Part shown: one piece after another, positions 1-64,000 of the stretch
Layout: each line of letters opens with the position of its first letter
Position numbering within the stretch: position 1 is the stretch's first letter
Made by a program: the position numbers and the translations under genes
The notes under the pieces: model-generated
The model's database searches: none
What the model was told of the DNA's origin: nothing
The model's input: only the letters and a program-made list of their open reading frames with translations
Source: Alkalispirochaeta sp.
Lineage (GTDB): Bacteria > Spirochaetota > Spirochaetia > DSM-27196 > Alkalispirochaetaceae
Direction: 5' to 3'
Assembly: GCA_965242725.1 (NCBI GenBank)
Contig: CBDESZ010000022.1
Span: forward strand, 77,100-141,099
Length of the DNA stretch: 64,000 nucleotides

Positions 1-61
1 GACCAAATATCTCCGCCACGTATCACAATGGGAGATCGATAACTTTCTTACGATCTTTTAG
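1..61 (+). CDS. 3' end of a glutamine synthetase-family (gamma-glutamyl ligase-like) gene, partial
   Basis: The frame from position 2 reads TKYLRHVSQWEIDNFLTIF-TAG(59-61), resembling the C-terminal 'V(S/T)xWE..Y(L)' helix of GS-family proteins. It lies directly upstream of a FluG-type amidohydrolase. Confidence 0.55.
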   Translation, partial: TKYLRHVSQWEIDNFLTIF

Positions 62-73
62 GAGCCGACGAGT

Positions 74-1162
74 ATGGATTTGACGGATCTTCCGGTACTG
101 GACAACCATTGCCACTTTTTCTCGACCGAATTTGACGCGTCCCTGCCGCTTCACCGCGTTCTGACGCTCTCACTCAACGAAATGCCCGACGATCAGCTGC
201 GTCATTCCCTGCTCTATCGCCACACCCTTTCGGCGTTGTCGTCTCTCTTCGACGTCTCCCTGGATGAATCTGTGATACTTGAAACCCGACGCAGGGAGGG
301 TACTGGAGACTACAAAAGGTACGTGCACCGCCTGATGGGGGACATCAATATGCGGTGGATGCTCGTGGACATCGGGCTGCAGCGCTCAACCGTCGACTTC
401 TCCCGCTTTGAGGCACTCATGTCCTGCCCCGTCCACTACGTCTACCGCATTGAAACCGTGGTGGACAGGCTGGTACGGGAACACGTTTCCCCCGGGGAAG
501 GGGTCGAACGGTTCCGTCAGGAAGTCACCGCCGCGGCACGACGGCTTCCCGCGGTTGCGCTGAAAAGCATCATCGGGTACCGGACCGGACTTGAAATCGA
601 CCCGACCGTGACCGTTGCTGTCGCCGAGGAGCGGGGAGACGAGGCTTCCTACCGGAATCTCCTTTTCCTTGAAGCAACAGAAATCTGCCGCGAGCTCTCC
701 ATTCCGATCCACATCCACTCCGCATTCGGGGAATCCAATATCGATGTCCGGCGCAACAACCCTCTCCACCTGAAGCCCTTTCTCGATTCATCGTTTGCAC
801 GGGATATCGCGGTAGTGCTCATCCACGGGGGGTATCCCCGCGTCTTTGAGGGAGGGTACCTGGCGGCGATGTACCCCAATGTCTACATAGACATTTCAGA
901 GTTCATTCCCTTTGCAACAATGGGAATGCGGCGCGGGCTGGAAGATGTTATGAGCATGTGCCCCCTGAACAAGGTGATGTACGGCTCCGACGGATTTGAC
1001 CTTCCGGAAACTCACTGGTATGCCGCACGAGCCGGAAAAGAGGCGCTCGCCGCGGTTCTCGAGGCGATGGTCGGCGGACGACAGATACCTGCGCACTATG
1101 CGGAAGAGGTCGCCCATATGGTACTGTACCGAAACTCCCTGAACCTGCACCGCCTTGAATAG
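74..1162 (+). CDS. Amidohydrolase family protein (FluG/NodGS N-terminal type)
   Basis: Metal-binding and family motifs DNHCH, LKSIIGYRTGL, HIHSAFGE, IHGGYP, YGSDG; AGGAG RBS at about 60-64. Confidence 0.85.
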   Translation: MDLTDLPVLDNHCHFFSTEFDASLPLHRVLTLSLNEMPDDQLRHSLLYRHTLSALSSLFDVSLDESVILETRRREGTGDYKRYVHRLMGDINMRWMLVDIGLQRSTVDFSRFEALMSCPVHYVYRIETVVDRLVREHVSPGEGVERFRQEVTAAARRLPAVALKSIIGYRTGLEIDPTVTVAVAEERGDEASYRNLLFLEATEICRELSIPIHIHSAFGESNIDVRRNNPLHLKPFLDSSFARDIAVVLIHGGYPRVFEGGYLAAMYPNVYIDISEFIPFATMGMRRGLEDVMSMCPLNKVMYGSDGFDLPETHWYAARAGKEALAAVLEAMVGGRQIPAHYAEEVAHMVLYRNSLNLHRLE

Positions 1163-1176
1163 CGGCTCTACAGGCG

Positions 1177-1383
1177 TCACTTGCGCCGACGGCGACTGAT
1201 GCGGGACAACCCGACGATAAGCCAGCTGGTGATCATTCCGGTGAGAAAGACCGCAAGCAACACCAGTACACGCGGCGCGGTGACCGTCCACCAGAGAAAT
1301 GAGTAACTCACGACTTCCGCGTTCTGCGCGGCAAACACGACGATCACCGCCCCTATGACTATCCCGATAAGCATTCGTATCAT
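1177..1383 (-). CDS. LapA/DUF1049 family small membrane protein
   Basis: Two TM segments, FAAQN..V...FL.W motif, basic C-terminus. Alternative start at 1413. Confidence 0.7.
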   Translation of the reverse strand: MIRMLIGIVIGAVIVVFAAQNAEVVSYSFLWWTVTAPRVLVLLAVFLTGMITSWLIVGLSRISRRRRK

Positions 1384-1396
1384 GGTACGTTCCAAT

Positions 1397-3355
1397 TTAT
1401 ACCGTAGCCGCATATGTCGTCAAAACAATAAGCTCCACGGAACCGCTCAAATCGACTTCCAGATCGAGCGGCGGGTTGAGATATATCCCACCGTTGTATT
1501 TACCCGGCGACGACACATACCTGATACCGATCAATGTCTCTCCATGAAGGTACACAATATCCCGGACGTCCCGGAAGGTTCGGCTGATACCCGTTATGGA
1601 ATAGGACCGTGACGATTCAAAATAGATTTCCGCGCCACCAACGGTGAAGAGTTCATCAAATACGCTGTTCAGCTCTCTCCGAAGGGAAACGTGGGCAATG
1701 ATGTGGCTCAACATATTGGTGCTGATGAGCACTTCTCCAGGTTTCCGGTGAAAGAGCCGTTCATTGTCGGGGTCCATGAGTTCCAGAAGGATTTCCGGCG
1801 ATCTGCCGTCATGGGACAACAGATCCTGCAGGACGAGATAACCGAGAATGGTCCGGGCGTCGGCTTCTTCATGGGACGAAAGCCATCCATTTGCCAGAAA
1901 GACGATGTTGTCGTACCCCCCGGGGTTCAGGCGCATGAGATCGGACGAGGATGTGTAGTCTCCCTCGATATGGCGGACATTCGTTCCCCTGGGTAATGAG
2001 TCATTGCGAACCATCTGTGTCTCCCGTTCGGCAATCGGCACGAGGGAGAGGAGGTCTATCGCGAATGTTTCATGGGTATAGCTTCCGAATTCCCGGATAA
2101 GGGCGGGCACCTTGTGGTTCCAGCCGAGAATCAGCAGACGCTTCTTTACCTTCCGCCCGGCATCAGGGCGGCTGCGTCCCTGCCGTAGTGCAGGCGGAGA
2201 TACGCTCGATCGCTCCACCGGTTCTATGGCCCGGTATTCCCGCGCCACAAAGACGATTCGATCACCGGGTTGTACGATCGTGCCCTCCGGTGGATTGAGA
2301 AGCGGGGAAAAACCGTCCTCACCGTTCCGGAGGAGTCCCAGAACGATGGCGTTCCGGAATCTGTCCGTCAGTTCCGCCACTGGTGTTCCCACGAAGCGGG
2401 GAAACTCACGCAGATATATCTCGTTCCCGTGACTGTGGGTCAAAAGCTCCGCATAAACATAGGAGAGGCCCCGGTGACGAACGTTCTGCGCTATGAGACG
2501 ACTGATTACGACATCTCCGGCGATCGCCTCAAGGTGCTTCCGGTAGGCCGTTCGTGCAATCGGAATCTTGCGGGGATCTATGAACTCCGCGACGACAAGG
2601 GGGTGCCGGGACAGTCTGTGAAAATTCTCGTCGTTGGCGACGGTCAGCAGCGATTTTATCACGCCCATATCGGATGCTTCAGAATCCTCCTCAAAGAAGT
2701 CCGAACCGGGATACATGATGACGCCGGCGCGGAGATAATCTACGCGTTCCAGGTGGTCCGCCCTCAGCGGTGATCCCGACCGGAAGGTGATGAGCGAGGC
2801 GTTCCAGTACGGACCGAGAGCCTCTTTCAGTTCCGTGAAGATCGATGTGCTCACGTCTTCCGCAAGAATGACGATGCGAAGCTTCCGCGCGCCGATACGT
2901 TTCAGGAAACGCCGCACCCTACCCTGGGAGACTGCCAGTTCCCGCACGATGGAGGCGGTGCGATTGGTCCAGCCGAGAATCAGAATATGGTCCTTCATTG
3001 AAATCGGCGTCAGGCCCCGCTCCAGTCTCCTCATCGTACCGTGGAGCCACTGCGTCATGATGGCGATGAGGGCGCCCATGAACAGGACGTACCCCAGTAT
3101 GGTCACGACGGTTGATACAACCTTGAGAACCAGACCCTCGTCATCTCCGAGGTATCCGGGGTCGGTGAGCCGCAGAAAGGCCCACCACGCCGACGCGCCG
3201 AAGACGTCAAAACCGTCGGTAAGATGAAAAACAAGGAGCCCCGCCAGAAATGAGATGACACTTATGAGGGAGGCGATAATCAGGAGCTGGTACAGAGCTC
3301 CTTTCAGCAGGAGTTTTTCGATGAGAAAGGTGATTCGATCATAGAAGCGTTTCAT
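1397..3355 (-). CDS. CASTOR/POLLUX (DMI1)-like cation channel with RCK domains
   Basis: Pore motif WWAFLRLTDPGYLGDD; two Rossmann RCK starts (HILILGW, RLLILGWN); LNPP motifs; DARTILGYLVL. Confidence 0.85.
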   Translation of the reverse strand: MKRFYDRITFLIEKLLLKGALYQLLIIASLISVISFLAGLLVFHLTDGFDVFGASAWWAFLRLTDPGYLGDDEGLVLKVVSTVVTILGYVLFMGALIAIMTQWLHGTMRRLERGLTPISMKDHILILGWTNRTASIVRELAVSQGRVRRFLKRIGARKLRIVILAEDVSTSIFTELKEALGPYWNASLITFRSGSPLRADHLERVDYLRAGVIMYPGSDFFEEDSEASDMGVIKSLLTVANDENFHRLSRHPLVVAEFIDPRKIPIARTAYRKHLEAIAGDVVISRLIAQNVRHRGLSYVYAELLTHSHGNEIYLREFPRFVGTPVAELTDRFRNAIVLGLLRNGEDGFSPLLNPPEGTIVQPGDRIVFVAREYRAIEPVERSSVSPPALRQGRSRPDAGRKVKKRLLILGWNHKVPALIREFGSYTHETFAIDLLSLVPIAERETQMVRNDSLPRGTNVRHIEGDYTSSSDLMRLNPGGYDNIVFLANGWLSSHEEADARTILGYLVLQDLLSHDGRSPEILLELMDPDNERLFHRKPGEVLISTNMLSHIIAHVSLRRELNSVFDELFTVGGAEIYFESSRSYSITGISRTFRDVRDIVYLHGETLIGIRYVSSPGKYNGGIYLNPPLDLEVDLSGSVELIVLTTYAATV

Positions 3356-3426
3356 AGAGGTCTACAGTGTAATACGCCCCTTCGCCGATTGCACTTACCG
3401 TTCGCGCATAAAATTTTCCCGATACC

Positions 3427-3455
3427 TTGACGATTTTCAAATGCTGTCATATGTT
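3427..3455 (+). promoter_or_regulatory. sigma70-type promoter for the EIIA-antiporter operon
   Basis: TTGACG(3427-3432)-N17-TATGTT(3450-3455); GAGGA RBS 3463-3467; ATG 3473. Confidence 0.6.
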
Positions 3456-3472
3456 TACTTTTGAGGACATTA

Positions 3473-4162
3473 ATGGACAACAGCAGCCGTTTATGGTCAC
3501 TACAGGACTTGGCTACATATCTTCACGTTGCCGAGAAGACGGTATCGCGCATGATCCAACGGGGAGACCTCCCGGCGGTGCGGGTAGGAAATCAGTGGCG
3601 TATCGTTCCTTCCGAGGTGACGGAGTGGATCGCCCGACAGCGAAGCCGCCCGGAATCGCTCAGGGACATGTTGCGATCGGACCCGATGGCGGTTCCTTTT
3701 GACCGCCTGATCCGCGGGGAACATATTCTCTACGCACCGGAGATACGCGATGAGCCGACCGTATTGAAACGCCTTGCGGCGATGGTTGCCGATGCCTACC
3801 CGGAGGTAGACGCCGATGAATACCGCCTGGCCCTCGAGGAGCGGGAACAGCTCATGTCGACATCCCTCGGCGGGGGTGTTGCCGTACCGCATATTCGGCA
3901 TATAGACCGAAATCCCCCGGACAGCCTGGACCCCTTTCTCCTGATAACCGGCGAGAACGTCTCCTTCGGGGGATCTCCATGTCGGATTTTCTGCCTGATA
4001 TGCACCGATGATCTGGTCCTCCACTTACGAATGATCCAAAAAATCACATACATCTTGCGCCGGGACGACGTAATCGAAGAACTGACGCGTCAGCACGACG
4101 TTGACGGAATACTTCGCGCGATCGTCCGCGCAGAAAGGACTTTATCCTATGAAGAATCATGA
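3473..4162 (+). CDS. Excisionase-like HTH (HTH_17) fused to PTS EIIA (Fru/Ntr type)
   Basis: N-terminus SLQDLATYLHVAEKTVSRMIQRGDLPAVRVGNQWRI; EIIA motif REQLMSTSLGGGVAVPH. Confidence 0.85.
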   Translation: MDNSSRLWSLQDLATYLHVAEKTVSRMIQRGDLPAVRVGNQWRIVPSEVTEWIARQRSRPESLRDMLRSDPMAVPFDRLIRGEHILYAPEIRDEPTVLKRLAAMVADAYPEVDADEYRLALEEREQLMSTSLGGGVAVPHIRHIDRNPPDSLDPFLLITGENVSFGGSPCRIFCLICTDDLVLHLRMIQKITYILRRDDVIEELTRQHDVDGILRAIVRAERTLSYEES

Positions 4163-4937
4163 AATTGCACTTGCCGAGTGCGGCGCACATATCCGCATCG
4201 ACAATGGCGACCTCGTCCTTGAAGAGGCGGCACGCCGCATCGCCGACGCACTGTCACTTCCGGAAGCCGACGTCCTGCGCCGGCTGAAGCATCGTGAATC
4301 ACAGGGTTCCACGGGGCTTGAAAAAGGAGTCGCCCTGCCGCACTGCTCCCTTCCCGACGCGGATCGCTTCACCGTGGGGATCATCACCACCCGGGAACCC
4401 ATCGATTTTCGTGCCGTCGACGGCAAAAAATCGGACATCTTCGTCTTCGCCGCGGGACCGGAACAGAAGAGATCAGATCACGTCCGCATACTGGCGGCCC
4501 TCACGGCGCAGCTGAAGGAAGAGGGGGTACGAAAGGATATCCGTGAAGCCGACGACGGGGGCAACCTGCAGAAAATGCTCTCCAACGCCCTGCTTCCGGA
4601 GGAGCATGAAGAGACCGATCGCTATTCCCTCCTCCTCGTGTATGTACAGAATCAGGATCACTACGAGTCGATCCTTGAGATCATTTCCGCGGAAAAAGAC
4701 GCGTCGGTCTCCGTCATGGACGCAAAGAGCGCCGGATCAATCCTGCACCGACTCCCCCTCTTTGCCACCTTCTGGAACGAAAGTGAAACCCGTGAAATCC
4801 ACCGTATTGAGGCGGTTCTGCCTGCGGACCGCACCAACCGGTTGATCCGCAAAATTGAAGAAATCAATACGTCCCGCAGGGGCGTCCAAATAAGCGTACT
4901 CGATCTCAGCTATGGATCGGGTGTCCTTGATCTGTGA
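4149..4937 (+). CDS. PTS EIIA (Fru/Ntr type) fused to a C-terminal PII-like domain
   Basis: EIIA motif RESQGSTGLEKGVALPH; the last ~105 aa (YSLLLVYVQN...SVMDAKSAGSIL..LPLFATF...IEAVLP...GVQISVLDL) have a PII-like pattern. Confidence 0.75.
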   Translation: MKNHEIALAECGAHIRIDNGDLVLEEAARRIADALSLPEADVLRRLKHRESQGSTGLEKGVALPHCSLPDADRFTVGIITTREPIDFRAVDGKKSDIFVFAAGPEQKRSDHVRILAALTAQLKEEGVRKDIREADDGGNLQKMLSNALLPEEHEETDRYSLLLVYVQNQDHYESILEIISAEKDASVSVMDAKSAGSILHRLPLFATFWNESETREIHRIEAVLPADRTNRLIRKIEEINTSRRGVQISVLDLSYGSGVLDL

Positions 4938-4950
4938 GCGAGGCAGTACA

Positions 4951-6177
4951 ATGACGTTATCCCATATTATCACTTCGCCCACCGTCATAGTCGGGGTGGG
5001 TACGGTCGCGGCTTTCTACGCCGGAAATCTCGCCCGGAAAGTCAAATTGCCGTCCATTATCGGTTTCATGGTACTGGGGGCGGTGCTCGGTCCATCGCTC
5101 GTCCATTTGCTTACGGAAGAACTGCAGAATCAGCTCCAGTTCATTAATGATATTGCCCTCGGATTTGTCGCCCTTTCGATCGGACTGGAATTGAGCATTT
5201 CCGCCCTGCGACGTCAGGGGCGATCAATCATATGGATCATTTTCAGTGAAAGCATCTTTACCTTCATCGTCGTCACCCTTGCCCTCGGCTTTCTCACGGG
5301 CAACTGGGCATTTGCGCTCCTCTTTGGTGCCATAGCTCCGGCCAGTGCACCGGCCGGTACCGTTGCGATTATCCGGGAGTACCGGTCCAAGGGACCCCTC
5401 ACGCAGGCGCTCTATTCGGTCGTCGGTTTTGACGACGGTCTCGGCATCGTGATTTTCGGATTCGCCTCGGCAATTGCCGTCCAGATCCTACAGAATGCGG
5501 CTTTCTCCATGGGGCTCCTGCTCCAGCCGCTCCTCGAAATCGGAGGCAGTATCCTGGTCGGCGCCGTCGTCGGCGGAATTGCCGGGCTTCTTTCATCACG
5601 GTTGAAGTCGAGGCGGGACACACTGACGCTGATCTTCGGTTTTATTCTCCTTTCGACGGGTCTTTCCAACGCGCTTCATCTTTCGTTGATCCTCACCAAT
5701 CTCGTAGCGGGTATTACCCTGATCAACACCCAGCAGGGCGAGACCTCCGAACGGGTAGGTGAGTCCATTTCATCGGTCATGCCGCTTCTCTTTACCCTCT
5801 TCTTCCTGCTGGCGGGGGCACACCTCAAGATTGCGGCGTTGCCGGCGCTGGGATTGATCGGACTGGTTTACATTCTGGGCCGTTCCTTCGGTCTCATCGG
5901 AGGTGCGTGGATCGGAAGCGTCCTGGGCGGTGCGGACAATACGATCAAGAAGAACCTGGGGCTGGGTATTCTCAGCCAGGCCGGTGTTGCCATCGGGCTG
6001 GCCTTGTACGTGCAGCGGACCTTCTCAGCGTATGGCGAAACCGGCGCATGGATCGGTACGACGATTATCACGACGGTCACGGCGACCAGTATCATTTTTG
6101 AGATTGTCGGTCCGATACTTACAAAAATCGCATTGACCCGGGCCGGAGAGATACCAACCGAAACATCGGGAAAATGA
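4951..6177 (+). CDS. Cation:proton antiporter (CPA2 / Na_H_exchanger)
   Basis: About 12 TM segments; KLPSIIGF..G..LGP, APASAPAGT, GFDDGLG, LSQAGVAIGLA. Confidence 0.9.
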   Translation: MTLSHIITSPTVIVGVGTVAAFYAGNLARKVKLPSIIGFMVLGAVLGPSLVHLLTEELQNQLQFINDIALGFVALSIGLELSISALRRQGRSIIWIIFSESIFTFIVVTLALGFLTGNWAFALLFGAIAPASAPAGTVAIIREYRSKGPLTQALYSVVGFDDGLGIVIFGFASAIAVQILQNAAFSMGLLLQPLLEIGGSILVGAVVGGIAGLLSSRLKSRRDTLTLIFGFILLSTGLSNALHLSLILTNLVAGITLINTQQGETSERVGESISSVMPLLFTLFFLLAGAHLKIAALPALGLIGLVYILGRSFGLIGGAWIGSVLGGADNTIKKNLGLGILSQAGVAIGLALYVQRTFSAYGETGAWIGTTIITTVTATSIIFEIVGPILTKIALTRAGEIPTETSGK

Positions 6178-6227
6178 ATAAAAATTGCAAGTACCGCAAA
6201 ATCTAACATTCCGTGTATACTTGCTTT

Positions 6228-6965
6228 ATGGACGGAGCACAGATCGAGCTGTTGATGGCAGGCGGCCGCATGGTCCTGACCGAACAGGGTGAGGAAAGCG
6301 CAATCAGGAAAAACCCGATTGACGGTCCCCGGAATGTGAAGGCCGACGGTCTCGACGGCGATGATCACGCGTATCACCATCACGGCGGCGCCGACAAGGC
6401 GCTGCTCCACTATCCGGCGGAACACTACGACACCTATCGCCGTCGCTTTCCCAGGTTTTCGGCAAATCTGAACGGGCCACGCCGGGGATTCGGCGAGAAT
6501 ATCAGTACCCACGGCATAACCGAAGAGGATGTGTGCCTCGGCGATCGCTACCGCATCGAACCGGCAGACCCCGCCGATGCGCGCCGGGGTATCCTCGTGG
6601 AAGTCTCGGGCTTCCGGCAGCCGTGCTGGAAGCTCGGTTTTAACTGCGCCGTCCGGGATGTTCCACGATTGATGCAGGATCAGGGGAAGACGGGGTGGTA
6701 CTATCGGGTGATCGAGCTTGGCGCGATCGCTCAAGGTGATCGCATTGCTCTCGTCCAGCGGCCCTTCCCGGAGTGGACCATCGGTCGGCTGATCAGGGGC
6801 TTTTACGGCACACCGCTGGACAGGGAATTTCTTGCCGGCGTGGTAAAGCTCCCCGCCCTCGCTGAGTCGCTGCGGGTGGTCATGGAACACCGACTGTCGT
6901 CTGGCGTCGTGGAGTCCTGGGACGACCGTCTCTACGGACACGAAAAACAGTTTCACCAAAAGTAA
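6228..6965 (+). CDS. MOSC domain protein (YiiM-like, C-terminal 3-alpha)
   Basis: HHGGADKA, GFGENIST, EVSGFRQPCWKL, GWYYRVIE.G.I..GD. Confidence 0.9.
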   Translation: MDGAQIELLMAGGRMVLTEQGEESAIRKNPIDGPRNVKADGLDGDDHAYHHHGGADKALLHYPAEHYDTYRRRFPRFSANLNGPRRGFGENISTHGITEEDVCLGDRYRIEPADPADARRGILVEVSGFRQPCWKLGFNCAVRDVPRLMQDQGKTGWYYRVIELGAIAQGDRIALVQRPFPEWTIGRLIRGFYGTPLDREFLAGVVKLPALAESLRVVMEHRLSSGVVESWDDRLYGHEKQFHQK

Positions 6966-6984
6966 TCGGCGGCCGTAGTGCCCG

Positions 6985-9102
6985 TTACTGCTGGAGAACC
7001 CGCCTTATTTCGGCCCACACCTGAAACTCCCGATACGGTTTTGAGAGAAAACCGTCCATTCCCGCTGCGTAACACTCATCGATCTGCTCCTTGAACGCGT
7101 GGGCGGACAGGGCGATGATGGGGTGCCGGGACGCTCCACTGTCATGCTCCCAGGCGCGTATGCGACGCGTGGCGGAAATTCCGTCAAGATGAGGCATTGA
7201 AATATCCATGAGAATCACGTCAAAGTCCCGTTGCGTGACCGCTTCCGCCGCTCTGACCCCGTCGGACGCCTCCTCCACCTTTGCCCCTGCCCGGGAAATG
7301 AAATGGGAAAGGTAAATTCTGTTGATCGCCTCGTCTTCAACGATGAGGACCGAGAGGCCGTCCGCCACGCCCTTCTCCGCAGGCGCATCCTTTTCCGCCG
7401 GTGCGATTGTTTCCGCGGACGGCAACGGTAACGTCACGTCAAATTGTGACCCCTCTCCGATTTCGCTGACAACAGTCACCGTGCCGCCGTGCAGATCCAC
7501 AAGTGTCTTCACGATCGCAAGACCGATACCCAATCCGGCGGTCGTGATTGCAGGTTCTCCCGTTCCCCGAGTGAATGGCTCAAAGATCGCGGACATCTCC
7601 CCGTCGGGAATTCCCGGTCCGGTGTCGCTCACCGAGATGAACAGCGTATCGTCGCGGTAGTCAAGAGCAAGGGAGACCGTACCGTCATCGGTAAACTTGA
7701 TCGCGTTGCCCCCCAGGTTAATGATGATCTGGGCGATTCTCTCCCGGTCACCGAGGACACGCACATCGTTTCCGGCATATGTGACGTGCCATTGAAGTTT
7801 CTTGTTTACGGCGGCCACCCCAAGTGTCTGATCGATCCAGTCTACCATCTCCTGGAGCCTGAAGGTGGTCGGCTCAAGAGTCATTCCACCCGCGCCGGTA
7901 CGGGAGATTTCGAGCAAATCAAGAAGGATACGGGAAAGATGCTGCGACGCCCCTTCAATTGTCCTGACGAGCTGAAGCTGCCGCCCGTCCAGCCCCGACT
8001 TGCCCAGGATATCGGTCATCCCGATTATACCGTGGAGCGGCGTGCGAAGCTCGTGACTCACATTGGCGAGAAAGCGCAGCTTCGCGTCGTTTGCATCACG
8101 CAATTCATTCTGGATTTCGGTGCTTCTGTTCAACGCTTCCGTCAGTTCCCTGGTACGCCGTCGTATCTGCCGCCTCAATATTGCGACCCACGCAAAGGCG
8201 CCGATGCCTACGCCAATGACGACATGAAGAACGACCACCACGATCCGTCCCTGCGTCGTGGTCCACCACGGTGGTCGTTCCAGAATGCCGAACCACTCCT
8301 CGTACAGCGTGTCAAACTCGCCGGTCGATTTGAGAACTCCCAGTCCTTCATTCAATATCGCCAGCAGATCAGCGTCACCCTTCCGGACGGCCATCCCATA
8401 GGGTTGGCGGAAAAGCGGCTCCTCGAGCATGTATATATTCCGATACCGGCCACGCCGGATCTCCCTCATCCCCTGGCCCATCCCGAAGATGGCGACCTCT
8501 CCCCTGCCCGTCTCAAGCGCTTCAAGGACGTCGCTCCACTCGGCGATGGGAACCACCTCTCTCCCGATACCCTCTTCCACGACATAATCATGCGCAAGGT
8601 CGCCGCGATGAACGAGGATGGTGGCATCATCCACATCCTGTAATGTACGAACGGCGGAACCTGAGGTGGTAAACACCCCGTAGGACACCACAAAGAGAGG
8701 AATGGTGAAGTCGTGCAGCTGGTCCCGCGCCGGGGTCCGGTACATTCCCTGAAGCATATCCACTTCACCCGTCTCCAGACGCCGCCGCGCATCACTCCAG
8801 GAGGTAAGCTCCACCTCAATATCGAGATTCATTATTTCCGCCACACGTGCAACGATGGCGGTATTGAAACCGTCGGGCTCTCCCTGTTCATTGAGATACT
8901 CAAAGGGCGGATAGTCGTGGTCTCCACCCACACGGACCTTTCGCGAAAGCGATGAACCCGTGCCGCTCTCCACCGGGACGGTGCGGGAAATGAACCGCCC
9001 GTCCCTGCCGTCCATATTTTCAGGTACACAGGCGGAGACAATCAGCAGAATGCACGCGAGGAAGATGAAGGTCCGCACGCCCCCTCCTCCCACTGAGTTC
9101 AC
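6985..9102 (-). CDS. Hybrid sensor histidine kinase (SBP_bac_3 sensor, HisKA, HATPase, receiver)
   Basis: DYPPFEY sensor; H-box FLANVSHELRTPL; NAIKFT; DTGPGI; receiver ILMDISMP.LDG. Start overlaps the stop of the upstream glucosidase. Confidence 0.9.
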   Translation of the reverse strand: MNSVGGGGVRTFIFLACILLIVSACVPENMDGRDGRFISRTVPVESGTGSSLSRKVRVGGDHDYPPFEYLNEQGEPDGFNTAIVARVAEIMNLDIEVELTSWSDARRRLETGEVDMLQGMYRTPARDQLHDFTIPLFVVSYGVFTTSGSAVRTLQDVDDATILVHRGDLAHDYVVEEGIGREVVPIAEWSDVLEALETGRGEVAIFGMGQGMREIRRGRYRNIYMLEEPLFRQPYGMAVRKGDADLLAILNEGLGVLKSTGEFDTLYEEWFGILERPPWWTTTQGRIVVVVLHVVIGVGIGAFAWVAILRRQIRRRTRELTEALNRSTEIQNELRDANDAKLRFLANVSHELRTPLHGIIGMTDILGKSGLDGRQLQLVRTIEGASQHLSRILLDLLEISRTGAGGMTLEPTTFRLQEMVDWIDQTLGVAAVNKKLQWHVTYAGNDVRVLGDRERIAQIIINLGGNAIKFTDDGTVSLALDYRDDTLFISVSDTGPGIPDGEMSAIFEPFTRGTGEPAITTAGLGIGLAIVKTLVDLHGGTVTVVSEIGEGSQFDVTLPLPSAETIAPAEKDAPAEKGVADGLSVLIVEDEAINRIYLSHFISRAGAKVEEASDGVRAAEAVTQRDFDVILMDISMPHLDGISATRRIRAWEHDSGASRHPIIALSAHAFKEQIDECYAAGMDGFLSKPYREFQVWAEIRRVLQQ

Positions 9103-10787
9103 CCGGCGCCCCCCGCCGGCGCGGTAAGAACGATTCCCGTCGCAGGGGGGAGGGAAATGGTACCGTTTGAAAAACCGACGTCGGGGTCACTTGTAAAAAT
9201 GGGATGTGCCTCCGCCAATGGAAGGGCAAACTCTCGCCTGCGGCGACCGAAGTTTATCGCAACGAGGCACGTTTCAGCCCCTTCAGCCCCGGCTTCCCGT
9301 ATATATGCGACGACCGTGGACGGTAATTTCCGGGGATCAACAAGACGGAGGGTACCCCGGGAAAGGGCGGGAAAGGTCCTGCGAATTCTCAACAGGGCGC
9401 GATAGTGCTCCAGGAGGGAACGGGAATCCGACTCCTCCCGGGCGACGTTTACCGTCGATCTGTTTTCGTGAAGGGGCAGCCACGGCTCCCCGGTGCTGAA
9501 TCCCCCCTTTTCGCCTCCGTTCCACTGCATGGGAGTTCTGCAACCATCGCGATTGAGATAGAGCCCGAGGAGGTTTTCAAGCCACCGCGGTACCCATGAG
9601 TACTGCCGCGCGACGGGATCGAGGGCACCTGCGAGGGGAAACTCCGCGTTTTCCATGCCGATCTCTTCCCCGTAATAGACGACGGGAATGCCCCGGGCGG
9701 TCAGCTGGAGGAGGGAGACACATTTCGCCCGGCCGATGTCGCCGCCCAGGCGGGTTATCCACCGACGCTGATCGTGGTTGCCCAGTACGAGGGTGGGCAC
9801 CAGCGGCGGGGGGTAGAGCGTTTCAAATGTCTTGAGAACTGAACGAAAGAAGCGCGCTGAAAAGGTGAATCGCAGCAGCTGGAAGAGAAATATTGCGTGG
9901 AGTCCCGGTCGTTGACCGTCGCCGAGGTAGTTCCGTATCACGTTGTGCCGTCCGAAAACTTCGCCGATCAGGAGCCGTTCTGCGTCCCACCTGTCGGTGA
10001 ACTCCCTCAGCTCCCGGGCAAACTCGAAATTTTCAGGCAGGTTCATCGTGTATTTCTTGATCTGGTTGGCTCCATCGTTGGAATCGACGGGCTGGCCGAT
10101 ACGGAACGAAAAGGGGTTGTTCCGGAACCGGTCATCCTTGAAGATTGCGTGAAATATGTCCAGGCGGAATCCGTCGACCCCCCTGTCGAGCCAGAATGCG
10201 ACATTATCGAACATCGCCTTTTTCACCGGCGGATGACGGTAATTGAGGTCCGGCTGAAAGGGAAGAAAGTTGGCGTAATACCATTGGCCCCGACGGGGCT
10301 CAAAGTGCCAGCCGTTCTTGCCGGTAATCGACTTCCAGTTGTTGGGCGGGCGGCGACCGCCCCTTTTCCCCTCCCGCCATATATACCAGTCGCTGTAATA
10401 GCCGTTCCGTTCCCGCCGGGAACGCTGAAACCATGGGTGTTCCAGCGAGGTGTGACAGAAGACCATGTCAAAGACGATACGCATATCAAGGTCGTGGACG
10501 GCATCGATAAGTCTCCGGGCGTCGTCCATCGTACCGTATTCGGGAGCGATCTCCCGGTAGTCCGAAATATCGTATCCATAATCCTGTTGCGGACTCCGGT
10601 AGAAGGGAGATATCCAGATCGTTTCAAATCCGAGATCCTTGATGTAGGTAAGGCGGGATATGATTCCGGGTATGTCTCCGACGCCGTCGCCGTTGGAATC
10701 CATAAATGAACGGGGATAGACCTGGTACACCGTCGTGGACCGCCACCATCCGTTGTGCTGGTCCGGTATTATCCATCGCTCTTCCAC
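9099..10787 (-). CDS. GH13 alpha-glucosidase / oligo-1,6-glucosidase
   Basis: YQVYPRSF.DSNGDGVGD, GVDGFRLD, IGEV, GNHD, YYGEEIGM, RDGCRTPMQW. Confidence 0.92.
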   Translation of the reverse strand: MEERWIIPDQHNGWWRSTTVYQVYPRSFMDSNGDGVGDIPGIISRLTYIKDLGFETIWISPFYRSPQQDYGYDISDYREIAPEYGTMDDARRLIDAVHDLDMRIVFDMVFCHTSLEHPWFQRSRRERNGYYSDWYIWREGKRGGRRPPNNWKSITGKNGWHFEPRRGQWYYANFLPFQPDLNYRHPPVKKAMFDNVAFWLDRGVDGFRLDIFHAIFKDDRFRNNPFSFRIGQPVDSNDGANQIKKYTMNLPENFEFARELREFTDRWDAERLLIGEVFGRHNVIRNYLGDGQRPGLHAIFLFQLLRFTFSARFFRSVLKTFETLYPPPLVPTLVLGNHDQRRWITRLGGDIGRAKCVSLLQLTARGIPVVYYGEEIGMENAEFPLAGALDPVARQYSWVPRWLENLLGLYLNRDGCRTPMQWNGGEKGGFSTGEPWLPLHENRSTVNVAREESDSRSLLEHYRALLRIRRTFPALSRGTLRLVDPRKLPSTVVAYIREAGAEGAETCLVAINFGRRRREFALPLAEAHPIFTSDPDVGFSNGTISLPPATGIVLTAPAGGAG

Positions 10788-10850
10788 CCCCCCTGCTCAT
10801 TTCAAAAAGATAGTAGCGACACATTCACCGATCGCTGTATACTGAACCGC

Positions 10851-12463
10851 ATGGCGATGCGACGGACCGACCACTACACCGTTCCGGATAAACTCTATTC
10901 CATACCGGAACCAAAGGTCTACCGCGACGCCTATTTCGAACTTCCTTTTTTTACGACGCCTGTTCATCCTCTTGCGATCATGGTTCAGCAAGTCCGACAT
11001 CTCCCGGATGATCAAGGAACAGGAGCTGGAAACGATCAAGCACCGTATCGCCGACGATGAATCTGCGATTCTGGATCCGACGATTCCCGCTCTCCGCGAC
11101 GGCTTTCACAGCAGGATCCGCACGGTGGGACAGCTCATTCAGAAGCTGAAGCCGGTGCTCATGGAGGTACGGGGTTCGGGGGCGGGGCCCTTTCTCCGGG
11201 GGATGCTGGAGAAACTTGACAGTGAACTCTACAAGACGCTTCAGGCGGCGTGTGTCATTCCCGAGGAAATCCTGACAAAAGCGACAACCACCGTGGCGGG
11301 CGCCAAGAAGCGGGTACAGCATGACCTGTTGCAGGCCCTTGAAATCAACGAGAAGACGATTAAAGAGTACCTCACGCCGATCTGGAACAGCATCGAAGCG
11401 CTGGCACTCCTTTCCACCGTGGACTTTGCCGCCCTCGTTCCCGGTGAAGGCGGAAAAGGGCTGCAGGTACCCATGCGTCCCGTCAAGGACCAGCTCATTC
11501 AGCTCGCCTGTGCGATGGACGTATGCTCCCGGAATAACCGTCCCGGAGCCATCAAGGGTGCGACGGAGTACGTCTCTCTCCGTACGGGGAAAACGGAATA
11601 CCGCGGGAGAGACGATCTGGCAGGCAATTGACGATGTACTGAAGGCCATTCCCCTTGCGGACCTCGCGCGACTCGCCGCAGATGAGCCACGAATGGAACT
11701 GGTACAGATTACCACTCCCAACAACTGGTGGCAGCGTTTTTCAGCGACGTGGCTGGAGCGGATCGATGTTCAGGGGCCGCTGATGCGCCACCGGTCAATG
11801 GTCCTGGAAGAGATACTCCGCAGCGGGTTTGAGGTGGGGGAACCCGTTCCGGCGTGGATACCACCCTCCCTGTACCAGCGCTCAGCCGGCGCCTTCCGTC
11901 GCCTTGCCACGGCACAGCGCTTCCGTGACACCCGGACAATGGTGGGAGCCCTCGCACGGGAACACTCGGCAATGCCCGCCGCCGATCGCGCCAAGATCCT
12001 GGAAGCCCATGTGGAACTTGACCGCGTCTATACCCGACTGGAAGAGCTTATTGGAATCGGCGAGTCCCGGGGCATGCTGGGAGACGATTTACGCCGCCTG
12101 CGGCAGGCCGATGAGGCGCGCGCCTCGGTGGCAGGCATGCAGAAGATGAATATCTATACAAAACACCGTCCGACGATGCGCACCCTTATCGACCAGGGAA
12201 TTGAGGCGATGAACACAATTGCGGGACACTACAGCCGCAACAAGACGTTGCTGAAAAAGATGCTCCGTAGCGGGGTGCTGCGTATCGATCTCGGTTCCGA
12301 CGAAGTGACGCCGACGGAAATTCTTGAACTGGTCACCGACGGATATATCAAACTTGCCCAGGCACTTCGGAGCCTCGTCGCCCTGGAACATGAATTGACG
12401 AAGGGTCTTCAGTCCGCCGCCGAGGAGGAGGAAGAGACCACCGCCGTTGACGAAGCGGGGTAG
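10851..12463 (+). CDS. Helical hypothetical protein (DUF5312-like), interrupted by two +1 frameshifts
   Basis: Three consecutive overlapping ORFs, each shifted +1. Removing one T from T7 (10946-10952) and one base from G4A4 (11586-11593) gives one continuous ORF. The family call is tentative. Confidence 0.55.
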
Positions 12464-12474
12464 ACGGACGCCTG

Positions 12475-14530
12475 TTACGCGACGGATTCACCGGTGCCGC
12501 GGCGTTTTCCAACCGTCATGAGCAGAATCGAAAGATCGGAATTACGAACCCCGGAAATGCGCGACGCCTGCGCGACCGAAAGAGGTCGAATGTGCTTGAA
12601 CTTTTCCCGCGCCTCGTTGGAAATGCCCTTGAGGGTATCCCAGTCAAAATCGGCGGGGATTTTCATCTGTTCCATGCGGCGGAACCGTTTTACCATCTTC
12701 TCTTCCCGGGCGACGTAACCCTCGTACTTGATGTCCAACTCCACCTGCCGGAGCCACTCGACCGGACGGGGCTCACCGCTGCGGGGATCGTTCACGAGGG
12801 AGGTGTCCAGCTGAGCGAGATCCGCGAGTGAGACCTCCGGGCTCTTGAGGATGTGGGCAAAGCTCTTCCCCACGAATTTTGCGAGGCCGTTACCGCCACC
12901 ACTCTCTCCGTCGGTCCCGGAGGCCGCCCCGCTTCCCGCTTTTTCAAGGGCGGGTGAAGCGTCCCGTCGCGATGAGAGTGCCGACGGCGACGCAAGTTCT
13001 TTTTCAGAAAGATTGCGGGTCCGCAGAAGCTCCCGTATCTCTTCGATGGCGGCGCGTTTTTCCTGAAACCGTTCCCACTCCGCGGGGGTATGCATACCGA
13101 CATTCCAGGCGCGCTCGTAGAGGCGCATGTCCGAGCTGTCATGGCGGAGATTCATGCGGTGCTCCGCCCGGGAGGTGAACATGCGGTAGGGCTCTTTGGT
13201 GCCGAGAGTGACGAGATCGTCGATGAGGACACCGATGTACGCTTCCGAGCGGCTCAGGACGAAGGGTTCCTTGCCCTGCATGCGCATTGCAGCGTTGATC
13301 CCGGCGATGAGTCCCTGTCCCGCCGCCTCCTCGTATCCCGAGGTGCCGTTGGTCTGTCCGGCGATGTAGAGGCCCCTTACCATTTTGGCTTCCAGGCTGG
13401 GATAGAGCCGGGTGGGATCGATGTGGTCGTATTCCACGGCGTATCCGGGACGGACGATTTCCGCCCCTTCCAGGCCGGGTATGGAGTGTATGAACTGCTC
13501 CTGCACCTCTTCCGGCAGGGAGGAGGAGATGCCGTTGAGATACATTTCTCCCGTTGAAAGTCCTTCAGGCTCTATGAATATCTGATGTCGCGTCCGATCG
13601 GGGAATTTGACCACCTTGTCCTCTATGGAGGGGCAGTACCGCGGTCCCGACCCGACGATGAGCCCCGAGTAGAGGGGTGAGCGGGCTGATGTTTGCCTGT
13701 ATGACGGCGTGGGTCTCTTCTGTGGTGTAGGCGATGTAGCACTGCACCTGCTTCCGATCCACACGCCGGTTGCCGTACGAAAAGGGGACGATCTCGTCGT
13801 CGCCGAACTGGGGTTCCACCTTGTCAAAGTCTATGGAGCGCCGCATGACCCGCGCGGGGGTGCCCGTCTTCATCCGGCCCATGGGGAATCCAAGTTCCCG
13901 AAGGGGCCTTTCAAGTCCCCGGGCGGCGGGCTCGGCGATGCGACCGTTTTCCGCGTTGTACTCACCGATGAATATCCGTCCGTTGAGGAATGTACCGGTG
14001 GTTATGACGACGGTGCGGGCGGTGAAGCGTTTGCCCCGCTCGGTGATGACTCCCGCCACGGAGCGCGCCGTCGCCGGTGATGTGGTAAGAGACGACGGGG
14101 CGGGAGATGCCGCCGTTGCGCCCGCCGGTCCGACAGGCACATCCGACCGGCTGTAGAGCAGTCCCGTCACGGTATCCTGGAAGAGGCTCAGATTTGACTG
14201 TTCCTCGAGAACCTGCTTTGCCTTGACCTGGTACGCAAGTTTGTCCGCCTGGGCGCGGGGCGCCTGCACGGCGGGACCGCGGCTGCGGTTGAGAACGCGA
14301 AACTGGATCATCGTCTCGTCGGTAATCCGTCCCATTTGCCCGCCCAGGGCGTCGATTTCACGGACCATATTGCCTTTGGCGAGACCGCCGATGGCGGGAT
14401 TGCAGCTGAGTTTGCCGATTGTATCAAGATTCTGGGTAATCAGGAGGACGCGAAAGTCCAGACGGGCTATTGCGCTGGCAGCCTCTATTCCGGCGTGGCC
14501 TCCTCCAACTACGATGGCATCGAAATCCAT
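12475..14530 (-). CDS. mnmG: tRNA uridine 5-carboxymethylaminomethyl modification enzyme MnmG, one apparent frameshift
   Basis: [56 protein letters not shown]. Removing one base at 13683-13685 restores ANISRSPLYSG. Confidence 0.95.
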
Positions 14531-14565
14531 GTATGATAGAGTATCAAAATGCTGAGGATTGTTCT

Positions 14566-15781
14566 ATGAATGAAGAGCTGTTGGGCCCGGCCAGACCGCT
14601 CACGCGATGGGTGGAAGGTATCATCCTTGTGGATGATGAAGACGATGTCCTCAGGTCCCTTGCGCGGGACATCAGGAGCTGGACCCGGAGCCGGAATCTT
14701 ACGGTCTACCCGGTGCATTCCGGTGAGGAATGCCTGGACCTCGTCCGCGAAAAGTATCCCTCCATCGGTCTGGTCGTATCGGACCTGCGTATGCCCGGTA
14801 TGAGCGGCGCCGACCTTTTTATAGCCCTCAACGATGCGTATCCCGATATCGGATGCGTCATGGTCACCGCCTACGCCGACATGGATCAAATCACCCGCGC
14901 CCTCTCGTCATCGATGATGGGCCTTATCCAAAAACCGTGGACGCCGGATGAGTTGCAGGCGGATCTTGACCGCGCCCTGGAACAGGTTGAATACCGACGC
15001 AGTGCGGAAGAACGGAACAGGGAGCTGAATCAGCAGCTCGAGCTGGCCGGTGCCTTTCAAAAAGCGGCAATGGCGGTCACCATTCCTCCCGACGAACGTG
15101 TGGAATATCAGGGCTTTTCCCGCCCCGCCAAGGAAATGCACGTAACCGGAGACTTCAATGATTTTCTCAGACTTGACAGGGACCGGTACCTCCTTCTGGT
15201 GGGAGACGTCTCCGGTCACGGCATGCGGGCGGCGTTGCTGTCGGCGATGCTCAAGATCGTGGTCCGCTCATACGTTGACCGGGGACAGAGCCTCGGTCGC
15301 GGGGCCGGCGGAACTCCTCCGCCAGGTCAACATCGCAATATCCTCCTATTTACCCCGTACTTCAGGTATGATCGCCTCCTGCGCGGCGGTAATTGTCGAT
15401 CTTCAGTCACAGACGCTGCTCATTGCCAACGCTGGCCATCCTCCCGTTTTTGTGGTGCGTAACGGAACCTTCGCATACAGTTCCATACTCGATCCCGCGA
15501 TGGGCATTTCCATGGACACTGCGTACCGGGAAGAGGAGTTGCCCCTGCAGCACGGTGACAGAATCGTCCTCTTTTCCGACGGCCTCTACTCCAATGCGAC
15601 AAAGGACGAGGAGTATTTTTCCACCACACGGACCGGTACGATTTTCCAGGGAGCCCACGGGGGAACGCACTTTTCCGACGATGTGATACGTCTCGTCATG
15701 GCTGATCGCATTATGCACGGTCGTCCAACCGTACCGTTGTTTGCCGATGATGTTACAATAGTCTCACTCATGGTGTATTGA
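14566..15781 (+). CDS. Response regulator receiver + PP2C/SpoIIE phosphatase, one apparent frameshift
   Basis: LVDDE, SDLRMPGMSG; GDF.D, GDVSGHG, NAGHPP, FSDGL, DDVT. +1 shift near G4 at 15281-15284. Confidence 0.85.
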
Positions 15782-15785
15782 AGCG

Positions 15786-17608
15786 ATGGAATATCAGCTT
15801 TTTGTCATACTCGCACCGGTTGCGGCGATCGTACTCCTGATCACGGCGGCACGAATCTTTCCTTTTCGCGGCGTTCTCATGTCACGGACGATTCTCGCCT
15901 ATCTCATCGCCGTCTCGGCGCTCCTGGCCGCCAACACGCTGGAACTGGTCGTGGACACACCCGGAGTGGACGCTGTTTTTCGCCCGGCTGGTCCATCCGG
16001 CGTGGCACGCCGTGGCGATTACGTGGTTCCTCTTCGCCGCGTTCTACTCCGGTCGGAACACATGGGCGCGGGCGTCCCGTATCGCGGGACTTGCATTCTA
16101 TCCGGTCCTTTTCAGCGCGGCCATTCATATTGAATCGGTATCACACCTGTTCTGGACGTCCCTGCAGTTTTTTAAAGTTGACGGGTATCTCACCATGTCC
16201 GGTCGTTACGGCTGGCTCTTCTGGATAAACGGAGTATATGCATACAGTCTGATTCTCATCGGGGTAATAACAATCGTACGAAACGCCCTTGATCGTCCCG
16301 ACTGGTATAAGCGGCAGACCCTTGTCCTCGTCGCAGGCGCCGTACTGCCCGTTCTGGCCAACCTTATATATATCTTCCGCCTCTTTCCGTGGCCGCAAAA
16401 GGACTACACCTCCATTGCCTTTGCCCCTCTCGGGCCTCGCCTTTTACCTGGGCGTTCAGAACGTAAGCCTTCGCGGAAAAAGACCGTTGACGAGAAGCAC
16501 CGTACTGCAGGACGTACACAGCGCCGTGCTCGTCCTTGACAATGAGGGTACGATCCTGGACGCAAATCCCGCCGCGATGGAAATGCTGAACCTTACCGTT
16601 CAAGGCGGTCTGTATCACCACAGTTCTCTTTCCCGCGGCGTGGTGAGTGACCTTTCGCTGTCGTCCCATCACAACACGGTAAAGTCCCATGACTGGGACA
16701 ATGGGGAGCAGCGGACCTTTGACATCACCGTAAGACCCGTCGCGGAAACGACGGGCGTTCACTCTGCGGCGGTGGTGACGATTCATGAAACGACGGAATG
16801 GCTCCGACTCAAACAGGCCAATCAGGACATTCACCTGCGTTATGATCGAGCAGGAACGGCTGGCGACGATCGGCATGCTCTCCGCAAGCATCGCCCATGA
16901 GATCAAGAATCCCCTGACGGTGCTCAGGAGCACCTACGGCTCGGTGTACGACATTGCCCGGCGGTTGCTCGCGGAACAGACGGACCTATCGGAGAGCCCC
17001 CTCCATGAGGAGCTGCAGGAAAGCGATGAAGCCTTTCGTCGCGGATTTGAACGGATCGGGTCGGTGCTGCAGACAATGACGGGCCACGCGAGACCATTTG
17101 AAAATGAATCCCTTGTGAACGTTGATCTGCACCAGATTATCACCGACACCCTCCAGCTGACGCGCTCGGTCTATCGCGGCGTTGCAACGGTGGAACAGCG
17201 ATTTGGCACCATCCCCACCGTATTCTGCATGCCCGGTGCGATAAGCCAGGTATTTCTCAATATTCTTCTCAATGCGGTTCAGGCCATTGAATCAAAGGGA
17301 CATGACGGTGACTTTTCCAGGTACGGTAAGATCGTCATAGAAACCGCCGTCGGTGGATCCGCCGACGAAAAGAAGATGGTCCAGTGCAGGATCCTGAACA
17401 ACGGTCCCGAAATTCCGTCGGAGGTGGCCGCGAAGATCTTTGAACCGTTCTTTACGACCAAATCCGCCGATGTCGGATCAGGTCTCGGCCTCTCGATTTC
17501 CCGGCGGATCATCGTGGACCGCCATAACGGCCGGTTGGAAGTGATTCAACGGGACGGTATATGACCGGTTTCCTCATCGGTCTGCCCATTGTGGAGCCGG
17601 AACCGTGA
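15786..17608 (+). CDS. Sensor histidine kinase (7TM N-terminus, PAS, HisKA, HATPase), broken by about four frameshifts
   Basis: TM helices, VLVLDNEG.ILDANPAA (PAS), IAHEIKNPL, QVFLNILLNAVQA, FEPFFTTK, GSGLGL. The terminal TGFLIGLP lies in another frame whose TGA overlaps the thpR GTG. Confidence 0.8.
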
Positions 17609-18231
17609 GGGACAGTACATCCCGTAAATTATTTGTTGCCTATACCCTTCCTGCGGCACTGCGAGGACGCGTTGCCGATCGTCAGGAAATCCTCCGGGCA
17701 TCCCTCGGCACCAAAGACATTTTGAGGATGGTGGCACCGGAGAAACTGCATCTCACGCTCCTTTTTCTCGGCGAAGTGCCCGGGGAGAAGGTGCATCCCC
17801 TTGCGGCAGCGATGGAAGAGGCCATTCCGGAGGGAACCGAAAAACCCCGTCTGGTCCTGACCGGAATCGGCGCGTTTCCGTCACCCCGCCGCCCGAGGGT
17901 GGTGTGGGTCGGGGCCCTAGATCCGACGGGGTATACCGAAGCCCTGGCCGGCAATCTCCGGTTCCGCCTCTCTTCCGTCGTCCCTGATCTCCTTCCTTCC
18001 GATGGAGACCATACCTTTGTACCCCATATCACGATCGGGTATCCCCGGCGCGGACTCTCGGGAGAAGAGCGAACGACGCTGAGTAACGTCCTCCGGAACC
18101 CTTCACTCGTGACGCCGGAGGAGGCGGGAGAGGAGCAACCCGCCTTTGATGTGGGCGAAGCAGCCCTGGTGGAGAGCGTCCCCACCAATCGGGGTACACG
18201 GTACGACGTCCAATACGCCGTCAAAATATGA
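17605..18231 (+). CDS. thpR: RNA 2',3'-cyclic phosphodiesterase (2H phosphoesterase)
   Basis: Two HxT motifs (HLTLLFLG, PHITIG); GAFP..RRPRVVWVG. Confidence 0.9.
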   Translation: MRDSTSRKLFVAYTLPAALRGRVADRQEILRASLGTKDILRMVAPEKLHLTLLFLGEVPGEKVHPLAAAMEEAIPEGTEKPRLVLTGIGAFPSPRRPRVVWVGALDPTGYTEALAGNLRFRLSSVVPDLLPSDGDHTFVPHITIGYPRRGLSGEERTTLSNVLRNPSLVTPEEAGEEQPAFDVGEAALVESVPTNRGTRYDVQYAVKI

Positions 18232-19391
18232 GACTTTTTCGACCCGATCTTGTTGCGACATTTGTCGACAGACCAAACAGATTTCTCATAACCGCACGGT
18301 CACCTGACGGCCGGCTCCTGCACGCCCACTCCCCCAACCCCGGCAGAATGTGGGAGCTTCTTTATCCGGGCACTCCTCTCATCCTTCAGCACGCCCCCAC
18401 CGGAAACACGTCACCTTCCAAACGCAAGACCGCATGGTCCGTCGTCGCCGCTATCCGTCCTTCCGACGGCACGGTGGTTCCCCTCGTATCGACGGCGGCC
18501 AACGATATCGCGGCGGAGCTTATCATCCCCGATCTCTTTCCCCGCGCCACTGCAACACGACGGGAAGTGACGCTTGGTGAGAGTCGTTTCGACTTTGTCG
18601 TCGGCACGGGAGATATCGAAACGGTCATCGAGGTGAAGAGCTGCACCCTGGAAGCGTACGGCGTCGCCATGTTTCCCGACGCCGCAACCTCCAGGGGGTT
18701 GAAACACCTCACGGCATTGAAAGAGATGCGCCATAGGGAGCGAATGGTTCTCTTTGTGATTCAGGGTCCCCGGGCCGAACGATTTGTTCCCGATATTCAT
18801 ACCGACCCCGCATTTTCGATGGAACTCAGGGAGGCACATCATGCGGGCGTGCACGTCCATGTCGTCGCGACGGGTACCGACGGGGACGGGACGACCCGGG
18901 TGGTGTCCGACAACGTCCCCGTTGACTGGGAACCGCTGACTGCGGTGGATGAGGACAGCGGTGTGTACATCGTCCATATGGAATTGCCCCGGCACCGTGA
19001 GGCTGCAATTGGTGCCCTGGGGACCTTTTCACTCAGGCCGGGTCACTACCTCTACGTGGGATCGGCAATGAAGTCGATGCGGAGCCGAACCGCCCGCCAC
19101 CTGCGCGCCCGGAAGCGAAAACGCTGGCATATTGACTATCTTCGGGCCGTCGCCGGGAGCGCTGCGGTTTACCCGATCTATACGACACGGTCTCTTGAAT
19201 GCTCCCTGGCCCGGAGCTGCGCGGCGTTTTGTACGCAACCGGTGGCGGGATTCGGTTCAAGTGACTGCACCTGCGGGAGCCATCTTTTTTATCTGGAGGA
19301 CGATCCCCGGCGGAATCCGGCGTTTGTGGAGATGATGCTGCGGTACCGCCACTCCGAAGCCCTCGTCACTTCCCGACACAGAATCCACTGA
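18228..19391 (+). CDS. sfsA: SfsA nuclease fused to a DUF123/Uri (GIY-YIG) endonuclease
   Basis: F.DRPNRF, PNPGRM, IEVKSCTL, FPDA.TSRG.KHL; then GVYIV, YLYVGSA, WHIDYL, GFGSSDC.C.SHL. Confidence 0.85.
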   Translation: MRLFRPDLVATFVDRPNRFLITARSPDGRLLHAHSPNPGRMWELLYPGTPLILQHAPTGNTSPSKRKTAWSVVAAIRPSDGTVVPLVSTAANDIAAELIIPDLFPRATATRREVTLGESRFDFVVGTGDIETVIEVKSCTLEAYGVAMFPDAATSRGLKHLTALKEMRHRERMVLFVIQGPRAERFVPDIHTDPAFSMELREAHHAGVHVHVVATGTDGDGTTRVVSDNVPVDWEPLTAVDEDSGVYIVHMELPRHREAAIGALGTFSLRPGHYLYVGSAMKSMRSRTARHLRARKRKRWHIDYLRAVAGSAAVYPIYTTRSLECSLARSCAAFCTQPVAGFGSSDCTCGSHLFYLEDDPRRNPAFVEMMLRYRHSEALVTSRHRIH

Positions 19392-20826
19392 AAACGGCAT
19401 CAAGAATATCTTCCGACGTCACCTCGCCGGTTATTTCTCCAAGACCGTGAAGAGCGTCCTGGAGATCGACACTCAGGGCATCTACCGGAATCGACTCCTC
19501 GGCACCGCGGAGAAATTCATCCAGGGCGGCGATGGTACGCTCAATACTGTTTTTCTGCCTCAGCGAGTCGATCACCGGCACGCCGGTATGCGGTTTTTGT
19601 GCAGGCTCCAGTGCTGCGGCGATCGCGGATACAAGCCCGTCCACACCCTGAAGGGTACGGGAACTGACGGTGATGAACGGTATGTCTCCGGGAGGGGCTT
19701 TGCATTCCCGGTGGTCACTTTTGTTCCAGACCGGCACGACCCGCCCGCCGCCCCGGCGTAGTGATTTGCCCGTATCGGTTGTGCTGCCCCGGCGTGGTGG
19801 CTGATCCGCATCGGCTGTGGCGCTCGGCGGTGTCGCCGACATGGGGTCGGCGACACCGCCGAGCTCTCCTATATGTTCACGGTCGCCCTCGGAAAGACCT
19901 TCCGTGCCGTCAACGACGTAAACGACGATGTCTGCGCCCGTGGCGACGTCCCGGGTTCGACGTATACCCTCTTCTTCAATGACCTCCGTCGTGCTCCGCA
20001 GCCCCGCCGTGTCAAAAAGTTCCACCGGGATGCCGTGAACGTTGATCCGGCTGCTTATGTAATCCCGCGTCGTCCCGTGTATTTCGCTCACGATGGCGCG
20101 CTCTTCCTTGAGAAAGGCGTTAAAGAGGGAGGACTTGCCCGCATTTGTACGCCCCGCAAGAACCACCCGCGCACCGTCCTGATAGAGCTTCCCCGTCTGA
20201 TAGGTGTCCATGAGTTCTTTGAGACGGGAACGACTGCGCCGAACGACGTCGAGATCGACGGGGATTTCTCCCGTTTCCTCCTCCGGATAGTCGAGCTGTA
20301 TGGCGACCGATGCCATGACACGGACAAGGTCATCCCTGATCTCTGTGACGGCGTGCTCAATGCTTCCGCCGAGGCGCTGTACCGCCATTTGAAAGCCGGT
20401 TTCCGTCTGGGCATTGACGATTTCGTTTATCGCTTCCGCCCTTGTCAAATCGACCTTTCCGGCGAGAAAGGCGCGCTGGGTGAACTCTCCCGGGTCGGCG
20501 GGTCGAAACCCGGACTGATAGAGCTGCTGCAATATGCGCCTGATCCCGGGGACGCTTCCGTGGCTGAATATTTCCACAAGATCCTCACCGGTGTAGCTCC
20601 GGGGAGTGCGAAATACGGCGACCATCACCTCATCGATGACCTCGTTGGTACCAGGATCGATGAAATGTGCCCGCCGGATTCGGCCGCCCTCGGTGTTCCG
20701 GATCTTTTCCGCACGGTCCGTCAGGGAGGCAATCGCTTCCACGCATTGCGGGCCGCTTGTGCGTATGACCGCCAGTGCCGACGGTGACAACGGCGTAGCC
20801 AATGCGGCAATGAGATCGTTTTCCAT
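19366..20826 (-). CDS. mnmE: tRNA modification GTPase MnmE
   Basis: IAALAT, PRSYTGED, GEFTQRAF, GRTNAGKSS, GTTRD, DTAG, NKSD, FCVGK terminus. Confidence 0.96.
   Translation of the reverse strand: MENDLIAALATPLSPSALAVIRTSGPQCVEAIASLTDRAEKIRNTEGGRIRRAHFIDPGTNEVIDEVMVAVFRTPRSYTGEDLVEIFSHGSVPGIRRILQQLYQSGFRPADPGEFTQRAFLAGKVDLTRAEAINEIVNAQTETGFQMAVQRLGGSIEHAVTEIRDDLVRVMASVAIQLDYPEEETGEIPVDLDVVRRSRSRLKELMDTYQTGKLYQDGARVVLAGRTNAGKSSLFNAFLKEERAIVSEIHGTTRDYISSRINVHGIPVELFDTAGLRSTTEVIEEEGIRRTRDVATGADIVVYVVDGTEGLSEGDREHIGELGGVADPMSATPPSATADADQPPRRGSTTDTGKSLRRGGGRVVPVWNKSDHRECKAPPGDIPFITVSSRTLQGVDGLVSAIAAALEPAQKPHTGVPVIDSLRQKNSIERTIAALDEFLRGAEESIPVDALSVDLQDALHGLGEITGEVTSEDILDAVFSGFCVGK
19750..19864. repeat. 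36-bp tandem duplication plus perfect 19-bp inverted repeat inside mnmE
   Basis: 19750-19785 vs 19786-19821 are 26/36 identical; GCTCGGCGGTGTCGCCGAC(19822-19840)-ATGGG-GTCGGCGACACCGCCGAGC(19846-19864). Confidence 0.9.
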
Positions 20827-20869
20827 AGCCTGCAGAAACTACCTCTGTTGCACTACAATGACAAGGAGT

Positions 20870-21691
20870 ATGAAACACCCCCTATTGAAAACGCTTATGG
20901 ACGCGGGGAGAAGTGGAACGCCCGTTCTTTTTGCCCACAGGGGAAGCTCCGCCGCTGCCCTTGAGAATACGATGTCCGCCTTTGTCCGATCACGGGAGGA
21001 CGGTATCCCCGCCGTGGAACTGGACGTTCAGGTAAGCGGCGACGGGAAACTCGTCGTCTTTCATGACGGCGATCTCCGCAGATTGGGGGGCGTCCCGGAC
21101 AGAATCGCAAATACGCCCTACCACGAGCTCGCTTCCATCCGCCTTTCCGGACCGCCCCGGGGGAAGAACGGAACGGGCGGAGAATCGGCCCTCCTCACCG
21201 ATGTGGGCATCCCCCTCTTTTCCCACGTCGTAGAAGCCCTTGGTCCGCAGATCATTCTCGACGTGGAGATCAAATCATATGACGATACGCCCTGGAAAAC
21301 GGGAATGATCCTCGCCGAGGCCGTTGCAACACTCGGTATTGCCGATCGTGTCCTCGTTTCCTCCTTTGATCCCCGTCGTATCTGGTCCTTTCGTAAAGGT
21401 GCCCGGCACTTCCTGAAGCGCCACCCAGTGCCGTGTGCCGCCATTTACGCCCGGGAAGAAGAGGTGCCCTGGTACCTGCGTCGCGGCGCCGGACGACTCA
21501 TCGGAGGCGGAAGAATCCGCAAACCCTCATGGCGTGACCTTGGAACCGGGAAGCCGCTACCGGCGCTGACGATTCCCTGGACAGTGAATGATGCAGTGGT
21601 TGCCGCCGACCTGACGCGCCGGGGCGCGGCAGGTATCATCAGCGATGATCCCCTGCGCCTTACGGGCGTATGGGGCGAGAATTTGAGTTAA
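20870..21691 (+). CDS. Glycerophosphodiester phosphodiesterase
   Basis: FAHRG, ENT..AF, ELDV..S.DG.LVVFHD, VEIK, SSFD, WTVN, IISDDP; AAGGAG RBS. Confidence 0.9.
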   Translation: MKHPLLKTLMDAGRSGTPVLFAHRGSSAAALENTMSAFVRSREDGIPAVELDVQVSGDGKLVVFHDGDLRRLGGVPDRIANTPYHELASIRLSGPPRGKNGTGGESALLTDVGIPLFSHVVEALGPQIILDVEIKSYDDTPWKTGMILAEAVATLGIADRVLVSSFDPRRIWSFRKGARHFLKRHPVPCAAIYAREEEVPWYLRRGAGRLIGGGRIRKPSWRDLGTGKPLPALTIPWTVNDAVVAADLTRRGAAGIISDDPLRLTGVWGENLS

Positions 21692-21731
21692 GTAAATAGC
21701 GAGCCGCGGCGGCGCGCCCCGGCACGGTCCG

Positions 21732-23162
21732 TTACGGCAGCTGCGGCGCCAGAATACGTGCCAGGCGACGACCGGATTCCTGAAACGCCGCGCGAATCGT
21801 CGCCTGAGCGCTGCTTCCCGATATCCGTTCGGTAACCGTCACCTGCGGAAAGCGGTGATCACGGCGCAGATCAAACGTTACCGCTCTCGTTTCCACAACG
21901 ATATTGTACCCTTCGTTCTCGTCAAACGAGATGATTCGGGCGTCGCCCACAATCGCACGGTCGACGGACGAGAGGACTTCGAAGGGGAAAATATCATACA
22001 GATCGGCGACGGTGAGTTCTTCATCCGCCGAAAGTCGGTCCCGGTCTTCCGCGGAAAGGGTAACGGTACGAACCCGAAAGCCGCGATCCCCCAGCTCCTG
22101 CAGGACTCCCGTCATCGCTGAAATGCCGGTGATCGGATTTCCCGCAATGTCGCGATCGACAAAGGCGACGGCAGTGGGAATCTCCGCGGCGCGACTCGTT
22201 ACACGTAGTATCGCCTGGTCCCGCAGACGACCGGCCACTCCTTCAAGAAGTTCCCGTTCTTCCGGCTCCGTCACCAGTTCTTCCCATCGGAGATGAACGT
22301 TCCGGAACCACGCGGGGGCGACTTCAATCACGGTAGTTCCGGCGTACTGCGGCGGCGGAACGGCAACTTCCGCCACGCCTGCACCGTCGGTTCTTGCCGT
22401 CAGAGTCGTTCGATTCCGCTGACCGTCAACTACCGGACCGATGATCTCGGCCGCAACGGCGAGCGGCGCAAAGAGGTCACCGGAAGTGAGATCCTCAATG
22501 GCTACCGTTACGACGTGTTCCGCACCTTCTGCAAGGGGGCGGGTCTCCTCCGCGGGAAGAGCAGTAACGGTCAGGTTGGACGCCGCCGACATGGCTCCCC
22601 GGAGTATCTCAATCCGGGATCCTTCATCAGCGGGAACTTCCCGGTCCAGCAACCTCCGCAATCTCACCATCGCCTCTTCTTCGCGCTCGGGAGCGCCGTC
22701 GGCTCGTTTTCCCTCTTCCGTTGTCCGAGTGAAACGACGCACGATGGTGTCGACATCTTCCGTGATCTGAGAGGTTCGATAGAGGAGCAGCAAGAAGACC
22801 TCGTGAAAGTCGGTGGAGTCGACGTGTCGATAGTCATCGAGATATTCGACGTGATCCATGCGTCGTCGGGCGATTTCCTCTATGTGCAGGGCGACATTAT
22901 CGTCGATGGTGATCGGCCGGCTCTCCAGCTCATCGACGATGATCTGCTCTATTCTCCTCATGCCGTCGTCCGCGGCGGCGGCGCGCGCGCCGGAACGATC
23001 CTCACCCCGTCCATAGGCGATAAACTGAACTCCATCGGGATGACTGCCGCCCACGCCGGATATCCATTGCGGGGGTCCCTCCAGGCGGGGAGAGACACAT
23101 GATGCGAGAGCGAGGACGAGAGAAATTGCAACGGATGCGTATATTATGACTCTGCGTTCCAT
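21732..23162 (-). CDS. Lipoprotein, LPP20-like N-terminus and CsgG/TolB_N-like C-terminus (tentative)
   Basis: Lipobox LASC; PQWI...GRG...ARAAA pattern; C-terminal alpha/beta segment. Confidence 0.55.
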   Translation of the reverse strand: MERRVIIYASVAISLVLALASCVSPRLEGPPQWISGVGGSHPDGVQFIAYGRGEDRSGARAAAADDGMRRIEQIIVDELESRPITIDDNVALHIEEIARRRMDHVEYLDDYRHVDSTDFHEVFLLLLYRTSQITEDVDTIVRRFTRTTEEGKRADGAPEREEEAMVRLRRLLDREVPADEGSRIEILRGAMSAASNLTVTALPAEETRPLAEGAEHVVTVAIEDLTSGDLFAPLAVAAEIIGPVVDGQRNRTTLTARTDGAGVAEVAVPPPQYAGTTVIEVAPAWFRNVHLRWEELVTEPEERELLEGVAGRLRDQAILRVTSRAAEIPTAVAFVDRDIAGNPITGISAMTGVLQELGDRGFRVRTVTLSAEDRDRLSADEELTVADLYDIFPFEVLSSVDRAIVGDARIISFDENEGYNIVVETRAVTFDLRRDHRFPQVTVTERISGSSAQATIRAAFQESGRRLARILAPQLP

Positions 23163-24287
23163 CTACTGCACTTCTTCCATGGTAAAATAGCCCAACCGCG
23201 CCTCATGGTCCATGTCAAATCGGTATGGCCCGCCTTTCAGGGCGTCCATGATGCGTTGTTCCGCATCCCCGGGAGAACGATGTATATACCATAGGTTATC
23301 GGATTCTCCCGGGATTCCTATACTCCGCATAACGGCATACTGGACTGTGGCGTCACCGTTCCGGTCGAAATAGATGCGATAGGTGAGTCCCGTACTGCCT
23401 ATCTCGTCCGCCGCCCGACGTCGTAGTTCAAAAACGACCCGCTGAAGGGAGCGTGGATTCACGCGGTAGAGCGAATTCAGCGCCGCATCTCCATACGACA
23501 GTGAACTGAAGACAGAGGGGCCTGAAACCGCAACGTGATGAAGTTCTTCATCCCACCCGGCAATATAGATCCCCGCCTCAAGTTCCGCGGTGGCATAATA
23601 GGTGCCGGGACCGGGGCTCTCCTGAAATCTGTCCGAAATGACAATGACGAGACGGTTTCCAAAAGCAGCCGTCTCGCCTGTGGGCGCCCCGCCTGCGGAC
23701 ATTTGGTCTGCAGAATCGCCGTCAGCGGGTACTCCGATCACTCCGTCATAGACGACGCCGCCCGCTTCAAGGAGCCCAAGGATGATGTGCCGGCGGATCG
23801 GGTCATCCCCGTCATCGGTATTGAAGCGAATCGCCGTCGGGCGGGAGTCGACCCACCTCGACACCCGCAGCGCCGTTGTCCGGTTGGGTACGGATGTCGC
23901 CACTTCCGTGGGAGGCCGCCACGACGGGGAGACCGCCCGCCTCTCGTCCGCCGGTGGCCGCGGTTCCTCCGGCGTTTCAGGTTTCTCCGGCAATTCAGGT
24001 TCCTCCGCTGTTTCCGGCTCCTCCGGCAGTTCAGGTTCCTTTCGTTCCGCCGGGGTCGGAGGAACGATCGCGGCGACGGCTTCCTGACCGTCTTCAGGTA
24101 TTTCCTGTTCCGCGGGGCCGACTGTTTCCGCCGCGTCTTCCGGAGAACGTTCGGGGTCGGCAGATACGGTGCGTCCGCCCCCCGATGGTTCGGGCGCAAC
24201 GGCCGTCTGACATGCCGACAGGAATAAAAGAATGGTCACGCCGGTGATGACATAGAGCGAAATAAAAGAAGGGGACGATCCGGTCAC
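23163..24287 (-). CDS. Hypothetical lipoprotein with Pro/Glu-rich linker
   Basis: Lipobox LSAC; EPELPE repeats; abuts both neighbours. Confidence 0.6.
   Translation of the reverse strand: MTGSSPSFISLYVITGVTILLFLSACQTAVAPEPSGGGRTVSADPERSPEDAAETVGPAEQEIPEDGQEAVAAIVPPTPAERKEPELPEEPETAEEPELPEKPETPEEPRPPADERRAVSPSWRPPTEVATSVPNRTTALRVSRWVDSRPTAIRFNTDDGDDPIRRHIILGLLEAGGVVYDGVIGVPADGDSADQMSAGGAPTGETAAFGNRLVIVISDRFQESPGPGTYYATAELEAGIYIAGWDEELHHVAVSGPSVFSSLSYGDAALNSLYRVNPRSLQRVVFELRRRAADEIGSTGLTYRIYFDRNGDATVQYAVMRSIGIPGESDNLWYIHRSPGDAEQRIMDALKGGPYRFDMDHEARLGYFTMEEVQ
23962..24040. repeat. 18-bp coding tandem repeat, about 4.4 copies
   Basis: Units ggttcctccggcgtttca / ggtttctccggcaattca / ggttcctccgctgtttcc / ggctcctccggcagttca / ggttcct. 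Confidence 0.85.
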
Positions 24288-26083
24288 GAGTCGGATACCG
24301 TCGCTATGACGGCGCCATTGCCGTGGTCCGCCAGTCTACCGGAAACAATATAAAGCTCACTTCCTATCGCATCGGGAACCGTTATCACCCCGTCGTCACT
24401 GAGGGCATAGTCGATTCCCGTTGCGAGAGAAAGACCTGTGGAGACGACTCTATTGGATACAATGTCCGAGTAGGAGTCAAACGAATCCACGGGATAACCG
24501 GCACCCTCCGGATCAAGGAGATATACCGTTTCCGCGTCCCGCCATACAAGGAACTGAGAAACATTGTCCCGGGACAGAACGAGAAAATAGTGGTCTTCCG
24601 GCAGGCTGAGGTGAACCTGCTCCACTGCAAGATCAACGAATGCAGACCGAATCGGCCGGTCCTGCGTTCTGCCGCCGTGATGGAAGAAAAAGGTGGAATA
24701 TTCCGAATCAAAATAGTCCTGCACGCTTTTCACTACGGCAACCTCAAACAGTTCCATGAGAATAGATCCCGGTCCCTCAAAGGTCATCTCCGGAAAATCC
24801 ACAAAAGGAACTTCCTCTCCCGTCACCACAGGAAAAACAGAATACGGTCTGCCTTCAGATTGGGGGATAAGAAAGAGACCATCTTCGTCGTGAACAAGAA
24901 GGAGCGAAAGGTTTATCCACTCCGACCGTACCGCCCCGAAACTATTCGTTCCCGTCCGATATGGTTCCGAAGGTGTCACCGCCGTTTCGATATCGCCGCT
25001 GCCGTCACGGCCTATACGTATCCGGATAGAGGTATTGTCGTCTCCTCCAAAGGCAAGAATGAAGGTATCCATGTCGGATTCATTCCCCTGGACGGAAGGG
25101 ACATCACTCCATGCAAAGCGAACGTTCAGCCGTACCGCATCGCCGACATCAGGGACGATCTCGTAGGGGATTTTTACCGTACCGCCGGAATACAACCGGT
25201 ATCCAAGACGTTCCTTTTCCACGTCGAGGGTCACACCGTCGTTCACTTCAATCGCACGGAACTCCCCTTCAACGGCATCGACCACCGGAGTCCGACGTCC
25301 GTCAAAGGGATACTGCAGGATGGTTGAACCGGCGGCGCGGGTTTCCCTGGCGGCGGAACGTATGAATACTTCCGTCCCCGCGCTTATCGTCGTCGGTTTT
25401 GTGATATCGACGCCCTCTTCCGGACCCCACGGATAGAGATCCACAACGATAGGATGGACCCCTATCGCCCCGCCCGGTGAGAAGACGATCTTTTCACTTC
25501 CCGCATCGACATATCCCTCTCCTACGACGCGATCCCGAAAATACCAGACGAGATACGGTCTCGTACCGTCGGCGACGGCCACATCCGCAACCGCGACGGC
25601 ATCGGAGTCCGCCTCCACCGCAGAGGGGTAGACGGTGACACTGTCAAAGGCAGGGGGCGTCTCCATGACGAAAAACTGCCGTTCATCAAAGAGGAGCACT
25701 TCCTCGCCACGGTAGGCGGAGACTCGCAACAGATACGATCCTGGCACCGGGTTGGGAAGCTCGACTTTCGGCAACTGAGACTGGAGGAGAAGATCGTCGG
25801 AAAATGTAGTTTCACCGATTATCTCACCGTCCATATCGACGAGGGTTACGTTGAGTTCCGTCGCCCGGGACATATCCTCCTCGGGGTACGTCAACTGAAT
25901 GGAGAGAAATGAATCGGGCGTCACCACCTCACCGACGGCGAGAGTCTGCAGAACGGGCCCCTCAGTCTCATCGAGGGATGAGAAGAGATCAAGATTTTCC
26001 GTACAGCCCGACAACACTCCGAACACGAGAAATACGAAAAATACATGCAATCCGGCCAGGCCGCGCCGGATAAACCCCTCCAT
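24284..26083 (-). CDS. Hypothetical acidic beta-rich lipoprotein
   Basis: Lipobox LSGC after a hydrophobic stretch; about 600 codons; stop overlaps the next start. Confidence 0.65.
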   Translation of the reverse strand: MEGFIRRGLAGLHVFFVFLVFGVLSGCTENLDLFSSLDETEGPVLQTLAVGEVVTPDSFLSIQLTYPEEDMSRATELNVTLVDMDGEIIGETTFSDDLLLQSQLPKVELPNPVPGSYLLRVSAYRGEEVLLFDERQFFVMETPPAFDSVTVYPSAVEADSDAVAVADVAVADGTRPYLVWYFRDRVVGEGYVDAGSEKIVFSPGGAIGVHPIVVDLYPWGPEEGVDITKPTTISAGTEVFIRSAARETRAAGSTILQYPFDGRRTPVVDAVEGEFRAIEVNDGVTLDVEKERLGYRLYSGGTVKIPYEIVPDVGDAVRLNVRFAWSDVPSVQGNESDMDTFILAFGGDDNTSIRIRIGRDGSGDIETAVTPSEPYRTGTNSFGAVRSEWINLSLLLVHDEDGLFLIPQSEGRPYSVFPVVTGEEVPFVDFPEMTFEGPGSILMELFEVAVVKSVQDYFDSEYSTFFFHHGGRTQDRPIRSAFVDLAVEQVHLSLPEDHYFLVLSRDNVSQFLVWRDAETVYLLDPEGAGYPVDSFDSYSDIVSNRVVSTGLSLATGIDYALSDDGVITVPDAIGSELYIVSGRLADHGNGAVIATVSDS

Positions 26084-26121
26084 AATTACAAATATACACG
26101 CGGTGAGTCGGAAAAACCAAA

Positions 26122-27414
26122 TCAAACTTCATCGGAAAGGCGCGGCAGCGGCGTATCCGCCGGTACCGACCGTCCCCACTCGCGGAGAACCTCCAGAATC
26201 GTCGCTGCGGCGCGTTCCATAGACCCGAGGGGCACCCATTCATAGGGACCGTGAAAGTTCAAACCTCCCGCAAACACATTGGGGGTGGGCAGACCCATTT
26301 CCGTGAGCCGCGCGCCGTCGGTACCGCCCCGTATCGGTTCCAGAACGGGCGTCACTCCGACCGACTGTATCGCCTTCTTCAATATGTCCACCATAAAGGG
26401 ATAGTCCCGCAGGGTGTCACGCATATTGAGATACTGCTGCTCCGACGTCACCGAGACACGACACCGGGGATACGCCTTTTCAATCGTTTCTGCCAGCGAC
26501 TCGATGAACGCGACCCGCCGCAACACTTCCGTCAGTTCGAAATCCCGGATAATGAACTCAATCTCCGCATGCCCATAGTCGCCCGTCACTTCCACAGGGC
26601 AGTAAAATCCAAAACGACCGTCAGTCGCCTCGGGACTTTCATTCTGGGGAACCATGGAAAGGAACTGCCCGGCGATTGTCACGGCGTTGGCCATTTTTCC
26701 CCGGGCGCTGCCGGGATGTATGACGTACCCGTCAATAGCAACGCGAACACGGTAGGCGCTGAAGCATTCCGCCTCGATGCTCCCCTCTTTTCCGCCGTCC
26801 ATGGTATAGGCAAAGCGGGCGTGAAGGGAGGGTACGTCGAGTCTGTCCACTCCCCGCCCTATTTCCTCATCGGGGGTAAATATGATTTCCAGCTCGGGAT
26901 GAGGAAATTCCGGATGATCCACAAGAAACCGGACGGCCGCCATGATCTCCGCAACCCCCGCCTTGTCGTCGGCTCCGAGAAGGGTCGTACCGTCGGCGGT
27001 GATGATCGTCTCGCCCCGGAAATCAAGGAGATCCGGGTACTCCGCGGGATCGATAGAAACACCGTTGCCGAGCTCGAGCACCGATCCGTCATAATCCACC
27101 CATACCCGGGGGGATACATTCTTTCCGCTGCTGTCCGGTGCCGTATCCATGTGTGCGAGGAAGGCCACAGCCGGTGCCGAGACCCCTTTCGTCGGGGGAA
27201 TGCGGGCGATCACGTATCCATACTCCGTAATGGTCACATCGGATAGTCCCAACTCGGTCAATTCCCGCTCCAGCATACGCGCCAGGTCCCATTGCTGCGG
27301 GGTAGAAGGCGTCGTATCACTGTGGCGTGAGCTGGTCGTATGAACGGCCACGTATCGAAGAAAACGGGCGAGCACATCCTCCCGGAGAGCATCGCGATAT
27401 TGTGTCAGATCCAT
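26122..27414 (-). CDS. pepT: Peptidase T (M20 tripeptidase)
   Basis: RFLRYV...T.S, AHMDT, LGADDKAG, FTPDEEIGRG, IRGGTDG, NFHGPYE. The true start is ATG 27414, not 28233. Confidence 0.95.
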   Translation of the reverse strand: MDLTQYRDALREDVLARFLRYVAVHTTSSRHSDTTPSTPQQWDLARMLERELTELGLSDVTITEYGYVIARIPPTKGVSAPAVAFLAHMDTAPDSSGKNVSPRVWVDYDGSVLELGNGVSIDPAEYPDLLDFRGETIITADGTTLLGADDKAGVAEIMAAVRFLVDHPEFPHPELEIIFTPDEEIGRGVDRLDVPSLHARFAYTMDGGKEGSIEAECFSAYRVRVAIDGYVIHPGSARGKMANAVTIAGQFLSMVPQNESPEATDGRFGFYCPVEVTGDYGHAEIEFIIRDFELTEVLRRVAFIESLAETIEKAYPRCRVSVTSEQQYLNMRDTLRDYPFMVDILKKAIQSVGVTPVLEPIRGGTDGARLTEMGLPTPNVFAGGLNFHGPYEWVPLGSMERAAATILEVLREWGRSVPADTPLPRLSDEV

Positions 27415-27468
27415 GACGCATCTTACCGCCATTTGCATTGTACCGACAAGTTTCCGTATATTGAGGCT

Positions 27469-28389
27469 ATGGGAATACCTCAATACCCCGACTGTGCCCC
27501 CATCGATCTTTCGATGCGGGATCAACTTCATCCGCGCCTGTCGCTCTTGCCCGACGGCGTCTCCGAGTTTACCTTTGCCGGACTCTATCTGTTCCGTGAC
27601 ACCTATAATTATCACGTCTCCCTCCTCCCGGAAGACAAGCTGCTCATCAGCGGAGAAAAGGAAGGGGCCCACTTTTTCATGCTTCCCTGCGGACTGCCCG
27701 GGGATGAGGACGTCATAGGACAGCTCTTTGACCGCTACGACTATTTGAAGGGACTGAGCGAGCGGAATGCCGACGAGGCGTGGATCACCCTTGAAAAACT
27801 GGGACTGCAGGTCAGGGAGGATCGGGACAATTTTGACTATCTCTACCTCAAGGATGACCTTGCCAACCTGCCGGGAAAGAAATTTCACAAGAAACGGAAC
27901 CACGTGAATGCCTTTGTCAACAACTATCAGTTTGACGAACAGGCGCTCAAAGAACGGCACATTCCCGACGCCATGGGAATTCTTGAAGCGTGGCAGAAGG
28001 ACAGGGAGGACCGCGCCGATTACGCCGCCGCCCGGGAAGCGCTTGAGCGGTTTCAGGAGCTTGAACTCAAAGGGTATATCGTCTACGTCGGCGACAATCC
28101 GGCGGCCTATACCGTCGGAGAACCCCTCATGAAGGGCCAGAGCTTTGTCGTTCACTTTGAAAAGGCCGTCGATGACTACCGCGGCATATACCAGTTTATC
28201 AATAAGGCCTTTGCAACGATGCTTCCAAAGCATTACAAATGGATAAACAGGGAACAGGATCTGGGGGATGAAGGTCTGCGACAGTCAAAGATGACCTACC
28301 GACCCACGGGATTCGTGAAGAAGTACCGGGTTGGCAGAAATCTCCCCGAAATGGGTGGTGATGCAGGAGAAACTCAAAAAAGCGCTTGA
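27469..28389 (+). CDS. DUF2156 / MprF C-terminal-like GNAT-fold protein
   Basis: SEFTFAGLY, DRDNFDYLY, L.GKKFHKKRNHVN.F, HFEKA, INREQDLG.EGLR.SK..Y.P. Confidence 0.85.
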   Translation: MGIPQYPDCAPIDLSMRDQLHPRLSLLPDGVSEFTFAGLYLFRDTYNYHVSLLPEDKLLISGEKEGAHFFMLPCGLPGDEDVIGQLFDRYDYLKGLSERNADEAWITLEKLGLQVREDRDNFDYLYLKDDLANLPGKKFHKKRNHVNAFVNNYQFDEQALKERHIPDAMGILEAWQKDREDRADYAAAREALERFQELELKGYIVYVGDNPAAYTVGEPLMKGQSFVVHFEKAVDDYRGIYQFINKAFATMLPKHYKWINREQDLGDEGLRQSKMTYRPTGFVKKYRVGRNLPEMGGDAGETQKSA

Positions 28390-31300
28390 CCGGGAACTTT
28401 TGTCCCGTACCGGAGACGTAATGGCATGTCTCCCGGAGCGTTATTTTTCCGTCCATAGTGAAAAGGAGATTGCCGCTCACGCCCGGGCAATAGCCGAGCT
28501 GACTCAGGAGTATCCGGTCCGGATCGTGCAGGGCGAAGGCGATACGGAAGAGGTCGGTTTTACCGTTTGCACCTGGGATGCGCCGGGTCTGTTCAGCTAC
28601 ATTTGCGGTATTCTCGGTACCCGGGGACTGAATATTCAGGCGGGGGAGGTGTTTACCGGCACCAACGGATTGGTGGTGGACACGATTTCCGGCATCCTCC
28701 CGGAGGACACCGATACTTCCCGCTGGTGCGACGCTCTGGAGCGGGAGCTGGCAACGCTCTTTGTCCCCCTCCGGATGTCGCCCCCCGACGTCGACGCGGT
28801 ACGTATCACCGTCATGGAACGGGTGGCAAAGCGCTATACAACCCTTGCTCCCGAGCGGTCCACCCCCGATGAGGGAGAGCCGCTGCTGCCGATACGCATA
28901 ACCATCGACTCCGACGGCCCCCTGACCCGCGTCTCCGTAACTTCCCAGGACACGCCGTATTTTCTCTATTCCCTTGCCAGCGCCCTCACACTTCAGGACA
29001 TGTCGATCAAGCAGGTGGCAATCGAAACGACAAACATGGAAGTACAGGACACCTTCTGGGTGGAGCACGCCCGGGGCGGTCCGGTAACCTCCGAGAGCGA
29101 TCGTCGACGCCTGCAGCTCTCCATTCTGGTGACAAAGCAGTTCACTCACGCCCTCGACCAGGCCGCCGATCCCCGGGGCGCGTTCATCAGGTTTGAGGAG
29201 CTAGTACGCAAAGTTGCCGGCGACGGCAGCGAGGAGCGGCTCCAGAAGCTTTTAGCCGATCCCTCGGCGCAGCGTGAACTGGCACGTCTCCTCGGTGCAA
29301 GCGACTTCCTCTGGGAGGATTTCATACGGCTGCAGTATGAAAGCCTCCTGCCCCTGCTTCAGCAGGACCACAACCGCCGTCCCCTGAGCACGGCGCCGGC
29401 GGAGCTGCAAAAAAAGCTTGCCAGAGAGTTTGCAGATGCCCGGACGAGGGAGGAAAAGAAGGATCGCCTCAACGCCTTCAAAGATCGGGAGGCGTATCTC
29501 ATTGACGCGGATCACATTCTGCGACGGGATACGGATTTCTTCTTTTTGAGTCACCGTCTTACCGCCCTGGCGGAGCTTGTCGTCAGGAGGGCCTACGACA
29601 TCGCCTGGGATACCCTTTGCCAGACCTACGGCACACCCCGGAGCGCCGGCGGACTTCCGGCGGATTACGCGGTGTTCGGTTTGGGCAAACTTGGCGGAAG
29701 TGCTCTCGGTTACGCATCGGATATCGAACTCATGACGATATACAGCGATCAGGGTGAGACCGATGCATCGGAACGTCCCATTTCGAACCGGGAGTTCTTT
29801 GAGCGCCTCGTCAGGGAAGTGAGCGACCTGATCGATACCAAGCGGGAGGCGATCTTTGAAATCGATATTCGCCTTCGGCCCTACGGAGACGACGGTCCCC
29901 GGGCCGTCCATATCGAGAGCTTTCTCGACTATTTCGGGCCGCTGGGAAAGGCTCACAGCGCCGAACGACTCGCCCTCATCAGGATGCGTCACATCGCCGG
30001 AGACGAGGAGCTGGGCCGTCGTATGATCGCAATCAGGGATCACCTCGTCTACGAGACGGACGCAATCGACGTAGCCGAAATTCGGGAGCTCCGGCAGCGG
30101 CAGGCAGAGGATAAGGCCGGCGGCGGTCGCCTGAACGCCAAATTCAGCGCCGGCGCGCTGGTTGACCTGGAATACAACGTTCAGCTTCTGCAGGTTCGTG
30201 AAGGCCGGGGACATCGGGATATTCGCAACCCCGGTATTCACGCCACACTGCGCGCCCTGTCCGAGCTCGGCACGATAGACCCCGATGAAGCGGAAGGTAT
30301 GGTCCGGGCATACCGCTTTTTGCGAACCCTCATCAACGGTCTGCGCATGCTCAGGGGAAATGCACAGGATCTCTTTCTTCCTCCCTTCCATACGGTGGAA
30401 GCGGCGCACCTCGCCCGGCGCATGGGGTATCGTGATCGCGTCGACCAGTCCGCGGCGGAGCAGTTGCGCGTCGATTTTGAGGTTGAGACGGCCGCGGTCA
30501 GAAGTTTCGTCGAGCGGCACCTCGGTGAAGAGGCGCTTCCGGAACTCCCCGTTGGAAATCCCGCCGATCTCGTCCTCTCAGACCGATTGAGTGAAGAGCG
30601 GAGCGCCCTCGTCCTTGAAAGCGCGGGTTTTCACAACCCTTCCCGGGGGATCGTCAACCTGCGACGTATTGCCGGCCACGGCGCGGAACGGGAGATTTTT
30701 GCCCGTCTGCTCGTTCTTGCCTGGGACTATCTCACCCGCTCCGGAGACCCCGACATGGCGCTGAACAACTGGGACCGCTTCACCGAACAGGTGACCGACC
30801 GGGCGGCATTCTTTCAGGACCTTCTTGCCCAGCCGCGACGGATCGAAATGATGATCCTCATTTTTGCGGGGAGTCAGTTTCTCAGTGACACCCTTATCAG
30901 AAACCCCGGTTTTCTCGAGTGGATAAGCGATCCCGCCGTCGTAAACGGTCGCCGCAATGCGGCCGCGATGCGGCGGGAACTTTCGGACCAGATGGGAGAG
31001 CTGACGGAACGACATGAACGGCTCGATGCGATGCGCCGCTTTCGCCGGCGGGAAATACTGCGGATCGGGACGAAGGATATCTGTCTCGCCGGAGACTTCT
31101 CGGAAGTCGTGGAAGAGCTCAGTGATCTCGCCCGGGCGATCGTATCGGCGGCGCTGGACCACATCCTGTCGGATCAACCGGTGTTGCCGGGCCGCCTCTG
31201 TATTCTCGCCTTCGGCAAGCTGGGCGGAAACGAGCTCAACTACAGCTCCGACATCGATCTCCTCGCGGTCTATGAACCGGATTCCACGATCCACGACCAG

Positions 31301-32041
31301 GAGCGCGTCGCCGCAGCGGTATTCCGCCAGCTCGTCCGTGATCTCAGCGACTTTACCGTCCAGGGCCAGGTCTATCGCGTCGACCTCCGCCTCCGTCCCT
31401 GGGGCAACGCGGGACGTCTCGTCTACGCCCGTCCTGCGGCGGTGCGCTACTACAGCTCCGAGGCGGAGCTGTGGGAGCTGCAGGCACTGATCAAGCTTTC
31501 TCCGATCGCCGGCGACATCGCCCTGGGAAGGGAATTTCTCGATGAGCTCCACCGGCCCTTCGGCAAGCGGATCACGTCGGCCGGAAGAAAAGAGGTCCTG
31601 CGGACGATTCGCCATTTGCGGGGCCGGGCGATTCAGCAGTACGAGAGTCCGAACGGCACGGATATCAAGAACGGTCAGGGCGGTATACGGGACGTGGAAT
31701 TTCTCGTGCAGGCACTGCAAATGCTCCACCACGACCTCTATCCGGAGCTCCTGACGGGCAATACCCTCCGCGCGCTGGAAACGATGGAAGAGACGGGCAT
31801 ACTCGACGGCGCGACGGTTCAGGAACTGCAGGAGGACTATCTCTTTCTGCGACGAATTGAACACTTTCTGCAGGTATATGACGACCGTCAGCTTCACTCA
31901 ATTCCACAGGAGCCGGAAGCGCAGGCAAAGCTGCGTCGTGTCGTCATGGCGTCATCGGACGAAGAGAAGACACTGGTTTCCCGTCTTTCGGATACGCTGC
32001 AGCGCGTCCGTCACCGGTACAACTCAGTCATTGGAGAGTAG
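28361..32041 (+). CDS. glnE: Glutamine synthetase adenylyltransferase/deadenylylase with N-terminal tandem ACT domains
   Basis: Two nucleotidyltransferase motifs (GKLGGSALGYASDIE, GKLGGNELNYSSDID) and two D.RLRP motifs; N-terminal DAPGLFSYICG and DTPYFLYSLA ACT domains; adjacent to glnA. Confidence 0.9.
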   Translation: MQEKLKKALDRELLSRTGDVMACLPERYFSVHSEKEIAAHARAIAELTQEYPVRIVQGEGDTEEVGFTVCTWDAPGLFSYICGILGTRGLNIQAGEVFTGTNGLVVDTISGILPEDTDTSRWCDALERELATLFVPLRMSPPDVDAVRITVMERVAKRYTTLAPERSTPDEGEPLLPIRITIDSDGPLTRVSVTSQDTPYFLYSLASALTLQDMSIKQVAIETTNMEVQDTFWVEHARGGPVTSESDRRRLQLSILVTKQFTHALDQAADPRGAFIRFEELVRKVAGDGSEERLQKLLADPSAQRELARLLGASDFLWEDFIRLQYESLLPLLQQDHNRRPLSTAPAELQKKLAREFADARTREEKKDRLNAFKDREAYLIDADHILRRDTDFFFLSHRLTALAELVVRRAYDIAWDTLCQTYGTPRSAGGLPADYAVFGLGKLGGSALGYASDIELMTIYSDQGETDASERPISNREFFERLVREVSDLIDTKREAIFEIDIRLRPYGDDGPRAVHIESFLDYFGPLGKAHSAERLALIRMRHIAGDEELGRRMIAIRDHLVYETDAIDVAEIRELRQRQAEDKAGGGRLNAKFSAGALVDLEYNVQLLQVREGRGHRDIRNPGIHATLRALSELGTIDPDEAEGMVRAYRFLRTLINGLRMLRGNAQDLFLPPFHTVEAAHLARRMGYRDRVDQSAAEQLRVDFEVETAAVRSFVERHLGEEALPELPVGNPADLVLSDRLSEERSALVLESAGFHNPSRGIVNLRRIAGHGAEREIFARLLVLAWDYLTRSGDPDMALNNWDRFTEQVTDRAAFFQDLLAQPRRIEMMILIFAGSQFLSDTLIRNPGFLEWISDPAVVNGRRNAAAMRRELSDQMGELTERHERLDAMRRFRRREILRIGTKDICLAGDFSEVVEELSDLARAIVSAALDHILSDQPVLPGRLCILAFGKLGGNELNYSSDIDLLAVYEPDSTIHDQERVAAAVFRQLVRDLSDFTVQGQVYRVDLRLRPWGNAGRLVYARPAAVRYYSSEAELWELQALIKLSPIAGDIALGREFLDELHRPFGKRITSAGRKEVLRTIRHLRGRAIQQYESPNGTDIKNGQGGIRDVEFLVQALQMLHHDLYPELLTGNTLRALETMEETGILDGATVQELQEDYLFLRRIEHFLQVYDDRQLHSIPQEPEAQAKLRRVVMASSDEEKTLVSRLSDTLQRVRHRYNSVIGE

Positions 32042-32084
32042 CGCCGGCGGCGGACCACCCGGAGGTGGACCGCCAAACCCGGCG
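32042..32084. terminator. GC-rich hairpin between convergent glnE and glnA
   Basis: GGCGGACCACC-CGGA-GGTGGACCGCC (1 mismatch) inside CGCCGG...CCGGCG; no U-tract. Confidence 0.4.
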
Positions 32085-32095
32085 ATACAACGGAA

Positions 32096-33517
32096 TCAAA
32101 TGTCGTAATAGAGGGCAAACTCGTAGGGGTGGGGCCGGAGGTCAAGGGCCATCGCCTCGTTCTCCCGTTTGTATTCAATCCACGTCGCAATGACGTCTTC
32201 GGTGAAGACATCTCCCTTCAGGAGAAACTCGTGATCCTGTTCGAGGGCGTCGAGTGCTTCTCTCAGGCTGCCCGGCGTCTTGGGTACCGCCGCCGCCTCT
32301 TCTGCGGGCATATCATAGATGTTGCGGTCCAGGGGATCACCCGGGTCGATCTTGTTCTGTATGCCGTCAATCGCTGCCATGAGCATCGCGCTGAAGCCAA
32401 GGTAGGGGTTGCTCGACGGATCGGGACAACGGAACTCAAAGCGCTTCGCTTTTTCGCTGTGGGAGTACATGGGTATACGAATTGCGGCGCTTCGGTTTCG
32501 ACTGGAGTAGGCAAGATTGACCGGTGCCTCATATCCCGGGACGAGACGCTTGTAGCTGTTGGTCGTCGGGTTGGTGAAGGCAAGTATTGCCGGCGCGTGC
32601 TTCAGGATTCCACCAATCGCATAGAGTGCCGTCTGGGAGAGACCGGCATATCCGTCTCCGTAGAACTGGTTCTTGCCGTCTTTCCAGATCGAGAGGTGGG
32701 TGTGCATTCCGCTCCCGTTGTCCATAAAGAGGGGCTTGGGCATGAACGTGACGGTCTTGTTGTGTTTCCTGGCGACGTTTTTCACGACGTACTTGTACTT
32801 GGTCATGTTGTCCGCCATCTCAAGTAGCGGAGCAAAGCGCATGTCGATTTCACACTGTCCGCCGGTGGCCACCTCATGGTGATGGGCTTCAACGTTCAGA
32901 CCGATCTCGTCCATGATCACTACCATCTCGGACCTGATATCCTGCAGTGCGTCACTGGGGGGTACGGGGAAGTATCCCTCTTTGTAGCGCGGCTTGTATC
33001 CGAGGTTGGGACCTTCGTCCTTACCTGAGTTCCATCGACCCTCGGAAGAATCGATGTAGTAGTATCCGCTGTGCTCATTCTGGTCGTACCGGATGTCGTC
33101 AAAAATGAAGAACTCCGCCTCGGGACCAATGAAGGCGGTGTCGCCGATACCGGCGCTGCGCAGATAGTTCTCCGCCTTCCTGGCGATATTACGGGGATCT
33201 CTCGTGTAGTCCTCACCGGTGATAGGATCGCCAATGTTACACGTCATGACCAGCGTCTTGATTTCCATGAAGGGATCGATAAACGCCGTCTGCGGTTGAG
33301 GTTTTACGATCATGTCCGACTCGTTGATGCTTTGCCATCCGCGAATACTTGACCCGTCAAATCCGAGACCGTCGGTAAAACTCTCTTCGTCGATCTTGCT
33401 GGCAGGAACCGAGAAGTGCTGCTGCATTCCCGGAAAGTCCATGAATCGAAAGTCGACGATCTTGACGTCCTCTTTTTTGATTAAATCGAGCACGTCTTTG
33501 GCGGTCATATCACTCAT
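32096..33517 (-). CDS. glnA: Glutamine synthetase type I (adenylylatable GSI-beta)
   Basis: [45 protein letters not shown] adenylylation Tyr; GGGAGG RBS. Confidence 0.97.
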
Positions 33518-33605
33518 CCTGTACCTCCCGTACATTTAAGTTAGCCCGGCACCACAACTCGTCATAAATGTCGGTTGAACAGGCCAAAGCTACATTTATG
33601 TGGGT

Positions 33606-33634
33606 AATCTATACAAAAACGCCCGTTGTGTAAA
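33606..33634 (-). promoter_or_regulatory. sigma70-type promoter of glnA
   Basis: Minus strand TTTACA-N17-TAGATT with an AT-rich upstream tract. Confidence 0.6.
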
Positions 33635-33659
33635 GTGAGTTTTAAAAAAATACGGAAAA

Positions 33660-33677
33660 AGTGAATAAATATGTAGC
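33660..33677. promoter_or_regulatory. ARG-box-like site upstream of glnA
   Basis: agTGAATaaatATGTAgc; 13 bp (CATATTTATTCAC) identical to the site in front of argR. Confidence 0.55.
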
Positions 33678-33698
33678 CGCCCGCGGGGCGGCCGAGGG

Positions 33699-34289
33699 TT
33701 ACCGATCTTTGCTGCGGTAGTGGCGACGGAGAATAATGAGGTAATCGATCATGCTCGTCCAACTGAGAAGGACGGAAAGGCCGAATGCACCTATCGCGAC
33801 CCAGGGAAGCCCGGGCATGAGAACGTGCAGGTTCTGCAGGCGCAGATGCATGAGCATGAGCAGGCCGAGACCGGCACTCACCGCATACATGACCGCTTTC
33901 AGTTTGCCCCCCTTGCGCGCGGCAAGGGCGACGCCGTCTTTCATCATCATCATGCGGACAAAGATGATTCCCACCTCGCGATAGAGGATGAGAATGAACA
34001 TCCATACGGGCATTATCGAAAATGCCGTAAAGACGACAAAATAGGTGAGTCTGCTCACGACGTCGGCAAAGGGATCAAGCAGCTTTCCGAGATCTGAAAC
34101 GATCTTCTGTCGGCGTGCCACCATCCCGTCGAGCATGTCTGAAAGTTCAATGACTACAAAGAGAATCCACAGGAGGATTGTCGTTATCAGGGCAAAACGA
34201 CCGGAGGTCCAATAGGGCAGAAAGGCGGCGACAAAGAAAAGGGGGCTTAAATAGAGTCGAAGACTGGTAATAAAATTGGCGACATTCAC
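33699..34289 (-). CDS. pgsA: CDP-diacylglycerol--glycerol-3-phosphate phosphatidyltransferase
   Basis: N.IT..R, SD.LDG.VAR, GKLLDPFAD, RE, GKLKA. Confidence 0.9.
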   Translation of the reverse strand: MNVANFITSLRLYLSPLFFVAAFLPYWTSGRFALITTILLWILFVVIELSDMLDGMVARRQKIVSDLGKLLDPFADVVSRLTYFVVFTAFSIMPVWMFILILYREVGIIFVRMMMMKDGVALAARKGGKLKAVMYAVSAGLGLLMLMHLRLQNLHVLMPGLPWVAIGAFGLSVLLSWTSMIDYLIILRRHYRSKDR

Positions 34290-34295
34290 AGGAGG

Positions 34296-34324
34296 ATGCT
34301 ACGAGGGGCACCGGAAACTGTCAA
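34296..34324 (-). promoter_or_regulatory. sigma70 promoter of pgsA, leaderless geometry
   Basis: TTGACA-N17-TAGCAT-N6-GTG. Confidence 0.65.
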
Positions 34325-34336
34325 CCGTCCCGGCAA

Positions 34337-34636
34337 TCAACCGCCCCCGGCGGCAAATGCGGCAAGGTGGCGCTGGAGGTTGTCAAACCGTCCCGAACCG
34401 AAATAGCTGTACAGCAGGGAGTACCCCTTCCGGAGGCGGCGATCAATCATACCCCGCAGGGCTCGCTGCATTTCACCCTGGGTTTCATAGGTGAAGTAAC
34501 GCTCGCTGGTCATAAAAAAATCACGACCCGAATTTACAGTCAGAGTATAATAGCCGAAAAGATTTCCCTGCCGGTCGGTGATCGTCACGTACCGGGTGCT
34601 CCCGTCTTCCATACGTTGATAGAGCGTTACCATCAT
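34337..34636 (-). CDS. Small WGR-like domain protein
   Basis: RY.....Q.NLFG.Y.L....GR ... RRLRKGY pattern, with SGR in place of WGR. Confidence 0.55.
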   Translation of the reverse strand: MMVTLYQRMEDGSTRYVTITDRQGNLFGYYTLTVNSGRDFFMTSERYFTYETQGEMQRALRGMIDRRLRKGYSLLYSYFGSGRFDNLQRHLAAFAAGGG

Positions 34637-34646
34637 ATATTAGTGA

Positions 34647-35558
34647 CTATCGGTCGGTTGATCCCGGAAGATGAGGCCCCGTTCCAACCTCGAGGGCATA
34701 TGTTCCCGGCTGGATGAATATGTCGTCTCCGACGGGCAGTGCCGCGCCATATGCGCGCGTCTGCACCGCGCCGGCGCGACGCAATACCGACAACAACCGG
34801 AACCTGAGGTCCGACGGATGATATCGGAACAGGACCGTACGGTCCGCCACCGACAGGAAAAGGGGAGTCCCCGCAGGAGGGAGCCACCACAGACAGGGAG
34901 GTACATCGGTCACGACCAGAGCGAACTCGACCCTTCCCTCCAGGGGGATCGTTGCGACGGACGGCCACGGCCCCGGAACCTCTTCCCGGGAGGGATCGCT
35001 GTATTCCGGCCGGTATGAAAGCTCGCCGTTCAGCGGCAGAAGAGAAACATGCAGAACGTCACTGACACCGCGGCTGACCCGTATGAGGGCAATACCTGTT
35101 GAGAGCTCGTGGAATGGATAGTCGCCTCCTTCAAGGTGAGTCAGCCTGACGTCAATCTCATCCGAAGGGGAGTGTAAAAAAGAGCTCACCGTCGGCCAGA
35201 GAAAAAGGGGAGGAACGATCACACCGACAATGAGCAGGGTTAGGATCACCTTGCCCCACCACCGGGCAAGAAGGAACAGCACCGTGACGACGAAGGCACC
35301 GACGACGGTTGCGCCTGCGGCAATCGGTCTCGACAGCGCCGCAGCACCTCCCTCACCTCCGAGGGCGGGCATGATAATGGCGACGGCGACAACTGCCGCT
35401 GCGAGAGCGTACTCGCTGCTGCGCCCGCGACGTGCGAAACCGCCGTGCCGCCGCGCCTTCCGGCGAATCAGAAGGGCCGCAGCCCACCCCCAGAAGATGC
35501 CCGATATCGTCAGGAGGAAAAAAGGATGACCTGTGAGGAATTTTGCCACAGACGGCAC
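34647..35558 (-). CDS. Hypothetical membrane protein
   Basis: Four N-terminal hydrophobic segments; fills the gap downstream of the M32 peptidase. Confidence 0.55.
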   Translation of the reverse strand: MPSVAKFLTGHPFFLLTISGIFWGWAAALLIRRKARRHGGFARRGRSSEYALAAAVVAVAIIMPALGGEGGAAALSRPIAAGATVVGAFVVTVLFLLARWWGKVILTLLIVGVIVPPLFLWPTVSSFLHSPSDEIDVRLTHLEGGDYPFHELSTGIALIRVSRGVSDVLHVSLLPLNGELSYRPEYSDPSREEVPGPWPSVATIPLEGRVEFALVVTDVPPCLWWLPPAGTPLFLSVADRTVLFRYHPSDLRFRLLSVLRRAGAVQTRAYGAALPVGDDIFIQPGTYALEVGTGPHLPGSTDR

Positions 35559-35560
35559 CC

Positions 35561-37057
35561 CTAGAAGGAGTAAATCTCCCCGTACTTCTTTCGCAGATAG
35601 TCAAGAAAGAACCGCGGACTCACCGCCTCTCCCGTCAGCTCCTTCGCCAGTTCCCCGGCGGAACGCACCTTTCCGTGACGATGTATCCGGTCCCGCAGCC
35701 ACACAAGAACAGGGTCGGTTTTTCCCCGACGGACGCTTCCCCACAGATCTTCGATCTCCCGCTCCATAACGGTGAGAAACTGTGCCGCGTAGAGGTTACC
35801 AAGCGCGTATGTCGGGAAATAGCCGAAGGCGCCGAAGGACCAGTGCACGTCCTGCAATACCCCTTCCGCGTCGCGCTGCGGTTCAACCCCCAGAAAGGCC
35901 TTGCTCTTCGCATTCCATGCGGCCGGGAGGTCCTCAACGTTCAGATCTCCGGACAGGAGCGCCTGTTCCAGTTCAAAACGCATAATGATGTGCAGGCTGT
36001 AGGTGACTTCATCCGCTTCCACCCGTATCAGCGACGGACGGACGCTGTTAATGCCCCGATAAAAAGCCTCAAGGTCCACTCCCTTTACCTGGTCGGGAAA
36101 GATCTCCGCGAGCTCGGGAAGCCAGTGGTGCCAGAAGTCGCGACTGCGACCGATTATATTTTCCCACATGCGACTCTGTGATTCATGGATGCCCAGACTC
36201 GTACCCTCCGCGAGGAGGGTGCCGTGGAGGGCTTCATCAAAGCCCATTTCATAGAGGGCGTGCCCCGCTTCATGAATCGTTGAGAAGAGGCTGGAAGTTA
36301 CCATCGATTCGGAATAGCGTGTGGTTATACGAACATCGTGGGAACCCAGGGTTGTCGTAAAGGGGTGGGTACTCCGATCGAGACGGCCACGGTTCATGTC
36401 ATACCCCAGCGCGGCCAGCACCCGGCGGCTCATCTCCTCCTGCCCCGAAACAGGATAGTTCCGTTCCAGAAAGGTCGTATCCACCGGCGCGGCATCCTGT
36501 ATCGATCCAACGATGTCAACGAGACCGTCACGCAGCTCCGCAAAGACCGATCTCACTTCCGCGGTCTTCATATACGGCTCGTACTGATCGAGGAGCGCGT
36601 CGTAACGTGTGCCGTCGTGGCCGAGGGCGTCGGCCATTTCCCTGCTGAGATCAATCAGCCGGGAGAGCCATGGCTTGAACTGGGGATAGTCGTTCTCGCT
36701 CCGGGCGATAGCCCACGCGTGCTGACCCTTGCTGGCGGTTTCCGCAAGCTCCCGTACGAGCCGCGGCGGGACGCGCGTCGCCTGTTCGTACTGGCGGCGC
36801 TTTTCCCGTATGAAGGCGCGATCCCTTTCATCTGCGGGAGCGGTACCTCCGGACAGGAGGTCAAGCAGCTCCCCCACCCGCTCGGCCGTGTTCCGCTGAT
36901 GCACGAGACTCTGCAGGAGCGCCTGTTGTTCCGCACGCTCTTCAACCGCTCCGGCGGGCATGTACGTTTCCTGATCCCAGCTGAGAATTGCCGCGGTATG
37001 TTCAAGGAGGCGGGATTCCCGGTCCAGTTCTTTCAGTTCCGTTATATGACTGTTCAC
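35561..37057 (-). CDS. Carboxypeptidase M32 (Taq/Pfu type)
   Basis: WDQETYMP, HPF, DVRITTRY, HEAGH, HESQ, IRVEAD, QDVHW, GYFPTY.LG. Confidence 0.95.
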   Translation of the reverse strand: MNSHITELKELDRESRLLEHTAAILSWDQETYMPAGAVEERAEQQALLQSLVHQRNTAERVGELLDLLSGGTAPADERDRAFIREKRRQYEQATRVPPRLVRELAETASKGQHAWAIARSENDYPQFKPWLSRLIDLSREMADALGHDGTRYDALLDQYEPYMKTAEVRSVFAELRDGLVDIVGSIQDAAPVDTTFLERNYPVSGQEEMSRRVLAALGYDMNRGRLDRSTHPFTTTLGSHDVRITTRYSESMVTSSLFSTIHEAGHALYEMGFDEALHGTLLAEGTSLGIHESQSRMWENIIGRSRDFWHHWLPELAEIFPDQVKGVDLEAFYRGINSVRPSLIRVEADEVTYSLHIIMRFELEQALLSGDLNVEDLPAAWNAKSKAFLGVEPQRDAEGVLQDVHWSFGAFGYFPTYALGNLYAAQFLTVMEREIEDLWGSVRRGKTDPVLVWLRDRIHRHGKVRSAGELAKELTGEAVSPRFFLDYLRKKYGEIYSF

Positions 37058-37062
37058 GCTTA

Positions 37063-38811
37063 TTAAATAACCTCTTTGTTGTCCACTTTTGACTGAAGCA
37101 TCCGGGAGAACTCCTCAACGGCCATCGCATCGAGACGCTCTCCGGTGCGGGTACGGGCACTCACTGAACCGGCGGTCTGCTCGTTTTCACCGACCACCAG
37201 CATGTACGGCACCTTCTGGGTCTGCGCCGTCCGGATCTTGGCGTTCATACGGTTATCCGAGAGGTCGGCCTCCACGCGATACCCCTTTTCAAAGAGGGTC
37301 CGCGCAACCTCCGCCGCGTACTCTTCAAATGCCGGCGCCACCGGAATGACCACCGCCTGAACGGGTGCGAGCCAGACGGGAAAGGCGCCTCCGTAGTGTT
37401 CAATCAGGACACCGAAGAAGCGTTCAAGCGAACCCAGCAGGGCACGGTGTACCATATAGGGCCGTTTTTCCTGGCCGTCCTTGTCGACAAAGGTCATATC
37501 GAATCGCTCCGGCATGTTGAAGTCGAACTGAATGGTCGTCATTTGCCACTCCCGGCCCAGGGCATCCTCGATCTTCAGATCGATTTTGGGTCCGTAAAAA
37601 GCGCCGCCGCCCTCGTCGAGCTCGTACTCCATTCCCTCCGCGTCGAGCGCCTTTCTGAGGCTCTCCGTTGCGCGATCCCAGTCGGCGGGGTCGCCCACTG
37701 CCTTTTCCGGCCGGGTGGAGAGATACGCCTTGATTTTTTGGAAACCGAAGGCGTTCCACATGCGCATCGAAAACTGGAGGACTTCCAGAATTTCCCCCTC
37801 GATCTGGTCGGGGGTACAGAAGATATGGGCGTCGTCCTGGGTGAATCCCCGCACCCTGAGCAGGCCGTGAAGGACGCCCGAGCGTTCGTACCGGTAGACG
37901 GTACCGAGCTCACCCCATCGAAGGGGAAGATCCCGGTAGCTCCGCTTGTCGGTCTTGTAGATCATGATATGGAAGGGACAGTTCATCGGCTTTGTGTAGT
38001 AGTCGGCGTTGTCCAGCTCCATGGGAGAGTACATGTTTTCCTTGTAGAACCCGAGATGTCCCGAAGTTTCCCAGAGCCAGCTCTTCCCCACGTGGGGCGT
38101 ATAGAGCAGGTCGTACCCGCCTTTTCGGTGCTCCGCCCGCCAGAAATCCTCGATGGCGACGCGAATGCGGGATCCTTTGGGATGCCAGTAAATGAGGCCG
38201 CTTCCCGCTTCCTCGTGGGTGGAAAAGAGGTCCAGTGCCCGTCCAAGCTTGCGGTGATCCCGCTTTTCAACTTCAGCGAGCCAGTTCAAATGCTCCCGCA
38301 GCTCCTTGGGCGTCTCCCAGGCGGTGCCGTAAATGCGCTGCAGCATCGGCCGCTTCTCATCACCCCGCCAGTATGCGCCCGCCACGTTGAGCAGCTTGAA
38401 GGACTTGGGGTGGATATCCGCGGTACTCTCCACATGGGGCCCCTTGCAGAGGTCCACAAAGGTATCGACGGTATAGGTGGAGACCTCAACATCCTCGGGC
38501 AGATCATCGATGAGTTCGATCTTGAAGGGCTGGTCCCGGAATATCTCCCGCGCCTTCTCCTTGCCCACCACTTCCCGGGTCAGTTCATGTTTGCCCGTGA
38601 CGATTGTGCGCATTTTTTCTTCGATCTCTTCAAGATCTTCCGGTTTCAGGGACCTGGGCAGGTCGAAATCGTAGTAGAACCCGTTCTCTATGGGCGGACC
38701 AATGGCGATTTTTGCGTCCGGAAAGAGTTGCAGCACCGCCTCAGCCATGACGTGCGCCGTGGTGTGCCTAATTCGATAAAGTTTCTCGTCACGAGTCAGG
38801 GATTCTCCCAT
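37063..38811 (-). CDS. thrS: Threonine--tRNA ligase (no N-terminal TGS domain)
   Basis: RHTTAH, DLCKGPH, RDHRKLG, KPMNCP, RVRGFTQDDAH, FYGPKID, HRA..GS.ERF. Confidence 0.97.
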   Translation of the reverse strand: MGESLTRDEKLYRIRHTTAHVMAEAVLQLFPDAKIAIGPPIENGFYYDFDLPRSLKPEDLEEIEEKMRTIVTGKHELTREVVGKEKAREIFRDQPFKIELIDDLPEDVEVSTYTVDTFVDLCKGPHVESTADIHPKSFKLLNVAGAYWRGDEKRPMLQRIYGTAWETPKELREHLNWLAEVEKRDHRKLGRALDLFSTHEEAGSGLIYWHPKGSRIRVAIEDFWRAEHRKGGYDLLYTPHVGKSWLWETSGHLGFYKENMYSPMELDNADYYTKPMNCPFHIMIYKTDKRSYRDLPLRWGELGTVYRYERSGVLHGLLRVRGFTQDDAHIFCTPDQIEGEILEVLQFSMRMWNAFGFQKIKAYLSTRPEKAVGDPADWDRATESLRKALDAEGMEYELDEGGGAFYGPKIDLKIEDALGREWQMTTIQFDFNMPERFDMTFVDKDGQEKRPYMVHRALLGSLERFFGVLIEHYGGAFPVWLAPVQAVVIPVAPAFEEYAAEVARTLFEKGYRVEADLSDNRMNAKIRTAQTQKVPYMLVVGENEQTAGSVSARTRTGERLDAMAVEEFSRMLQSKVDNKEVI

Positions 38812-38835
38812 TGGTTAACCTCCACATAGTTTCGC

Positions 38836-39002
38836 GTGCCCCGCTGTTGCGGTACCCGAAATACCAAGAATATCCGGCTGACGCCGTCTATTTTTGTATG
38901 AGTATACCCTCCCGGTACATACCTCATGGAAATCTGACACTTCCGAGAAGGGACGCGCCCCGCCGACTTGCCTTTCCATGGGATATGAACAGAAGCGAGC
39001 AC
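38836..39002 (-). ncRNA. Structured thrS leader or ncRNA candidate
   Basis: 5' GTGCTCGC..CTGTT pairs with 3' AACAGCGGGGCAC; inner CATGGAAA/TTTCCATG stem; TTGACA-N17-TATGCC at 39035-39007. Confidence 0.45.
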
Positions 39003-39094
39003 CATAGGCATATCACCGGACGGCTCCCCTGTCAAGAAAGCGCGCCTCCTCGTCGGCGCCGTCACGTGTGCCCGGCCCCTGCCTGCTGCCCTCC

Positions 39095-41254
39095 CTACCG
39101 CCGGTCGAACCAGTCGGTCTGAAGGACAAGCATCGACCTGGCGGGGACGTCGAGACGCGTTCCCCCCGGTACCACATTCTCCGCTCCGGAATCGGGAAAA
39201 TCCCGGGGCGAGACCTGGGAGGTATCGAGAATACATCGCCACGAAAGTCCCCGCGGCGGGTCCGCTATGGTGAATGCCGTGTGATCACGCCCGGCGTTGA
39301 AAATAATGAAAAAGTCGTCGTCCACCCGTTCACCGGTGGACGCAAGTTCCGTACCGTCGATATAGACGGCGAAGGAAGAGCGGTCGAGCCCCCAGTCGAG
39401 GGGGCGCCCATCAGCGCCGTGCCATTCGATATCGGCCCGGGTGCTGCGGCTCGTATCACGACCGGTGTAAAAATCGGGGCGTCGAAAGACGGGATGGCGC
39501 CGGCGCAAGGCGATGAGCATGCGGGTGAAGCGAAAGACCTCGCCGTAGCGTTCCCCAAGGCGGTAGTCATTCCAGCTCAGTTCATTGTTCTGGCAGTAGG
39601 CGTTGTTGTTTCCCCGCTGGGTTCGGCCGAACTCATCTCCCGACAGAAGCATAGGGGTGCCAAGGGAGAGAATAAGCGTGGCGAGAAAGTTCTTCATTTG
39701 CCTGATCCGTACCGCCTGGATATCGGGGTCGGACGTTTCACCCTCAACTCCGTAGTTGAAGCTGTAGTTTCCGTTGTGGCCGTCCCGGTTTTCCTCTCCG
39801 TTTGCCTCGTTGTGTTTCTGGTTGTAGCTCACCAGATCACGCAGGGTAAATCCGTCATGGGCGGTGATGAAGTTGATACTGTGAAAGGGCGTCCGCCCGT
39901 CACGGTGGTACAGATCTGCGCTGCCGGCGAATCGCGTCGCCACGGAACCGACTGTGTTCTTATCGCCCCGCCAATAGCGCCGCACGTCGTCCCTGAACCG
40001 GTCGTTCCACTCCGCCCACCGCCCCTGGAAAGCGCCGACCTGATAGGCGCCACCGGCGTCCCACGCCTCGGCGATGATCTTCGTGTCCCGAAGGATGGGA
40101 TCTTCGGCTATTCGCTCCAGGATCGGCGCGTTGTCAAGCATCCGTCCCGCAGGGTCGCGGCCGAGTACGCTGCCCAGATCAAAGCGGAAGCCGTCCACGT
40201 GCATATCCACAACCCAGTAGTGGAGCGCTTCGGTGATGAGGGTCCGCATGACGGGATTATTGCAGTTGAGGGTGTTCCCGGTACCGGAGTAGTTGCGGTA
40301 GAAGCGCCTGTTTTCGTCGAGCATATAATAGGTCGTGTTGTCGATGCCGCGAAAACTGAGGGTGGGACCGAGCTCATTGCCCTCTCCTGAGTGGTTGAAA
40401 ACGACATCCAGTATCACTTCGATGCCGGCACGGTGGAACTCACGGACCATCTCCTTGAACTCCGTCACCTGTTCTCCAAGCGCTCCATCCGCGGCATAGG
40501 AACCCTTGGGTGCAAAGAACGCGATCGTGTTATAGCCCCAGTAGTTCGTGAGCCGTTCCCCGGTGAGCGGGTTGTGCCGGGGAACCTCAAACTCGTCAAA
40601 CTCCTGTACCGGAAGAAATTCCACACTCGTAATTCCCAGATCCTGCAAATAGGGAATCATCTCGACGGCGCCGCGGTAGGTGCCCGGGTGCCGCACCTCC
40701 GCGCTTGGGTGGGTCGACAATCCCCGAATGTGCGCCTCATAGATGATCGTCTCCCGCAGGGGATAGTTGAGGGGTCGGTCGCCCTCCCAATCAAAGGAGT
40801 CATCAATGACGATACACTTCGGAAGTTTTCCCGCGTCGCCGGAACCGCGAAATGAGAGGTCCCTGTCCTCCGCAGCAGTCTGATATCCCTGGGCTTCCGA
40901 GAGATCCCATCGAAAATCACCTGTCAGTGCTTTGGCGTAGGGGTCAAGAAGCATCCGGTACTTGTTGAAGCGCAGCCCCTTTTCCGGTGCAAAGGGGCCG
41001 TCGACACGGTATGCGTAGAGCGTTCCCACACCGAGACCGTATACCTCGATATGCCAGACGTCACCGGTACGGTGGCGGTCCGGCGTGAGTTCAAACTCCA
41101 TTGTCGGATAGGATGCGTCGGAGCGGTCGTATATCTGCAGCCACACCATCGTCGCGTTGCGGCTCACCAGGGAAAAGTGGGTCCCTTTACTGCTTAAGGT
41201 AGCTCCCAGAGGATACGGTTTTCCTGGTTGAACAAAGACGGCGGCTGACTCCAC
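39095..41254 (-). CDS. glgX: Glycogen debranching enzyme / isoamylase
   Basis: G.PYPLGA, DPYAKA, NYWGY, DVVFNH, DGFRFDL, AEAWD, INFITAHDGFTL.D, GNNNAYCQ. Confidence 0.95.
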   Translation of the reverse strand: MESAAVFVQPGKPYPLGATLSSKGTHFSLVSRNATMVWLQIYDRSDASYPTMEFELTPDRHRTGDVWHIEVYGLGVGTLYAYRVDGPFAPEKGLRFNKYRMLLDPYAKALTGDFRWDLSEAQGYQTAAEDRDLSFRGSGDAGKLPKCIVIDDSFDWEGDRPLNYPLRETIIYEAHIRGLSTHPSAEVRHPGTYRGAVEMIPYLQDLGITSVEFLPVQEFDEFEVPRHNPLTGERLTNYWGYNTIAFFAPKGSYAADGALGEQVTEFKEMVREFHRAGIEVILDVVFNHSGEGNELGPTLSFRGIDNTTYYMLDENRRFYRNYSGTGNTLNCNNPVMRTLITEALHYWVVDMHVDGFRFDLGSVLGRDPAGRMLDNAPILERIAEDPILRDTKIIAEAWDAGGAYQVGAFQGRWAEWNDRFRDDVRRYWRGDKNTVGSVATRFAGSADLYHRDGRTPFHSINFITAHDGFTLRDLVSYNQKHNEANGEENRDGHNGNYSFNYGVEGETSDPDIQAVRIRQMKNFLATLILSLGTPMLLSGDEFGRTQRGNNNAYCQNNELSWNDYRLGERYGEVFRFTRMLIALRRRHPVFRRPDFYTGRDTSRSTRADIEWHGADGRPLDWGLDRSSFAVYIDGTELASTGERVDDDFFIIFNAGRDHTAFTIADPPRGLSWRCILDTSQVSPRDFPDSGAENVVPGGTRLDVPARSMLVLQTDWFDRR

Positions 41255-41275
41255 GATGGTCGATTATACTACACC

Positions 41276-42091
41276 CTATCGGAGATGACCGAGTACCAGC
41301 TGAAGAAAACGTTCTTTCTCTTCCACGTGGAGCCAGTGTCCCGCCTCCTGAATGGTCTCATAACTGACGTCGGGAAAATGGCGGGAGAAGAGTGACCGGT
41401 CGTCGTCCGCCACGTAGGTTGAGGCGCCGCCGGCGATAACCGCGACGGGCCCTTCGTACCGCTCATCACGGTAGGGCCAGTCGGTGATGTCGGGATACCC
41501 CGCCCGTATGCCCTCGAGATCAAGCTGCCAGCGATATCCGCTATCGCCGGAAACAAGGCTTTTCAGCAGAAAGAGCCGTACCGCTTTTTCAGGAATGTCT
41601 TCCGCCATGAGACGCTCGGCGGCGCTCCTGTTTTCCGGTGCCGCCCCGGCGACGCGCTCCATGGCGCGAAAGATCGTGTCGTGTCGCGGGGGATACCGCT
41701 TCGGTGAGATGTCGGCGACGATCAGGGAAGAAAGGGCGGCCGGTCGGGAAAGTGCCATGGCCATCGCCACTTTACCACCCATTGAGTGGCCGAGAAGCGA
41801 AACGGGAGCACCTTCGCTGCCGTAACCCAGCTCTTCAAGGGCATTCCACATCGTCTCACTGAGCATCTGATAGGTGAAAGAATCGATCGAACGGGAGCTC
41901 CCGTGTCCGGGCAGGTCGGGAAGAAGGACGGTCCGGGAGGATGAAAGGGCGCGACCGTGGGAACGCCAGTTATCGCCGGAACCAAACAGACCGTGAAGGA
42001 CGACGAGCGGCATCGATGCATCGCTGCCGCTCCGGACGTGCTCCTCCGATGACTCGGTCAGCACACGCCAGAATACGCCGCCGGCTTCCAC
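41276..42091 (-). CDS. Alpha/beta hydrolase (YbfF-like esterase)
   Basis: HGLFGS..NW, GHSMGGK, AGHWLH.E. Confidence 0.9.
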   Translation of the reverse strand: MEAGGVFWRVLTESSEEHVRSGSDASMPLVVLHGLFGSGDNWRSHGRALSSSRTVLLPDLPGHGSSRSIDSFTYQMLSETMWNALEELGYGSEGAPVSLLGHSMGGKVAMAMALSRPAALSSLIVADISPKRYPPRHDTIFRAMERVAGAAPENRSAAERLMAEDIPEKAVRLFLLKSLVSGDSGYRWQLDLEGIRAGYPDITDWPYRDERYEGPVAVIAGGASTYVADDDRSLFSRHFPDVSYETIQEAGHWLHVEEKERFLQLVLGHLR

Positions 42092-42111
42092 GGTCCGTTC
42101 GTCAGTTGAGT

Positions 42112-43209
42112 TTACCGTGTCTTCTTACCCCGTTTTTTGCTGCGCTTCTGTGCGATTGCGCGCTTGGTTGCCTCCACCTCGGCGGAGGTGGGACCCGCAT
42201 CCTTTGTCGAGGAGCTTTTGGCCCCCCCTTCGGATTTTGCGGATGCTGCGGCGGCGTCCGACGATTTGACGGTGGCACCTTTGTGATACCGTTCAATGTC
42301 ACGCCGTTTTCTCCGTGCCACTGCGCCGTTATGCCATGCCAGAAGAACGGGCGAGGCGACAAAGACGGAGGAGTAGGTACCGACGACCACACCGATGATC
42401 AGTTTCAGGGCAAAGAGCTGTATCTGACCGGTGCTGAAAATATAGATCGCCGCGACCGCAAGAAGCGTTGTCAGCGATGTGATGAGGGTACGGCTCAGAC
42501 TCTGGGTGATGCTCGTGTTGATCACCGACCGGAAGGAGCTGTCCCGCAGAAGAACTTCGTTTTCCCTGATACGGTCAAAAATGACGATCGTGTCGTTCAG
42601 GGAGTATCCGATAATCGTCAGAACCGCGGCGATCGAGGCAGTCGAAACTTCAAGCTGCAGCGTCCCGATGACACCCAGGATAATGAGAACGTCGTGTACC
42701 AGCGCGGTAATCGATGCCAGGGCATATCCCAGACGGAAACGAAACCACAGATAGGCGAGAATCAGGAGCAGTGCAAAGACGGTGAGATATACCGCCTGGC
42801 TGGTCAGGTCCTCGGAAAAACGCGGTCCCACATAGGAGGCCTGAAGTTCTTCGATCCGGGAGCCCGAAAACGCGCTGCCCAGAGAATCGAGAATCTCCGC
42901 GCTTGCCACCTGTTCAAAATTGTCGATGCTCCCGTCGTCGCGCACACGGATGACAAACTGGTTGTCCTCCGCGTCACCGAGGCGCTGGATCTGCGCGCCG
43001 TCGTACTGATCCAGGGCGGAGCGTACGTCTTCGACCTGCACGTCTCCTGCACCTGAAATCTCGACGGTCAGATTCAGACCGGCCTCAAAATCTATGCCCA
43101 GGTTGAAACCACCCTGAGCCACCGTACCGGCGATACCGCCGACAATAACCAGGGCGGAAATGACGAGCATCACCACCCGGGATTTCATGAAGTCGAATAC
43201 TCGTTTCAT
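42112..43209 (-). CDS. secF: Protein translocase subunit SecF
   Basis: GIDFEAG, VGP, HDV, GYSLNDTIVIFDRIREN, GTYSS.F.A. Confidence 0.95.
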   Translation of the reverse strand: MKRVFDFMKSRVVMLVISALVIVGGIAGTVAQGGFNLGIDFEAGLNLTVEISGAGDVQVEDVRSALDQYDGAQIQRLGDAEDNQFVIRVRDDGSIDNFEQVASAEILDSLGSAFSGSRIEELQASYVGPRFSEDLTSQAVYLTVFALLLILAYLWFRFRLGYALASITALVHDVLIILGVIGTLQLEVSTASIAAVLTIIGYSLNDTIVIFDRIRENEVLLRDSSFRSVINTSITQSLSRTLITSLTTLLAVAAIYIFSTGQIQLFALKLIIGVVVGTYSSVFVASPVLLAWHNGAVARRKRRDIERYHKGATVKSSDAAAASAKSEGGAKSSSTKDAGPTSAEVEATKRAIAQKRSKKRGKKTR

Positions 43210-44930
43210 GCCTTCCTCCAGGCGATGCTGAGCTTGCTGCGTTTGAGCGTTTCCGTACTGAAGTCAAAGAAGAGCCGGGTGACCACCAGCGCGGTAAACA
43301 TGGACGAGACGATACCGACGGCCAGTGTGACGGCAAAACCCTGAATCGGTCCCGTTCCCAATTGCGAGAGGAACAGTGCAGCGATAAAGGTGGTGATATT
43401 GGCGTCCATGACGGTCCAGAATGCCTTCTGAAAACCCGCCGTGACCGACGCTCGGGCACCTTTTCCGAGACTGTACTCTTCCTTGATACGTTCAAAGATA
43501 ATGACGTTGGCGTCAACTGCCATACCGACGGTCAGGATAATACCGGCGATACTGGTCAACGTCAGCGTGAGATTGAATGCCGACAGAATGGCGACGATGA
43601 AAAAGAGGTTGAGAATCAGCGCCACGTCCGCAACAAGCCCGGCACCTTTATAGTAAATGAACATGAAGACGACGATCAGAATGAACCCGAGGGCCACCGA
43701 ACGCAGTCCCACGTCGATTGCCCGTTCACCCAGCGTCGCTCCCACGACCTGCTGGTTGACGATCTCCAGATCGACGGGCAGCGCCGCGGTCCTCAGGACT
43801 AGGGCGATATTGGACGCCTCTTCATTGCTGAAGCCGGTGATCCGCACCTGACCGGTGGGAATCTCCTCCTGAATACGCGCGTAGGCGCGAACCTTGTCGT
43901 CCATGACGATGGCGAGGGAGCTGCCCACATTGTCCCGGGTCAGTCCGGCAAAGATGTCTGAACCCTGGCCGTCAAGGACAAAGTTGACCGTCGGCTGATT
44001 TGTCAGGGGATCGCGGGCAACCTGGGCGTCCTGAATGTGCGCACCGTCGAGACCGTACTGGTCGATATCTTCATAGATGGCGATCCACCGCACCCGCTCG
44101 TCGATACCGTATTCGTCACGGGTCACATATTCCCGAACCACCGTACCGGCGGGTATGAAATCGGGAGTACCGTCGATTTCGGGCGACCATCCGGGGTTTC
44201 TGTTCTGCAGCTCGATGAGCTGCGAAGTCGCCTCGTCATTGACTATGTGAAAGTTCAGGCTTCCCCGGCCGAGGAGAAAGGAGTTTACCCGCTCACGGTC
44301 ATTGTCGCCGGGAATCTCAATGAGAATCTGATTGTTGTCGCTTGTACGGATCTGCGGCTCGGTAACGCCGAAGCGGTCGATCCTGTTGCGAATGATCTCC
44401 ACCGCCAGGTTGACGGCGTCATCCATTTGCGCCTGCGAGGGCTCCTCGCCCAGTCGCTCCGCAAGACTCTCCCGGTCCGCTTCAAGGGTGACGCTGATAC
44501 CGCCTGAAAGGTCCAGACCGAGCTGGACGATCCGTTCTTTCATTTCTTTCAATACAAGAACTTCGTTACGGTAGTGCTGTTCAAGCGTATCAAAGGCCTC
44601 ATTCTGGTCCCTGAAGGCGCGGAGCACATCTGCCGCACCCCATTGTGAGGGAATGTCCTCACCGGTCATCTCCAGATTTTCCTTCGCCGTTTCGGTGAGG
44701 AACGAGTACTTCGCCGGCAGCGCTTCTTCAGCGGCGGCGGCGGCACGCAATTCATCGAGGGCGACGCGAGCTTCACCTCGCGCCCAGTCCCGGATTTCGA
44801 TACGAGAACTCTGGGCCAGCAGCTTTTGGTCTTCCGGTATAAAAAAATACCACCGAACGGTCGGTAATATCGCCGTCACGCCAAAAGCCACCAACGCCAG
44901 AATGATCAACAGACGTAGTCTTTTAGTCAT
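43206..44930 (-). CDS. secD: Protein translocase subunit SecD
   Basis: LGLDLSGG, RIDRFGVTEP, LAIVMD, GMAVDANVIIFERIKEE, DANITT. Confidence 0.95.
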   Translation of the reverse strand: MTKRLRLLIILALVAFGVTAILPTVRWYFFIPEDQKLLAQSSRIEIRDWARGEARVALDELRAAAAAEEALPAKYSFLTETAKENLEMTGEDIPSQWGAADVLRAFRDQNEAFDTLEQHYRNEVLVLKEMKERIVQLGLDLSGGISVTLEADRESLAERLGEEPSQAQMDDAVNLAVEIIRNRIDRFGVTEPQIRTSDNNQILIEIPGDNDRERVNSFLLGRGSLNFHIVNDEATSQLIELQNRNPGWSPEIDGTPDFIPAGTVVREYVTRDEYGIDERVRWIAIYEDIDQYGLDGAHIQDAQVARDPLTNQPTVNFVLDGQGSDIFAGLTRDNVGSSLAIVMDDKVRAYARIQEEIPTGQVRITGFSNEEASNIALVLRTAALPVDLEIVNQQVVGATLGERAIDVGLRSVALGFILIVVFMFIYYKGAGLVADVALILNLFFIVAILSAFNLTLTLTSIAGIILTVGMAVDANVIIFERIKEEYSLGKGARASVTAGFQKAFWTVMDANITTFIAALFLSQLGTGPIQGFAVTLAVGIVSSMFTALVVTRLFFDFSTETLKRSKLSIAWRKA

Positions 44931-44957
44931 TCATTAACTCCGATGGGAGACGTTTGC

Positions 44958-45353
44958 TCAGTTTTTACCGGAATCGTCGTTTGCCGATTCATCGGCAACT
45001 TCAGTCTTGGATTCCCCAGCCTTCTTATCCAGAATCGAGCTGATCGCGCTCCGTGAAAACTGCATCTTCGTGCTGTCGTCGACCTTGAGAACCACCACGT
45101 CATCCTTTAAGGAAAAGACGGTTCCCCGTATTCCGCCGATCGTTACCACCCGGTCACCCTTCTTGAGAGCGGCGAGCATCTGTTTTGTCTCTTTTTGCCG
45201 TTTATTCTGGGGTCGAATAATGAGGAAATAGAAAATCGCGAAAACGAGACCGAAGGTTACCAGTGTGGGGGCAACCGATGCAGGTCCCGATGCCGCAGCG
45301 CCGCCTGCCGGCGCACCCATGAGTAACGGCAACTCCTGAAGAATATTCATCAT
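44958..45353 (-). CDS. yajC: Preprotein translocase subunit YajC
   Basis: FYFLIIRPQ.K, LKKGD.V.TIGGI.G; upstream of secD. Confidence 0.95.
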   Translation of the reverse strand: MMNILQELPLLMGAPAGGAAASGPASVAPTLVTFGLVFAIFYFLIIRPQNKRQKETKQMLAALKKGDRVVTIGGIRGTVFSLKDDVVVLKVDDSTKMQFSRSAISSILDKKAGESKTEVADESANDDSGKN

Positions 45354-45388
45354 CTACGTGTCCTTTATAATCTGAAAAATCGTTGGCT

Positions 45389-45417
45389 ACGGTACCACGC
45401 ACGCGGTAGCGGGTCAA
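45389..45417 (-). promoter_or_regulatory. sigma70-type promoter of yajC-secDF
   Basis: TTGACC-N17-TACCGT on the minus strand. Confidence 0.45.
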
Positions 45418-45443
45418 GTTGGACCGTCTCGAATCGCGTCACC

Positions 45444-45740
45444 TCACGACACAATGGAGACTTTCGTCACCGATTCGGGTATTTCAAAGACCCCGTACAT
45501 TCGCTGCAGCGCCTCCGGCGAGGACGCGTCGATTCCCGTCGCGGCGATATAGTCGGGGAAGAACGTTTCCAGTTCGCCGTCATAGAGGGCGGCACAAAAA
45601 GCCGGTCTGTACAACCCCTCTTTGAGCAGCTCCCCGGCACTCATCGATCCATACCGCTTGCGTGCTTTCCCGTCGACCACGGCCGTGTCGCCCTGATACC
45701 CGATGGTAAAAATAAAATCGCTTCGTTTCATTTCCGCCAT
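45444..45740 (-). CDS. Small hypothetical protein
   Basis: 98 aa with a globular-looking sequence and a GGAGG RBS upstream. Confidence 0.7.
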   Translation of the reverse strand: MAEMKRSDFIFTIGYQGDTAVVDGKARKRYGSMSAGELLKEGLYRPAFCAALYDGELETFFPDYIAATGIDASSPEALQRMYGVFEIPESVTKVSIVS

Positions 45741-45787
45741 TCTCTGATTCCTCCGTTATCGCCGCCGCCGGCACGCGCAAAAGCGCC

Positions 45788-45817
45788 AAAAAAAGGCGGG
45801 GTATGGAAACCCCGCCT
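45788..45817 (-). terminator. Intrinsic terminator of groL
   Basis: AGGCGGGGT-TTCCAT-ACCCCGCC followed by T7 on the minus strand. Confidence 0.85.
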
Positions 45818-45849
45818 CATACTACCATACGTTGGCGTGACGGCGTCGA

Positions 45850-47550
<1,701 letters not shown>

Positions 47551-47579
47551 TTACGCGTCCATCTGACGCGCTGGCAAAG

Positions 47580-47608
47580 ATACAAATGTTTTTCCGAATC
47601 ATCAACTG
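47580..47608 (-). promoter_or_regulatory. sigma70-type promoter of groL
   Basis: Minus strand TTGATG-N17-TATCTT; coordinates approximate. Confidence 0.45.
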
Positions 47609-47624
47609 ATTTTTTCAAATTAAT

Positions 47625-49409
47625 ATGAATATGGCCCGTCAAAACGAGACAATGAGATTATTATTGACCCTTCCATCCCTGAACGGGACGACAAGCTCCT
47701 TTATGATCACCTTCCTTGGGGAACTACGGCGCATGGCGGCCGACACGGCGGTCACGCTTCACACACCGTCGATTATCTGGAACTCCGACGACGCGATGGA
47801 CCGGCAGCTCCGCACGCTGGTGGGGGAACAGCTCACGGCGGGGACGATTGAAGTGTGGTCCGCCGGATATACCGGCGCCGCGGCGGATCTTCTCCATCCG
47901 GGAGAAGCGGAGCTGGAACGACGGTGGGGAGAGTCAAACCGATGGCATGAAGGACTCACCGATCGCTTTGGCATCGAGGGACTGCGGTATGCACCGTTTC
48001 GCGTCACCGCAGCACAGGCGACACTGCTCGCGGAGGGGGATTTCCCCGTATGTGTCGGCGCCCCTGCTCTCCCGAAACGTACGGAATGGCGGGAAGAGAC
48101 ATACACATTGTGGGATGGCGCGGGGACCGGTCGGTCACGACAATTGCTGCCGGTCATGGCGGCGCGGATTGATGCGGACGGATCTCTTCCCGCACCGGCT
48201 GCATCGGCGTCGGCGGACTCGGTTCATATCGTCCTGCCGCGGAACGGAATGAATACCGCAGAGGGGGCGGACGCGGCCCGGACGGTTGCATCTCTGCTCC
48301 TCCGTTACCGGAAACGGGAGAACGGTGCGGCGACCGCCTCTGACGGTGTCCATCCCGCGTCGCCGCTTTGTATCGGAGCGAACCCCTATTCTCCAGCCCG
48401 CGAGCCCCACGTACTTGCCCGCTTGTTCAGGATGGACCGGACGGTCTCCCTTGACGAAACAGGCGGGCTTTCTCCCCCAAAACGTGAATCGGTCAGGTCG
48501 GTACTCCTTGCGGCGGGAGACCGCCGCCCCGCCGCTGGAGATGCTGCCCATGACGACGGGGTACCGCCCGCGGCGGTAATGCCCGAGGGTGCGGAATGGG
48601 AATTACAGGGTTCCGTCTTCGGCACCCTTTCCATCGATGAGCCTCCGCTGCAGACCTCCTTTATCGCCGGCAGGGCCGCAGGGGTGCGCAGGAACATGCA
48701 GCCCGGCGAGGGCGAACAGAAGGGATCACGGAGCCGGCGGGATGTACGACGCTCCCAGGGCTATATACGGCGGCGGACAAAGGGAGGCGCGTCGGCGGAC
48801 TATCTGGACACACGGTTTGCGGCGTGGTTTACCGGCGACGGCATCAGGGGAATTAAAGAATCCGCCGTATTGCGGGACGTGCTTGAGGTGCATACAACGG
48901 GTATCGTCAAAGATGACGTCCCGGCACTCGTGCTCAACCAGCTATTTGTCGTTCAAAATCCGACCGTGGACGGGGAGACGGTAAGTCCCTATGAGTTTCC
49001 CCTGTGTATTCTTATCGGAGAGGATACGGTTTCCGTCACATGTGACGACCATACCGCCGGGATTTCCGCCGCCCGTATCGGGGAGGTAATGCTTTCCGGA
49101 CACCGCCTGAGTGTGGACGCCGGCGCGTACCGAATACATCTGCAGCCGGGAGGCGCCGATGATCGGCGGGGCAGGAACTTCATCGTTCCCTTTCATCTCG
49201 TACTCTTCGCTTCTGGCGACGAGGTGGTTGTGGCGCTACGCACGACCCCGGCCGTCGATTGCGGCGAGCGGGAGAATGGAGACGATCCGTTCGGCGCGGT
49301 GACCGACTGGACCACATCTTATGTTTTTTCCATTGATGAGCCGCCGTCGTCCGTACCGGAAGAGTCCATTCCCTTTACGGCGCGGGAAGGCGGCGAACCG
49401 TCCCGGTGA
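47625..49409 (+). CDS. Hypothetical protein with a weakly GH57-like N-terminus
   Basis: 594-aa ORF filling the groL-birA gap; the G.IEV...GY segment resembles GH57. The start may be 47652. Confidence 0.55.
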   Translation: MNMARQNETMRLLLTLPSLNGTTSSFMITFLGELRRMAADTAVTLHTPSIIWNSDDAMDRQLRTLVGEQLTAGTIEVWSAGYTGAAADLLHPGEAELERRWGESNRWHEGLTDRFGIEGLRYAPFRVTAAQATLLAEGDFPVCVGAPALPKRTEWREETYTLWDGAGTGRSRQLLPVMAARIDADGSLPAPAASASADSVHIVLPRNGMNTAEGADAARTVASLLLRYRKRENGAATASDGVHPASPLCIGANPYSPAREPHVLARLFRMDRTVSLDETGGLSPPKRESVRSVLLAAGDRRPAAGDAAHDDGVPPAAVMPEGAEWELQGSVFGTLSIDEPPLQTSFIAGRAAGVRRNMQPGEGEQKGSRSRRDVRRSQGYIRRRTKGGASADYLDTRFAAWFTGDGIRGIKESAVLRDVLEVHTTGIVKDDVPALVLNQLFVVQNPTVDGETVSPYEFPLCILIGEDTVSVTCDDHTAGISAARIGEVMLSGHRLSVDAGAYRIHLQPGGADDRRGRNFIVPFHLVLFASGDEVVVALRTTPAVDCGERENGDDPFGAVTDWTTSYVFSIDEPPSSVPEESIPFTAREGGEPSR

Positions 49410-50142
49410 ATACGGTGACCCTGCCGGTTGGTGTTTCGAGAATGAGAGCCCCCGTATCGGCAATGTCCAGCAACGTTCCGCGAATGTCGGTCGTCCCGCC
49501 CTCCATAGACGCAGTGACGCCTACGTGACTGTTTTTCCACGCCAGCCGACGACGGACCGCTTCCAGCCATTCACCTCCCGTGAAATATCGTGAAAAGGCC
49601 GCCCCCAGGGTGTGGACGATCATTTCTTCCCGGGGAATCTCGCCGTACTCCCGAAGGGATCTCGGCACCACCGCCGTCAACTCGTCCCGCCACCGGTGCA
49701 CCCGGGCCGTTTCGTCGGGCCGGTACGTATTGAGGCCGATTCCGATGTAGAACCAGCGTGGATCCGCCTCGATGAGAATACCCGCCACCTTCCCGTCGTC
49801 GATGTACACGTCGTTGGGCCATTTTATCGCCACCGTTCCCCGTGTGTCTGATGGTGTGATTATCGATTCCACAGTTTCGGCAACTGCCGCGCCCGTCCGC
49901 AGCGCCAGAATTCCCGGATTGTCGTCACCGGGATCGAGGGATCCTCTCCGCCGCACGGCGAGAGTGACCATTATGGCGCCGCCGGGTATGTCAAACCAGC
50001 TCCGGCCCCGTCTGCCCCGTCCCGCACGCTGATGGTGCGTCCGAACGAGAAATGCGTCGCCAAAGGCCCGGGACGCAATGGTCCGGGCCTCTTCCATCGT
50101 GGTGTCCACCTCTTCAAAGAAGTATTCAGGAATGTCATTCAT
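49375..50142 (-). CDS. birA: Biotin--protein ligase (no HTH)
   Basis: Q.AGRGRRGR.W, IKWPNDV, KVAGILIE, GIGLN. Confidence 0.93.
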   Translation of the reverse strand: MNDIPEYFFEEVDTTMEEARTIASRAFGDAFLVRTHHQRAGRGRRGRSWFDIPGGAIMVTLAVRRRGSLDPGDDNPGILALRTGAAVAETVESIITPSDTRGTVAIKWPNDVYIDDGKVAGILIEADPRWFYIGIGLNTYRPDETARVHRWRDELTAVVPRSLREYGEIPREEMIVHTLGAAFSRYFTGGEWLEAVRRRLAWKNSHVGVTASMEGGTTDIRGTLLDIADTGALILETPTGRVTVFTGTVRRLPAP

Positions 50143-51535
50143 CGGATTTCTTGGGAGGCCCTTTGTCCTTTGCCGTCTCTATTTTCCGGGCAACGATGTG
50201 TCCCGATGAGGGATCTACCGAAAACTCGGTCCCGTGCAGGGGATCAACGACTGCATATTCGGCACGTCCTATTTGAATGACCACGCCGGGATAGACCGTT
50301 TCGGTCACCGTTATCCTGACGTGGTCCGGAACGTACATCGTCGCCGCGAGCTCACTCATCCCGTGGGTGAGTTTTTTCTGTTCCTTTTCGAGGGTGCGCA
50401 CGATTTCCAGCTGCCGGGACGTGGGGTGGTCGCCCATTCTCGCCGTGAGCCGGTCGAGACGGGTGGTTATCTTATGGTGTTTCTCCCGCTTCAGCCTCAT
50501 TTTACGTTCAACGATGAAGTTGACGCCGCCGCGGATATGCGTCGGAATTCCCGCGTTATTTCCAAGGGTTCCACACTCGATGCTGCCTGCAGCGGTCACA
50601 ACGCCGCCGATGATGCGTCCGCCCTTTTCCATGGAAAAAGATCCAAGACAGCCGATACGTCCATGGTAGGCATACTGTTTCACAACCACCGAGTCCTTGC
50701 TTTCTACATAGCAATTTCCCACAAAGCGGACGTGTACCGAGCCGCCCGAGCGGAGCAGCGCCTTGCCGCGTCCGATGATTCCGCCGGCGCAGGAAAAGTC
50801 TCCGCGGCAGTAGATTTCCGAGACATCCACGGTACGGTCGGCGTGGATCGTCCCGCCCGCCCAGATGTGAAAACCTTCCTTGATCTCCCCCTTGACGGAG
50901 ACGTCGCCGGGGAACTCGATACTTCCCGTGGCAAATCCGATGTCGCCGCTGATTTCCAGGTAATCCTCAATGAGAAATTCTGTCGAAGTAACGACAAGGC
51001 GCCCGCCCACCTCTGCAAGGGCGACGCCGTCGTCAACGCGGGTATTGGCTCCGGGAACGTGAGGCGGGACCGCTTCCGTTCCCGCCGCAAGCTCCCGTCC
51101 GTATACGTCCATTCCCGCCTCGCCCTCTTCGGCGGCCACAAGCACGGCGAGTTTGTCCCCGGCGTATACAACCTGGAGGTGGGTCGCGTCCTTGTAATCG
51201 ATGCGCTCCGTCTCTTCCGCCGTATCGGTCAGGCTGCCGCCATGGACGGTCGCGACGGTGAGGTCCCAATATGCGGGCCGGGAAGGAGTGGAAACGCTCC
51301 CCGTTGCGACGGGAATGTTTTCCTGCATATGGTGACCCGTATTGCACGCGAGGATTGCGTCTGCGATCTCGTCGTGACGGATCCCGTGTACCACCCCCGC
51401 TGACTCGAGAACCGCGTCCACGTAATCGGAAGTGAACATGCGTCCGCTCCCCACGGCGGGCAGAAAGGTCCCGTACGCGGTCATGGCGTCTTCGGAGACG
51501 GAGACTTCTAAAATGGCATCGCGGTCCATCGACAT
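50135..51535 (-). CDS. FapA / DUF342 family protein
   Basis: IDYK, G..G.DVYG, GDI...TGSI.F.GDV.V.G.I, GG.IIGG beta-helix followed by a coiled coil. Confidence 0.85.
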   Translation of the reverse strand: MSMDRDAILEVSVSEDAMTAYGTFLPAVGSGRMFTSDYVDAVLESAGVVHGIRHDEIADAILACNTGHHMQENIPVATGSVSTPSRPAYWDLTVATVHGGSLTDTAEETERIDYKDATHLQVVYAGDKLAVLVAAEEGEAGMDVYGRELAAGTEAVPPHVPGANTRVDDGVALAEVGGRLVVTSTEFLIEDYLEISGDIGFATGSIEFPGDVSVKGEIKEGFHIWAGGTIHADRTVDVSEIYCRGDFSCAGGIIGRGKALLRSGGSVHVRFVGNCYVESKDSVVVKQYAYHGRIGCLGSFSMEKGGRIIGGVVTAAGSIECGTLGNNAGIPTHIRGGVNFIVERKMRLKREKHHKITTRLDRLTARMGDHPTSRQLEIVRTLEKEQKKLTHGMSELAATMYVPDHVRITVTETVYPGVVIQIGRAEYAVVDPLHGTEFSVDPSSGHIVARKIETAKDKGPPKKSDE

Positions 51536-51550
51536 AGTGCTCCACTACCA

Positions 51551-51577
51551 CTATCGGCACAAAGGCGAGAGAGTTGA
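51551..51577 (-). promoter_or_regulatory. sigma28 (FliA)-type promoter of the FapA gene
   Basis: TCAA-N15-GCCGATAG versus consensus TAAA-N15-GCCGATAA. Confidence 0.65.
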
Positions 51578-51602
51578 AACAAATCGCTGAATGGCGTAAG
51601 TT
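51574..51602 (+). promoter_or_regulatory. sigma70 promoter of the arg operon
   Basis: TTGAAA-N17-TAAGTT. Confidence 0.6.
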
Positions 51603-51613
51603 TATACCTCTGC

Positions 51614-51631
51614 GTAGCATATTTATTCACA
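51614..51631. promoter_or_regulatory. ARG box (ArgR operator)
   Basis: gtAGCATatttATTCAca just downstream of the -10 of argR. Confidence 0.7.
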
Positions 51632-51646
51632 AATGAGAGGTACAGG

Positions 51647-52117
51647 GTGCGGGAACGGCAACAGCGGCTCAAGGCAATTCGAAAGATCATTCGCGAACAC
51701 CGTATAGACAGTCAGGAACACCTCTTGCGCCGTCTGGAAGACCAGGGATATCGGGTCACCCAGGCTACCCTCTCGCGTGATCTCAAGTTGCTCAAAGTGG
51801 GAAAGCAGGCCGTCGGCAATGAGGGATACTTCTACAGTCTGCCCAGCGAAGAGATGCGACGCGAACGGGAGCGGAGCTTTTCAATTGATTTTGCGCGGGG
51901 TTACGTATCCATCGATTTTACCGGCGCCCTTGCGATCATTCGGACCCTCACCGGACACGCCGACAGCGTAGCCATCGCCATAGACAACCTCAACATAGAA
52001 GCGGTACTCGGAACCGTCGCAGGGGATGACACGGTCTTTGTCGCCCTTCGTGAGGACATTACACGGGACGATTTTCTCGACGATCTCAGGTCACGGGTTC
52101 CCGAGTTCGAAGATTAG
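51647..52117 (+). CDS. argR: Arginine repressor
   Basis: TQATLSRDL, T..GHA..VA..ID, GTVAGDDT. Confidence 0.96.
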   Translation: MRERQQRLKAIRKIIREHRIDSQEHLLRRLEDQGYRVTQATLSRDLKLLKVGKQAVGNEGYFYSLPSEEMRRERERSFSIDFARGYVSIDFTGALAIIRTLTGHADSVAIAIDNLNIEAVLGTVAGDDTVFVALREDITRDDFLDDLRSRVPEFED

Positions 52118-52129
52118 GATAGGTGAATC

Positions 52130-53179
52130 ATGAATGCAGTAGTACTCGGTTCCAATGGATACGGGGGGATGCTTCTCCTCCGGTTACTCGCATACCACCC
52201 GGCGGTGGAGCGCGTCATTCCGGCCGCCCGAAGTCAGGCGGGAATGGAGATCGGCGACGCCGATCCCGGACTTCCCCACCACCTGATCGCCTCCGGGAAG
52301 GTACAGGCGCGGGTCGAATCTCCTGAAGAGGCGCTGTCGGGAACGTGCGATGTGGTATTCTCCGCCCTGCCACACGGAGCGTCCGCGGAAGTGTGCGGTC
52401 CCATCCTCGGGCGTATCCCGGTCATCGATCTTTCCGCCGACTTCCGTTTCTCGTCGGAGGAGCGTTTTTCCGGCGCCTATGGGTCACCCCGTCCCGAGCC
52501 GGACCATCAGGAGGGAGCGGTCTACGGTCTCGTTGAGTGGTATCGCCATGCACTGGCGGATGCAAAAATCATCGCAAACCCGGGCTGTTACCCCACTGCA
52601 ACGCTGATGCCACTCCTGCCGCTCTACGAGGCGGGTATTCCCGTCTCGGGCCCCATCGTGGTCAACGCCCTCAGCGGTATCACCGGCGCCGGCCGGTCAC
52701 CAAAGGTGAACACCCTGTACGGCGAGCGCACTGAAAATGCAAACGCCTACAATCCGGGAACACTGCACCGCCATTACGCGGAGATCACCGAACAGCTCGA
52801 CCTCGCGACCGCCCGGGCGGGTGATCGTTCCCGGAGGGAAGCGGTCTATTTCAATCCCCATCTCGTACCGATGAAACAGGGCATGGCGGTGACGACCGTC
52901 GTTCCGACACCCGATACGGCGGGGGCGATTGCCGCACTGACAAGTCGCTACCGGGACGAACCCTTTGTGGAACTGACGGGAACGCGCCCGCCGGAGACGC
53001 GGGAAGTCCGGGGTACCAACCTGGTTCGGATCGGGTGGCGGGAGGAAAAGGATGCGGTCATTCTCATGTCCGTCCTGGACAATCTCTGGAAAGGGGCGTC
53101 GGGGCAGGCAATCCAGAATATGAACGTTCTCTTCGGCCTCGACGAGACGACGGGACTGCTCGGTTTCGGAGATCTGTGA
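52130..53179 (+). CDS. argC: N-acetyl-gamma-glutamyl-phosphate reductase
   Basis: G..GYGG, ALPHG, IDLSADFR, ANPGCYPTA, DNLWKGASGQA.QNMN. Confidence 0.96.
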   Translation: MNAVVLGSNGYGGMLLLRLLAYHPAVERVIPAARSQAGMEIGDADPGLPHHLIASGKVQARVESPEEALSGTCDVVFSALPHGASAEVCGPILGRIPVIDLSADFRFSSEERFSGAYGSPRPEPDHQEGAVYGLVEWYRHALADAKIIANPGCYPTATLMPLLPLYEAGIPVSGPIVVNALSGITGAGRSPKVNTLYGERTENANAYNPGTLHRHYAEITEQLDLATARAGDRSRREAVYFNPHLVPMKQGMAVTTVVPTPDTAGAIAALTSRYRDEPFVELTGTRPPETREVRGTNLVRIGWREEKDAVILMSVLDNLWKGASGQAIQNMNVLFGLDETTGLLGFGDL

Positions 53180-53181
53180 CA

Positions 53182-53988
53182 ATGGCAATCAGTAAGGATC
53201 TCCATATTGTCGTGAAGATCGGCGGCGCCGTCGCCGAGGACGCAAACGCCATCGATCACCTTTTTGAGGAACTGAGGGACTACACCGGCCGGGCGGTGCT
53301 TGTACACGGCGGCGGCGCCGCCGTCACCCGCCACTCCCGGTTGCTGGGGCTGGAGTCCATCTTCTCCGCCGGCGTCAGAATCACCTCCGCGCAGGAGATG
53401 GAAGTTGTTGATATGGTCCTGGCGGGACGGGTGAATACCCAGCTGGTGCGTCGCGCCGTCGGCCGCGGTATCGGTGCGGCGGGCCTGACCGGCGCCGATT
53501 GCGCGCTCTTCCGGGGACGACTGGTGGACCCGCTGTCGGGAAGCAGGACGGCCACCGTGGAGGCGGTCGATCTGCGGGCGGTGGATGCGCTGCTATCCGG
53601 CGGGATTCTGCCGATAGTCGCTTCCGTCGGCCTCGATGCGACGGCTGAGGCGGTGAACATCAACGCCGACGAGGCGGCCCAGGCGCTGGCGGTGGCGATC
53701 GCGCGTTCCGGCCGGGAGGCAACTCTGTGCTATCTTTCGGATATTCCGGGAGTTCTCAACGGGGAGAAATCGGTTATTTCCGATCTGCCGGTACCACAGA
53801 TCGACAGGCTCATCGCAGACGGGGTCGTTCAGGGCGGCATGACGGCAAAACTCCGCTCGACCGCTTCAGCGATTGCATCCGGTCTCCGGGGCGTCATTAT
53901 CGGCGGCTACCGGGAGCCTGGTGACCTTCACAAACTGCTGGACCGGCGCAGCGGAACAACTATACACGCAACATCGGAAGGAGTCTGA
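53182..53988 (+). CDS. argB: Acetylglutamate kinase
   Basis: VVKIGG, VHGGG, G.R.T, NINAD, GGM.AK. Confidence 0.93.
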   Translation: MAISKDLHIVVKIGGAVAEDANAIDHLFEELRDYTGRAVLVHGGGAAVTRHSRLLGLESIFSAGVRITSAQEMEVVDMVLAGRVNTQLVRRAVGRGIGAAGLTGADCALFRGRLVDPLSGSRTATVEAVDLRAVDALLSGGILPIVASVGLDATAEAVNINADEAAQALAVAIARSGREATLCYLSDIPGVLNGEKSVISDLPVPQIDRLIADGVVQGGMTAKLRSTASAIASGLRGVIIGGYREPGDLHKLLDRRSGTTIHATSEGV

Positions 53989-53990
53989 AC

Positions 53991-55229
53991 ATGGCTGAAG
54001 CGGCACTCACCAAAGACACACCCTTTGCGCGGAACTACGCGCGGGAAGTTCTCACCATTTCACATGGAAAAGGTGTCTACCTCTGGGACACAAACGGCAA
54101 CTCCTACCTCGACCTGGGCGCGGGAATTGCGGTCAACGCCCTCGGTTACGGCGATGAAGGACTGGCCGCGGCGGTGGGAGCACAGATGAAGGAGCTCGTA
54201 CACGTCTCCAATCTCTATACCACTCCCCAGGCGATGGAACTTGGCTATCGTCTGCTCCAGCTGTGCAGCCCCATTGGACGGGCACCGTTCCGCGCCGTCC
54301 ACTTTGGAAACAGCGGTTCCGAGGCAAATGAAGGGGCGATAAAGTACGCCCGTCTCTATTCCCTGGCGAAAAAAGGGCCGGGTCACCATCGTATTCTCAG
54401 TTTCTCCCACGCCTTTCACGGACGGACGATGGGTGCGCTCTCGGCAACGCCGAAGGAGGCGTATCGACAGAAATTTGAACCCCTCGTCCCCGGCTTTGAG
54501 ACGGTGCCGTATAACGATCCCGCGGCGCTCAGGGAGCGCCTCTCCGGAGAATTTGCGGCGGTCATCGTAGAGGTCGTTCAGGGTGAAGGGGGACTCACGC
54601 CGGCGGATCCTGAATTTGTACGCACCCTTAACGAACTGACGAAGGAGTTGGACATCCTGCTCATCGCCGATGAAATCCAGACCGGCCTGGGAAGGCTGGG
54701 AGAGCTCTTCGGCTCGGAGGGGGCGGGGCTGAAACCGGATATCATAACCCTCTCCAAACCCCTGGCGGGAGGACTTCCCCTGAGCGCGACGCTCATACCG
54801 GAGTCGGTGAACACCCTTGTTTCGCCCGGGGACCACGGCACAACCTTCGGAGGCGGACCGGTGACCTCTGCCGCCGCGCTCTACGTGCTGGATCGTCTCA
54901 CCGCGTCGGGTTTCATGGACTCCGTGAAGGCCCGGGCGGAGCAGCTTGAGGAGGGACTTGCGTCGCTGAAGGAACGCTTTTCCTTTGTCACCTCCCTGAG
55001 GGGGCGCGGCATGCTCAGGGGGCTTCAAATATCGTGCGGACCGCGGCAGGAGGAGCTCTTTCCGTCGATAATCGACCGCGGGAGAAACAGGGGCTTGCTG
55101 GTACTCCGTTCGGGCGCCGACGTGATACGTATCGCCCCGCCCCTTGTCATTACGGAAGCGGAACTCCGGAGGGGTCTGGAGCTTCTGACGGAAACACTTT
55201 TGGAAATTGAACTGGAAATAAACCGATAA
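53991..55229 (+). CDS. argD: Acetylornithine aminotransferase
   Basis: GIAVNALG, NSGSEANE, FHGRT.G, DEIQTGLGR, HGTTFGG; arg operon context. Confidence 0.93.
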   Translation: MAEAALTKDTPFARNYAREVLTISHGKGVYLWDTNGNSYLDLGAGIAVNALGYGDEGLAAAVGAQMKELVHVSNLYTTPQAMELGYRLLQLCSPIGRAPFRAVHFGNSGSEANEGAIKYARLYSLAKKGPGHHRILSFSHAFHGRTMGALSATPKEAYRQKFEPLVPGFETVPYNDPAALRERLSGEFAAVIVEVVQGEGGLTPADPEFVRTLNELTKELDILLIADEIQTGLGRLGELFGSEGAGLKPDIITLSKPLAGGLPLSATLIPESVNTLVSPGDHGTTFGGGPVTSAAALYVLDRLTASGFMDSVKARAEQLEEGLASLKERFSFVTSLRGRGMLRGLQISCGPRQEELFPSIIDRGRNRGLLVLRSGADVIRIAPPLVITEAELRRGLELLTETLLEIELEINR

Positions 55230-55257
55230 CAGATCGGAAATACGTGAGGAGAACAAT

Positions 55258-56535
55258 ATGAAGAAACCGAACCATCCCATCAGGAAAATCTGTCTCGCCT
55301 ACTCCGGCGGACTGGACACGTCAATCATCATCCCGTGGCTGAAGGAAACCTACGACGGCGCGGAGATTATCGGAATCTGCACGAACGTCGGCCAGGATGA
55401 AGACTGGGACAACATGGAAGAAAAGGCGCTCCGCTCGGGAGCGTCGAAACTGATCATACGGGACATTCGGGAGGAGTTTGCCCGGGACTATCTCTTCCCT
55501 ATGCTCCGGGCGGGAGCGATCTACGAAGGGAAATACCTGCTCGGCACCTCCATTGCCCGGCCGCTGCAGGCGAAGCATCAGGTCGATGTGGCCCTCAAGG
55601 AGGGAGCGGACGCCCTTGCCCACGGGTGTACCGGAAAAGGGAACGACCAGGTCCGATTTGAGCTTACCTACAAGGCGCTGGCGCCTCAGCTGCACGTCAT
55701 CGCACCGTGGCGTATCTGGGATATCCGCAGCAGGGAAGACGCTATTGAATACGCTCAGAGTCACAACATTTCAATCGGAAATATCTCAAAGAAGAACATC
55801 TATTCCCGGGACTGGAACATCTGGCATATGAGTCACGAGGGCGGCGACCTGGAAAGCCCCTGGAACCGTCCGCAGGATGAGATGTTCCAGCTGACAAAGT
55901 CGCCGAAAGACGCTCCCGACGTGGAGACTGAGATCACCCTCGATTTTGAAAAGGGCATTCCCGTCGGCCTCGACGGAAAGAAACTGCCTCCCCTTGAAAT
56001 TCTCGAGACCCTTAACCGTGTCGGCGGCGAAAACGGTATCGGCAGGGCGGATCTCGTTGAGACGCGCCTGGTCGGTATGAAGAGCCGAGGTGTCTACGAG
56101 ACACCGGCGGGAACGATCCTCCATCGCGCCCTGAGAGAGCTGGAAATGATCACCATGGATTTCGACACCCTGGGAATGAAAAACCAGCTCGCCCTGAAGT
56201 ACGCCGACCTCGTCTATGCCGGCAAGTGGTTCACCCATTTCCGGGAAAGCATGGACGCCTATATGGCTACCGCGTCGCGGTACGTCACCGGGTCTGTCCG
56301 GGTGGTCCTCTACAAGGGCAATATCATTATCGCCGGACGGAAGTCACCCTATTCCCTCTACATTGAAGATCTGGCGAGTTTTGGTGAGTCCAGCTACGAT
56401 CACGGTGACGCCACGGGGTTCATCAACCTCTACGGGCTGGCCACCGGCGTGCAGGCGATCGTTCACAGCAATCCCGACCTGGACGAAGGACCGGCACATC
56501 AAATGCGGGAAATGGCGGGATTCTCCGAGAAATAG
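55258..56535 (+). CDS. argG: Argininosuccinate synthase
   Basis: AYSGGLDTS, YLLGTSIARP, HGCTGKGNDQVRFE, KSRGVYETP. Confidence 0.97.
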   Translation: MKKPNHPIRKICLAYSGGLDTSIIIPWLKETYDGAEIIGICTNVGQDEDWDNMEEKALRSGASKLIIRDIREEFARDYLFPMLRAGAIYEGKYLLGTSIARPLQAKHQVDVALKEGADALAHGCTGKGNDQVRFELTYKALAPQLHVIAPWRIWDIRSREDAIEYAQSHNISIGNISKKNIYSRDWNIWHMSHEGGDLESPWNRPQDEMFQLTKSPKDAPDVETEITLDFEKGIPVGLDGKKLPPLEILETLNRVGGENGIGRADLVETRLVGMKSRGVYETPAGTILHRALRELEMITMDFDTLGMKNQLALKYADLVYAGKWFTHFRESMDAYMATASRYVTGSVRVVLYKGNIIIAGRKSPYSLYIEDLASFGESSYDHGDATGFINLYGLATGVQAIVHSNPDLDEGPAHQMREMAGFSEK

Positions 56536-56556
56536 GCGTGGCCCGTACGACTTGAG

Positions 56557-57279
56557 TCAGGGAACAAAGACGAGGGAGTATCGCAACGGCGCGGGCGCGG
56601 TGACCGCTTCTATGAGGGAGGTTCTGAACTCCACGTCACCGTTGCGCCGGGATCCTCCCTCAACCCTGACAACCTCCCCGGCGGGACGTATCGTCGTGAC
56701 GATGGTGCTTGACTGAAAGACCCGTTCCACCGGCCGCTGGTCGGCATATTCCTCGAGCGCCCAGGCGAGATGATCCTGATACTCCTGCCGGGACATGGCG
56801 GGGTCGGGGGGCATCAGTGACTCCACCACCACGCCGTCAACACCGGTCAAAGCGGCGAAGTGTTCGATTGCGTGCCTGTCGATCTCCGCGGCAACGCGGC
56901 GGAACCCCTGGGTTCGTTCAAACCGAAGAAACCGTGCGAGACTTTCACCTTCAACGGCGAGTACATGTTCCACCGATTCAAAGGCGATCTCAAGGATGAG
57001 GCGGTTCCGCCCGGCCAGTTCCAGGTTTTCGAGATTGACCCCCGGCCGATCGGCGAATGCCGATCGGATCGCATCAGCGTCAAAGAGGGGCGCCTCCGGC
57101 GAGGCTCCGAAGCCCATCCCCACGTCGGTTAGGTATGCGGAAAAGACGGGATCGAGGGTAATCTCCAGACGACCGCGACCCGATCCATCCTCGAGAATCG
57201 AGATGTCCTGCCGGGCACTGCACCCGACATTTATCAATACCGACAACACCGCGAAACCGGCCAAAATCGTCCGTGCCAT
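56557..57279 (-). CDS. Hypothetical lipoprotein
   Basis: Signal ending NVGC; promoter TTGACG-N17-TATCAT-N6-ATG fixes the start at 57279. Confidence 0.65.
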   Translation of the reverse strand: MARTILAGFAVLSVLINVGCSARQDISILEDGSGRGRLEITLDPVFSAYLTDVGMGFGASPEAPLFDADAIRSAFADRPGVNLENLELAGRNRLILEIAFESVEHVLAVEGESLARFLRFERTQGFRRVAAEIDRHAIEHFAALTGVDGVVVESLMPPDPAMSRQEYQDHLAWALEEYADQRPVERVFQSSTIVTTIRPAGEVVRVEGGSRRNGDVEFRTSLIEAVTAPAPLRYSLVFVP

Positions 57280-57320
57280 GGGGGAATGATATCGCACGCT
57301 CGCGGCTTCGTCAAAAATTG

Positions 57321-58190
57321 CTAGAATTCATATAATTTTGCGTCCCCCTCCAACGCCTCCGCTTCCGCGATGCGACCCCGTTTGCGCGCACCGGCGGCGT
57401 AGATCCGCATCTTCCGGGAGAGGACGGACCTCGCCGTGGCGTGGTCTTCGGGGGAACGGAACCGGAGAACGTACCGGTCGTCCACGAGACGCCGTAGCGC
57501 GGCAATTCTGAACCCCTCAATCTGTCCATACTTTTCCGAGAGCTGCGGCCACGCCCCTGCACGCTTGAGGGTGCCCTCCCGCTCCACATAGTCCACATGC
57601 GTGTGACACAGGAGGCGCAGCCACAGCTCGTAGTCCTCCGCCACCTCCAGGTCTTCCCGAAATCCGCCGTGGTGGAGAAAAAAGTCCCTGTCCACCATGA
57701 CGGTGGAGGGTCCGATGATGCACTTCCACAGGGCATCGGCGTACAGGTCTCCCCGCCTCTGATGGCGCTGCCCCCGCTGTGAGATCACCCGTCCGTCCCG
57801 TTCCCACCGTTCCCGGGTATGGGTAAGGGCGCAGGGGCTTTCAATGTGCAGGGGAAGCTGCAGTGCCACTTTACCCGGCAGCCAGCGGTCGTCGGAATCC
57901 AAAAAAGCGATGACCTCGCCGGACGCACTCTCTACTCCGCGATTCCGTACCGCACCGGGATATCCCGAGCGGGAAAGGCGAAGTACCCGCATGCGGGGCT
58001 CCCCGTCGCTCCTGCCGCGGAGAAACTCAAGGGTTCCGTCGTCGGAGCCGTCGTCGACGGCGACAAGCTCGAGCTCCCACCCCGGCGGAAGTTCCTGGGA
58101 GAGCACCGAATCAATCGCCCCGGCGATGAGTTTTCTCCTGTTGTATACGGGCACAACGACGGAAAGGATGTGAGCCCCGCCCCGTTTCAC
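57321..58190 (-). CDS. Glycosyltransferase family 2
   Basis: SVVVPVYN, VDDGSDDGT, RN.G, FLDSDD.W, EDYELWLR. Confidence 0.93.
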   Translation of the reverse strand: MKRGGAHILSVVVPVYNRRKLIAGAIDSVLSQELPPGWELELVAVDDGSDDGTLEFLRGRSDGEPRMRVLRLSRSGYPGAVRNRGVESASGEVIAFLDSDDRWLPGKVALQLPLHIESPCALTHTRERWERDGRVISQRGQRHQRRGDLYADALWKCIIGPSTVMVDRDFFLHHGGFREDLEVAEDYELWLRLLCHTHVDYVEREGTLKRAGAWPQLSEKYGQIEGFRIAALRRLVDDRYVLRFRSPEDHATARSVLSRKMRIYAAGARKRGRIAEAEALEGDAKLYEF

Positions 58191-59230
58191 CGCTGCTCCT
58201 CCGACGCGGCGGCGGTCATGTGCCGAAAAGCGATATCCAGGGCGGTCCGCCGTATTTCACGCTCTTCCTGAAAGAGGACGTGCGACGCTCCCCTGATGAT
58301 GTGATACTCACTGCCGGGAAAGATCTCATTGATGACTGTGCGATTGTGTCGCCAGGCGACGACGCGGTCCCTGTTTCCCTGTATCACCACGACGTGCCGC
58401 GCGATGACGCCTCTCCCGGCGAGACGATCGGAAATTGCATTGTTCCAGCGTACCTGGGCATCAAACCACGACAGGGGCATACGGGAAACGCCAAGGGGTG
58501 AATCGTACTGAGTGGGTACCGTGTCTATGAAGGGGCGGCTCAAAAAGCGTCCCAGCCGCGCCGGATTGTACATATAGCTCCGCACAAGGGGCGCGGCGAA
58601 TACAACCTCGTCAAAAGGATCCTCGCCGTTCCAGAGATATTCGATGACCGAAAGGGCACCGGTACTGTGGCCGATGACGTGCCATGGCCGCGGTGCGGCT
58701 CCCGCCATGCGTTCCGTCACCTCCGCAAGGAAGCGACCGTACGCCGTGAAATCGTCGATGCCGCCGCGGACGCCGCCTGACAATCCGTGTCCCGGGAGTT
58801 CCGGCGCAACGACGATAAAATTCAGCCTCAGGGCGCGGCGTATCACGGCGGCCTGATCCAGCGCGTGGGAGAGATACCCGTGGAGAATGACGACGCTTCC
58901 CGAGGCGCCCTCTCCGTCTTCCACACCCGGCGGGTAGAAAAGGTGTACCGCCATCCTGTCGCCTTCAAAGAGAAAGAATCCCGCTTCATGGCGGGCGTCG
59001 GGAAGCCCGGCGGTACACCGGGCGTAATACTCCCTGATCCGGGGAATCTCGGTGGATGCAAAGAACTCAAGGGGTGTCAGTTCAGCGGTCATTTCCTGGT
59101 AGGATGGATAGTTCAGGGCGTGTTCCTCGTCGGAGACCACCGTCCGGCACCCCGAAAAAACGAGCACTATCGAAACGAGGGCAAAGAGGACGAGAAAATT
59201 CACGGTGCGGTTGGAAGATGGTTCGGTCAT
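58187..59230 (-). CDS. Lysophospholipase-like alpha/beta hydrolase lipoprotein
   Basis: Lipobox FSGC; HGY..H, LPGHGLS.G, GHSTG, QG..D.VV, H.L..E. Confidence 0.85.
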   Translation of the reverse strand: MTEPSSNRTVNFLVLFALVSIVLVFSGCRTVVSDEEHALNYPSYQEMTAELTPLEFFASTEIPRIREYYARCTAGLPDARHEAGFFLFEGDRMAVHLFYPPGVEDGEGASGSVVILHGYLSHALDQAAVIRRALRLNFIVVAPELPGHGLSGGVRGGIDDFTAYGRFLAEVTERMAGAAPRPWHVIGHSTGALSVIEYLWNGEDPFDEVVFAAPLVRSYMYNPARLGRFLSRPFIDTVPTQYDSPLGVSRMPLSWFDAQVRWNNAISDRLAGRGVIARHVVVIQGNRDRVVAWRHNRTVINEIFPGSEYHIIRGASHVLFQEEREIRRTALDIAFRHMTAAASEEQR

Positions 59231-59313
59231 GGTGCTGAAAAGCACTTTATCCGTTCCGTCCGTATGTGTCAGTCCGTTGAAGCGTTGCAACCCCTTCATT
59301 ATACTCGTCGAAT

Positions 59314-59871
59314 ATGAAGAAATTCCGCGGGCCATTGCTGTGTATCCTCGTAATTGCCGCCACGTCACTTCTCACCTCATGCATTTCCATGCTTCACCGA
59401 TCGGTGGACCGGAACGACCTGCAGGGGGTGCAGCGGGAAATCGCCGACGGTGCGCCGATAGAGTCTGTTGACTACCGTGAAAAAACGGCGCTTCACCTGG
59501 CAGCGCAGCAGGGACGCATTGAAATTGTGGAGTATCTCGTTGAAAACGGCGCCGATATCAACGCAACCACTCCCGTATCGAAGGGAGAGGTCACTCCCCT
59601 GCGGTATGCAATCGATAACGAAGACTATCTGATGGTACGATACCTCATTCAACATGGTGCCGACGTGAATCAGGCGAATCAGGCGGGATGGCGTCCAATC
59701 ATGACCGCCGCCCGTGTCGGCAACCGGGAGATCATTGAGCTGCTCCTTGACGCAGGGGCGAAGCTTGATGTCAGGAGCAGCGACGGTTTGACGCCGGTGC
59801 GTATCGCCTCCAACTACAAGTGGACCGATCTCGTCGTGTGGTTTACCATGCTCCTTGAAGAAAAAAAGTAA
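59314..59871 (+). CDS. Ankyrin-repeat lipoprotein
   Basis: Lipobox LTSC; TALHLAA..G..EIV.YL...GADIN repeats. Confidence 0.9.
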   Translation: MKKFRGPLLCILVIAATSLLTSCISMLHRSVDRNDLQGVQREIADGAPIESVDYREKTALHLAAQQGRIEIVEYLVENGADINATTPVSKGEVTPLRYAIDNEDYLMVRYLIQHGADVNQANQAGWRPIMTAARVGNREIIELLLDAGAKLDVRSSDGLTPVRIASNYKWTDLVVWFTMLLEEKK

Positions 59872-59950
59872 AAAAAGGGGGGCCCGCCGGAGAGACCGAG
59901 CGTGATCGGGGGCAATGATGCACGCTGATGGCCGACCGGTCGAACCCCCA
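59871..59950 (-). terminator. Long hairpin plus U-tract downstream of the HtrA-like gene
   Basis: GGGGGTTCGACCGG...CCGGCGGGCCCCC followed by a T-run, with inner AGCGTG/CACGCT. Confidence 0.6.
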
Positions 59951-59975
59951 CACAGAGGAGGAGGATCCTTTGAGT

Positions 59976-61411
59976 TTATCTCGCCAATCCAACAGTCAGA
60001 TTGGTGTCGTGACGGCGGATCCGAAATGTAATCCTGTCTCCGCTCGCCCCGTTTAACTCCATATAGAATTCGCGAAGTGTATCGACCTCCCGCTCGTTTA
60101 CCCTGACGATGATGTCGCCACTTCGCAGCCCCGCCATGGCGGCGGGGGATCCTTCCGTAACGTGACCGACGATAATATCGCCTCCACGAACGGAAAGATC
60201 CAGATTGGCCCGGATATGGTCCGTTATTTCAACTACCGACATGCCGGGCCACAGGTCGGAAACGTCGACGTCCTGTCCGTTCCGGGGACGGACGCCGGTG
60301 GTTACCTGTACGGTCCGCATTTCACCATGCCGCCTCACAAAGAACCGGGTCTGGTCGCCCGGGGCAAGACGCGTCACCGTGCGCAGGAGATCTCCACCGC
60401 CGGCAATCGTCTCGTTGCCCACTCCGACGATAATATCTCCCGGCTTGATTCCCGCCTCCGCCGCGGGGGACCGGCGATAGACATTTATAACAAACGCGCC
60501 GCCTCCCGATTCTCCAAGGGAATCGGTGCGACTCGCAGGCGGGTCGGCCATGTTGACGCCGAGCCATCCGTACTCTATGTGTCCCGAGCTGATGATCCGG
60601 TCCGCCGCCGGCATGATCCGGTTGATGGGAACGGCGAAACCGGGACTGATTCCACCGTCCCGTTGCGGAGCCGCCCACGTCGTCAGGCCGACGACCTCGC
60701 CGCCCAGATTGACAAGGGCGCCTCGGAGTTGCTCCTGGGAATCATGGCGTCGGTCTTTATGTACTCAGCGACGGGGAGACGATCCCTCTTGTCGGGGGGC
60801 ACTTCACCGCGGGCGCTGACGATACCGCTCGTAATTGACGCCCCGTAGCTGCGGGGGTTCCCGAAGGCGAATATGAAGTCCCCCACCTGCAGAGTGTCGC
60901 TGTCTCCCAGCGCCGCCACGGGCACGGCGTCGCCGGTTTCAAATGCGACGACCGCGAGATCATTGGAACCGTCAACACCGAGGAGACGCCCCTCATACTC
61001 CCGTCCGTCGTGAAGCCCGATCGTGATCGCCGTGGCACTTCCGGCGATCCGCTCACTGGTGAGAACGTATATGTCCCGCCCGTCTCGTCGGACGATCACG
61101 CCGGAGCCGACTTCAGTGCCCCCGGAGCTCCCGCCGGGGGTGCCCGGATTTTCGCCGAAGAAAAAGTCCAACGGCGACGGGGCACCCCGACGCTCGCGAC
61201 TCACACGCTCCCGGATCTGTACTTCCACGACCACCGGAAGGACGTCCCGTGTAATGCGTCGCGCAGTATTCTGATAGGCTTCCATGATTTCCATGTCCCG
61301 GGACTGCGCGCCTGCCGGCGACAACAGGAGGAAGGATAGCGCTGCAAAGACGGCGACCGTTATAAACGCAGTGAGTCGAATATTGCGGCCGGTCGCTACG
61401 ACACCGTTCAT
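59976..61411 (-). CDS. HtrA/DegP-like protein (protease fold + 2 PDZ), catalytic His absent, one frameshift
   Basis: GSGVIV, DLAVV, LGDSD.L.VGD, GIVSA, GWLGV, SPAA.AG...GDII twice. Adding one G near 60723 restores NSGGALVN.GGEVVG. Confidence 0.85.
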
Positions 61412-61471
61412 CGAATACCAATATGGAGGGGTGTACTTTCCACAAGGTTTCAAAGGCATTACAGTTTTGTC

Positions 61472-61804
61472 ATGTTCAAACTTGTGTTCTTTGTTCCCCG
61501 GGAATACGCCGAGACGGTGAAACGCGCAGTCTTTGCAGTCGGCGCCGGGAAGTATGAGAAATACGATATGTGCAGCTGGGAAACGGAAGGTATGGGACAG
61601 TTCCGCCCCTCTTCAGAGGCGTCGCCCTTCATCGGCGAAGCCGGGACGGTGGAACGCGTCGAGGAGCTGCGGGTGGAGGTGCTTTGCCGGCGGGAGAGCG
61701 TTCGTCCCGCCGTCGCGGCGCTGCTTGAGTCACATCCCTATGAGGAGCCGGCGTATGAAGTGTACGAGGTGTGGCAACATTCCGATCTGCCGGAGACCGT
61801 ATAA
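61472..61804 (+). CDS. Stand-alone NIF3/YqfO PII-like domain protein
   Basis: KLVFFVP, GAG....YD.CS....G.GQFRP, HPYEEPAY. Confidence 0.9.
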   Translation: MFKLVFFVPREYAETVKRAVFAVGAGKYEKYDMCSWETEGMGQFRPSSEASPFIGEAGTVERVEELRVEVLCRRESVRPAVAALLESHPYEEPAYEVYEVWQHSDLPETV

Positions 61805-61809
61805 TTAAC

Positions 61810-61829
61810 GCCCGGTGATGTCACCGGGC
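61810..61829. terminator. Perfect inverted repeat between convergent genes
   Basis: GCCCGGTGA-TG-TCACCGGGC. Confidence 0.4.
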
Positions 61830-61924
61830 CGGACCGTAGGGCCGGCCCGTCTCCCGGCCGGGTTCGCGTAGCGGACGAACAGGAGCGGTACGGCCGCGGT
61901 GACGCCGGGCGTTCAATCTACAGA

Positions 61925-63079
61925 CTACTTCCGCGAATCGATCGGCGTGAGAACCTTGTCGATTTCACCGACGTACTGCGCCTTGGGACGGAAGAGGCGC
62001 TTTTCATATTCCCGCTGTTCCAGGATGTGGGCGAGCCAACCCGAGGCGCGGGCCGCCGCAAAGATGGGCGTAAAGAGGTGACTCGGAATGCCCAGGAGGC
62101 GATAGACCGCCCCGGAGAAGAAGTCCACGTTTGGATAGATCGGCTTTCCTTTTTCCTCCATGATGTTCCGGAAGGTCTTTTCCACCGTTTTGAGGATGTC
62201 CAGGTAGCTCCGGTCGCCCTTGCGCTTTGAGAGATCTTCCAGAAACCCCTCCATGACGATCGCCCGGGGATCCTTGGCGCGATAGACCCGGTGGCCCATG
62301 CCCATGACCTTCTCCTTTTTGGCGAGCTTGTCTTTGATGTACTCTTCCGCCCGGTCGACGGAGCCGATCTGGTCGACCATGGCCATCACTTTCTCGTTGG
62401 CGCCGCCGTGGAGGGTGCCGTAGAGGGCGCCCATTGCGGCGGATATGCTTGAGTAACAGGTGCTCTGCGTGCTGGCGACGACGCGGGCGGTGAAGGTGCT
62501 CGCGTTGAAGCTGTGTTCCGCGTGCAGGACGAGACATCGGTCCATGATCCGGCCGTCTATTTCTTCCGGCTCCTCGCCGTGAAGCATATAGAGAAAGTTT
62601 GCGCCGTGGTTGAGATCATCCCGGGGCGGGACGTAGTCCAGACCCTCCCTGAAGCGATGGAGCGCGGCGATGACCGACGCGATCTGGGCCACCTGATGGA
62701 GGGTGTCCCGACAGTTGCAATAGGGCCCGTGGTGTATTTTGTGTTCCACATAGCCGCTGAGATAGCTCACCACCGACTGGAGCAGTTCCATGGGGTGGGA
62801 TTCCCGGGGGAAGTTGCGAATCATATCGAGAATCGGCTGTTTCAGGTGACGGCCTTCCCGCATGCGTCGCCGAAAGTCCTTGAGCTGTTCCGTCGAGGGG
62901 AGTTCACCGTTCAGGAGGAGGTACGTCACCTCTTCAAAATCGGCCTGCTCCACGAGGACGTCGATTGGATAGCCGAGGTAGTAGAGCTTGCCTTCCTCGC
63001 CGTTGATCTTGCAAATTTTACTTTCCGCTGCGATGACGCCTTCAAGTCCCTTGTGGTATTCCACGTGCTGTTCACTCAT
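61925..63079 (-). CDS. gltA: Citrate synthase
   Basis: GLEGV, HAEHSFNASTF.AR, LHGGANE, GMGHRVY...DPR, PNVDF.SG. Confidence 0.95.
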   Translation of the reverse strand: MSEQHVEYHKGLEGVIAAESKICKINGEEGKLYYLGYPIDVLVEQADFEEVTYLLLNGELPSTEQLKDFRRRMREGRHLKQPILDMIRNFPRESHPMELLQSVVSYLSGYVEHKIHHGPYCNCRDTLHQVAQIASVIAALHRFREGLDYVPPRDDLNHGANFLYMLHGEEPEEIDGRIMDRCLVLHAEHSFNASTFTARVVASTQSTCYSSISAAMGALYGTLHGGANEKVMAMVDQIGSVDRAEEYIKDKLAKKEKVMGMGHRVYRAKDPRAIVMEGFLEDLSKRKGDRSYLDILKTVEKTFRNIMEEKGKPIYPNVDFFSGAVYRLLGIPSHLFTPIFAAARASGWLAHILEQREYEKRLFRPKAQYVGEIDKVLTPIDSRK

Positions 63080-63092
63080 GCGTGTAGCCTCC

Positions 63093-64000
63093 TCAATTTT
63101 TTGCGTGAATCATGCGGCCGTCAACTCCGAGGGCGGCCTCTCGTACTACTTCCGAAAGCGTCGGGTGGGCGTGCACGGTTCGTGCGATGTCCTCCGCGCA
63201 CCCGCCAAATTCCATTACCGTAACGATCTCGGTGATCAGGTCGCTCGCCCAGGGGCCGACGATATGTGCTCCCAGGACGCGGTCGCTCTTTTCATCCGCC
63301 AGTATCCGTACCGATCCGGACGTGGCTTCCATCGCCAGCGCCCTGCCGTTTACCGAAAAGGGAAAGGTACCGACCTTGTAGGCGACGCCCTCCTCCTTCA
63401 GCTGATCCTCCGTTTTTCCCACCGAGGCGGCCTCGGGCCACGTGTAGATCACGTTGGGAATCGTCTCATAGTTGACGTGCCCCGCTTTGCCTGCGATACG
63501 CTCGGCGACGGCCATTCCCTCGTCCTCAGCCTTGTGGGCGAGCATCGGTCCCGCGACGATGTCGCCCACCGCCCAGACGCCCTCCGCCGTGGTGGCGCCG
63601 TGCGCGTCGGTCCTGACCCGGCCCTTCTCGTCTGTTTCCACGCCCGCCGTCTCGAGTCCGACGCCCTCGGTGTAGGGTTTGCGGCCCACGGCGACGAGGA
63701 CCTTGTCGGCGGAGATTTCGAGCTTCCTGCCGTCTTTTCCCGTCGCCGTTATCGTCACTTTGCGGGGAGCATCCGTGGAGGCGGCCTTGGCGGAGGCGGC
63801 GCTCTTGGCGGAGGCGGCGGCGCCCTTCGTACCGGCGGCCTTTTTGGCGTCGGCCCCGGCGCCGCCGGTCTCGCCAGCGGGAGTGCCGGCCCCGGTCTCG
63901 CCGCCGGCCGCGCCCGCGGCCTCGATGCCGGTGACTTTGGTCTCAAGGTGGAAGGTGATGCCCTGCTTCGAGAGCTCCCGTTTCATCACTTTTGCCGTCT
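63093..64000 (-). CDS. lpdA: Dihydrolipoyl dehydrogenase, 3' part
   Basis: [36 protein letters not shown]; runs off the window. Confidence 0.93.

Follow-up and report, generated by a model that had tools for sequence, protein, structure and literature searches.

[quoted passage not shown] GlnE of Escherichia coli (946 aa) contains two homologous nucleotidyltransferase units of the same fold: an AR half (PDB 1v4a), which removes AMP from glutamine synthetase (GS), followed by an AT half (PDB 3k7d), which adds it. A review summarizes the enzyme as two halves joined by a central regulatory domain, and as bound by PII. In the passages of a survey (PMC4454073) and of a review that set out GlnE architecture, AR-R-AT is the only layout given.

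For E. coli, the cited accounts state that PII-UMP is needed to promote AR. The GlnE proteins of Streptomyces coelicolor, Rhodospirillum rubrum and Herbaspirillum seropedicae have in common a control of GS adenylylation that is described as unlike the PII/PII-UMP scheme of E. coli; according to a preprint, GlnE is controlled with neither PII nor GlnD in Streptomyces, and independently of PII-UMP in Rhodospirillum (bioRxiv 10.64898/2026.09.02.748916). The canonical alphaproteobacterial, gammaproteobacterial and actinobacterial GlnE proteins used for comparison in this work (a set outside which those three proteins fall) have the usual order and give no ACT match.

Here, we characterize a glnE variant from Alkalispirochaeta sp., located in a stretch of 64,000 nucleotides that was analysed as a whole (the window). 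An earlier note, made from the sequence alone, had read this gene as a GlnE of reversed domain order with GlnD-type ACT domains at its front, and had suggested that the enzyme may sense glutamine directly, shortcutting the GlnD-PII cascade.

Domain order of the window protein

The glnE variant occupies positions 28361..32041 of the forward strand and is intact, lying within a single open frame (28331-32041). Close homologues have their first residue at the counterpart of the ATG at 28361 (MQE...), so the protein is 1226 aa long; residues are numbered throughout by the 1236-aa translation, P0001. The annotation draws on the open frame, the N-termini of homologues, Pfam and NCBIfam: PF03710 (GlnE) matches twice (319 bits), PF08335 (GlnD_UR_UTase) also matches twice, and the NCBIfam GlnE models reach 445 bits, below their cut-off of 487. 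The nucleotidyltransferase motif occurs twice, as GKLGGSALGYASDIE (29684-29728) and as GKLGGNELNYSSDID (31214-31258). No other glnE was detected in the genome; among named relatives of the gene, records from Spirochaeta and Alkalispirochaeta are the nearest. A scan for sigma-70 promoters and terminators returned matches at chance level.

The window protein shares with E. coli GlnE its two homologous units, the N169/G697 class markers, the acidic triads, and a type I GS with the target tyrosine. It differs in that AT precedes AR, and in possessing an additional ~270 N-terminal residues that form the ACT pair. The canonical layout—AR, central region, AT, and no ACT domain—is thus not that of the window protein. 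Each of its two GlnE-type units has a helical C-terminal domain, and one unit carries Asn at the N169 position while the other does not; the protein likely both adds AMP to GS and removes it.

The two catalytic units were assigned using marker residues, profiles and trees. N169 is given as a marker of AR, and G697 as a marker of AT, in the relevant part of the survey (PMC4454073). Unit 1 (29153..30535, forward strand) has glycine, G460, at this position in all 142 permuted proteins compared, a set that includes near-copies; unit 2 (30986..32038, forward strand) has asparagine, N970, in 141/142. The acidic triads are D464/E466/D512 in unit 1 (142/142, the middle acid being Glu, not Asp) and D974/D976/D1018 in unit 2 (141/142), which also carries R1120, E1177 and Q1181. 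The E. coli residues N169, R324, E381 and Q385 are matched in 13/13 canonical AR halves and in 18/18 second units, but in 0/18 first units. Profiles built solely from the 13 canonical proteins class all 18 first units as AT and all 18 second units as AR. A quick tree of 68 rows separates an AT side, including unit 1, from an AR side, including unit 2 (SH-aLRT 98), with the two actinobacterial AT halves falling on the AR side. Rejection of the canonical order also comes from an AU test on 26 rows, a set from which the actinobacterial proteins, among others, are excluded, at a delta lnL of 116 and a p-AU of 9.9e-81.

Pairwise comparisons were tried as a means of telling AR from AT and set aside: by BLAST, both units lean towards E. 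coli AR (unit 1, 133 bits vs 99 for AT; unit 2, 141 bits vs 115), and the model of unit 1 fits both halves (1v4a, the AR half, Z 39.8, rmsd 2.8; 3k7d, the AT half, Z 38.0, rmsd 4.5). The profile margin of unit 1 is narrow (AT 193 vs AR 168 bits), and the unit holds 3/9 AR-typical vs 4/7 AT-typical residues. In unit 1, Glu takes the place of D703 of E. coli AT (D-I-E vs D-L-D), and the Trp of the W-E-x-x-A motif is lacking. On these sequence comparisons, we consider the AR identity of unit 2 firm; the AT identity of unit 1 is well supported, though less so than the AR label of unit 2. The earlier note's reading of the units as AT-like then AR-like, and hence of the order as permuted, agrees with the domain-level trees (unit 1 with AT halves, unit 2 with AR halves), the profile scores and the marker residues. 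The same ACT-ACT-AT-AR order is present in 31 fully read genes from genomes of the class, several of them single-contig genomes, and so the order in the window is not an artefact of assembly.

Between the two units lies a helical region (30536..30985, forward strand), delimited by profile search and block alignment. It is homologous to the N-terminus of a second ACT-bearing form, AR-ACT-ACT-AT (see below), and its back part to E. coli GlnE residues 535-599.

The N-terminus begins with a helical cap (28391..28495, forward strand; YF..HS...IA.HAR), which is placed by HHalign to E. coli GlnD from residue 652 onward, by alignment and by helices in the model, and which matches the GlnD segment that precedes the ACT domains of that protein. 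The segment ahead of ACT domain 2 (28517..28774, forward strand) is delimited from the model and has structural matches to ACT proteins; D83 is kept in 128/142 proteins and G86 in 100/142. ACT domain 2 itself (28895..29146, forward strand), also delimited from the model, contains D207-T-P-x-F-L and D240 (D207 in 134/142, T208 in 130/142, L212 in 141/142, D240 in 140/142), and its final helix is modelled as continuing directly into the AT unit.

Several comparisons bear on the nature of this region. In searches with the NCBIfam GlnD models, residues 12-266 correspond to the C-terminal part of GlnD (PRK05092 677-920, E 7e-25), and a profile of 83 relatives aligns with E. coli GlnD 652-871, including the helix before the first ACT domain (HHalign 97%, E 1e-10). 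Structure prediction yields two ACT domains (pLDDT 91.9, pTM 0.88); the single-sequence fold of the region has a pLDDT of 36. Its structural neighbours are ACT proteins, with aspartate kinase (Z 11.8, rmsd 3.9, 159 aligned) joined by threonine deaminase (Z 10.1), large glutamate dehydrogenase and CASTOR1; no GlnD entry is among the matches of PDB sequence and fold searches made with the window protein. The region is the least conserved part of the protein (mean identity to the window protein 0.37 vs 0.56 and 0.45 for the other parts). The ACT pair is real and GlnD-type, as the earlier note had held: in the HMM check that it proposed, GlnD-family profiles match the N-terminus, with the Pfam ACT model alone remaining below threshold (16.5-20.3 bits vs 27).

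The likeness to GlnD is confined to the tandem ACT pair and the preceding helix (E. coli GlnD 652-871). GlnD, which uridylylates PII and removes the uridylyl group, has at its N-terminus a uridylyltransferase and a uridylyl-removing HD domain, whereas the window protein gives no HD match and its catalytic units are GlnE-type; the ACT pair of GlnD is C-terminal, whereas that of the window protein is N-terminal and has an extra helix between the domains. As a whole, the window protein scores 85 bits against TIGR01693, for which the cut-off is 519.

Distribution and origin of the domain order

PF03710 matches occur in 132 of the 401 class genomes, mainly in frames of 1200-1350 codons. Whole glnE genes were obtained from 35 of those 132: 31 have ACT-ACT-AT-AR and three (G243, G264 and G389) have AR-ACT-ACT-AT. 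An ACT-less glnE of canonical order occurs in 4/35 genomes, as a second copy in G104, G209 and G353, and in G368, for which it is the only copy fetched. Further afield, the best 150 of 8299 matches in a 50%-identity library comprise 72 ACT-AT-AR proteins, 33 AR-ACT-AT, 36 ACT-AT only (some of them cut by contig ends) and nine fragments; a search started from a distant member gives 57 permuted and 63 middle (AR-ACT-ACT-AT) forms among the 120 matches listed. Among the matches listed, named permuted forms come from Fibrobacteria, the PVC group, Omnitrophica and Deltaproteobacteria, and named middle forms from Gimesia and also Thermoanaerobaculia. One ACT-AT-only protein, of 741 aa, is named from Abditibacteriales.

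The middle form, as seen in Gimesia maris, G. alba, a Thermoanaerobaculia MAG and the three spirochaetes, has the same three blocks as the window protein, collinear within each at ~35% identity. Its AT units lie on the same side of the tree, but its AR block comes first and that of the window protein last. Alignment with the G389 protein displays this block swap: residues 38-731 of the window protein correspond to 557-1252, and 748-1236 to 48-529. The earlier note had presented the permuted GlnE as it was found in the window; the order is real, but the protein is no one-off, being a member of a broad family in which AR stands before, after or is absent.

In an unrooted tree of AT units (FastTree, from a sample biased to the query), 162/162 ACT-linked units lie on one side and the 13 canonical units on the other (support 99). 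Along this tree the permuted, middle and stand-alone forms are mixed, and the permuted label changes seven times or more. On this count, a single circular permutation was set aside in favour of repeated splitting and re-fusion, which fits better. ACT-ACT-AT is a stable unit, and AR is located before it, after it, or not in the same protein. From these sequence relationships, it is likely that the order arose by movement of the AR block, which was placed before or after ACT-ACT-AT more than once. Under such a scheme, the ACT pair would have joined the AT unit once, and the AR block would later have come loose and been joined again at one end or the other. The ACT pair is followed immediately by the helical region that starts near residue 525-535 in E. 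coli, and so has the position that the front part of the central regulatory region has there—a region which, in E. coli GlnE, we take to bind PII.

Nitrogen-control genes in the window, genome and class

Convergent with the glnE variant is glnA (32096..33535, reverse strand), which encodes a type I GS (TIGR00653 682 bits, over the cut-off) that keeps the adenylylation-loop tyrosine (NIYDMP). This adjoining GS is the likely substrate of the variant. A palindrome, CTACAT-N2-ATGTAG, lies upstream of glnA with one mismatch (33590..33603), and a perfect copy is found upstream of the amtB-glnK pair on contig C24 of the same genome; the palindrome is likely a shared operator. Among 35 permuted loci, 17 have glnA in the flank (all with the tyrosine motif), 10 have amtB-glnK, and 23 have either; the flanks being 3-6 kb, these counts of glnA and amtB-glnK are lower bounds.

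No glnD was found in the genome (91.8% complete), in which the GlnD model and E. coli GlnD strongly match only the N-terminus of the glnE variant; likewise, none was found in five single-contig relatives. Across the class, full-length glnD is present in 4/401 genomes, with none found in 397/401. The genome has one clear PII, the product of the glnK on contig C24, which lies beside a sigma-54-type activator gene and encodes Ile at the position of Tyr51 in E. coli GlnB. A second, weak PII-family match (contig C13) was discarded as a divergent protein in a cation-antiporter-like cluster. With no glnD found and Ile51 in PII, the window genome does not provide the GlnD-made PII-UMP that controls canonical GlnE; PII-UMP, described as a requirement for promoting AR in E. 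coli, cannot form. The genome check for glnD and glnB/K put forward in the earlier note thus points the same way as its claim that the GlnD step is missing.

A broader survey gave PII matches in 72 of the 80 genomes searched, with no PII match in 8/80, and covered 85 of 113 matches from the 72 genomes together with the genome's own PII. In the PII group at 60% identity or above, Tyr51 occurs in 2/70 proteins; conservation within this GlnK group is strong (mean column identity 80%). All four glnD genomes carry a Tyr51 PII beside glnD, and divergent Tyr51 PII paralogues are present in three genomes without glnD. The genomes surveyed are kin, so these PII and glnD counts are not independent. The three spirochaetes with a middle-form GlnE retain full-length glnD and a nearby Tyr51 PII; since ACT-bearing GlnE and glnD occur in the same genome in these cases, the ACT module is not a strict replacement for GlnD. 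Of the proposed shortcut of the GlnD-PII cascade, the bypass of GlnD stands, but PII may not be bypassed, given that a Tyr51-less glnK, with amtB, lies beside the gene in 10/35 loci. A predicted complex of the GlnK trimer with residues 690-1236, which cover the AR half, scored 0.01, a value that speaks neither for nor against an interaction.

Regulation of the window enzyme and its meaning

The reading that we favour, by a modest balance of probability, is that unit 1 of the ACT-ACT-AT-AR GlnE adenylylates the neighbouring GS, unit 2 removes AMP, and the ACT pair is a built-in glutamine sensor that replaces the GlnD-PII-UMP relay. As the GlnD relay was not found in the genome, the enzyme likely reads nitrogen status via the ACT module. 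High glutamine would bind the ACT pair at the front of the AT unit, turning AT on and GS off; at low glutamine, AT would be off and the AR unit would reactivate GS. Because PII-UMP cannot be made, AR would be either constitutive (as reported for R. rubrum) or tuned by unmodified GlnK, sensing 2-oxoglutarate and ATP/ADP. Glutamine is the ligand predicted for the ACT pair by homology. GlnD is cited, second-hand, as dependent on its ACT domains for responding to glutamine, and the glutamine activation of a Chlamydomonas amylase is described as conferred by an ACT domain of similar type (both PMC11190351).

Direct glutamine sensing, which the earlier note had suggested, is not new: E. coli and Herbaspirillum GlnE are stated to sense glutamine in the C-terminal AT half (bioRxiv 10.64898/2026.09.02.748916). 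As canonical GlnE does this without an ACT domain, the glutamine site could lie outside the ACT pair. The same enzyme and order could instead be combined with an ACT pair that binds another metabolite, or that serves in dimerisation or GS docking, with glutamine read by the AT unit as in E. coli. Such a role would accord with the varied ligands bound by the structural neighbours of the pair, with accounts that ACT primary sequence predicts ligand poorly, and with the reported dispensability of the conserved Asp in Chlamydomonas AMA2 (PMC11190351). We nonetheless consider it rather unlikely: the module matches GlnD over both domains and the preceding helix, remains attached to the AT unit in each of the three arrangements, and accompanies the loss of glnD and Tyr51 in most of the genomes read. 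Far less probable again, to the point of being improbable outright, is that unit 1 is not a GS adenylyltransferase but acts with another nucleotide or on another target—for example, as a GlnD-like modifier of PII—or that the roles of the two units are reversed. Although the D-I-E motif, the missing Trp, the pairwise and fold similarities that do not favour AT, and the GlnD-like recipe of ACT plus nucleotidyltransferase could all be cited for it, unit 1 clusters with proteobacterial AT halves, is C-terminal in the AR-ACT-ACT-AT form, and is without all four AR-invariant residues while keeping an invariant acidic triad; moreover, PII offers no Tyr51 to modify, and no second glnE was found in the genome.

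A different weighting of the signals would make PII the main controller, with unmodified GlnK binding according to 2-oxoglutarate and ATP/ADP, and the ACT pair acting as a secondary input; a model for this is R. rubrum GlnE, described as governed by unmodified PII and 2-oxoglutarate (bioRxiv 10.64898/2026.09.02.748916). The position of amtB-glnK within ~3 kb or less of the gene in 10/35 loci, the 80% mean column identity of the GlnK group, and the presence of PII in 72/80 genomes searched are consistent with it. However, AmtB is the usual target of the glnK product, and glnK accompanies amtB; together with the shared upstream palindrome, this means that the clustering may mirror co-regulation only. 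In addition, 8/80 genomes give no PII match, and the ACT pair replaces the front of the central region before AT. For these reasons we judge PII as main controller to be quite unlikely, and retain a glutamine-sensing ACT pair as the preferred reading.

A more general formulation, offered tentatively and as falling a little short of an even chance, is that this is a GlnD-free system in which ACT-ACT-AT would be a glutamine-gated off switch and AR a movable on switch that works without PII-UMP. Tyr51-less GlnK would supply only a 2-oxoglutarate and energy signal, the sensor would have moved from GlnD, the system would be widespread, and the cascade would have collapsed from two tiers to one, the domain order itself being immaterial.

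In open-access full text (subscription papers and database architecture records lying outside this scope), no paper on an ACT-bearing or permuted GlnE design was found, nor, in the open-access literature, a functional study of the AR-ACT-ACT-AT form. The ACT-ACT-AT-AR GlnE is a variant that is real and widespread, and apparently undescribed. About one third of the sampled Spirochaetia genomes have glnE, nearly all of them without glnD, and the ACT-bearing design is also present in Planctomycetes and several little-studied groups. The question that this raises is how AR activity comes to be switched on when PII-UMP is absent. With its confident and compact model, ACT-ACT-AT offers a practical structure target for a GlnD-type ACT pair with its ligand, and the natural permutants test the need for the central linker of E. 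coli GlnE in coupling the two activities. If the ACT pair does gate AT, then a sensor module would have moved between two enzymes of one pathway.

A palindrome upstream of glnA and amtB-glnK

The region upstream of glnA contains a palindrome of the form CTACAT-N2-ATGTAG (window positions 33590–33603), and a perfect copy lies upstream of amtB-glnK on contig C24 of the same genome (G000:C24:8709–8722). The latter is the sole perfect copy in the whole genome, where 0.12 are expected; allowing up to one mismatch, there are 7 copies versus 4.9 expected. The same palindrome is found before glnA and amtB-glnK in relatives from several families (loci L009, L010, L012, L053, L054, L055, L059, L067, L086, L088 and L089). 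The palindrome is likely the operator of a nitrogen regulon.

The C24 cluster (G000:C24:6849–10466) consists of a sigma-54-type activator gene, amtB, and a glnK lacking Tyr51, and in many relatives it adjoins the ACT-bearing glnE and glnA. The activator, whose N-terminus appears GAF-like by eye, is perhaps the protein that binds the palindrome. A sigma-54-like element is also visible, by inspection, upstream of amtB on C24.

Other genes and a hairpin on the glnE contig

Upstream, a PF09924 gene (DUF2156-type, GNAT-like; 27340–28389, + strand) overlaps the start of glnE by 29 bases, and its position next to glnE is kept in 10 of 35 loci. Downstream, the gap between the convergent glnE and glnA is occupied by a G+C-rich hairpin (32042–32085), possibly a two-way terminator; the folding energy of 32039–32100 is -30.2 kcal/mol, as computed without a shuffle control. 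A second glutamine-synthetase-family gene (G000:C22:75703–77157, on the window's own contig) ends at window position ~58. Its product shares 42% identity with GlnA over 243 aa, and by eye no adenylylation-loop motif was seen in this protein.

Other GlnE arrangements

Four genomes of family f48 (G104, G353, G209 and G368; loci L068, L077, L079 and L081) have, as a second copy, a glnE that lacks ACT domains and shows the canonical order; in 2 cases it adjoins a second glnA. In the tree these copies group with alphaproteobacterial GlnE, and were likely gained by horizontal transfer. Both GlnE halves of the actinobacteria Tsukamurella and Nonomuraea (L098, L099) cluster together, on the AR (adenylyl-removing) side of the tree, which may reflect a separate duplication or gene conversion.

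Finally, in three genomes (G389, G243 and G264; loci L073, L074 and L075, respectively) a single cluster combines glnD-glnK(Tyr51)-amtB with glnA and a glnE of order AR-ACT-ACT-AT (AT, adenylyltransferase); that of G389 encodes two PII proteins, one with and one without Tyr51. These genomes represent a natural case in which the GlnD system and an ACT-bearing GlnE coexist.
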